Part shown: piece by piece, positions 1-64,000 of the stretch
Numbering within the stretch: the first letter of the stretch is position 1
Layout of the letters: every line of letters starts with the position of its first letter
NCBI RefSeq assembly: GCF_011386835.1
Contig: NC_088792.1
Location: 36,890,001 to 36,954,000, forward strand
Direction of reading: 5' to 3'
DNA: 64,000 nt
Source of the DNA: Chrysemys picta bellii
Lineage: Eukaryota
The notes under the pieces: generated by a model
Seen by the model: only the letters and a program-made list of their open reading frames with translations
Told to the model about the DNA's origin: nothing
The model's database searches: none
Program-made: the position numbers and the translations under genes

Positions 1-1067
1 TTTTGTTTTGTTTTAAATGGTAGGAGTGTAAAAAAAAAAAAAAAAAAATTTGATTGGATGTAATCTAAATATCTTCCAGGGAACCAGTAAGTATGAGCTA
101 ATATGTTAACTTTTAAATCCAGTGATACTTAATGGCAGTGGCTTTTTTCTTAAAGGGGCTAATCATTCGATTTATGAGGATACCTTCAGGAAAAGTTGTG
201 GCAGTTAAGTTTTGTGTGTGTCGTTCTGATGCTGGTTCCATCCGTTTACTCCTCTAACACCTTTAGCCCTCCTTTTGATGAGATGTATACAGTTTATAAA
301 TTGTTTCACCACTCTCATGGTGCTTTAGTTCCATTATTAGTTTTCCCCTTCTGTGCTGGAACACTAATGTATAAAGAGCACAGCAGCAATATATTGAGTA
401 AACATAATAGCACAAACAAAACCACAAATATTACCCTAAATCTACTCTAAATGCATTAATAGCAGAAGACAAACACTTCACGCTTACACATAGATGTCTC
501 TCATAATCCAGCCCTTCTAACTATTACCCAGATTCTCAGAATTTCTTCACAATGAAAGTTTCACTCCTTACTGGGGCTTTACAGAGTATAGACACCCCCC
601 ATTTTTCATTCTCTGGAGATTCCATCATCAGCTGCAGAACTCAAAAGGTCATCTATTCTGGTTGCATTACACCTCCAACTACCTTACTTCGAAAGGTTCA
701 AAACTGCAATCTCCTCTTGGGACCTAGCCCAAAAGGTAACACAAATTCAGCCTTGTGGATTACTTTGGCAACTTGTAGATGTCATCTTTGACGTGTCCAA
801 GGGCTACTGACTGTAACTTTGTCAGAAAGGTATTCTAGCTTGTGTTTAAATAAAACCACTGAGGTTGGATTCAGGAAAAGATCATTAAGCTATTTTCCAG
901 CTGGTGTCCCATCAATGAGAATGTATTATCTCAGCATTTGAAATAAATGGCAGCATAGTACAATTTGCTGTTCCTCACAAAACTGACTGCATTGTACTTT
1001 TTGAGAGAGAAGAGCAATTTATTTATTTGTAATATGGCTTAATCTTGTTTTCTTCTTTAAATTAAAG

Positions 1068-2125
1068 GACTTCGACTTTCAGAAAGCATTTGACAAAGTC
1101 TCTCACCAAAGATTCTTAGGCAAAGTAAGCTGTCATGGGAGAAGAGGGAAGGTCCTCTCATGGATCAGTAACTGGTTTAAAAGATAGGAAACAAAGGATA
1201 GGAATAAATGGTCAGTTTCCAGAATGGTAACTAGTGGTGTCCCCCAGGTATCTGTACTGGGACCAGTGCTGTTTACCCTTTTTTCCAGATCATTTATAAA
1301 TATGCTAATCAGTGAGATGGCAAAATTTACAGACTATACAAAATTATTCAAGAGAGTTAAGTCCAAAGCAGAATACAAAGAGTTACGAAGGGATCGCTCA
1401 AAACTGGGTGATGAAATTCAGTGTTGATAAATGCAGAGTAATGCACAATGGAGAAAACAATCCCAACTATACGTACAAAACGATGGATCTAAATTAGCCG
1501 TTACCAATCAAGAAAAAGATTGTGGAGTCATTGTGAATAGTTCTCTGAAAAAAATCTGCCCAATATGCAGCGGCGGTCAAAAAGCTAACAATGTTGGGAA
1601 CAATTAGGAAAGTGACAGAAAAGCCAGAAAATATAATAATGCCACTCTATAAATTCATGGTATGCCCATATGATGATGGAGGACATGACAGAAGTCTATA
1701 AAATTATGAATATGTGGAAGAGGTGGTGTTTATTCATTCACATAATTTCACAGCCAATGAAATTAATAGGCAGCAGGTTTAAAACAAAAAAAAGGCAGTA
1801 CTACTTCACACAACATACAATCAACCTGTGGAACTCATTGCCAGGGGATGTTGTGAAGGCCAAAAGTACAACGGGGTACAAAAAACAAACAGGTAAGTTT
1901 ATGGATGTCAGGTCCGTCAATGCTTATGGATGCAACCCCCGTGCTCTGGGCATCCCTAACCTATGACTGCCAAAAGCTAGGAGTGGACAACAGCTGATGG
2001 ATCACTTGATGACTGCCTGTTCTGTTCATTCCTTCTGAAGCACCTGGCATTGGCCACTGTCCAAAGACAGGATACTGGGCTAGATGGACCATTGGTCTGA
2101 CCCAGTATGGCCGTTCTTATGTTCT
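1068..2125 (+). mobile_element. CR1 LINE, 5'-truncated (RT C-terminus and 3' UTR), degenerate, with an internal micro-inversion
   Basis: [34 protein letters not shown] motifs; 3' end ggccgttcttatgttct. Confidence 0.92.
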
Positions 2126-2600
2126 GATGATGTGCAATTTAATCCTTTCCGAAACTGAAAATAATGGAGTTTTTAATTTGAATTTTGGTACTGTATTTTG
2201 GACCTGGGTCATGGTGAGCCGAGGTGCTTCTTTTGTCAAGTTAACTATTGTCCCAAATGGTCCTGTATGTAGGGTGGGAAGGAGAAAACCAAGTAATTAC
2301 CAGCTGAATGTATTCAGATCTTAAAAATATACATCTAGCTTTACATACTTAATTATACCAAAAAGCAATAAATTATTGTTCTCAGCCCCAAAACAGCTTT
2401 CAAAATTCAAAGACCCTTGAACACATCCTATTTTTTTTTTTTTTTTAATTTTCACATGTTTTGAGATCAAATTTCTCTTTTAATGAACTGGCACTCACTT
2501 CCTGATTGAGAACAAGGAGTGGGAATAAGGACTCCCCAAAATAACAATTCTGCTGCTGAATTCTCTTCTGCTGGTGGTGGTCAGACTCCCAGCTGTTACT

Positions 2601-3070
2601 CTCATAGTCGTAGAGTTTAAGGCTAGAAGGGAGGTAATCTAGTCTGACCTCCTTTATATCACTGACCAGCAATGCCACCCAGCACCTGCACACTAAACCC
2701 AACAACCAAAATATTGCAGCCCACAGGAAGTTAAACTGTTATGTGCCATGGGCAGAGAATAGGTGGGATCAAGATGCATCAGTGCCAGGGCATTAAATGA
2801 GAGAGACCCAGATAATACCAGCAAGTCACCTGCATGCTGTGATGCAGAGGAAGGTGAAGAAAACATCCCAAGGTTTCTCTGCCAATCTGACCTGGGGGAA
2901 ATTCCTTCACAATAGCACATATGGTGATTTTAAACGAAGGCCATGGGAGCAAGAACCAGTCAGCTAAGCACCTGCGAGAGAATGCTTGGTGCCACCTCAG
3001 AGCTTTAGAATGCACAGTCCAGTGTTCCAATACCAGCCGTTTCCATCTCTGATGCTTCAGAGGAAGGAGA
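2601..3070 (-). mobile_element. CR1 LINE 3' UTR fragment
   Basis: tcatag...agagtttaaggctagaaggga...atctagtctgacctcc is the reverse complement of a CR1 3' end. Confidence 0.75.
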
Positions 3071-3796
3071 CTTAACCAATGTATTCTTTGGTTGTTGTTT
3101 TTTATGTGAAACTGAGGAAAGAGATTTCCACTTCTCCAATGTGCTTTTACTAAGGCTGTAGCTACAGTAAGAGGGTCAAATCCAAGGAAAAAAATTTTGG
3201 GTTGTGGAAGAGGAGCACTAGGGTATCAGATGACCTGGAGGTTGTCAATGTCATTGAGAGAGGGCCAACAAAGAAGTCAATAATTTCAAACTGCAATGGT
3301 GTTTTTTTGTGATGCAGACATGTCCACGAGGAAGTGAACCTAATCTGTCCGTTTATTTCACAGACCTCTATTATTGGATCGTAACTTGTCTTCAGTCACT
3401 ACCCACCTGGTGCTGAAAGTCTGTGTCCCTTTACTAATTACCTGAACCATGTAGTTTCCCTCAAACTAATGGATCCATGTTGGTCTTCCATGGCATTTTA
3501 TCATCCTTTCAAACAATGAATTGTTTTGTAATCAAGTATGTTTAAATAGGAGTTGTATTTTGACAGTACTCTTGGGATGGTTGGTTAACTGAGGCTTTCA
3601 GCTTTTGAGTTGAAGCAAATATTTATTTCCCACAGAAGTTAATGTAAAGCTTTACCAGTAAACTCTTGGGGATGGGAGATGTTGCAGGTATTATGCTCAA
3701 GGAATGAGGAGATGAAGAGGATAGAAATGTATAGTATTAACTTTCTCAGTAAACCCTGTTTTATGGCATTGAGGAACGATGTTTAGAAAATACAAT

Positions 3797-4161
3797 TCAT
3801 AGAATATCAGGGTTGGAAGGGACCTCAGGAGGTCATCTAGTCCAACCCCCTGCTCAAAGCAGGACCAATTCCCAACTAAATCATCCCAGCCAGGGCTTTG
3901 TCAAGCCTGACCTTAAAAACCTCTAAGGAAGGAGATTCCACCACCTCCCTAGGTAACCCATTCCAGTGCTTCACCACCCTCCTAATGAAAAAGTTTTTCC
4001 TAATATCCAACCTAAACCTCCCCCACTGCAACTTGAGACCATTACTCCTTGTTCTGTCATCTGGTACCACTGAGAACTGTCTAGATCCATCCTCTTTGGC
4101 ACCCCCTTTCAGGTAGTTGAAAGCAGCTATCAAATCCCCCCTCATTCTTCTCTTCTGCAGA
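3797..4161 (-). mobile_element. CR1 LINE 3' end, relatively young
   Basis: ORF 3876..4145 ([14 protein letters not shown]...[10 protein letters not shown]...[18 protein letters not shown]) intact; 3' end ttctatga. Confidence 0.95.
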
Positions 4162-4649
4162 CAATTGCCGGCAGATAAATGTCCAATTTAAAGTGACATT
4201 TATTTGCAGTAAAAAAAAATTCCTTACACTGATGATAATTTAAATGAAATTTCTTGGGTTTAAGATTTTAAATATTTAAACAAGAATTTTCCCAGTATTC
4301 ACCATTGGAAGGAGAGAGGGTAGGTCAGTGTGTTGTTTTCATAGGATACTGTACATCAGTAATATGTTGGGGTTTTTTCATTTAAATGAACTCCCTTCAG
4401 CTGTATTCTTGGCACAAATGTGGTCTTGGCACAAATAAACTAAACAAAGATGCTGCAATATGAGTGACAAGCTGCATCCCTGTTTTAAAGAAGAACTGTC
4501 TGATATAGTGCTCCCCTGTTTATGCAGAATGGTGAAGGGCAAGAGCACAATTAAATGGATTAGTAAAAAAATGAAATATTAAGAAAATGCAACTGACTGG
4601 GGAGGGAAGAAGCCATGCCAATGGCTCAGTTCTCCAAGATGCTGATCAC

Positions 4650-4795
4650 GTGGGTACCTGATCAAGCAAAGCACTTAAACATGTCCTTAACTTAAAGTGT
4701 GCAGGTGGTCCCATTGAAATAATTCAGACTTTTCATTTGCTTAAAGTTAAGTATGTGCTCAAATGTGTCTGTGGATTGGGGCCAATGGGCGCAAG
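4650..4795. repeat. Old palindromic, MITE-like interspersed repeat
   Basis: arms gcacttaaacatgtccttaacttaaag / cttaaagttaagtatgtgctcaaatg form an imperfect hairpin. Confidence 0.45.
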
Positions 4796-5313
4796 TTCTC
4801 AGTATACAAAGTTTACCCTGATAATCTTTTAAATCACTTATCCCAGCATATTGTTTTAGTTGTTTCTGAAATGGAGCTGTGTGTTTTAATTAAAACTTGA
4901 CCACGTGTGGTGGCTGCAGGTAATAACCCTGGAAAGAAAAAGAAAAATTGAGTTTGTATTTTAGTTGTTCTAATGCTAAATGGCATAAAAATGTAGTGAA
5001 AATTGCAAAAATCAATGAACATCTTATGTTAATTATTTAGTGTAACATGAGTTGATAAAATATTTCTTATTTACTTAAAATAGGATGAAATAATTGTTTA
5101 TTATTAGAGATCCATTGTGCTAAGTGCTTTACAAATACAGTCTCTGTCCTGAAAAGTTTTGCATACAAATATACAAACAAAAACAGACCGAGGATGAGGG
5201 AGAGGGATAGAATTATACAGTGTTTTATGAGGTAGATTATTCTTACTCAATTTGTTAAAAACAGAGTTTTTCTTCTAAATAATGGCTGCATTTCCCTTTA
5301 TCTTATAAGTTAA

Positions 5314-5640
5314 TTCATTGCACCGCGACCCTCTTCTGACAAAAAAAAATTACTACATGACCCCAGGAGGGGGTACCGAAGCCTGAGACCACCTGTGCCC
5401 CACCACCCCATGTGTTTGTGGTGGGCGGGGGGAGGCAAAGCCCAAGGGCTTCAGCCCCAGACAGGGGGCCTGGAACCTGAGCCACACTGCCCAGGGTTGA
5501 AATACTTGGGCTTCAGTCCTGCGTGGTCAGGCTCACACTTCGACCCTGGGCTCCAGCAAGTCTAAGTCGGCCCTGGCAACCCCATTAAAATGAGGTTGTG
5601 ACCCACTTTGGAGTCCCAACCCATAGTTTGAGAACCGCTG
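5314..5640. mobile_element. hAT-type MITE missing one TIR; same family as 63640..63971, opposite orientation
   Basis: ends gagaaccgctg; shares aattactacatgaccccaggag and gcccaagggcttcagcccc with the 63.6-kb copy. Confidence 0.8.
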
Positions 5641-7668
5641 AAGTAGAGCAACAGATTTACAGGATAAGTATAATTATAGTTCTATAGCATGCTTTCATAG
5701 AACTCCATCAGATTTGTATGGGAAGTAGAAATGTATACAAAGTTGCAATGCAGTGCTTTTTGATAATTAAAAAGAGAAACTTTGTGGGTGCTGAGCTTTC
5801 TAAACACTCAATGCATTCCTAAGTGTTTGGCAGCTCTTGTCATTAGGGACTTAAATGGGGTAGTGCTTTTAAAAAGTCAAAAGGTCGCTACCGTAATTTA
5901 AGCAAAACCATAGTGGCTCATTTTTCGTAAACATATCTTTCAGTGCAACAGGTTTGACAGAGTATATTAGTCTTTCGCATATTAAACCACTAAGAGGAAC
6001 TAAAAGACTGAAAAGAATATGCAAATTTTTCCAATATATTTTCAACTGTATGCAAATAGGTATGAGTGGCAGAAAATGTATATTAATGCATGTAAGATTC
6101 TGATTTAATTCTTGAACCTGTTTTTAAAATTGGTCATTGACTGGCTGATTAAAACAGTTCAAAAATTCTCAGACTGAATAATAGTTTTACCAGTATCTCA
6201 TCATTCATTTCCTCAGCTTATAGTATTATCGGGACAGTAATAAAATGCAGTGCTTTCACTTCCTTAAATGTTGCAATATTTCTGTGCAGGCCCGTAACTG
6301 GGTTTATAAAAGGAAGAATTTAATTAATACAAATGTGGAAACTCCTCACTCTGTTTTTTTTTTCCCCACTGAAAATGAAGCTTGGACTGAATTAGCTCAT
6401 TAGGGAATTCTGCCAATCCCTCAGAGCCCTTTTTAACCAACTCTCCTTTCCTCACAATAGTGAGCCTGCTCTGCACAGATATTAAGAAGCTGTGATCATA
6501 AATACATACTTGTTTTTTAAAATATATTATATACACAAAGGTATCAGTCCTATTTTGAGCATCATTAGACAATTAGTTATCTTCTGAAGCATATTGTTAA
6601 TAGTTCGACATCCAGGTTTGTCAGTACATAATTATTACATTTCCAGTCATTTGTAATTTGAGGCATCTCCAGATTTTATCAGTTTAGATCTTAGCATTTC
6701 CCCCCCCCCCCCCCCCCCAAGTTAATGAAGCATAGTTGGTAGTGGACATATTTTACAAAGATGCAAACTCCAGCAGAGTTTATAACTTAGGTCTTATGGA
6801 AAACGTTAACATTAGCTTAGTCCAGGAGGAGAACTATTTTGTTTTTTTACCTTACAAACTAACAAAATTCTCCCTGGTCTTAATTATTTTGCATGGTATT
6901 AGTCTTATTTCATTTGCATGTTTCTGGGTGTCCCTCTTCCTCCCCATTTCTTTTTAAATTTGATTGGGAGCCTGTCAGGATCATAAATAGCCACTTATAT
7001 AAAAGTGTAGAAATAGAGTTTTTATATTCTGCTATAGGGGAAAAAATATAGATTTAAAAAAACTATCAGGGTGCAGCCTGTAATGGAAACACAGCTTGCT
7101 CCTGTTTTGTGAGTGGTTTCATTTTTTTCACCCATCACATGAGGAGGATGTTTCTGCGGAATCATCCCTCTAATTTCAGACCTATAGTGTGAAAGCAGCT
7201 GCAATCAGCTGACAGCTTGTGGTTCTGTTCAGATATATGTGGGGAAGGGGTGCACTGTTTCAAATGCATAATGAAGATCTCATTTCGTCATCTGGAAGCA
7301 GGGATGGTAGCAGCTCAGGGGAAATGACAGTAATGTTGCTCTAGTGGAAGGGAAGCCTTGTTACACATAACCAGAGCACTCTGCATGCAGCAGTAAAGAT
7401 GCACCAAGACAAAATGGCACAAATGTATTTCGCGTTCCGGAACGGGTAGAGAATAAATGCAAGAAGCAGGTAGACGCAGATGGACATGTCCGCAAAGAAC
7501 CTGAAGTTATTTTTTTATACTCCACTGCCCTTAACCTCTGTTGGTACCTTCCAGAGAAATTGGTATTAGATGTATTTTTAGCTTGCTGTATCCAGAATCA
7601 GTATGACAACATAATTCTGCCTTTACATCTATAAGCAGCTTTTACTATGTTTTCCTATTTTCTGCCAG

Positions 7669-7698
7669 CTGCAGTTTACAAAGGATGTCACAGCACTG
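7669..7698 (+). CDS. ARHGAP21: ARHGAP21 30-nt exon (LQFTKDVTAL)
   Basis: ttttctgccag|CTGCAG...GCACTG|gtaaga; phase 0/0; peptide precedes [10 protein letters not shown] as in the recalled ARHGAP21 sequence. Confidence 0.92.
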
Positions 7699-9222
7699 GT
7701 AAGAAATGTACACAGTAGCCATTTCTCAGATTTTTGTAAGGCATGTTTTTCTTAAGATTTATAAGAAGCCAGAATATTAAAACCTGCAAGATGCTGGAAA
7801 TGAGCTCGATATGCTGATCAGCTAAATTCCTTTCATAGCGTATAACCCTGTTAATTTGTAGAGTATGCCTGTGTTACCTTGTTGATTTCTTTTCAGTTTG
7901 CTTTAATATTCTGCATTTAACTAATGCTCAACATAATGTTTTTTGCAGCAGTGTTTTAAGTGCCTCGCCCTCACCCTCAGTACTTTGCTCTCAGTCTTAC
8001 GTTTATGGCTGCACTTGGGCTTTTACAACCTGTCTAATGCTAAGACAAGGCACGAATTGAGCATGTTATGATTTGAGCAGGAAATGCTGTAATATGATAC
8101 CACACCTAAACTATATAAAAGATGTGGGAGATCATTTTAGTCATTTACTGCATTGGCAAGATTGGAATTGTCAGCTCTCTATTTCATCACATTTTAACTA
8201 AACCAAGTAATGCTAAAGTTTTAAAATAACGTAGTAGTGTTTAAATGATGCTTGACTTTGATTTTCTATATATGCTGTTTTGCAATGATTACAGAAATGT
8301 CTCTTGATGCAAAAAAGAGACTGATGAAACGTGCAAAATGTAATCTAACCATTTTTCTTAGGAGTCAGGCTCTTAAACACAAGGTAAGATGTGAATTATT
8401 AAACATACAGAGTAAATTAATTTGAAATTTTAGTTTTGCATTTTACTGTAAAATAGACAATAGATACGCATGTATTTTCATATTTATATCTGTCAATTTA
8501 AGCAACTAATTTTATTATAGTGTCATTTATTGAATGTCTTCTATAAGATGTAAGGTTATTTAAAGGGTGGTGGGTGTTGGCTGGCAACAAAGATGTTATC
8601 AGTCACTCTAATTTATTCATTTTACATTTTAGCAACAGTGCCTTTTACATATGAGAATCTATATTTCAGGGAGAAGGGTATACAAATGCTATCTAATCTT
8701 TTATATGGCAAGACAACAGAGAATATTCTAGTGCTGGTTAAATTTATTATGCAGCCATTTAACCTGTCGATTGCTGTGAAATCTTAGCTCCCAGCATCAA
8801 GAGGCTTAAAAGGAATATTTGAAGTAGTATGGTTGGAGGAAATGGGGGGTGCGGGGGGAATAATCCTTGTGCTCACAAATCTTGGGAAATATGTCTTATT
8901 TACCTGCATTAATTTCAAGAAATTCTAATTCATTTGGTTTCTAAAGTGGTGATGTTGGGGTTTTTTTTAGCTTTTTCTTTTCTGTAGTGACTTCACACGT
9001 TAAATTTCCAAACTGCAAGGGAGCATTAAGGGAAGAAATGTACTATTTTTATACATTTTTAAGTGTCCTATTATTTAAGATCAAATGTAGTATGAATTTA
9101 ATATCTAAGCTGCCTTCTCTCTAGGGACTTCATCCTGCAGTTGCAGGAGAATGGACTCAGTGTGGTGATCTTTCCATCTCTGTTTTCTGTGAATTAACAC
9201 TTTTTTAATTGTCCATCCACAG

Positions 9223-11155
9223 GCATATTCCCAAGATGCCTACCTGAAAGGCAATGAAGCCTATAGTGGAAATGCTCACAACATTCCTGAACCACCACCA
9301 ATATGTTATCCTCGACTAACATCCACACCTTCTGTCATGGCACAGTCTGTGGACATACCGCCTTCTGACTCTTCATTGGGCAAGCAGCAAGCCAGTAGAC
9401 CAGTACGGACATTGATGCAGCCAGACAGGGCCTATAGAATGGAAATACAAGTGCCTCCATCGCCAACAGATATTGCAAAATCAAATACAGCTGTGTGTGT
9501 TTGCAATGAAACCATAAGGACTGTTGTTGTGCCTTCTGAGAAGGCTGTAGATTTGCCATCCTGTAGAACTAATCATGCCGGTCCATCACACAGGACGGAG
9601 GAAGTGAGGTATGGCTTAAGGGATCAAACCACTTTAAAAACAAAAGCATGGACCACATCACCACCATCTTCAGCGTCCACTGCCATTGTACTTCCTCAGA
9701 CTCCAATTACCAGGCCAGTAGATCCCACTGGAATGATAAGTAAATCGGGAAATTATGGAGGACATCCAGAAGGGATCTCAAGCACTAGACCTCCTGCAGG
9801 TTCTCCCCCAACCTCTACTAATCACTATACTTCTCCAAACTCCCACCAGCACATAGACTGGAAAAACTACAAAACCTACAAAGAGTACATTGATAACAGA
9901 CGTTTGCACATGTATGGCTGCCGAACAATACAGGAAAGATTGGATAGTTTGAGAGCGGCCTCTCAGAACTCAACTGATTATGTGGTGCCAAATCGCACTA
10001 TTTCACAGGTACGACGCAGAAGCACCTCTCATGATAGGGTTCCACAGTCTGTTCAGATCCGACAACGGAGCGTGTCCCAGGAAAGACTTGAAGATCCAGT
10101 GCTGATGAAAGAGTGGCCAAGAAGTGCTTCACAGGATGCATTAACTTCGCCATCTATTAGTTCCAGGAACCACAGAACTCAGTCGTGGGATTACCTTGGC
10201 AAGCAGGGTGAAACAGAAAATTTTTGTGCTGAGAATCTTGTTACAGATTCAAATGGAGACAGAAAAAAGACTTACAAGTGGACTGGATTTACTGAGCAAG
10301 ATGATCGGCGAGGTATTTATGAAAGATCTAGACAGCATGCATTTCACATGTCCCTTCGAGGTCCACATTTTTCAGTGGCTCCAGGTGCTTATAATTCAGA
10401 CAGGCGAAAAAGCAATAGAGCCTCTATGTCTGCTTCTCAGCTCCAGAAAGTTCCATCAGATGTAAAAACACTGCAGCCTACTAGGGATTTTCAAATAGCT
10501 GGTGGAGTTTCAAAGCCTACAACCACCTCACAAGAGAGAGCATCTCTTGCGACAGACAGAAGTTCTAAAAGTAACTTTTTGAGGACCTCTGTTCCCTATG
10601 CAGAAAAATCTTCACTTCCCATTAACCAGAGTCTGGATATTGTGGCCAAAGACCAAAAAGCAGTAAATCACTTGCATCCGAGTGGTCTGTTAAATCATCA
10701 ATCAAAAAACCGAGGAGAAAATGCCCCAGACCACAAAACAGAAATTGGCAGGAGCATCCAACCCCCCACTTCGACTGCAGCTTCTGCCAAACTTGTCCAA
10801 CAGATGAGCGAGAGCTCAGCTACCTCTGATAACTTAGATGTTTCCATTAGACAAAAGATTCAAGATTTTGAAAAGGAAAATACACAAGAGCCTGAAATTC
10901 AGCAGCCAGATGTTCTGGAAAATGACACAGACGCCGTTGTCTTGCGGGAAAAATCTCCGTCTGGTCACCAGACTCCACAGCCTTTGAGACACCAGTCCTA
11001 CATCCTAGCAGTAAATGACCAGGAGGCTGTCTCAGACACTACCTGTTGGTTACCTAATGATGCACGTAGAGAGGTGCATATAAAAAGGATTGAAGAAAGG
11101 AAAGCATCAGGTTCCAGCCCACCTGGTGATTCCTTGGCATCCATTCCATTTATAG
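9223..11155 (+). CDS. ARHGAP21: ARHGAP21 large internal exon (1933 nt; AYSQDA...SLASIPFI)
   Basis: ccacag|GCATAT; ATAG|gtgagc; contains ORF 9337..11187; phase 0/1. Confidence 0.97.
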
Positions 11156-12483
11156 GTGAGCTAAACAGATTAATTGTATCAGTGTAATATATATAAAATA
11201 TGTTGTTTTACTACTTTGTCTCTAATTTAGAGTTTAAATCAAGAGAATAGCATTCAGGTGGCTAACTAGCATTCAATTAAACCTTCCCTCTGTGTGGATC
11301 TTTTCCAACACCACTTATCCAAATAGACATTAGGATGGTAAACACTGGAGTATTTTTCAGAAGAGGAAAAATATTTCATTCGTTGTATGCTGTATAGTAT
11401 GTCTAGGAAAACCCATTGTGATTCAAAATGTTTCTCTAGAGATTTCTTCAATTCCTTACACAACTCCCAAAATTATATATTCTCTTCTGGTTTTTACTCC
11501 ATGATCTGATCTGATCTTATTTGCAGCGGAGCATTGTGCATGTGATTGTTTCTTATTCATTAGAAATAATTCAGCAGAATCAGTGTTTATAACGCTTTTC
11601 AAAACACTGTTAAATATAAGGTTACTGAGTGATGCAAGGGAGTATCAGATGTATTGTCATGCAGCCCTCTTGACCATGCGTCCATGGCAACCATTTTGTC
11701 TAGAACTAATAGATATGCTTCCCAACCAAGTTGGGAGTCACTTCATGATATCTAACATGAAATAGTGAAGAGAATTTTTGTGTTTTGGAGGGCCAAGGTC
11801 TCTCAAAGAATACATATTATTTTCATGTTTAGCTTTAGCTGTCCTAACAGAGCAATTTTCTCTATGAATGGACAGGTGGCTTTCATATTGTCAAATTCAT
11901 ATAGAAAGTATATAAGCTGTTGGTACATCCTCACCATTAATTATTGCACAACCCCACATTTCTTCTTAGTGCATTAGCATAAGACAATAAGGCATATAAC
12001 CAATAAACATTTATTTTGTGCAGGTGTAGTATATTTTGTATCTCAAAAGCTTAGTGCTCTTCTACTATTAAAGGTCTTAGTTTGTCACATATGCAAGTTT
12101 TACATGAAGTCTGACTTGGATATATTAAGAGGTTCTGTATGGTTTCATACATAGATTACATATATCTTGTTTGAGTGGTTCTCAATTCTCTAACCGCATG
12201 CAATTTAAATGTCATATTGTAACAGGCAAATAATGCCACATTATGATAAGATTGTGTAAAAAGGGTTGGGTTTAATTTAAACAAAAAAGATTTCCCATGA
12301 ACTTGGGACAAATGTGGCTTACTTCCAGATTTTAAACAGGTATAAAAATTAAAGTCCAAAGGAGCTTTAAATTATGACAGAGGTATTTCATTTTGGTAAT
12401 GGCCCTGCAAGTTAGAAGAAAGAGTTGAAAATTTTTTTTGTCTGCTGTCTCATAACACCATGTACTGTGATCCTGTGAGGTTT

Positions 12484-12860
12484 TCATAAGCTATGCAGCT
12501 GTCTCTTGGATGTGAGACCTCCAAAGAACATGAGGAAGTGATGCTGTTGATTCAGTAGGAATACACGCCCTTGAGTCACCTAATTATTAAGCATGATACT
12601 AGGAATCCATATGTTGCTTTAAATGAAGGCTTTTGGAGACTATTTTATACTGAGGCCCCAGCTACTTGTGTTCATTAAAGATCAAATGGCACTTTTTAAA
12701 AGAGTAGAGTTACTAATAATGTGACTTGAATAATTAACATTCTGTCAACACTTGAAGTTGCAGGTGGGTACAGTATTTTTCACTTTGGGTGTTAAACCAT
12801 TGTGTGGTGGTGCTACATTTGGCCCCAATCGTGACTGTATTTCAATGGATGAAGAGTTCC
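12484..12860 (+). mobile_element. Ancient 5S-derived Deu-domain SINE (AmnSINE-like), degenerate
   Basis: 5S-like head (cataagctatgcag...cttggatgtgagacctcc), then gtgatgctgttgattcagtagg and cttgtgttcattaaagatcaaatggcacttttt; family call from recall. Confidence 0.6.
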
Positions 12861-25825: not shown

Positions 25826-27148
25826 ATGATGTCAGATTGGAGGGAGGTCTCAAGTGTGGTTCCACAGGGTGCTGTTCTGGCTGGGTGGTGTTCAACATAG
25901 TTACTAATGCACTGAATGTAGGAATACAGAGCATATTGATCAAATTTGCAGATGACACAAAGCTAGGGGGTATTGCAAACACTTTGGAGGTTAGAGCTAA
26001 AATTCAAAGGGATCTTGATAAATTGGAGAACTGAGCTATAGACAACAAAATGAAATTCAACAAAGACAAATGTAAGGTGCTACCCTTGGGAAAAAAAACC
26101 CAAATGCACAAATACAGAATGGGGGATAACTGGTTTGGCAACAGCATTGCTGAAAAGGATCTGGGAGTTGTGGTGGATCACAACCTCAGCATGAGTCGTC
26201 AATGCAATGCTGTTGCCAAAAAAAAAGGGGGGGGGAATCAATTTTTAGGTTGCATTAACAGAGGCATAGCACACAAGTCACAGGAGGTGATAGTACTGCT
26301 CTACTCTGTGGTGGTTAGGCCTCCGCTGGGGTACAGTGTCCAATTTTGGTCACCGCTTTATAAAAAGGATGTAGAGAAAGTGGATCTAGAAGCAAGCGAC
26401 AAAAATGATCAAAGGGATGGAATGCAAACGATATGAGCAAAGGCTGAAGAAATTGGGTATCTTTTGTTTGGAAAAGAGGAGATTAAGAGGGGACATGATA
26501 GCAGTCTTCAAATACTTGAAAGGCTGTCATAAGAAAGATGGAGAAAAATTATTCTCTTGCCACAGAGGGCAGAACAAGAACCATTGGGTTCAAACTACAG
26601 CATGGTAGGTTTAGATTAAACCTCACGAAAAACTTTCTAACTGTAAGAACAGTAGGACAATGGAACAGACTGCCTAGGGAGGTTGTGGAAGCGCCTTCAC
26701 TGGAAGTTTTCAAAAAGAGGCTGGGTAGACATCTGTCTTGGATGGTTTAGATCAGGGGTCCCCAACACAGTGCCCACGGGTGCCATGGTGCCCGCTGGGG
26801 CATCTAAGTGCGCCCGCGTACTGGCCGGCAGACGAGCATCTGCCGAAATGCCGCCGAGAAGCAGCAGCATCCGGAGGTGTCGCTGCCGATTTTCGGAGGC
26901 TAAGCCTCTGGATGACGGTGCTTGTTGGCGGCATTTTGGCGGCAATGCCTATTGACGTTGCTGCTTGTCGGCGGCATTTCGGTGGATGCTCGTTCGCCAT
27001 CACGGTCCTCCGTGGCTCGTCATCTGGCGCCCGCCAGACAAAAAAGGTTGGGGACCACTGGTTTAGATGCATCAAATTCTGCACCTTGGCAGGGGGTTAA
27101 TTTATATGACCTTTGCGATCCCTTCTAACCCTATGGTTCTATGATTCT
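25826..27148 (+). mobile_element. CR1 LINE 3' part, interrupted by a hAT MITE
   Basis: KFADDTKLGG, MKFNKDKCKVL, WNRLPREVVEAPSLEVFK; 3' end ggttctatgattct. Confidence 0.93.
26753..27060. mobile_element. hAT MITE nested in CR1
   Basis: TIR caggggtccccaac / gttggggaccactg; perfect 8-bp TSD GTTTAGAT. Confidence 0.95.
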
Positions 27149-27473
27149 CCTGTACTGTTTTTTCACTGTGTGCATAGAGGCATGTAGATGCATTAACGGC
27201 ACCACAAAAATCTCCCAAGAATGTGTCACTACTTTGTGTGAAGTGACATACAGAAATACTACAGTGGTAAAATAAATGCCAACAGTATTGTGTTTAGTAC
27301 TGCTAGTAACAAGCAGAATGCAGCCAGATATCTTAGCCCAGTGGAGAGGACAGGTTTATATCGTGTGCCCTGTATTTATATAACTGCAAAATTTCCATGA
27401 ATTCCGAAAAACTAGGTAAACAAATGGTAACTTTGTATTTGGAAAAATTTCCTTTCTCCATTTTCTTCACATA

Positions 27474-27672
27474 CACCTCTACCTCGATATAACGCTGTCC
27501 TCGGGAGCCAAAAAATCTTACCGCATTATAGGTGAAACCGCATTATATCGAACTTGCTTTGATCCTTCGGAGTGCGCAGTCCCGCCCCCCTCCCCCCCCC
27601 CCAGAGCACTGCTTTACCGCGTTATATCAGAATTCGTGTTATATCAGGTCGCGTCATATTGGGGTAGAGGTG
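27474..27672. mobile_element. Tc1/mariner-type MITE
   Basis: TIR cacctctacctcgatataacgc / gcgtcatattggggtagaggtg; TA on both sides. Confidence 0.85.
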
Positions 27673-28593
27673 TATTTTGCCCTTTCTGCCACTATCCCAT
27701 CTATTGACTTCATCAGCCACAGCTTTATAAATTAGCCATAGTAGAAACAGTGCAAGAGTTCTGCTGTGAACGTCTTGGGCTAAATTAGTAATACTTACAT
27801 TGGCGGCTGAGTGGATCAGCTGATTGCTTCACACACTGCACTTCCAAATATTACAGATGTTTCAATTTTTTTAAAATTCTGTTGCTTAGTTTTAGTTTAA
27901 GGTTTATTTTTATAAAATAGCTTAAAATTATTTCTCGTGGTAGTACTCCATCGCCCCTTGAATTGGGTGTTTGAGCCTTTTAAGGTTAGTAAAAAAGTAA
28001 ATCTTAAAGAAAGTTGAATTAGTATGAAAATCAGTGAAGTATGAGTCATTGCTGCCATCTCAGGAGTTTAGTGGCTTGTGAAGTGTTTCTCTTCAACCTA
28101 GTTCATGGGTTAAATAGCACATACTGTGGGAAGTCATGTAGCATCCCGAGTATCAAGTAACAACCTAGTATTTGTAGCTTGAGTGGATTTATTCCATATG
28201 CCAGCATTTCTAGCCTGTCGTAGCAGGGGTTATTGCATTCTGACTGAAGTCTGTGTCCTTTTAAAAAAAAAAAAAAAAAAAGAGCTGCAAGCTGAGCACT
28301 CCCAATTTACATGTTAAGAACCAGTTAAAGGAAGCAGTGCTGGAATTGTCATTTCAAAGTGTGTATCCTTTGGTCCAAATTAGAGTATGGGATTTTTCAT
28401 GATTTGCTGTTGGAAAGGATGATCAAAGCACAGTGAAAAAGAAGAAAATAGGACCACGAGGGACTGCTGTAGTTCTGAAAATGAAAATGTAATTATTAGG
28501 TTTCTCCCACCCCCAAACTATAATAGAGAAGTGATTTATTAATGTCTCTAATTGCTGCTGTGTGAAATTAGTTAGATAAATATTACTTTTAAG

Positions 28594-29657
28594 CAGGGTG
28601 AATTTGATTTAAATCCTGATTTTAAATCACAATTTAAATCACTAGTCAGAAAGACTCCATTTAATCATGGTTTTCTCAATAAAAGTGCATTCTTGTTGGT
28701 TGTTATAACCTTAGTACATATTTTTCACAGCTCAAAAATAGATGTAGGTTTCATTTTTAGAAGGTACATTCAGAAAATGAATGATTGGTTATTTCATTTA
28801 TCAAAGATAATTGAAGCAGGTATTTATGAAGTCATTGGGAGGTGAACTATCTCCAATTCAACAGGTTAATTATTAATATTTGGAGGATTTTCTTGCCATG
28901 CTGTATTAGGAGGAGAATATCACCAGACAGACATTAAAATTGTTTTATTTAACTAAAACAACAATGTTAAGTATTCTGGATTTTTATCTTCAACAGCAAA
29001 CATATAATATTTTAACAAAACAAACATATGTCCCTCGCTTCTCACATTTATCTCCAGACTTCTCCTTGTCCAGATCTATTCCAAAAATCTTCTATTTATT
29101 GAACTTATTTTACATTTTGCACTTTTAGAGAGAGGTAAGGGATTGACACTGTGTACACAAATTTGCAGAGGGACAATAGGGTTGAGGTCTGTTATTCTCA
29201 CCTCTATATGTTGTTTGTTTATTTAAAAACATTTTTGCTGTTAACAAGCACGTTGTCTTCTGGAGAGACACATCCACAGTTTGAGAACTGCAAAATTAAG
29301 CATCTCTGATGGTATCTTCTAGACTGAGCACTGAGTCCCATTGGGTAGGTAGAAAGATTAACCTAAATAATCTATACAGAAGCCCCTGGAACCCCATAAA
29401 ATTGGGTCCCTAATCCATGAACTATTGGAACTCATTTACAAAACTTTTCTTAAACATTACATGAATATATTGTCTCCTACTATCGAATTAGAATTTATAA
29501 TCCCTATTCCATGATGAGATATCTTTGAGCTATAATGTATCTTAATTAAAACTATCTTTAGATAGGTCTCTTCCTCAAAAAGCATTTTATCAAAAAAATC
29601 TGATTTAAATAAAAAAAAATCTATTTTTTTTTAAATAATTGATTTTTATCCACCCTG
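28594..29657. mobile_element. Non-autonomous hAT element (about 1.06 kb)
   Basis: ends cagggtgaa / tccaccctg with gatttaaat subterminal motifs; perfect 8-bp TSD CTTTTAAG. Confidence 0.9.
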
Positions 29658-30950
29658 CTTTTAAGGAAAATATCTTTTACTTTGAAATGTGTTGTAATTA
29701 CAGAGTTTTAGATTGCATTGGCAAGTTCTGCTGCTGACTTTTACATTTAGTATAACAGAACAGCTTTTTATAATGGACGTTAGTCTTTTAGTTCAAGACA
29801 TTGCTTCACTTTTCATCTAACGTACCATTGGTGACATAGAGCAGAGGGCTGTATAAAATTACTAAACTTGTAATAGATTTTTCTGCCATTTTAAAAATGT
29901 AAGTGTGCAACCAGAATGTGATGGTACAAGGTGACAGTTTTGAACAGAACTGTTAGTGACTATTTGAAAAGCACAATACCGTGCATGCAGTTGTGTTCAC
30001 ACAAAGCAAAGAATAAACCTCTGTTTGTGAATGTTCACTGATTTCAATAGGCTTTTCAGAAGCTCTGCATATTAAAATTCACGGCACTTAGAATACATAC
30101 ATATTAATTATAGCAGTACAGTTCAGCAACATGCTCATGATCTGGTTCTCTCCATCTTTCTCCTGTACCTCTGTACTGGAATAAGTATTTTCCTTGTATT
30201 CTTAGTGTATTTTAGGAGATGTTTATATGCTGTCGCTTTGAAAAATCTGTTGTTGTTTTTCCAACACTTCATCTTGTAAGAAGTACATAAAAATCATGGA
30301 AATGCTTAAGCTTTTTTGGATTACTGCACAATGACACTCGTTGCTTTTGAGACTGTGAGGTGTTGGACATGTACAGACTGCAATCCTTTATATGAGCAAT
30401 TAGTGGAAGATATAATTGGTAGGTAGTAGTCTTTTAAATAGGGGTTTGGCTATCTTTTAAGTATGTTGCCATTTCAAACCTTGCTGTTTTGAGCTTTTTT
30501 GTAATTTTTGTTTGAAGATTAATAACTATTTGAGGTTTTATGCATAAATTGTAATGCAGTGAATATTGTATTCCATTTCGCTTGCATTTAGCCTTCTTAT
30601 GCATCAGCAACTGAATTTAGAAGTATAGTTTTCTGACCAACATCATGCTGTTTAAACAGCATACCATTTAAACCTAGAAATTCTATTGTGACAGTTGTAT
30701 GAACATTCTTTATTCTTATCCCAAATATGTAACTAACATTAGTATGTCGATAGGATATGGCACCAACTTTCCTTAAGAAAAATGTATGTTTTAATAATGT
30801 GAATTAACTGGATCCTTAATGTTTGAAAGGCTGGATGTTTAAGATATTAGTTTCTGATATTCTAATGAAGAGGCAAGTTCAGCCTGCTGTTTAGTCTGAG
30901 CTCTTTACTAAAGCGTTTAACATGCTAATATATTGCATATTGCCTTGTAG

Positions 30951-31109
30951 ATGATCCAAGTAGCCCTAGTATTGACCATGACATTGCACACATTCCTGCT
31001 TCTGCTGTTATTTCTGCATCTGCTGCTCAAGCTCCCACTATAACAACGGTTCCTCCCAGTCCCACATCTTCAGTTCCTTTAATTCGACGTCAGCTATCCC
31101 ATGACCATG
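30951..31109 (+). CDS. ARHGAP21: ARHGAP21 exon ([11 protein letters not shown]...RRQLSHDH)
   Basis: ccttgtag|ATGATC; CATG|gtaagt; 159 nt, phase 1/1. Confidence 0.95.
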
Positions 31110-31268
31110 GTAAGTTTGTTTGTTTTGTTTTGTTTTTAAACAAAACTTTTTCTTTTAAAATTTGTTTTCTTTCATATGACAGCTTATGATGTTTTATTGC
31201 TTCAAATAGTCAAAACATAAAATGTGATTGCAGCTGATTCGTGTTTGATAATTTTGATTGACTTGCAG

Positions 31269-31371
31269 AATCTATCAGGCCTAGTATATTGGATGGTCAA
31301 TCTCCTGCAAAAACTGAGAGATCCAAGTCTTATGATGAGGGATTGGATGACTATAAAGAAGAAGGAAAATT
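31269..31371 (+). CDS. ARHGAP21: ARHGAP21 exon (ESIRPS...[20 protein letters not shown])
   Basis: ttgcag|AATCT; AATT|gtaagt; 103 nt, phase 1/2. Confidence 0.95.
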
Positions 31372-31476
31372 GTAAGTCCTGAACAAATCTGTGCGCGCGC
31401 AAACAGACGCCTGCACTTTTTTTATTAAAAAGTGCACAAAATGTTCATTATAATACCTACTTTTTTCTCCCAACAG

Positions 31477-31513
31477 GTCTATTAAACATGTATCTAGTTT
31501 AAAGGGGATCAAG
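31477..31513 (+). CDS. ARHGAP21: ARHGAP21 37-nt exon (LSIKHVSSLKGIK)
   Basis: caacag|GTCTATT; CAAG|gttagt; phase 2/0; restores frame. Confidence 0.92.
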
Positions 31514-32149
31514 GTTAGTAACATATTTAACAATATTACAAGAGTTGTGGATATTAGTGTTTGCTAATATGAGTTATATGAATTTTAAATATTGTGCTGG
31601 GTCACATATGTGAAATCATGGCAATTTGTTTTTGTTACCTATTTAATCATTCTAAAATGACTTTTTGATGCCAGGTTTAGGAAAAAATATAAGTCACCAT
31701 ATTGTGACAAGTTAGTAAATGTGAACTGTTCTCCAATTTCTCTACTATTTTTTTCAAGGTACTTTAAAATGCCATTAGACTTGTTTTATAGCTGAACAAA
31801 AGGCTTTGGTTTTCATTTTCTGCAGCATCTTACATCTGAGCTATAGTATATGATGCACTCAAAGACAAAAATATCAAAATAAATTAAAGGTGGAATGTCA
31901 CAAGAATTACGTAGGCTTGAATAGTGTGTGACTTCACAGTTAATCATTTTGTACTAATGGAATAGTAGAAAGCGTCTTACCCTGATAAGTATTTCCTTGC
32001 ACCACACACTGAGGAAACCTTCACATAGAGATGTGGGCCTGAGGGGTGGGGGGAGGAAGGGGGATGAGGGGGAAAATTACCTAAATATAGACCTCTACTG
32101 AGAAATCTATTTAGAGTACCTCTTGATATTCTGACTTATTTTTCTTTAG

Positions 32150-32275
32150 GTCCCAGACAGCCAAAAATCTTCAGAAGACTCTGGATCCAGAAAAGATTCC
32201 TCATCAGAGGTCTTTGGCGATGCCTCCAAGGAAGGATGGCTCTATTTTCGACAGCTTGTCTCAGACAAGGGAAAG
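32150..32275 (+). CDS. ARHGAP21: ARHGAP21 exon, start of PH domain ([10 protein letters not shown]...[16 protein letters not shown])
   Basis: tctttag|GTCCCA; AAG|gtattg; 126 nt. Confidence 0.95.
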
Positions 32276-33057
32276 GTATTGTGCTTTCTAACATACATAA
32301 AGGATAATATTAAAAAAAAAAAACTGCCAAAATTGAGGGTAAGAAAAGTCATTTGTAGGCAAGAGCTGTTCCTTGTAAAGCTTTCTTGTATGAAGTAAGA
32401 TATTATGTAAGGGGCACTAACAAAAGTGACATTAAGCATTTAGCTTTAATCGGGCAACTTCTATATCTTCTTTCATAGATTATGTTCGTAGCTGCCTTCA
32501 TTTCTGTTGGTTTAAATTAAGAGCAATAGTGATTAATTTCACATCTCAGACTTAGTTATTTAGTGCAAATAATCAACTTTTAGAATGCTGGGAGTGTAGA
32601 TTTTTCTTATGCGAACAGTGGGACAGATTTGTGTATTTACATCATTTTTGAAGTCGAACAAACCTCATGGACCCGCTGGAAATTCATAGGCCAAGATTTT
32701 CAAAGATGAAGGAGCCTGATTTTCAGAGGGGAAGGGAAGTGGCTCAGCGCTTCTTACAATCAAGCCTTTTGAAGGTGACGTAAGTGGAGCACCCAGTCAC
32801 TTTTGAAAATCTTGGTTATAATGCCTGCTAATTCTGTAACCATCCCTTCTTAAAATTTCTGATCCTTTTGCTACTGTCACATTTCCACACATACAATATT
32901 ATATGTTCAGGTAGGAGCGACAGTTGAGAAATTTGCCCTTTCCCTTGGTGCAAAGCAGTCAGTGACTAGTACTTTTATTATACAAAAACTGAGTGTTCTG
33001 TGCTATCCTGTGTTCAATCTTTGTGTTCTAAAAGTTTTGTATGTGGCTTATAACTAG

Positions 33058-33402
<345 letters not shown>

Positions 33403-34736
33403 TAATCTTACAAGTTGTTTTATTCTATTGTATTTTCTTTTAATGATTATACTTTCTTATTTATAATAGGACAAATATATTTTTCTGTTTTTGGTTGACG
33501 CTAAATTGAAATAGGGATTAGGGAGTAAAAGAAAAACTGCAGTGAAATTAGATACCCATATAACTACATCTATTTACATAGAAGAATAAACTCTTAATCT
33601 ATCTTTTGAAGTTTAAGTATCCCAAAGAATAATTGAGTAATAAAAAGATGGCAATTTAATAATCTGATGTTTAGTTAATCTATACTTAACTTTAAAAATA
33701 GTAAAATAAGTTTTGCCCATTAAAAAGTTGTTTAAAAATCATTTTTAATTTAACTACAAACATATTTTAAGTTACACTGTACAATACCTGTTAAAATCCC
33801 TATTTTACAATGTAATCAGGTGGGAGTAGTAATTTCTGGCCTATTCTATCCCAGCAGACCCTGTTGGGAAGTAGCAGTATAGGAGCAGTTTTCACTTAGA
33901 AACTTTGCACCATTAATAATTACATAGTGAAACATTGACAGGTATTTAAAAAAACTGTTTTGTAATTTTCATATTCATTTACATAAATTCTAATAAGCAT
34001 TTTAGAAGATAGGGCATGTTGTATGCATATGCACACATGCATATTATATATAAATGTTGATATCGGTCTCTATATATACTGAATTTGTAAAACATTTTTG
34101 TATGTATTTTTGATAGGTTTACATTTTTGTTCCGGGAAGAAAAATATTTCCATGGTGCTTTTTAATTACAGCTGTTTGAAGCTGCTCAGTTTTAGAATAA
34201 TTAGCCTAGGGAAGGTGGATTATAAGCAGACTTTTGGTGAGGTGGTTAAAAGCATTTGTTAAGTAGTCAGCCGTATGATAAATTGTAGAACTTTCAGTGC
34301 CACATATGTGGGTAGGAAGGTATTGTATGTGTATAGACTGAGATTTTCAGAGCAGTGTCGGGAATATAGTCACACATCTTCTATTAAAATGCAAGTTTAT
34401 TGAAAATCTCTGGGTAAATCCTCTGCACTTATTTGAAAACACTATCATAGCAGTTAACTTATAACTGATCACCATAGCTTTCCTTTAATCTTTCAAACAA
34501 TGTCTTTATTTTTTGTTTTGAAATATATTTGAATATATTCTCTATTCCTGAGAATACCCATTACATTTTAGCAGTACTGGAATTGAACTCTACAACTACC
34601 CAGTGTATGTTATCTGATTATGGGAATAGTTGTGCGTATTCTAAAGGTGGTTAGATAACCTTTTGCAATGGTATTATCAAAACTAGGATTATAAAGGAGA
34701 TCTCGATTTTTATTTATTTTATTTATTTATTTACAG

Positions 34737-34801
34737 GATACTGGTGTCACTAGTAGGGACCTAATTAGCCGGAGGATTAAAGAATATAGCACAATGATGA
34801 G
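34737..34801 (+). CDS. ARHGAP21: ARHGAP21 exon (DTGVTSRDLISRRIKEYSTMM)
   Basis: ttacag|GATACT; GAG|gtaagc; 65 nt, phase 0/2. Confidence 0.94.
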
Positions 34802-34891
34802 GTAAGCAGTCTATATGCAGTGGGCAGTTTTATTTGCCTGGTACCTAGCTTCTCTGTACCAAGTAATGTCTTATTTCAGTTCTTCCAGCAG

Positions 34892-35028
34892 CAAAACAGA
34901 GCCGTCCCCCAAAACACCTCGACAGAGTCTCAGTATCAGGCAAACATTTCTTGGCACTAAAACAGAACAAAGGACCCAAAGTCCTCACTCTCCCAAGGAG
35001 GAGTCAGAAAGGAAGCTGCTCACTAAAG
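34892..35028 (+). CDS. ARHGAP21: ARHGAP21 exon ([11 protein letters not shown]...RKLLTK); alternative in-frame acceptors at 34880 and 34889
   Basis: three in-frame AGs; AAAG|gtgtgt; phase 2/1. Which acceptor is used cannot be determined from sequence alone. Confidence 0.9.
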
Positions 35029-35206
35029 GTGTGTATTCTGCATACATGATTGTTTGTTAAACCTATACAAAATTAACATTGTAGAAGGCCAAATGTTCAG
35101 GACATAAGAGTTGCTTTAGCCCAGATCTTCAGATATGTTAATATATATATGCAAACAAGCATTAACTAGCTTTTTTGAGCTGTATTTATAATCACTGACA
35201 GTCTGT

Positions 35207-35370
35207 GGGCTTGTCTTCACTATCATGCTACATCAGCACAGCTGCGCCGACGTAGCACATCTGGTCAAGACACGTTATGTTGACAGGAGAGCATCTCCTG
35301 CCAACATAGCGCGGTGTCTAAGTCGATGTAACTTTGTCACTCAGAGGTGGTTTTTTTCAGGCCCTTGAAG
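35207..35370. mobile_element. Old Harbinger-like MITE remnant
   Basis: starts gggcttgtcttcact; similar to 20623..20886. Confidence 0.45.
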
Positions 35371-36413
35371 TTCTGTATTGCAGTCTCTTCGGAGGTAAGT
35401 CTTGGCTCTTTTTCTGCAACTGTCTGTAGTGACAGCAGCAATAGAATACACCAGCGTTGTGCTTCTCACAGCCAAGCTCTACCAAGCTTGTGCCTTGCTT
35501 CAGAGAAGATTAATCTTATCTAGCACTAGTCTTTCCCTCCCCTGGTTGACCTGCAAATGACTGGGTAGAACCATTTATAAACTATTGTTAAGAAAACAAT
35601 TTTTTTCTCTAAAACCTTTTATAACAGTAGAGGATTTTCTTGCCCCATGAATTTAAAGTATAGAAAGGAAAACATACTATTTAGGGTGGGAAAAAGGTAT
35701 TGCTTTTCCCAGAGCAAGAAATTAAACTCTGCTGAGCTTTTCCTGAGGTGCCACATATTAAATTTCACAGATGAGTGAGCTGCAACTGTAAACGTAAGTC
35801 AGTAATAGATCTCCAACTGGTAAAGTCTCAGGCCAAAATTTCTAAAGGGAGTTGTTGGTGCACAGCACTGCTGAAAGTCAGACCACTGATTTTAGTGACT
35901 GAGCACTCAGGTTTGAACATGTGCGCCTGAACTCAGAGAATAAATTCCGTTTTGTGCCCCAAACAAGTTTTCCTTTGTACTGACTATCATGATCATACTG
36001 TATTATATACTAAAACTGCAATAGCAGTTTGCTGGAGAGGTAGTGATGAGTAACCTTCAGGATCTTAAACAGCATTATTTCTCCAGGAACCTCTGAATAA
36101 GAGGACAGGATCACATCAGGAGACTTATAGTGCTAGTGCAGCCTCACTTACCTGTATCATTGAGGGGAGCCAAACATTGTGCATATCACTGAGTTTTAGC
36201 AATTGAGACTGCATCTATCTAAGGGTAAAATTTTCAGAAGCATCCAAGTCCCATTTTCAAAAGTGATGTAAGCACTTAGAAGCCTGAGTTCCATTGATTT
36301 TCAGTGAGACTTGGGCTCTGAAAATGAGACTTGGACACTTTTGAAAACTTTACTGTTAGCATAATTAAGTCACATAGTGCAAGCCACGCTTTTTCACCTG
36401 TTTCTAGCCCTAA

Positions 36414-36703
36414 GGCCTGGTCTACACTCGGGGGGGTGGGCGGGATCGGTCTAAGTTATGCAACTTCAGCTACGTGAATAACGTAGCTGAAGTCGACGTA
36501 CTTAGATCTACTTACCGCAGTGTCTTCACAACGGTGAGTCGACTGCTGTCGCTCCCCCGTCGACTCTGCCTGCGCCTCTCACAGAGCTGGAGTACAGGAG
36601 AGCACTCGGGGATCGATTTATCGCGTCTAGACTAGATGCGATAAATCGATCCCCACTGGATCGATCACTGCCCGCCAATCCGGCCGGTAGTGAAGACATA
36701 CCC
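36414..36703. mobile_element. PIF/Harbinger MITE
   Basis: TIR ggcctggtctacact / agtgaagacataccc; 3-bp TSD TAA on both sides. Confidence 0.88.
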
Positions 36704-36740
36704 TAAGTCTTGAGATTGGATGTATCCAAAACCGGTGGTG

Positions 36741-36928
36741 GTTCTTTGAGAGCTTGCTCATGAGGATTCCATTCTAGTTGTGCATATGCCCACGTGCGCG
36801 GTCATCGGAGATTTTTGCCTTAGTGGTATCTGTAGGGTCGGCTGTGATGCCCCCTTGAGTTCCACGCTCATGCGTCCGGTATATTAGGCGCTGCCGGCCC
36901 TGTGCCCTCTCAGTTCCTTCTTACCGCC
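36741..36928 (+). repeat. DIRS left inverted terminal repeat
   Basis: reverse complement of about 40612..40800 (e.g. gagatttttgccttag / ctaaggcaaaaatctc). Confidence 0.9.
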
Positions 36929-37100
36929 TGTGGTGGTTAGTCGGAGTGCCTTTCCTTACATAGTAAGGATTAGCGGTTTTGTCTCTTCTGACTTTGAGCC
37001 TTAGGGCCTTGTAAATAGTTGGTTTATAGTAGTTAGTGTTAAGCACTTGTTAAGTGTAGTTAGAAGTTAGTCCCAACGGGGACTTCTCCCCAGGCAGGGA

Positions 37101-38498
37101 ATGCCCTGGTCTCTGGTGTTTAAGCCCTGCTTGGACTGCAATAGGCCTATCCCTGTTAGTGACCCCCATAGCAGTTGCCTCAAGGGCTTGGGGGAATCGC
37201 ATTTGAAAGACAAGTGTCACAACTGTAAAAACTTTCGACCCATAACCCAGGAAGAGAGCAACATCCATTTGAGGATCCTCCTTATGGAGGCTGCTCTCCG
37301 CCTGGCTTCTGAGCCGTCCCAGCTGGACTCTACTCCTAGGACCTTGGCCTCAGTGCATAGCACACCCCCTGCACCAGTGCCCAGAAAGAAGACCAAGAAA
37401 CATGGCTCCCTGACACCAGGCAAGAAAGGCCATCCGGTATCGGGCAAAGGACCCAGTTCGGGCTGCCCACCCACACCAGAGCCACATGGACATGCCTCCC
37501 TAGTCGGGGCCCTTAGCCCCCCAAAGGAGCCACCTCTGAATCCTGGAAGCAGTAGGGGACTCAGTCTTGTGGCAGGATCAATGCCTTCCCAGGCTCTCCT
37601 GGCACCTAGAGAGCAGAGGCCTTTACCAGCGCCGCTGGCACCTCGTGTGCTGCAGGAAGCGGCAAAGGCTCCCTACGAGGGCAAGCCAGCTGCCAAGACC
37701 CCCCAGAGGCAGTTGAATGCTGCCGATGTCCTGAGCCAAGGCAACGCGCTCCGACTTCACGCTGCAGACCTCTGGCTTTGCAGCTCAGATCTTCAGGGGC
37801 TTGCACTAGATCATGGGCACTGTGTTCGTAGTCTCTGCCCTCTCGATGTGGGTCTCCTAGTGGGAGGTGCCGGTCTCCATATTACCAGCACTGTTCACCC
37901 TCCCGCCAGTTGTCTTGTCGGCGCGGGGCCCCAGCACCGGTCTTCCTATTCGAAGCACCGGTCACCAGCGATGACCGTCGGCCGACAAATGCAGGCATCA
38001 ACGGCTCCACCATGGTCACCAGAAAGGGATTGCTCTGGCGTGGAAGGGCAGATTAGCTCCTCACCAAGGCATCACAAGCGTGATTGGCACCGGAGGCTGT
38101 GTCGACTTCTAAACTGTCACCTTGGCAGCACGGCCAGTGGACAGCACAGTGGCCCTATTGGAGTGCGTGGGGCATGCCTGTGATGCCTATGCCCCCTTCA
38201 CACCACTCGTCGGCGACCAACTCGGAGCAATGTTGACGGCACCAGGCTTGGTGCAGAAAACGTGCTCAGAGGTTGGGGTACAGTAGCCAGCGCCCACCCC
38301 AAAACCCGCTTTCCTCACAGGGGATGATGCCCTGGGGCATCCCCCAGCTGTTCAGTCATGTCCTCATCCCCAGACGAGGTGGTGGGGGGATCCTGGAGGG
38401 CCAGCCTGCCAGATGATTTTAAAGAACACCTGCACCTCTAGGCCCTGCTTCAACAGGTGGCCGAGAACTTCAGTCTAGAGGTGGAGGAGATGGCCGAG
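37101..38498 (+). pseudogene. DIRS gag-like ORF1, frameshifted and truncated
   Basis: FKPCLDCNRPIPVSDPHSSCLKGLGESH..DKCHNCK Cys/His motif; later ..DDFKEH..ALLQQVAENFSLEVEEMAE. Confidence 0.8.
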
Positions 38499-38524
38499 TT
38501 AGTCTTAAACGTGCCACAGGACTC

Positions 38525-39445
38525 TCTGTTTCTATTCCCAACAGACATGACCTAGACCAGGTAGTTGGGGTGCCGGATCGCATCTGGTTGTTGCTGGATT
38601 GGTGGTTGGACCCCAGGTCAGTGTTGGAGGGAGTTCTTTTCGTGGCCCCGTCCCTGTTGCTGATTCTGGTCTCCGATGCTTCGGACCTGGGCTGGGGGGT
38701 CTATCTGGGCGAGCTCAACATGCAGGGCTGCTAGTTGCAGGACGATCTTGCCCTCCACATCAACATCGGGGAACTCAGAGCGGTTTGCCTGGCCTCCCAG
38801 GCTTTCTTGCCCCACCTGAAGGGCAAGGTGGTGCAGGACCTTCGGACAATACCGCCGCGATGTATTACATCAACAGGCAGGGCGGAGCCAGGTCGTCGGC
38901 CCTTTGCCAAGAAGCTCTCTGCCTTTGGGACTTGTGTGAGGCATGCCATTCATCTGGTAGCCGCGCATCTACCCGGGACCAGGAACGTGTTAGCAGATCA
39001 CCTCAGCAGGGACCATCTCGTCTCACCACGAGTGGTCGCTCCATCCAGAGGCGGTCAGTACAATCTTCCAGAGGTGGGGGACTCCTCAAGTGGACCTGTT
39101 CGCGCCCAGGCAGAACAGAAGTGCCATGTGTTCTGTTCGATCCGGGGTATGGACAGGAGCTCCCTGTCAGATGCGTTTCTCATCTCGAGGGCGCTGGTGC
39201 ACGCCTGCCTGCCAGTGCCGTTGATTTACAGAGTCCTCCTGAAGATCAAAAAAGACAGGGTGAAGGTTATCCTAATAGCTCTCGCGTTGCCTCGCCAGCA
39301 CTGGGTCGGCACGCTGCTGGACCTTTCGATAGCTGCCCCACTGCAACTACCCTTTTGGCTGGATCTGCTGTCCCAGAACCACAGCAGCCTTCTGCACCCA
39401 AATGTGGTGGTGGTACACTTGACAGCATGGCTACTGCATGGCTAA
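38525..39445 (+). pseudogene. DIRS RT C-terminal tail, RNase H and Dam-like methyltransferase domain (frameshifted)
   Basis: SDASDLGWG (38672), HINIGELRAV, DNTAAMYYINRQGG, NVLADHLSR, WGTPQVDLFA, VILIA..PRQHW. Confidence 0.88.
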
Positions 39446-39449
39446 ATGC

Positions 39450-40443
39450 GGATGAACGGTGATGCTCAGCCCAGGTTCAGCAGGTCTTGTGGGGGTAGTA
39501 CGGTAGGAAACCCTCCACCAGAGTGACTTACCTGGCCAAGTGGAAAAGGTTCACGTGCTGGACCTCGGAACAGCGTATCTGGGCCAAGCAGGCCTCGCTG
39601 CAGGAGATCCTGGATTATCTTCTGCACCTCAAACTCCAAGGTTTGTCCCTGTTATCGATCAGGGTCCACCTGGCCACTATATCAGCTTTCCACCCTTTGT
39701 TCCAAGGCAGGTCAGTCATTGCTTGTGACATGACGGCCCGGTTTTTGAAAGATCTGGAGCATCTCTACCCACATATCCGGGATCCCGCTCCCTCCCTGGG
39801 ACCTGAATCTCGTGTTGTCAAGGCTCCTGGGGTCTCCCTTTGAGCCTCTGGCTTCCTGCTCTCCCTTGGAAGGTTTCATTCTTAGTTGTGATAAAGTCGG
39901 TCTGCAGCGTGTCCGAGATCAGGGTGTTTATTTCAGAACCACCCTATATGGTATTCTGCAAGGATAAGGTCCAGCTGCGACTGCACCCGGCATTTCTGCC
40001 CAGGACATATACTTACCTGTCTTCTTTCCAAAGCCTCATGCGTCAGAGGAGGAATGTAGTCTGCATGCCCTGGATGTTAGGAGGGCACTGGCCTTCTACA
40101 TAGATAGGACAAAGCTGTTCCATAAGTCAGTGCAGTTGTTCATTCATGTGGCAGATAGAATGAAGGGTTGCCCAGTGTCTCTGCTCAGAAGATTTTGTTC
40201 TGTATCACTGCCTGCATCTGCTACTGCAATGAGCTGGCAAACATGCCTCCGCCGGCAATTGTGACAGCACACTCGACTAGGGCACAGGCCTAGTCAGTGG
40301 CCTTCCTGGCACAAGTTCCAATCCAAGAGATCTGTAGGGCCGCTACCTGGTCATCTGTCCACACATTCGCGTCTCATTAGGCACTTACCCAGCAAGCTCG
40401 AGACGACGCTGGCTTTGTCAGAGCAGTGCTGCAAGCTGTATAA
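39450..40443 (+). pseudogene. DIRS tyrosine recombinase, disrupted
   Basis: TYLAKWKRF, RVHLATISAFH, LDVRRALAFY, HSTR (40270-40281), ATWSSVHTFASH*; catalytic Tyr position is TAG (40378-40380). Confidence 0.88.
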
Positions 40444-40485
40444 CCGTGAACTCCGAGCCCACATCCATGGACACTGCTTGTGAGA

Positions 40486-40584
40486 CACCTAGAATGGCAT
40501 TGACATGAGCAAGCACTCAAAGAAAACTGTTACCTTCCTTTTGGTAACTATTGTTCAAGATGTGTTGCTCATGTCCTTTCCATT
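40486..40584 (+). repeat. DIRS internal complementary region (ICR)
   Basis: first half complementary to the start of the left ITR; second half complementary to the end and 3' extension of the right ITR. Confidence 0.88.
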
Positions 40585-40611
40585 ACCCGACCTCCTGCCC
40601 CTCTGTTGGAG

Positions 40612-40824
40612 TTGCGGGCAAGAAGGAACTGCGAGGGCGTAGGGCTGGCGGCGCCTGATATACCGACGCATGAGCACAGCACTCAAGGGGGCGCCATAGC
40701 TGACCCTACGGATACTGCTAAGGCAAAAATCTCTGACGACCGTGGGTGGGTTCGCGCACACCTAGAATGGAATGGACATGAGCAACACATCTCGAAGAAC
40801 AACACTTATGAAAAGGTAGGTAAC
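40612..40824 (-). repeat. DIRS right inverted terminal repeat plus 3' extension
   Basis: inverted copy of the left ITR, then aacacttatgaaaaggtaggtaac and a T-run. Confidence 0.88.
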
Positions 40825-41531
40825 TGTTTTTTTCCAAGTCATGTGAAGAGACAGAAGTGTGTGTTTTTATATAGACTAAAGGGGGCTGGCAAAATCCATT
40901 CAGACCAAATCCTTTTTAGTGGAGGCCAGATGCCTGGTTTTGTCTCAGAAACTCTGCATATTTACTGAGTGTGTCTGCAGGGAGTTTGGACAATGAAAGT
41001 GATGAAAATGCAGCAAATAATAAAAAACTAAATGGTTGGCCTTTTTGGTTTGACTGGGGGGAGGGGGAATTGACGATAGGGAGTGCCCTTTTAATGAAGA
41101 CCGAGATTGTTTCTAACAAAGCCTGCGGACATGTCAGAGAATCAAATGAGATCTTACTCATTGCTCTATTTTAAGGTGCCCTATAATACATGGTGGTGAA
41201 TCCTATTGAGCAGCATACTACTCCCTTCTGCTGCCTTTTTCCTGAGATGGTGCATGCTGCAAAGAGTAATAGCTTCCGAATCTAAAAATCACTATTCACA
41301 GTGGTAATATGCAAGCTGAATAGGAAGCTGCTTTCAGTAATGGAAACCAATTGGACTGCTGAGGGAAGAGGGTGAGAGAGAGAGTAGGAAATTTAACAAA
41401 TGTTGTATGTCCACGCTTTCAAAGACACAATTTTGTGCTTGTGATTTTTGTTGCCTTTAATCAGAATTGGTTTTGATTGTATGACTTAAACATTTCCATT
41501 TTCTCCCCATTTGCTTTAAATTAACAAAAAG

Positions 41532-41981
<450 letters not shown>

Positions 41982-42056
41982 TAATCTTTTCTAGAAAGTT
42001 TATTATGAATATAGCAATACAGAGTCTGTGTGTGTCTCTCTCTTTTGAATATATAG

Positions 42057-42158
<102 letters not shown>

Positions 42159-42890
42159 TAGGAATTTTTTCATCAAATATTAATCCTCATTAGGGCCTTC
42201 AAATGATTGAGAGAAAAAATCAAGTGAAAACAACCTAATGAAGTAATAAACTTCTACATTTCTTTATTAAAAAGGCTGATGATTATGATTAAAATAGCTT
42301 ACACGTGTCAGCTGACAGTACATTTTTCTCTAACTGCCCAGGAATCACTGTAAATGGTTCCAAAACAGGAACATACTTTGTTCATGTCTCCATTGCATTG
42401 TATGTAGTAGGTTAGTATACAGTTAGTATCCTATTAATTTTTGCCCTCTGCCAAACTAACCTAACACATTTTCCTTCCTCCTCCCCTCACTGATCTCCTC
42501 ATGCTTCTGAAGTAGTTTGAAATAATGTAACCATGTGTGTCTGAATGTGTGTGTAACCACTATTCAACTTGGTAGCACACTGTGGGAATGGAATTTGTTG
42601 ACTTTAACTGCAGATGGAGCATATGCTGTTCTTTATAGGTTTGATATAAATAGTGGGGGTTTTAAAGAATTGTGTTTAAATTAGTAGTAGGTTAATTTTT
42701 ATCATCACAATCCAGTGATATTCCCAATCAAAGTATTAGAATTTATCAATTTAATTTGACATAAATTCTTTGAGCTATTTTTCCATTACAGCTGCTAGAT
42801 ATATTATGTAAAAGTTGAAACAGGTTAACTTCTGTTTTCTACAAAACTTCTCTCTCTCATGCAGTAAAACAGATTTTTTTCTTTTGTCAG

Positions 42891-42964
42891 ACAAATATGC
42901 AGATTTCATAGATGCCAATAGAAAAGAAGATCCTATTGAGCGGCTGAAAACACTTAAGAGGCTG
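42891..42964 (+). CDS. ARHGAP21: ARHGAP21 exon, RhoGAP ([25 protein letters not shown])
   Basis: ttgtcag|ACAAAT; CTG|gtatgc; 74 nt. Confidence 0.96.
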
Positions 42965-43022
42965 GTATGCTGACTTTGAATACATTTTAAATGCAGTACA
43001 ATTTAGCACTAAAATATTTTAA

Positions 43023-43184
<162 letters not shown>

Positions 43185-43433
43185 TAAACAAATTTCATTG
43201 TGTGGGATTATTTCAGGTGATAAACCCATCTGTGTCAATCCAGGGTTTTATTGGTTAAGGTCGGTAAAGTCAACATAAGGCCCTTTGCTGTGTTGAGGAG
43301 CTTTTGGATGAGACTTGTCTGTATACAAAGTGTGTACTGGTGTAACTAAAATTCATTTTTATTTACTTGAAACTGGGTACAAACCACCTGTGTGGGCACA
43401 ATTAAGTTGTTTTACAACTGGCTTTATATACAT

Positions 43434-44433
43434 CAGGGGTTGGCAACCTACGGCACGTGTGCCAAAGTTGGCACGCGAGCTGATTTTTCCTGGCACGCGG
43501 CGTGGGCTGAGCCGCTCAGCCCCACCGCCACTCTGGAGTTCTCGCTGCCAGCTGCCGGCTCCTGCGGGACTCGCCGCGGGTCCAACTCAGCACCTGCTGC
43601 TGGCCTGGGGGGGAAGGAACCCCAGGCTGGCAGCGGGCTGAGACCCTGGCTGGCAGGAGCCGCCGGTGAAAACCCCAGAGCTGCGGCGGGCTGAGCCGCT
43701 CAGCCCACGCCGCGTGCCAGGAAAAGTTCCTGCTGCCGGCTCCTGCCAGCCGGGGTCCCCGCGGGTCCAACTCAGCACCCGCTGCTGGCCTGGGGTTCCT
43801 TCCCCCAGGCTGGCAGCGGGCTGAGATCCCAGCTGGCAGGAGCCAGCAGCCGAAACCCCAGAGCGGGGGTCGGGCTGAGCCTCTCAGCCCGCCCCGCTCT
43901 GGAGTTCCCGCTGCCGGCTCCTGCCAGCCGGGTCCCCGCGGGTCCCACTCAGCACCTGCTGCCGGCCTGGGTGAAGGAACCCCAGGCTGGCAGCGGGCTG
44001 AGACCTCAGCTAGCAGGAGCTGGGGGCAGAAACCCCAGAGTGGCGGCAGGCCGAGCCAGTCGCTGCTTTGGGGTTCTGGCTGCTGACCCCTCGCCAGCAT
44101 GGGTCTCTACCGCGCAGCTCCACTCACCGTGCTTCCGGTTGGAGGCTCTCTTGCAGACAGGGTCCAGGCCTCCAGCCCTGGTCAGGCCTACCAGCCACCT
44201 ACTCCACTCACCTCAGCTGCCAATCTTGGTTTCCAGCCCTTGCTCATCCTGCTTTCGGGCCTGGGGTCCCAGCAGGCCACCCTTTACATATAACAGTAGT
44301 TTGGTTATATATTATAGACTTATAGAGAGACCTTCTAAAAAGCGTTAAAATGTATTACCGGCACGCGAAGCCTTAAATTAGAGTGTATAAATGAAGATTC
44401 GGCACACCACTGCTGAAAGGTTGCCGACCCCTG
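43434..44433. mobile_element. Non-autonomous hAT element (1 kb) with a GC-rich internal repeat array
   Basis: TIR caggggttggcaacct / aggttgccgacccctg; degenerate TSD atatacat / at-tacat. Confidence 0.88.
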
Positions 44434-45418
44434 ATTACATATTGTTTAATTCTGTAACTTCAACATAATCAGTTGTAAACTGATTTACGTGGGCCCATGC
44501 AAGGTTGCAACTAGTTGAACTGAACCGTTCAAAACCAATTTCAGTTAAAATGGTGCACATTTTCTGTGCAGACCTGGGAAGTCTGCTCAGTCTGTTTACT
44601 ATCTGATAATTAATGTTAAAGATCTCATGAAAATAGGGTCTGCCATTATTTCATTTAAAAAAGGTCTCATTCTCCCACTGCTGTGTAGTACATTATACTC
44701 TACTTGATTTCAGTGTTCTACAGTTCTCAAGATTGGGCCCATACTTTGTATAGTGTGTTAGGATCCTTCAGAATAAAATACTCTGGGTAAAACTTAAAAA
44801 CCGCCTAAGTCTTATAGTCAAATGTCATTTTGGTGTTTAAGTGTCTGTCTAGTTAACTTTCAGTGAGACTTAAGCTCCCAAGCACCTACGTCGCTTTTGA
44901 AAATTGGACTTAGTCTCTTAAATCACTGAAATGATTTTGAAAATTTTACCCTCTATCTAAATAAGTGTGATCGTTTGTTACAAATAATAATCAGATTTTG
45001 TGGGTGAATAAAAGCAAACCTGTAAGAAATGATGACAGCACAAACCATTTATAATATACATTTTTGTGCAATGCTAAGAGCACTGTTCAGGGTGCTGTCT
45101 GATGGTAATTAGACCTTTAGCATTTAATATATCAGAAGGGTTTTGTAAAAAATTCAGCTAATGAATCCTCATAGCATAAAGAACTAGTGTGGTGGTATCC
45201 CAGTTTTACAGAGCAGTGATCTGACTTGACCAAGGCAACACACTGAGTCAAAGCTAGGATTCGGACTCAGGACATCCAGACTTGTGGTCTTGTTCTCATT
45301 CTTGTGGATCACGGTACCCCCCATTTATTATGAGTTTATTCCATGTCATGAGCATGAGAAGATAAACTGTAAGCCACAATATATAATAAAGCATAGTAGA
45401 AGTGCTGTGCTTATTCTT

Positions 45419-48400
45419 AGAATCATAGAAGTTTAGGGTTGGAAGAGACCTCAGGAAGTCACCTAGTCCAATCCCCTGCCCAAAGCAGGACCAACACCAA
45501 CTAAATCATCCCAGCCAAGGCCTTCAAAACCTCTAAGGATGGAGATTCCAACACCTCCCTAGGTAACCCATTCCAATGCTTCACCACCCTCCTAGTGAAA
45601 TAGTTTTTCCTAATATCTAACCTAGACCTCCCCCACTGCAACTTGAGACCATTGCTCCTTGTTCTGTCATCTGCCACTACTGAGAACAGCCGAGCTCCAT
45701 CCTCTTTGGAACCCCCCTTCAGGTAGTTGAAAGCAGCTATCAAATCCCCCCTTACTCTTCTTTTCATCAGACTAAATAAGCCCATTTCCCTCAGCCTCTC
45801 CTCATAAGTCATATGCCCGAGCCCCTAACCATTTTCGTTGCCCTCCGCTGGACACTCTCCAATTTGTCCACATCCTTTGTGTAGTGGGAGGCCCAAAACT
45901 GGACACACTACTCCAGATGTGGCCTCACAAGTGCCAAATAGAGGGGAATAATTACTTCCCTCGATCTGCTGGCAATGCTCCTACTAATACAGCCCAATAT
46001 ACCATTAGCCTTCTTGGCAACAAGGGAACACTGTTGACTCATATCCAGCTTCTTATCCATTGTATTCCCCCCAGGTTCTTTTCTGTAGAACTGCAACTTA
46101 GCCAGTTGGTCTCCAGCCTGTAGAAGTGCATGGGATTCTTCCATCCTAAGTGCAGGACTCTGCACTTTTCGTTGTTGAACCTCATCCGATTTCTTTTGGC
46201 CCAATCCTCCAATTTATCTAGGTCACTCTGGACCCTATCTCTACCCTCCAGCATATCTACCTCTTCTCCCCCTCCCCACCTTAGTGTCATCTGTGAAATT
46301 GCTGAGGGTGAAATCCATCCCATCATCCAGATCATTAATGAAGAGGTTGAACAAAACCGGCCCCAGGACAGACCCCTGGGGCTCTCCACTTGATACCGAC
46401 TGCCAACTAGAAATCAAGCTGTTGATCACTACCCGTTGAGCCCGACAATCTAGCCAGCTTTCTAGTCACCTTTATAGTCCATTCATCCAATCCATACTTT
46501 TTTAACTTGCTGGCAAAATACTGTGGGAGATCGTAACAAGCTTTGCTAAAGTCAAGATCTATCACGTCCACTGCTTTCCCCATATGCACAGTGTCAGTTA
46601 TCTCCTCATAGAAGGCAGTCAGGTTGGTCAGGCATGACTTGCCCTTGGTGAATCCATGTTTATTGTTCCTGATCACCTTCCTCTCTTCCAAGTGCTTCAA
46701 AATGGATTCCTTGAGGACCTGCTCCATGATTTTTCCAGAGACTGAGTTGAGGCTGACCAGTCTGTAGTTCCCTGGATTCTCCTTCTTCCCTTTTTTAAAC
46801 ATGGGCGCTATATTTGTCTTTTTCCAGTTGTCCGGGACCTCCCCCAATCACCACGAATTTTCAAAGATAATGGCCAGTGGCTCTGCAATCACATCAGCTA
46901 ACTTCCTCAGCACTCTCTGATGCAGTGCATCCGGCCCTAAGGACCTGTGCATGTCCAGCTTTTCTAAATAGTCTTTAACCTCTTTTTTCACCACTGAGGG
47001 CTGCTCACCTCCTCCCCACACTGCGTTGAGTACTTCAGCTTTTTCCACATTTTCTGTCACTAGGTTGGCTCCCCCATTCAGTAAGGGTCCCACACTTTCC
47101 CTGACCCACCTTATTGCTAACATACCTGTAGAAACCCTTCTTGTTACCCTTTACATCCCTTGCTAGCTGCAACTCTAATTGTGCTTTAGCCTTCCTGATT
47201 ACACCCCTCCATGCTCGAGCAATATTTTTATACTCCTCCCTTGTCATCTGTCCAGATTTCCACTTCTTGTAAGCTTCCTTTTTGTGTTTAAGATCACCGA
47301 AGATTTCTCTGTTAAGCCAAACTGGTCGCCGGCTATATTTGCTATTCTTTCTGCACCTCGGGATGGTTTTGTTCCTGCGCCGTCAATAAGGCTTCTTTAA
47401 AATACAGCCAGCATTCTTGGACTCCTTTTCCCCTCATATTAGCCTCCCAGGGAATCCTGCCTATCAGTTCCCTGACGGAGTCTGCTTTTCGAAGTCCAAG
47501 GTCCGTATTCTGTTGCTCTCCTTTCTTCCTTTTGTCAGGATCCTGAACTCAACCATCTCATGGTCACTGCTGCCCAGGTTGCCACCCACTTTTACTTCCC
47601 CTACCAATTCTTCCCTGTTTGTGAGCAGCAGGTCAAGAGGAGCACGGCCCCTACTTGGTTCCTCCAGCACTTGCACCAGGAAGTTGTCACCAACACACTC
47701 CAAAAACTTTCTGGATTGTCTGTGCACTGCTTCATTGCTATCCCAGCAGATGTCAGGGTGATTGAAGTCCCCCATGAGAACCAGGATCTGATATCTGAAA
47801 ACTTCTGTTAGTTGTCCGAAGAAAGCCTCGTCTACCTCATCCTCCTGATCTGGTGGTCTATAGCAGATGCCCACCACAACATCACCCTTATTGCTCTCAC
47901 CTCTAAACTTAACCCAAAGAGACTCAACAGGCTTTTCTCCAGTTTCAAACTGGAGCTCTGAGCAATCATACTGCTCTCTTACATACAGTGCAACTCCTCC
48001 ACCTTTTCTCCCCTGCCTGTCCTTCCTGAACAGTTTATACCCATCCATGACAGTACTCCAATCATGAGAGTTACCTCACCAAGTCTCTGTTATTCCAGTC
48101 ACAGCATAGTTTGTTGACTGTGCCAGGACTTCCAATTCTTTCTGCTTGTTTCCCAGGCTTCTTGCATTCATGTACAGGCACCTAAGATAACTAGATGAAT
48201 GCCCTACTTTCTCAGTATGAATCAGGCGGCCTCCCCTGTTGCACACTCCTCCTTGTGTTTCCTTGCAGTATCCCATTTACCTCCGGGCTTAGGTCACCAT
48301 CCCCCGGCGAAACTAGTTTAAAGCCCTCCTCACGAAGTTAGCAAGCCTACCTGTAAAGATGCTCTCCCGTCTCTTCGTTAGGTGGATCCCATCTCTTCCT

Positions 48401-48608
48401 AGCAATCCTTCTTCCTGAAACAACATCCCATGGTGGAAGAATCCAAAGCCCTCTCTCCGACACCACCTGCACAACCACACATTTACCTCCACAATTTGAT
48501 GGTTCCTACCTTGGCCTTTTCCTTCAACAGGGAGGATGGACAAGAACACGACTTGTGCCTCAGACTCCTTTATCCTTCTTCCCAGAGCCATGTAGTCTGC
48601 AGTGACCT
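45419..48608 (-). mobile_element. CR1 LINE, 3.2 kb, antisense: end of ORF1 (SGNH esterase-like), APE endonuclease, RT and 3' end; frameshifted
   Basis: LLGRDGIHLT (ORF1); LYMNARSLGNK..GITETW and LMGDFNHPD (EN); [23 protein letters not shown] (RT); 3' ttctatgattct. Confidence 0.96.
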
Positions 48609-49455
48609 GCATACTTGCTTATGGCTTTTGTCATAGGTGCAGTTTAAAAAGCAGATGATATATAGAATGAGTGGTTTGTGTGCTGAGGAGATTCTGACAC
48701 ATTTGGGTATTTAAGTATGATAGACTCTCACATAAGGTCCAAAATGCTGGCTGCCATCTCCAGAGGTGAATGGGAGTAGAATGGGTTCTGTGCATCACAG
48801 GCGAGGGTGTGCACAGACCCTGGAGATTTCCATACCTTTTGAGAGAAGTGTTTGATTAGTAACTGAAATTCTTCCCTGGTCGAATAAAACACTTTGAGAT
48901 AAAATACAGTTTGGAAGTTTCCCAGTACTTAACGTATCTAGAAGATGCTTAAATACCTTAATTAGAAGGCACTGTTTTTTACAGTTACTATTTTTACATA
49001 ATCTAGTTTTTATGTAAAATCAATAATGAAGGTGGAAGATATGAGAGTCCTTTTTTAATTTAGCTTTTTCCTGGTTGTAAACAACAGTTTGGGTTCTGAA
49101 CTCCAATAAAGGAGTATATGTTCCACTGTACAGAAGTGGACCAGGTTTTGTATAGAGGCATCTTTGCCTTTTTATCTGAAATGTACATTTTATAAAAGGT
49201 TTAATGTATCAGACTTCCTGGCATGGTAATATGAGCACTACTGAAAATCTTTTGAATGTCATTAGTTTAACTGGCTTCAAAAACAACAGCAATAATAGCT
49301 ATAAAACTGGTTGTTATGCATTGCACAAATAAAGACTAAGTTAGATAGACTATTAGGAAGCTTCAGTGGCACCTAATGTATTTTATTGTAATGGGTATTT
49401 ATTGTATATCCCTATTATAAATGTGTAATGCAGATCTACTTCCATTACTTGATAG

Positions 49456-49716
<261 letters not shown>

Positions 49717-49767
49717 TGATTGTTTCACTTCCTGTGGGGTTTTCACTTTTTTTATTTTAAATTGTAG

Positions 49768-49809
49768 CATGACTGGTTTTTCACAGAAGATGGTGCCGTG
49801 GAGCCTCTT
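49768..49809 (+). CDS. ARHGAP21: ARHGAP21 42-nt exon (HDWFFTEDGAVEPL)
   Basis: ttgtag|CATGAC; CTT|gtaagt. Confidence 0.94.
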
Positions 49810-50130
49810 GTAAGTATTGTTCCTTAAATATTTGTGTTCTAATTCATTTTAGTTTAGAACACGGTCCAGATATCCTTAGAATGCATAATATTTCTTGCTG
49901 CACCATTGTATGCTTTGCTCTTCAGAAACACCTTTCTAGCTCTCCAGTCACTGCAGTAATAAAAGAACTAATAAGAAGTTCCGTGTGTTTTTGTTAAAAG
50001 CAATGTGGAAAAATTAGAGCTCATGAGGAAACTGTCCTCAGGTGAAATAGTGCTGTTTTCTAAATGTTGTTGAATCTTAATGAATTAATTGTGAAACGAT
50101 GATGAAGAGATCTTTGTTTATTAACTGTAG

Positions 50131-50236
50131 ACAACAGTTCAGGAGGAAAACACTGTAGAATCTCAGCCAGTGCCAAACATAGATCATTTACTCACCAACA
50201 TTGGAAGGACGGGAGTATCTCCTGGAGACGTATCAG
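50131..50236 (+). CDS. ARHGAP21: ARHGAP21 exon (TTVQEEN...[21 protein letters not shown])
   Basis: ctgtag|ACAACA; CAG|gtaact; 106 nt, phase 0/1. Confidence 0.95.
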
Positions 50237-50399
50237 GTAACTCTTCCCTGGACAGTGTTAGTCTGTAGGCTAGAATAACCTACTCTATTAATTCACTGTA
50301 ATTTTCTATTTTCTTTTACTAATAAGTTGGGTTTTTTTCTTCTAAACAATCGTGAGTATTTTTAAGTGTCTATAGTGGTGCTTGTATGCAGTGGGGTTG

Positions 50400-50514
50400 T
50401 CGCCGTATTGGTTCCAGGATATTACAAGGGCAAGGTGGGTGAGGTAATATCTTTTATTGGCTCAACTTCTGTTGGTGAGAGAGACAAGCTTTTGAGCTTA
50501 CACAGAGCTGTATG
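50400..50514. repeat. Probable Penelope-like element terminal remnant
   Basis: ggtgggtgaggtaatatcttttattgg..caacttctgttggtgagagagacaagcttttgagcttacacagagct resembles recalled turtle PLE ends. Confidence 0.45.
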
Positions 50515-51040
50515 ATATAGATTGGAAAGCTTTGCTGACAAATAGAAGTGTAATCGTTGAAAGACTGAGGGCCAACAAGCATACACACACTGTTTTATTT
50601 ATTCACAATTTCCATGTAATAATCATCACAAGGTCAAATAGATATGTACTGCTGTATAAGTGGTTGCTGTGAAGGCAGAAAGTTTTACCTTCTACACTGT
50701 TCTAAATAGATCTTCATCCCAAAGTTAGGAATGCAGTTAAAACTTGTTACTTTGCTTGTCAACAGATGACATTTTCATAAGTATACTGCAATATTTTTAT
50801 CTTAAAGCTGATTTCCTTCTGTTTATCAATTGCCATCCTGTCGGTTTGGCTAAGTACTAGCATTGCAGGCGTGTTCTTGGTGACTTTTTTACTCACACTG
50901 TACTGTTGCACTAACCCAGCATGTTTCCCACAAAAGGTATCCCTTTGTCTCTAGCTTTTGTTTTAGTTTTTCAAGGGTTGTTCAGCACTTACTGAAACAG
51001 TCACTCTATACTGATGTTGAAACAGGTGAAGTGGGAGGAG

Positions 51041-51172
51041 NNNNNNNNNNNNNNNNNNNNNNNNNNNNNNNNNNNNNNNNNNNNNNNNNNNNNNNNNNNN
51101 NNNNNNNNNNNNNNNNNNNNNNNNNNNNNNNNNNNNNNNNNNNNNNNNNNNNNNNNNNNNNNNNNNNNNNNN
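51041..51172. other. Assembly gap (132 N)
   Basis: run of N in the sequence. Confidence 1.
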
Positions 51173-52175
51173 CAAAAAAAAAAAAAAATTGATCTGTGCT
51201 GTAAATTTTCTTTTAAAAGTATTTTAAACAGATCAATGCTACTTTTTAAAAGTCTTTCTGCTGTTTCTTGTTATTTCTGAAGCAGACCCTGAGGAGGAAT
51301 AGCATGGTATGGTCCACCAGTTTTTCTAGTCATAAAGCATTAGCCATGTGTCAAAAAGGGGTGTGGCATGGGGCTCAGCTCTTTAATTCTGGGGAAAAAG
51401 TCCCCCAAAAGTTGGAAAATGTCAAAGAAAACATGTTCTGGTCATTGTGCTAGCCCTTTCCTACCCCCTTTATAACTGTATAACCTCAATTTTTGCTAGA
51501 CAATAAAATTATGGTGTTCATTTTTCATTTCATAATAACGCTTGTTATAGAGAAATACAAAACTGGTAGCTGCTGTACTCTAGCTAGGTAAAAGTAAAAT
51601 TTCACCAATATGTTACTCAGAGGAGAATACAGATGTAAAATTGGGGTTTAAAACAAAGCACAATGTTAAAATGCTACTCCTTATGTCAAATAACTTTTAA
51701 TAGTTTGACAAAATGAATGCAACCATGAGAACCTCAATTTGCAGCTAGGGCAGCCAGCAATATTAAGATGTTCAGTTTTGCATTGTGTATCGCATCAGTC
51801 ATAGGAGAGTACCCAGGACAATCCTGAAAAGGTCTCTCAGCTGCAGTTTTGCAGGGCTGTACACTTAAAACATGGAATAAACATTAGTATCTTTGTTTTT
51901 TATTTAGAAGAACAGGGCTCCTTTGCCATTCCTGTCATTGAGCTGGTTCTGCCTACAATTCACAGCATCCTTTCATGGCGGTGGCTTTCTGTGGTGCAGC
52001 TTGCATCTTTGTGAGCTCTGATTATCCACTCTGTTCTGGTTTTTATTTGCTCTCACATTTTGGTCTGTGCTTGTTTTTTTTTATTTCCCCCCCGCCCCCA
52101 TAAGTCCAGCATTGTCTGTAGCAAAAACAAATTTTGCACAGAACTGACCATATTATATCTGATTTTTTTCCACAG

Positions 52176-52207
52176 ATTCTGCTACTAGTGACTCAGCAAA
52201 ATCTAAG
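52176..52207 (+). CDS. ARHGAP21: ARHGAP21 32-nt exon (DSATSDSAKSK)
   Basis: ttccacag|ATTCTG; AAG|gtaaat; phase 1/0. Confidence 0.93.
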
Positions 52208-52791
52208 GTAAATCTTTTGTGAAATTATAAAGAATAAACTTCTAAGCTACTTTAGATCTTTGCATTTTGTTGCATTGGTTGTTTATACATGGATACATAG
52301 GGCATTATTTAAGATTTTATTGTAAACACGTGGTGCTATATTCAATATTCCTTCTCCAATTAATTTTGGAGCATGAAAGTGGAAAAAGTCTCATTTGTAA
52401 AGATTGACTCTCATGATGAAGGGAAGCTACAAACTCTGAAGCAACGTTTGTTACAATTGGGGTCTCTATGCTATAAACTACTGTTTATTTATACATCTTG
52501 TTTAGGCTATATAGTATTGCTTGCCTGCGGTTGACACTCAGACTAGTGTAACAACTTTTGCATGTCTGTCTCTATTTCAGTCTGTAAAGTATGTGTAGAA
52601 TACAAGGGCAGCTTCTGCTGAAGGTCATGGATCCTAGCTCCCTAAGAAGCCAACTGGTATAGCCAAAGATTTCTCTGCTAAAACCCATTAGAAAGCACTT
52701 CTGAGGTAGCGAGGATCGTCTTGTGGGTATGATACAGGACTGGGACTCAGGAGCCTAGATTCAGTTGCAGGCTCAGCCACAGACTTTTTAT

Positions 52792-53023
52792 AGGTATGTC
52801 TACATTGCAGTTAAAAACCTGCAGCTGGCCCAGGCTATGGGGCTGTTTACTGGCAGTGTAGACATCCAGGTTCAGGCTGGAGCCCAGGCATTAGGACCCT
52901 GTGAGATGGGAAGGTTCCAAACATCTACCCTGCCATTAAACAGCCCCTTAGCCTGAGCTCTGTGAGCCTGAGTCAGCTGACAGGGACCAGCTAGGGGTGT
53001 CTAATTGCAGTGTAGACATACCC
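52792..53023. mobile_element. Harbinger-like MITE inserted in a MIR-like remnant
   Basis: TIR aggtatgtctacattgca / tgcagtgtagacataccc; TAT flanks both ends. Confidence 0.8.
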
Positions 53024-53979
53024 TATATCAGTGGTTCTTAACCAGGGGTTGATGCAGAGGAGGAGGGGGAACCAGTGAAAGGATTCCTAGAAGGGGTACC
53101 ATGGACAGATGAACAGGCAAGGAAAATTTACCTTACCCCTGTATTGCATGGCGTGGAGAAGCGTAACTGATCAGGGAGGCCTGAGAAGAGGTCACACGAA
53201 TCTAAACAGGAGATGAGGGCATAAGCAAGAGCTTTAGCTAGAGAGAAGGAAAGAAAAGCTGGATCTCTTGAGTGCCTTGGAAGCAGCAGCAGAATTTGAG
53301 CAGGGCTTAGGAAGAGTCAGATATTACCCTCCCCCAGCTGAATAATGTGGAGATTTGTGATGGTGTCATTAGTGCCAGAGAATCTGGAGAGCAGAGAATG
53401 CTTCTTGGCCAAAACTGATCTTCCCTGTGTTATGCTTAAATTGATGATGATATACGTTCAGGAGGCACTGTCAGAAAGATGGGCCTAGATCTGGGATTGG
53501 ATGGACGGAAATAAGTCAGGAGTGGAAAGGTATATGTAAGTCGTCAGCATGGAGATGGTAGCCGAAGCTGTATGAGATCACTCACAGAAAGAGTGTAAAG
53601 TGAGAAGAGGGAGGGACTGAAGTTAGAGCCTTGCAGAATGTTCTCTGTCAAACAGATCACACTAGATGCTGATGTTGGAGAGGGTCTTTTTAGGCTCCCT
53701 GGAGTCTCCTTAACTACTTAATCAAGCACGCAGTTAATAACTGCAGTTGGACTGTGGCAAGTCAGAGGGACTCTGCTGCAAAGTTGGGAAGGGGAGGATG
53801 CAGGGTGCCCAGTGTGGCAGTGAAGGCCCCACACACAGAGCAGAGCAGTGTTCCCTGAAGAAACAGGAGTGAGCACTGTGGCTTTGGAGACCAGAATACC
53901 CATATAAAATCTCAAACCAATGGCACACATGTACATGCTTTAACTGCTAACCTTGTTCCTTGATTTTTGTTTAAAACAG

Positions 53980-55713
53980 GGTTCTTGGGGATCTGGAAAA
54001 GATCAGTATAGCAGGGAACTGCTTGTGTCCTCCATCTTTGCAGCAGCCAGTCGCAAGCGAAAAAAACCAAAAGAAAAACCACAACCAAGCAGCTCAGAAG
54101 ATGAGCTGGACAATGTATTTTTTAAGAAGGAGCTTGCTGAACAATCTCATGGTGATGTAACAAAAGAGGACACAGTTAAAGAGGAATGTGAGAGAGAGAT
54201 GGCAGGAAGAAAACAAAGGATGTTTGTTCTGAAAGAAAAAGAGAACAGCACTAAAAAAGACATGAATGTTGCAAAGGATGAAAAGAAATCATTCAGGAAA
54301 GAGAGCAGCCCCTTAGAGGAGCCTTCACTACCTTACCAACAAAAATATACAAAATCACCGAATCTCAGCCATCGGCTAACAATACAAAACGATAGTCCTA
54401 AAATGTCTATTTCACAAGCCTCCCCCCAGGTTGAAGAGACAGTGTCTGACTCTGGCACTATGCTTAGCACTTCTTCCCAGGCTTCCCTGCACAGATTTCC
54501 AGGGAAAAAATTAGCCAGCCCTGAAATTAAATGCATTGAATTTTTAGCTGCTGATGTCAGTTCTATCACCTCGGATTACTCAACCACTTCATCTACTACA
54601 TACGTAACCGGTTTAGATTCTAATATGCTGAGCCCTGAAGTGCAATCGGTGACAGAAAGCAAGGGGGATGAGGCTGATGATGAAAGAAGTGAATTGATCA
54701 GTGAAGGTCGTCCTATGGAAACAGACAGTGAAAGTGATTTCCCTGTCTTTGCTACAAGTTCTGCTGCTGAAAGGATATTCAGGGGGAAAATGCAAGAAGT
54801 GCCAAAAACAAATCGGAGGAACTCCGAAGAAAGCGAAGTAAGTTGTACTGAGGGAAGTTCAACACCAAAGTTAGACAGCCGCAGACTGTTTAGCTCTCAC
54901 AAACTTATTGAATGTGATACGCTATCTAGAAGAAAGTCTGCCCGGCACAAAACAGATAGTGAAGGATCAGGGGATGCCAAGAGTGAGAAGGAGTCGCCTG
55001 CAATGACCAAAATGTTTGATATAATGAAAAAAGGAAGATCAACAAGCAGTTTAACTACATCAACTAGAAGTGAAACTGAAAAACAAGAACCTACGTGGAG
55101 ACTTAAAATAACAGACAGATTAAAACTGCGTCTCAAAGCATCTGCAGATGATATGTTTGGTATAGGAAATCAAAAATCTAGCTCTGCAGAGACCTCAAAG
55201 AGAAAAAATATCAGGCGAAGGCATACACTCGGAGGGCAGAGGGATTTTGCAGAAATAAGTGTTTTGAATGCATGGAAAGCTCAAGAGCAGGGTCAAAGTA
55301 GAGAGAGAGAATCTGAGCTTTCAGCTGTGAATCGGTTGAAGCCAAAATGTCCAGCCCAGGACCTGTCAATTTCAGAGTGGCTTGCACGGGAACGTTTACG
55401 CACTAGCACAACTGACCTTAATACGGGTGAAACTGGAGAGCCCAAACTTGAGAACACTCGCTTAACAGATGTATCAAAGGCAGATCTGCCTGTATCTGCA
55501 GAGATGCAGGCAGATGAAGGCAGTTCTTCTAGCAGCTTGACTTTGATCAGTAGAACACCACCTCTGTCAGGACCACTCCAGCCCCCTGACCAGGTAAATG
55601 GTGAAAGTTATCAGAGCATGAACAAAAGCAACTTCAGTGCAGCAGTTGATGCCCATCCTCATAAACTCTCTGGGACCCAGGTGGTTAGATCTCGATTTTA
55701 CCAGTATCTTTGA
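53980..55713 (+). CDS. ARHGAP21: ARHGAP21 terminal coding exon ([10 protein letters not shown]...RSRFYQYL*)
   Basis: aaacag|GGTTCT; lies within ORF 53953..55713; TGA at 55711-55713. Confidence 0.97.
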
Positions 55714-55969
55714 AATGGGGAAAGGTCCACTACAGCAATTCAGTAGCTTACTGTTACACTTCCCAATAGCCCTGTATATATTTTCCTGTACTGTTGTTTT
55801 TATGCAGCCTTCATTTGGGCTGGTTTCATCCATATGCACTGTGGAAAGTCTTCACAGTGCATTACTACAGCCAGAAGAACATTTTTTAAAAAGTTAAAGT
55901 ATATATCTATTTTAAGAAAAAGTATATTTGATGGCTGCATACAAATGTTGAACAAAGCATCTGATGCAA

Positions 55970-56017
55970 CATGCTATGTAGTGTGTACATGGTCATGCTA
56001 TGTAGTGTGTACATGGT
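55970..56017 (+). repeat. Perfect 24-bp tandem duplication in the ARHGAP21 3' UTR
   Basis: catgctatgtagtgtgtacatggt x2. Confidence 0.95.
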
Positions 56018-56527
56018 TTTATGACAAAGTTGGCCTGGCATTAGTATGCAGAAAAATTGTTCTTTTGGGTTAGTCACTAACAAGTGCCTCATCATAAATT
56101 CATTTGGTGTGTTAGGGTGCCATATTGTTCATTGTTAAATTAGAGAAACATACTACAAACAAACACACTTTATTGGTAACAAATTTCATTACATTTTACA
56201 GATTTTAACACAGGTGGATACAGAGCTTCCATTCCTTAGGCATTCCAGTTGGATCTCTGAGTTTTATATTCCAATTTTAATACAGTTTTTGAGTTTTATG
56301 TGACTTGAATTTTTAATCTTTCTGTAAAATAAGTAACTTAAATGTACATATTACATGTGTATCTTTTCTTCAGATACCAGATTTGATATAAATGTTGTAA
56401 CATAGGCGTGTAGATAGTGGATCCTGGATGGAACTGGTTTCTTTTATTGAGAAGAATATAATTCTGCATGAAGACTTAATGAATCCAAACTTGTATCATG
56501 CCTGTGTGCATCTACTTAAACACTGGA

Positions 56528-56533
56528 AATAAA
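56528..56533 (+). terminator. Candidate polyadenylation signal of ARHGAP21
   Basis: AATAAA followed by a T/GT-rich tract (ttgtttttgtg). Confidence 0.7.
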
Positions 56534-59500
56534 ATTGTTTTTGTGACTCCTTGAATGGCCTGAGTTTCATTCTAATGAATAGTTCTAAAATGATTGCTTA
56601 CAAGTTGCAATCTGCAACTGCACCAAATATCAGAAAACCTGCAATTATTGTCTGGAGTGAATGACAGTCTGTATGTGGAAAGAGGCAATTCAAAGGTTTT
56701 GGGTTGCAGAGTATAAAGAGGTGACTATTACAAATCTGTGAGTTATTCAGAGGTAAAGGACTCTGCGTTTTTCAAACCTTTTGTGGCCATGGGACAGTGC
56801 CACAAGTATAGCATGTGACGGAAGGTTCAGATGCTTACATTTCTTTATTTTGATTTTTAAACTCAATTTACAATCTGGCCCTATCTCATACACTAACTGA
56901 AATTTATTTGGTTAGGTGGTCTTCCTTCAATGTGCAGTTTCTGTGGTACTGAGGAAAACATGAAAATATCAATAATTCTTCAGAATCACAGAATGCTGAA
57001 TATCTTAACCCTTAGATCTCTGGTGTTTTCCATACCAGCAGCCAAATCAGTGCTGTCTTTGTAATTCATTGTAAAGACCAGCTGATGGATTGTGAAAACT
57101 CAGAAAAATTTCTATTTACATACAATTCTACCTCCATGTTATACTTGGTTTCTCCTCTTTTATTGCCTAGCATATTTGTTCCTTACTTTGTCCACTGCTG
57201 GGTATTTGCCCTCCAAGTCACAATCCTCTGTTGGTGACAGGAAAGTTAATTGCTCTAAAGAGGGTAACAATAATCCAGTGTTGGTCCTAAGCGGGGAATG
57301 AGCAGCAGGAGCGCACAAACTCTGTGCAACAAAATTCTGTTTTCATGCACGTGTTCTCAGTACTAACAACGCGTGATGTGTAGGCAGGCTTGGTTCCATA
57401 TAGAGCCTTTTTCATTTTGTTCAAAATGGCTGTAATAATTCTGTACTTTAATCTGTATCTACCTTACTGTTCCTTGTGAAGACACAACTATAAACATGTA
57501 TTTCCACTGCGAAAAGTATCTTGTTTGATGATCCATGAAAATTCTCTTTACTGAAGTTTTGTGTATGTCTGTGCCCAGTAGCAACTGAAATAAAAATCAT
57601 TTGTTCTTACTGTCCCTCTAGCACCTTTTCCAACTGTATAGTGATGCTGGTGCATAAGTAGCATCTCCATTTGAAATATAAGGACAAATCAATCTTTGCT
57701 AGCTTCTCAAAGTCAGTAGTTGGCAGTTTAATTTCACTACTATCAGGACTAAAATTCTCCTTTCAAAGTGCATTTCTGCAAGGGACTTCAACACCATGGA
57801 TACTATGTTGCTCTGATATCCACATAATAAAAGTACATGAAAATATGTATGGACTGCAAGTGGCCTTTAGACATCTTTTCATGGTTGAAGCAGATTCTCT
57901 GTTAACTAGCGAAGTGCGTTCTAATACCTGCGGACCATGGGAGACCCTCCACAATTCATACTTCCTAAATAGATACTTTAATTGATTCAGCAGTGATCAA
58001 ATGGAAAGAGGACTGCTCTCTCTTGATGGGAAATAAAGAACAAATGGACATATCTGGGATAGTTGTGAAAAGCTGAATAATGCATTTTTGGGGACTGTAA
58101 TTTTTGACGTCTCCAAAGCAATGTTCCCCTTTAAACGGGGTAGTGGGGGGAACTCAGTTTGGTTTGAGAGCAACCACACGCCTTTCCTTCCAACCCTCCA
58201 AATTAAACTACTCGTGAGTGTTGATTTCGAGCAGACCTTCTGTGCCATTTACAATGAGCACTAAGAAATCTAAGGAGCCAGTCTTTAACCACCTTCCTGC
58301 TTTTCTCTCTCACCCTGTGTCAGGGAAGAAGGGGACGGCCACCAGCAGGGCTCCCTTGTTGCTGACTATCCTGTGGAACTGCAGTTGCCCTTAGTAAATT
58401 GAGAAGATAATTCCTCAGTGTCTTGGTCATTTGGAAGGTAGAATGAGAGATGTGCACCCTCTAGGTCCAGCTGGAGATGAAGGCTACAGCTGCAGCATAG
58501 TGACAGCATCTCTGCTCCCTTTGCCTAATATACAGTAATGTTCAAGCACCAGGGGCGCTAATTTTTTTTTTAATTATCTCCCGGGATCCCTACCCCCACA
58601 CTTAATGTTGCTGTGGTTTTTTTTTATCCTCTAGGGGGAAGCTGCCCAAGGCCAAAGTGAGAGTGCATTTCAGGTTCAAAATCCACCATGCAAAAATGTC
58701 AGGGTGTGTGTGTGTTGGGGGGCGGGGGGGGGTTGATCTCCCTTCTGTTTTTCTCGGGGTTGGTGCTGTCTCCTCCCTTATTCAGAATTTCTATCCAAGC
58801 TCTCCTACCGTCTTTCCTCCCCCATGCTTTTATATTCCCTTTCCTACCTGTTTTCCTTAATACCCTTCCTCGGTTGTCCATATTCTCCTGCATACCACAT
58901 TCCCAGATGGCTTTGTCACATCCTGCCCCACCCATTTCCCTGAAAGTGAGATGGTAGCCTCCTGCACCACCTACTGCTGGGAAAGGCCCTCTTTCCTACT
59001 CCCCTCAGTCCCATGTTCATGTTATTCCTTCAGTGTTGCTGCCTCCAACAATTCTGCCCCTTTGTATAATAACCTCTCTCACTCAATCTCCTGCCGTCTA
59101 CAGCCTCATTGGGTTTCACCTTCTATTCCCCAACCACCATGTGCCACAATCTTCTTTGAGGGCAATCTGACTTCAGTCCCCCAGAAAACAAGGTCGCATT
59201 GATGACCTTTGTAAGGTCCGCCTCACTGCTGCAGGGGAAGGCTGGAGGCTACTAGTTCCCAGACTTTAGGAAGCTGATCCCCCTGCACTAAGAAAAGGAA
59301 GCCACATACTACACCTTACCCTAATATTTTCCATCCTCCCTTTGTTCCCCTCTCTGTGCACCACAGCCCCTTTCAGTGAGGGGCTGGGATTAGTAGCAGC
59401 CCTCTGCTCCTTTGGCGATGGTGGGTGAGGGATGATGGGAGGGACCCTGCTGCAAAATTTTGGAGTGGGTGAACATTCCAGGGCAGTAGATAGGAGAAAG

Positions 59501-61699
59501 GGGCACCTGGGTTTTGATTGGGGCATGGTGGCAAATTCAAATAAATTCATGTCATGCCATCATAGCAAGCTTACCTCAAAAAACCCACCTCATGAGAGAG
59601 ATTCCAAAGTTGGCAGAGCAGGTAAGATACCTGTTTCCTGTACAGAGCACCTGCTGAACCTTCTCTGCTTCAGCGCTGCCACCCATCCTGCAGCAGTTGA
59701 GATGCAGTTTGGGATGCAGGAATTCCTTTTGCCAGGACATGAGTCACAGAAAGGGTGGGCTGTTGCTTAATAGAAAAATGCCCCATTTATGAGGTATAGC
59801 CACTACTCTCCAGTTCCCTGGTGTAGAGAAACGTGCATAATGGGGTGTGCTTTTTTTGAACCAAAAAAAGGTAGGTAGTGTGCCTAGTCACTGATTTTTT
59901 TTATTTTTTTTTTTGGTATGTGCAAGAGTTTTGTAGCTGAAAACTTTCATTCTGTCATCTGTTCCCCATGGGATGCTGTGTCCATTTTGTATATATTTAG
60001 GAATGATAAATTTCACTTAGAAGCTGGTGCATCTTGTAGATACAGCCTTAATTTTCAATGCTCAATACGTGGAGAGCAGCTATACTGACATATTGGCTGA
60101 GAGGCTCCTATCACTTACACTAGCGTAACCCTATAGACAACTGGGTGGAGCGGTAGGGTGACTAGATAGCAACTGTGAAAAAATTGAAACCGGGGGGGAG
60201 GGGAGGGAATGGGAATAATGGGTGCCTATATAAGAAAAAGTCCCCCAAAAGAGGTGTGTCCCTTTAAAAACAGGCTATCTGGTCCCACTATGGAGAGGTG
60301 ACTAAGTAGCCTTTAGCCATATAACTCACTTTTCCCCTGCCCCACTCAGTGGTATGGGCAGTGCTGGCCACTGGGCCAAGGATACACAAGTGGTTACTAG
60401 AAGGGAACTGGGGCTAGTATTGCAGCCATCACCTATGCCTGTGCTGCTGTCTCTGGCTCACATTGAGCAAGGAGGGGTGTGTGGGGGGGTAATGCAGGGA
60501 CACAGAAAGCATGGAGATGGAGATTATCTGCAGCGGCACCTCGTAGCCCAGCAGGAGAGATGAGGCACCAGTGGCAATGGATGACAGTATTGCAAAATGG
60601 AGGAATGTGGCAGGGTAGTCCTGCATAAAAGTACATTTGTCAGTGCATTAGTGAGTGCACAGCCATAGGTGTTAGTAGAGACAAGATTAGAATGGGCTCA
60701 ATTTTAGATATAGTATTTTATACATGAATATATAGTCTGACACTTGAGGGAAAATAGCCATGTCTAAAATCACAATTAACTAGCTACTTTCTTAGTTTGC
60801 ACAATCAATCATTTACCAACTATGAGGTGGGAGGGGGGGTTGACATGTTTTGTAAAATGTAACCAAGCTCTGTTTGGATAAATTCTGTTTTGTGCACTCA
60901 CGCTAGCAACAAATTGTCAAGCCTCTGCCTACATGCGGAAATCTGTCATGGGCTCTTATTAAGTCAATGCTGGCTGCATACAAAGAATAAATCCACTTCA
61001 TGTTAGAGAGTTCCTCAAGTGCATGGAGAAGAAAACAAAGGGAGAAACGCAAGTCTGTTGGGAGGGAAGCATCAACTGATTAACACTATTGTCTTAAACA
61101 CAGACGGCAAAGGAGACAAATTAGCAAAAAAGGAGGGGACAGGATGGAAGCTGCTTATGTCCTTGTCTGCAAAGTAACATTACACAAGGCGGGGGGTGTT
61201 TCTTTAAAGGCAGCGCTGACTAACCATCATGTTGACAAGCCTTGCTGCGGTCTCAGTTCTAATCCAGAGCAGCTCTACTTGATCCAGAGTTGATTCAGGT
61301 ATTTGCATAGATATTGGTGTGATTGCTGAAGTCTTGGACAGAAGGTGTCCACTGACAATATTACTGCTGCAAGGGACTCCATGAACCTGTGTGTGTGTAA
61401 GGGATCAGGGCCTCCAGCTTTCAGCCTCGAGTAACAGTAACTTGATATTTTGTTTTTGTTTTGTTTTTCTGTTATTGAAAAAGAATAATAGACATAAGAA
61501 ACCAAATAGAAAGAAGAGGAGACAGTCCCTTTTAATTAGAGAACGGTGGTTTGCTGTTTGGCCGGGTAACTCTTCAATGGCATTAGAAGGTACAAGTCCA
61601 AATCTCAAAGAATTACAATTTTACTCATTATGTCAGACTGTTTACATTAAAAGTAAAGTTTTTGAACAACCATTTGAGTTGGAACCATTGTAAAAGTTA

Positions 61700-62822
61700 T
61701 TGGTGACAAAATACAAAACCATAGCATGCAGCCCTTTATTTTTGTAAAGTTCTTTGCTTAGCATAGTTCTGTATATTACATTATGGTGTTAAACAAATTT
61801 ATTTACAAAAACACTAACTATGGAAACTTTTTGCTCTTTTCCATTTGCTCAATATTCACCTCTCCCCATATATATAGCTTTAAAGCATGCATAAAAATTA
61901 ATTTTGGTGTAGTAAAACTACTCTGTGCCCAGCCACATACAGTATTTATATATATATATTTATAGATATGTACAAAAGGTTGCCAGTATACATAACAGTA
62001 CAGAAGTGTACAACTTAAAATCCACACTGCAATACAAGTTACCAGGTCTCAATAAAACAAAAGAATAATGGTGGATTTAGCGAAGAATAAAAGTAATGAG
62101 CAAATAGTTATGTAAAAACAAAATTTATTTTTTTTGGATTGGCAAATTATTAAATATAATTTGAATGGCAGTGCAATATGTTAAGTTACCTCATACACAC
62201 TAATACACACTAATACCAGTCTTACTCTGTTTCTTGTGTAGAGGTTTACTGTCCAGCATAATACTTTCAAATGTACATTATAATAGTATCAAAATGTTTT
62301 GGCAAAAAGATATTGAAAGGAACCATGATGTTTTGTTGAGAAAAATAGAAATCTGTAACAAAGCTAAATAACACTAAAAGAAAAGAAAAAAATATTTCCG
62401 TTTCAGTTTTACATTTGTGTGTAATCACACTTTAGTATATCTCTGTTCACTTGTAGTCCCCATAATGAAAATAGCTTTATACAAAACAACTTACTAAAAT
62501 TTCTGGAACCATACATTGTTTTTTCCATGCTCTCTACATTTCTGTGTACACACACACACAGTTCACTCTCACACACCTTCTGCACTTTTTGTAACAGGTG
62601 CTAGATACAGAAAGAAAATGCTCTATTATCATTAACAGCAACAAAGTTTTACAAAACAGCTTCACTCTAGTCTATTGTATTAATCCAGTACTTAGCATAT
62701 GTTTAATATTAAGTTTCAAACAATAAAACAAAATGATACATTCTCTTGCTAAAATATTAGTTGCGGATTCATTGATAATAAACAGAAGCCGTGGTGAAGT
62801 TGCACACACTAGTGTTTAGACT
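61700..62822 (-). other. KIAA1217: KIAA1217 3' UTR (end approximate)
   Basis: AU-rich; minus-strand AATAAA (plus tttatt) at 61735-61740 and about 61798; Pumilio-type elements at 61800-61807 and 61967-61974. Confidence 0.65.
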
Positions 62823-63314
62823 TTAAGCGGTCTCCTTGGCTGAGGAGGTGAGTTTGCTGGCGTTTCCATTCTGTGACTTGTAGCTGGTGAAGCTAGGTGT
62901 ATGGATTGTCCTGATGCTCTTCAGGCCTTGGTTCAGTGAAGTGGGAGAGGTAGACGAAGGGGGGGAAGAGGAGAAGGAAGGGGGGGATGGCCGGCCATTT
63001 TGAGTCTGTAGTGAGAATGAAAGATGGTGACCTTTACCTGTGTAAGTGGGGTTCTGAAACTTTAAGGAGCCGTTAGAGACCGAAGGAATTAGGGAGGTAG
63101 AGTGAGCAGTGCGACCTGTTTGAGGACTCAGAAGGTTAAAGGAAGGAATGGATGTTTTAGTAGGTGGATTAAGAGGGTTAGAGCTGTCACCATTAGAAGC
63201 AGACACAGAGCTGCTTTTCCCAGAGGTGGGAGAAAAAGAAGGGATCTTAGAAGCAGGTAGGGTAGGGGAAGTAGCCTTATAGTCCCCACCAGCTTTCTTA
63301 GCACTTCCATTAGC
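62823..63314 (-). CDS. KIAA1217: KIAA1217 (sickle tail homolog, SKT) terminal coding exon
   Basis: minus-strand ctttatttacag|GCTAATGGA; 164 codons ANGSAKKAGGDYK...SLNQGLKSIRTIHTPSFTSYKSQNG...AKETA*, matching the recalled KIAA1217 C-terminus; KIAA1217 is the known convergent neighbour of ARHGAP21. Confidence 0.92.
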   Translation of the reverse strand, partial: ANGSAKKAGGDYKATSPTLPASKIPSFSPTSGKSSSVSASNGDSSNPLNPPTKTSIPSFNLLSPQTGRTAHSTSLIPSVSNGSLKFQNPTYTGKGHHLSFSLQTQNGRPSPPSFSSSPPSSTSPTSLNQGLKSIRTIHTPSFTSYKSQNGNASKLTSSAKETA

Positions 63315-63639
63315 CTGTAAATAAAGATGGCAGGAGACAGTTTGTCAGAAAGCCAGTAACATAAGTAAACAGGGCCTGGGAAAACAGCCCTACAGAAAAT
63401 AAGAATTAACAGTTCAAGGCTTGAGCTAAGTCTTGCAGCTGTGGACTGGACCTGGTTGAATCCCCAAAGTGCACAACAAAGAATGCATAGAGTGCGAAGA
63501 GAGCGAGAACAAAGCTTGTGCGAGAAGTCACATCAACCTACGGACTATTTACTACGTTGGTCATGCTTCAGGATTGTTAACATGAGAATGGAAACATTTG
63601 GATGGAGCGTTAATGTGCATCTAATGTAATCCATTAAAC

Positions 63640-63971
63640 CAGAGGTTCTCAAACTGGGTTGGGACCCCAAAGTGGGTCGCAGCCCTGTTTTATGGGGTCG
63701 CCAGGACTGGCGTCCAGGACCGAAGCTGAAGCCTGAGCCCCACTGCCTGGGGACAAAGCCAAAGCCCAAGGGCTTCAGCCCCAGGTAGGGGGCATGTAAC
63801 CCGAGCCCTGCTGCCCAGAGATGAAGCCCTTGGGCTTTGCCCCTTCTCCCTCCTGCCCCTTGCCCCGCAACCGGGGTGACAAGCTCAGACTTCGGTCCCC
63901 ACTCCTGGGGTCATGTAGTAATTTTTGCTGTCAGAAGAGGGTCGCGGTCCAATGAAGTTAGAGAACCGCTG
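63640..63971. mobile_element. hAT MITE in the last KIAA1217 intron
   Basis: TIR cagaggttctc / gagaaccgctg; perfect 8-bp TSD CATTAAAC. Confidence 0.93.
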
Positions 63972-64000
63972 CATTAAACACATAGGTTAGTAGCCTTCGC

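Follow-up and report, generated by a model that had tools for sequence, protein, structure and literature searches.

A probable ancient alternative first coding exon within a 19.8-kb intron of turtle ARHGAP21

Analysis of a 64,000-nt stretch of the Chrysemys picta bellii genome (contig NC_088792.1, positions 36,890,001 to 36,954,000, forward strand; here called the window, to whose first letter all coordinates refer unless another contig is named) identified a 29-codon open reading frame, at 30331–30418, which is very likely a real and ancient alternative first coding exon of ARHGAP21. Judging from the species in which a homologue was recovered, the exon would date at least to the common ancestor of ray-finned fishes and tetrapods. 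The sequence features of the exon are in place, its conservation is of the coding type, and gene models of a frog and of teleosts use it as CDS start. Isoforms arising from alternative promoters are a known kind, and this one is already present in a few automated records. The well-studied protein ARHGAP21 acts as a GAP for Cdc42 and RhoA at the Golgi and at cell junctions; as far as we know, functional studies have used the long PDZ-containing form.

The ARHGAP21 gene lies on the + strand of the window, where an intron of 19.8 kb separates a large exon from the exon starting at 30951. The relevant features are the following:

9223–11155 (+), large ARHGAP21 exon of about 644 codons, ending with ...SIPFI plus one base, in phase 1, with the donor at 11156
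30331–30418 (+), coding portion of the putative alternative first exon, made up of 29 codons from the ATG on plus one base that begins a split Asp codon
30419–30424 (+), donor GTAGGT, phase 1, crossed by unspliced RNA contigs
30419–30950 (+), intron that the short isoform would remove, 532 nt, the final ~178 nt being conserved with tinamou
30951–31109 (+), following exon, constitutive (DDPSSP...LSHDH), with both ends in phase 1, completing the Asp codon
31268–33394 (+), downstream exons 31268–31371, 31477–31511 (35 nt), 32148–32273 and 33107–33394, spliced in RNA contigs

The large exon is, from residue 11 of its open frame onwards, 96% identical to a protein of the turtle Platysternon (P0154) and 77–79% identical to bird and tuatara proteins. 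Its canonical junction with the next exon (11155>30951) is documented by one RNA contig joined to 30951, whose loose end consists of the final 30 bases of the large exon (the loose end at 30948 being exactly window 11123–11152). The PH domain is encoded by exon 33107–33394. As for splicing phase, exon 30951 can accept either the large exon or the alternative first exon.

A previous reading made from the sequence alone (hereafter the sequence-only reading) had pointed to an ATG at 30331 with an A at -3, opening 29 codons that end at a phase-1 donor suited to exon 30951, and all of these features were correct on re-reading: the ATG occupies 30331–30333, the 3' end reads ...ATA ATT G|GTAGGT at 30418/30419 and the phase is the one required by 30951, so that the frame would continue straight into that exon. 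The in-frame TAA reported upstream (30307–30309) was confirmed as well. The further claims, that no AG occurs between this stop and the ATG and that the exon cannot thus be an in-frame cassette, need to be corrected, as an AG at 30309–30310 overlaps the last A of the TAA and an acceptor at this position would give a frame-preserving cassette of 108 nt (30311–30418). From the sequence, usage of this cassette is rated unlikely because the tract preceding the AG is purine-rich.

Similarity searches, in which either single exons or database proteins served as queries, detected in tinamou, gecko and frog a 29-codon ORF with ATG, frame and phase-1 GT donor that precedes the counterpart of exon 30951, as well as a shorter version in paddlefish:

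L005:30583–30669, tinamou (Eudromia elegans), orthologous ORF separated by about 600 nt from the downstream orthologous exon
L002:5929–6015, gecko (Gekko kuhli), orthologous ORF
L004:4001–4087, frog (Ranitomeya imitator), orthologous ORF corresponding to the annotated CDS start, with length and donor as in turtle
L008:6486–6548, paddlefish (Polyodon spathula), 21-codon version in the same intron, with donor G|GTGGGT in phase 1

The position is syntenic and on the same strand as the gene, between the large exon and the exon beginning with D(E/D)PxSP (turtle 30331 within 11155–30951, tinamou 30583 within 20464–31275, paddlefish 6486 within 2419–7639). Residues identical to the turtle peptide were 22/29 in tinamou, where an in-frame stop is found 8 codons upstream as in turtle, and 13/21 in paddlefish. 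In an alignment of seven species (A2), identity to the turtle peptide was 76% for tinamou, 72% for gecko, 67% for paddlefish and 52% for frog (15/29, ungapped), and M1, C11, C14, C17, Y21 and E26 were invariant. The donor at the orthologous position is GTATGT in the other three tetrapods, and paddlefish and tarpon have GTGGGT; in the gene models of tarpon and Muraenolepis, the pattern C-x2-C-x-D-C-x3-Y occurs just before the same phase-1 junction. The sequence-only reading would have been put in doubt by a lack of conservation of ATG, frame and donor in other amniotes, and all three are kept in tinamou and gecko.

The type of conservation is that of a coding sequence. Nei-Gojobori dN/dS ranged from 0.13 to 0.44 in six out of six tetrapod pairs, with changes at third positions predominating, and the 87 nt of the exon contain no indels in the four tetrapods, while the 160 nt just upstream are rich in them. 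The 8 codons 5' of the ATG are poorly conserved, and on the other side conservation ends ~12–35 nt past the donor. In frog the exon has diverged so far that blastn finds no match for it in the window; it does match as protein, and a DNA profile built from the three sauropsid sequences recovered it at E 9e-8.

Public gene models were then considered. Searching the 52-aa next exon against 1.84 billion representative proteins retrieved 36 proteins, most of the short ones being ORFs that read through the intron, and further relatives were obtained by word-index protein searches (127 and 120 candidates scored in two of them). Four short models are of relevance:

CAJ0934835.1, frog Ranitomeya imitator, 1157 aa, the first 29 residues of which align without gaps to the turtle peptide
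KAL8165056.1, gecko Gekko kuhli, 1162 aa, beginning with MEAII at an internal ATG, five residues ahead of the junction
KAG7487443.1, tarpon Megalops atlanticus, 1092 aa, with a different N-terminus having C-x2-C-x-D-C-x2-L-Y before the same junction
KAJ3595354.1, Muraenolepis orangiensis, 1128 aa, with the same core as tarpon

Pfam assigned to all four models a PH and a RhoGAP domain, the PDZ being absent. The short PH-RhoGAP isoform without PDZ put forward in the sequence-only reading has thus a counterpart in the frog and teleost models starting here, which carry only these two domains, and its remark that the isoform may already be annotated in some species proved right for the same models. 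They share with the turtle exon a homologous N-terminal exon, the Cys3/Tyr/Glu core and the phase-1 splice to the same exon; on the other hand, they are automated predictions, unnamed and unstudied, and the teleost N-termini are longer than that of turtle and resemble it only in the core. The gecko model is probably truncated at its N-terminus, because at the gecko locus the frame stays open upstream of the annotated ATG up to the conserved ATG, 24 codons earlier, which would restore 29 codons. No amniote model with the full N-terminus was present among the 127 and 120 candidates scored in the two protein searches, thus annotation pipelines rarely detect the exon. Indeed, the exon is intact in the genomes of Eudromia elegans and Polyodon spathula and absent from their long ARHGAP21 models (P0208 and P0043). 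Being missing from most annotations (tinamou, paddlefish and the full amniote models seen), it offers a concrete gene-model correction.

In Sphaerodactylus townsendi a different short peptide (...GDLGVF), unlike the turtle exon, precedes the same downstream exon, as N-terminus in one model and inserted behind the PDZ region in the other (P0129 / P0128), and may represent a mis-prediction or another alternative exon. A literature search found no paper describing this ARHGAP21 exon. Two unannotated, CAGE-supported Arhgap21 start sites were reported in rat by Iso-Seq, at positions that cannot be read from the text (PMC9892061). The Ranitomeya imitator genome preprint describes a MAKER annotation with transcript evidence (10.1101/706671), which may be the source of CAJ0934835.1.

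Upstream of the exon, three further features were recognized:

29919–30330 (+), conserved non-coding block, putative internal promoter and/or 5' UTR, with blastn matches to tinamou and gecko
30286–30292 (+), TATA-like CATAAAA, read from the sequence
30302–30334 (+), short out-of-frame upstream ORF that stops on the main ATG

By blastn the upstream block matched tinamou over 520 nt (75% identity) and gecko over 531 nt (68%). When the whole 19.8-kb intron was compared between turtle and tinamou only three blocks aligned, the best being 29919–30431; a second conserved non-coding block of the intron, at 16093–16645, is 68% identical to tinamou over 562 nt. Within the upstream block, conservation is strongest at ~29940–30165, a non-coding portion lying 170–390 nt 5' of the ATG that fits a putative promoter or 5' UTR, and is weak at ~30170–30300. 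The block is CpG-poor (CpG observed/expected 0.2–0.3) and is not a known RNA, since an Rfam search of 29600–31000 gave zero matches. The TATA-like CATAAAA noticed in the sequence-only reading does exist at 30286–30292, but is poorly conserved in the three-species alignment (columns ~400–412); a TATTAAAA-like element near 30070–30080, within the conserved block, is better kept. For the upstream ORF, a ATGCTTAAG start is common to turtle and tinamou (L005 ~30554–30584), at an equal distance of 29 nt from the main ATG, and the stop falls on or just past the main ATG in both. If located inside the 5' UTR, this ORF might damp translation, which would be relevant only for a transcript starting 5' of it. 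Just 5' of the conserved block, RNA contig depths at 29000–29595 reach hundreds to thousands, with many short contigs and several fixed differences, and this segment looks like a high-copy transcribed repeat.

Expression was sought in four contig sets of this species, derived from four studies (X1, X5, X19 and X20), whose RNA nature was judged from spliced ARHGAP21 contigs. The 30418>30951 joint, indicated by the sequence-only reading as a check of its proposal, was not present in the contigs of X1, X5, X19 and X20, although the canonical and four downstream junctions were seen in them. Joints 31371>31477 and 31511>32148 were found in three of the four runs, on both sides of the 35-nt exon 31477–31511, which is apparently a constitutive ARHGAP21 micro-exon, and joint 32273>33107 was found in all four. 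Contigs crossing the candidate donor unspliced and unbroken were observed in X1 (29827–30534, depth 7.3) and X5 (30261–30761, depth 4.6), the exon depths for comparison being 47.7 and 20.2. The unspliced depth over 29.8–31.0 kb is ~2 times that of the downstream introns, a ratio that is uninterpretable because it is contig-based; likewise, contigs reveal no transcription starts. The missing joint is weak evidence against use of the exon in those samples and does not show its absence, as rare variants are lost from contigs and the tissues of origin are unspecified.

Three other explanations were weighed against that of an alternative first coding exon. The sequence could be coding without being a first exon, namely a second exon behind an upstream non-coding exon or the 108-nt cassette 30311–30418, and this we regard as unlikely. 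The AG at 30309–30310 would create the in-frame cassette in turtle and has the same 20-nt spacing in tinamou, while an acceptor-like CAG right before the ATG in gecko would suit an upstream non-coding exon. Nevertheless, the position of the ATG is the same in the four tetrapods and an in-frame ATG exists in every species, and neither the purine-rich tract before the turtle AG nor the poor conservation of the 8 codons preceding the ATG is in favour of an acceptor upstream. As to the cassette, in gecko an entry from the large exon at the CAG meets an immediate stop, and no joint of either kind was seen in the four RNA contig sets. Somewhat less probable still is that the conserved region acts in regulation without coding, for example as an intronic enhancer or a splicing regulator, and that its ORF is incidental, the frog and fish models being predictor artefacts. 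It would account for the block being most conserved in a non-coding part, 170–390 nt upstream, and it agrees with the lack of spliced RNA in this species and with most annotation pipelines skipping the exon. It is at odds with the third-position excess and a dN/dS below 0.45 in every pair, with a segment of exactly 87 nt free of indels in four tetrapods next to an indel-rich flank of 160 nt and with the maintenance of ATG and GT; moreover, protein identity persists without a blastn DNA match in frog, paddlefish and two teleosts.

A functionless chance combination of ORF and donor in an AT-rich intron has some ground in the turtle sequence taken by itself. Six ATG-ORFs in the same 19.8-kb intron reach 29 codons or more and finish at a phase-1 donor whose score, by a simple donor matrix, equals or exceeds that of the candidate, block shuffles of the intron yield a mean of 1.1 such combinations, with at least one in 70% of the shuffles, and the candidate donor, of only moderate score, ranks below most real ARHGAP21 donors. 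The ORF-plus-donor pattern alone is not beyond chance, whereas its conservation across species is, and the case for the exon therefore rests on conservation. A chance origin is refuted by the orthologous ORFs in tetrapods, the paddlefish version and the seven-species alignment; the recurrence of C-x2-C-x-D-C-x3-Y before the same junction in fishes also speaks against it, and we give it almost no weight.

Under the favoured interpretation, that of an alternative first coding exon, transcription would start at an internal, CpG-poor promoter downstream of the large exon, within the 19.8-kb intron, and the first exon would be spliced in phase 1 from 30418 to 30951, its expression in this turtle being presumed. 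The predicted product, of ~1150 aa, would be devoid of the PDZ and of the whole 644-codon exon and would retain the PH/ARF-binding region, the RhoGAP domain and the C-terminus, preceded by a new 29-residue N-terminus with a Cys core of presumptive functional role. Compared with the canonical long ARHGAP21 (PDZ-PH-RhoGAP, ~1900–2000 aa), every exon from 30951 on would be in common; the long form splices the large exon, ending at 11155, to exon 30951, which the short form would not do, losing the PDZ and ~800 N-terminal residues in exchange for 29 new ones.

The invariant core of this N-terminus is C-x2-C-x2-C-x3-Y-x4-E. Pfam searches with the peptides gave no match with E below 0.09, hence no family, and a profile search against PDB returned non-significant matches (E 0.4–1.2) to zinc-binding regions of Teashirt-3 (2DMI) and Ski (1MR1). 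The AlphaFold model of the frog N-terminus, from a 7-row alignment, predicted with low confidence (mean pLDDT 56) a helix at residues 12–26.

Clusters of S-acylated cysteines occur near the termini of several proteins, e.g. SNAP-25, GAP-43 and PSD-95. The ARHGAP21 exon recalls them in having closely spaced Cys near the N-terminus with hydrophobic neighbours, and ARHGAP21 itself acts at Golgi and plasma membranes; it departs from typical acylation sites in that its spacing, Tyr and Glu are invariant in all species and its surroundings are acidic. Similarity to a zinc knuckle, or to the first half of a C2H2 zinc finger, is found in the C-x2-C, in an aromatic residue placed four positions beyond the later Cys and in the predicted helix, but only three invariant ligands are available where four metal ligands are expected. 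Because the spacing is strict and Tyr and Glu are invariant, we consider, from sequence comparison, that simple S-acylation is slightly less likely than a structured or metal-binding motif, which may be shared with a partner.

The exon was also searched for in placental mammals. The whole orthologous intron of mole-rat (L007 40458–50142, with one 20-N gap) contained no homologue by blastn, tblastn, nhmmer or protein profile, and none was detected in whale (contig L006) in the 2.3 kb upstream of the exon, beyond which the contig has gaps. On the basis of these two species, a loss of the exon in placental mammals is possible. Such a loss would explain why work on human and mouse ARHGAP21 has missed the module; to our knowledge, the protein has been studied mainly in these two species.

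We tentatively propose, with rather less confidence than for the exon itself, that the 29 residues form an undescribed targeting or metal-binding module at least ~430 million years old, which in fishes, amphibians and sauropsids would define a separate PDZ-less isoform driven by a conserved intronic promoter of its own, and which would have been lost in placental mammals. If so, ARHGAP21 would have a second isoform, without the PDZ scaffold, opening with a strictly conserved three-Cys motif and older than the split between ray-finned fishes and tetrapods, acting as a separately regulated and differently targeted GAP. Should the mammalian absence hold, it would represent a clean lineage-specific loss of an ancient isoform, and its study would then call for chicken, Xenopus and zebrafish.

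Other elements were noted elsewhere in the window. A run of 132 N (gap or masked) occupies 51041–51172 and CR1 fragments are present. Within an ARHGAP21 intron, the segment 36000–40300 is a GC-rich insert (52–57% GC) with long ORFs, one of which weakly matches the phage-integrase N-terminal SAM-like domain; this insert looks like a DIRS-type tyrosine-recombinase retroelement.
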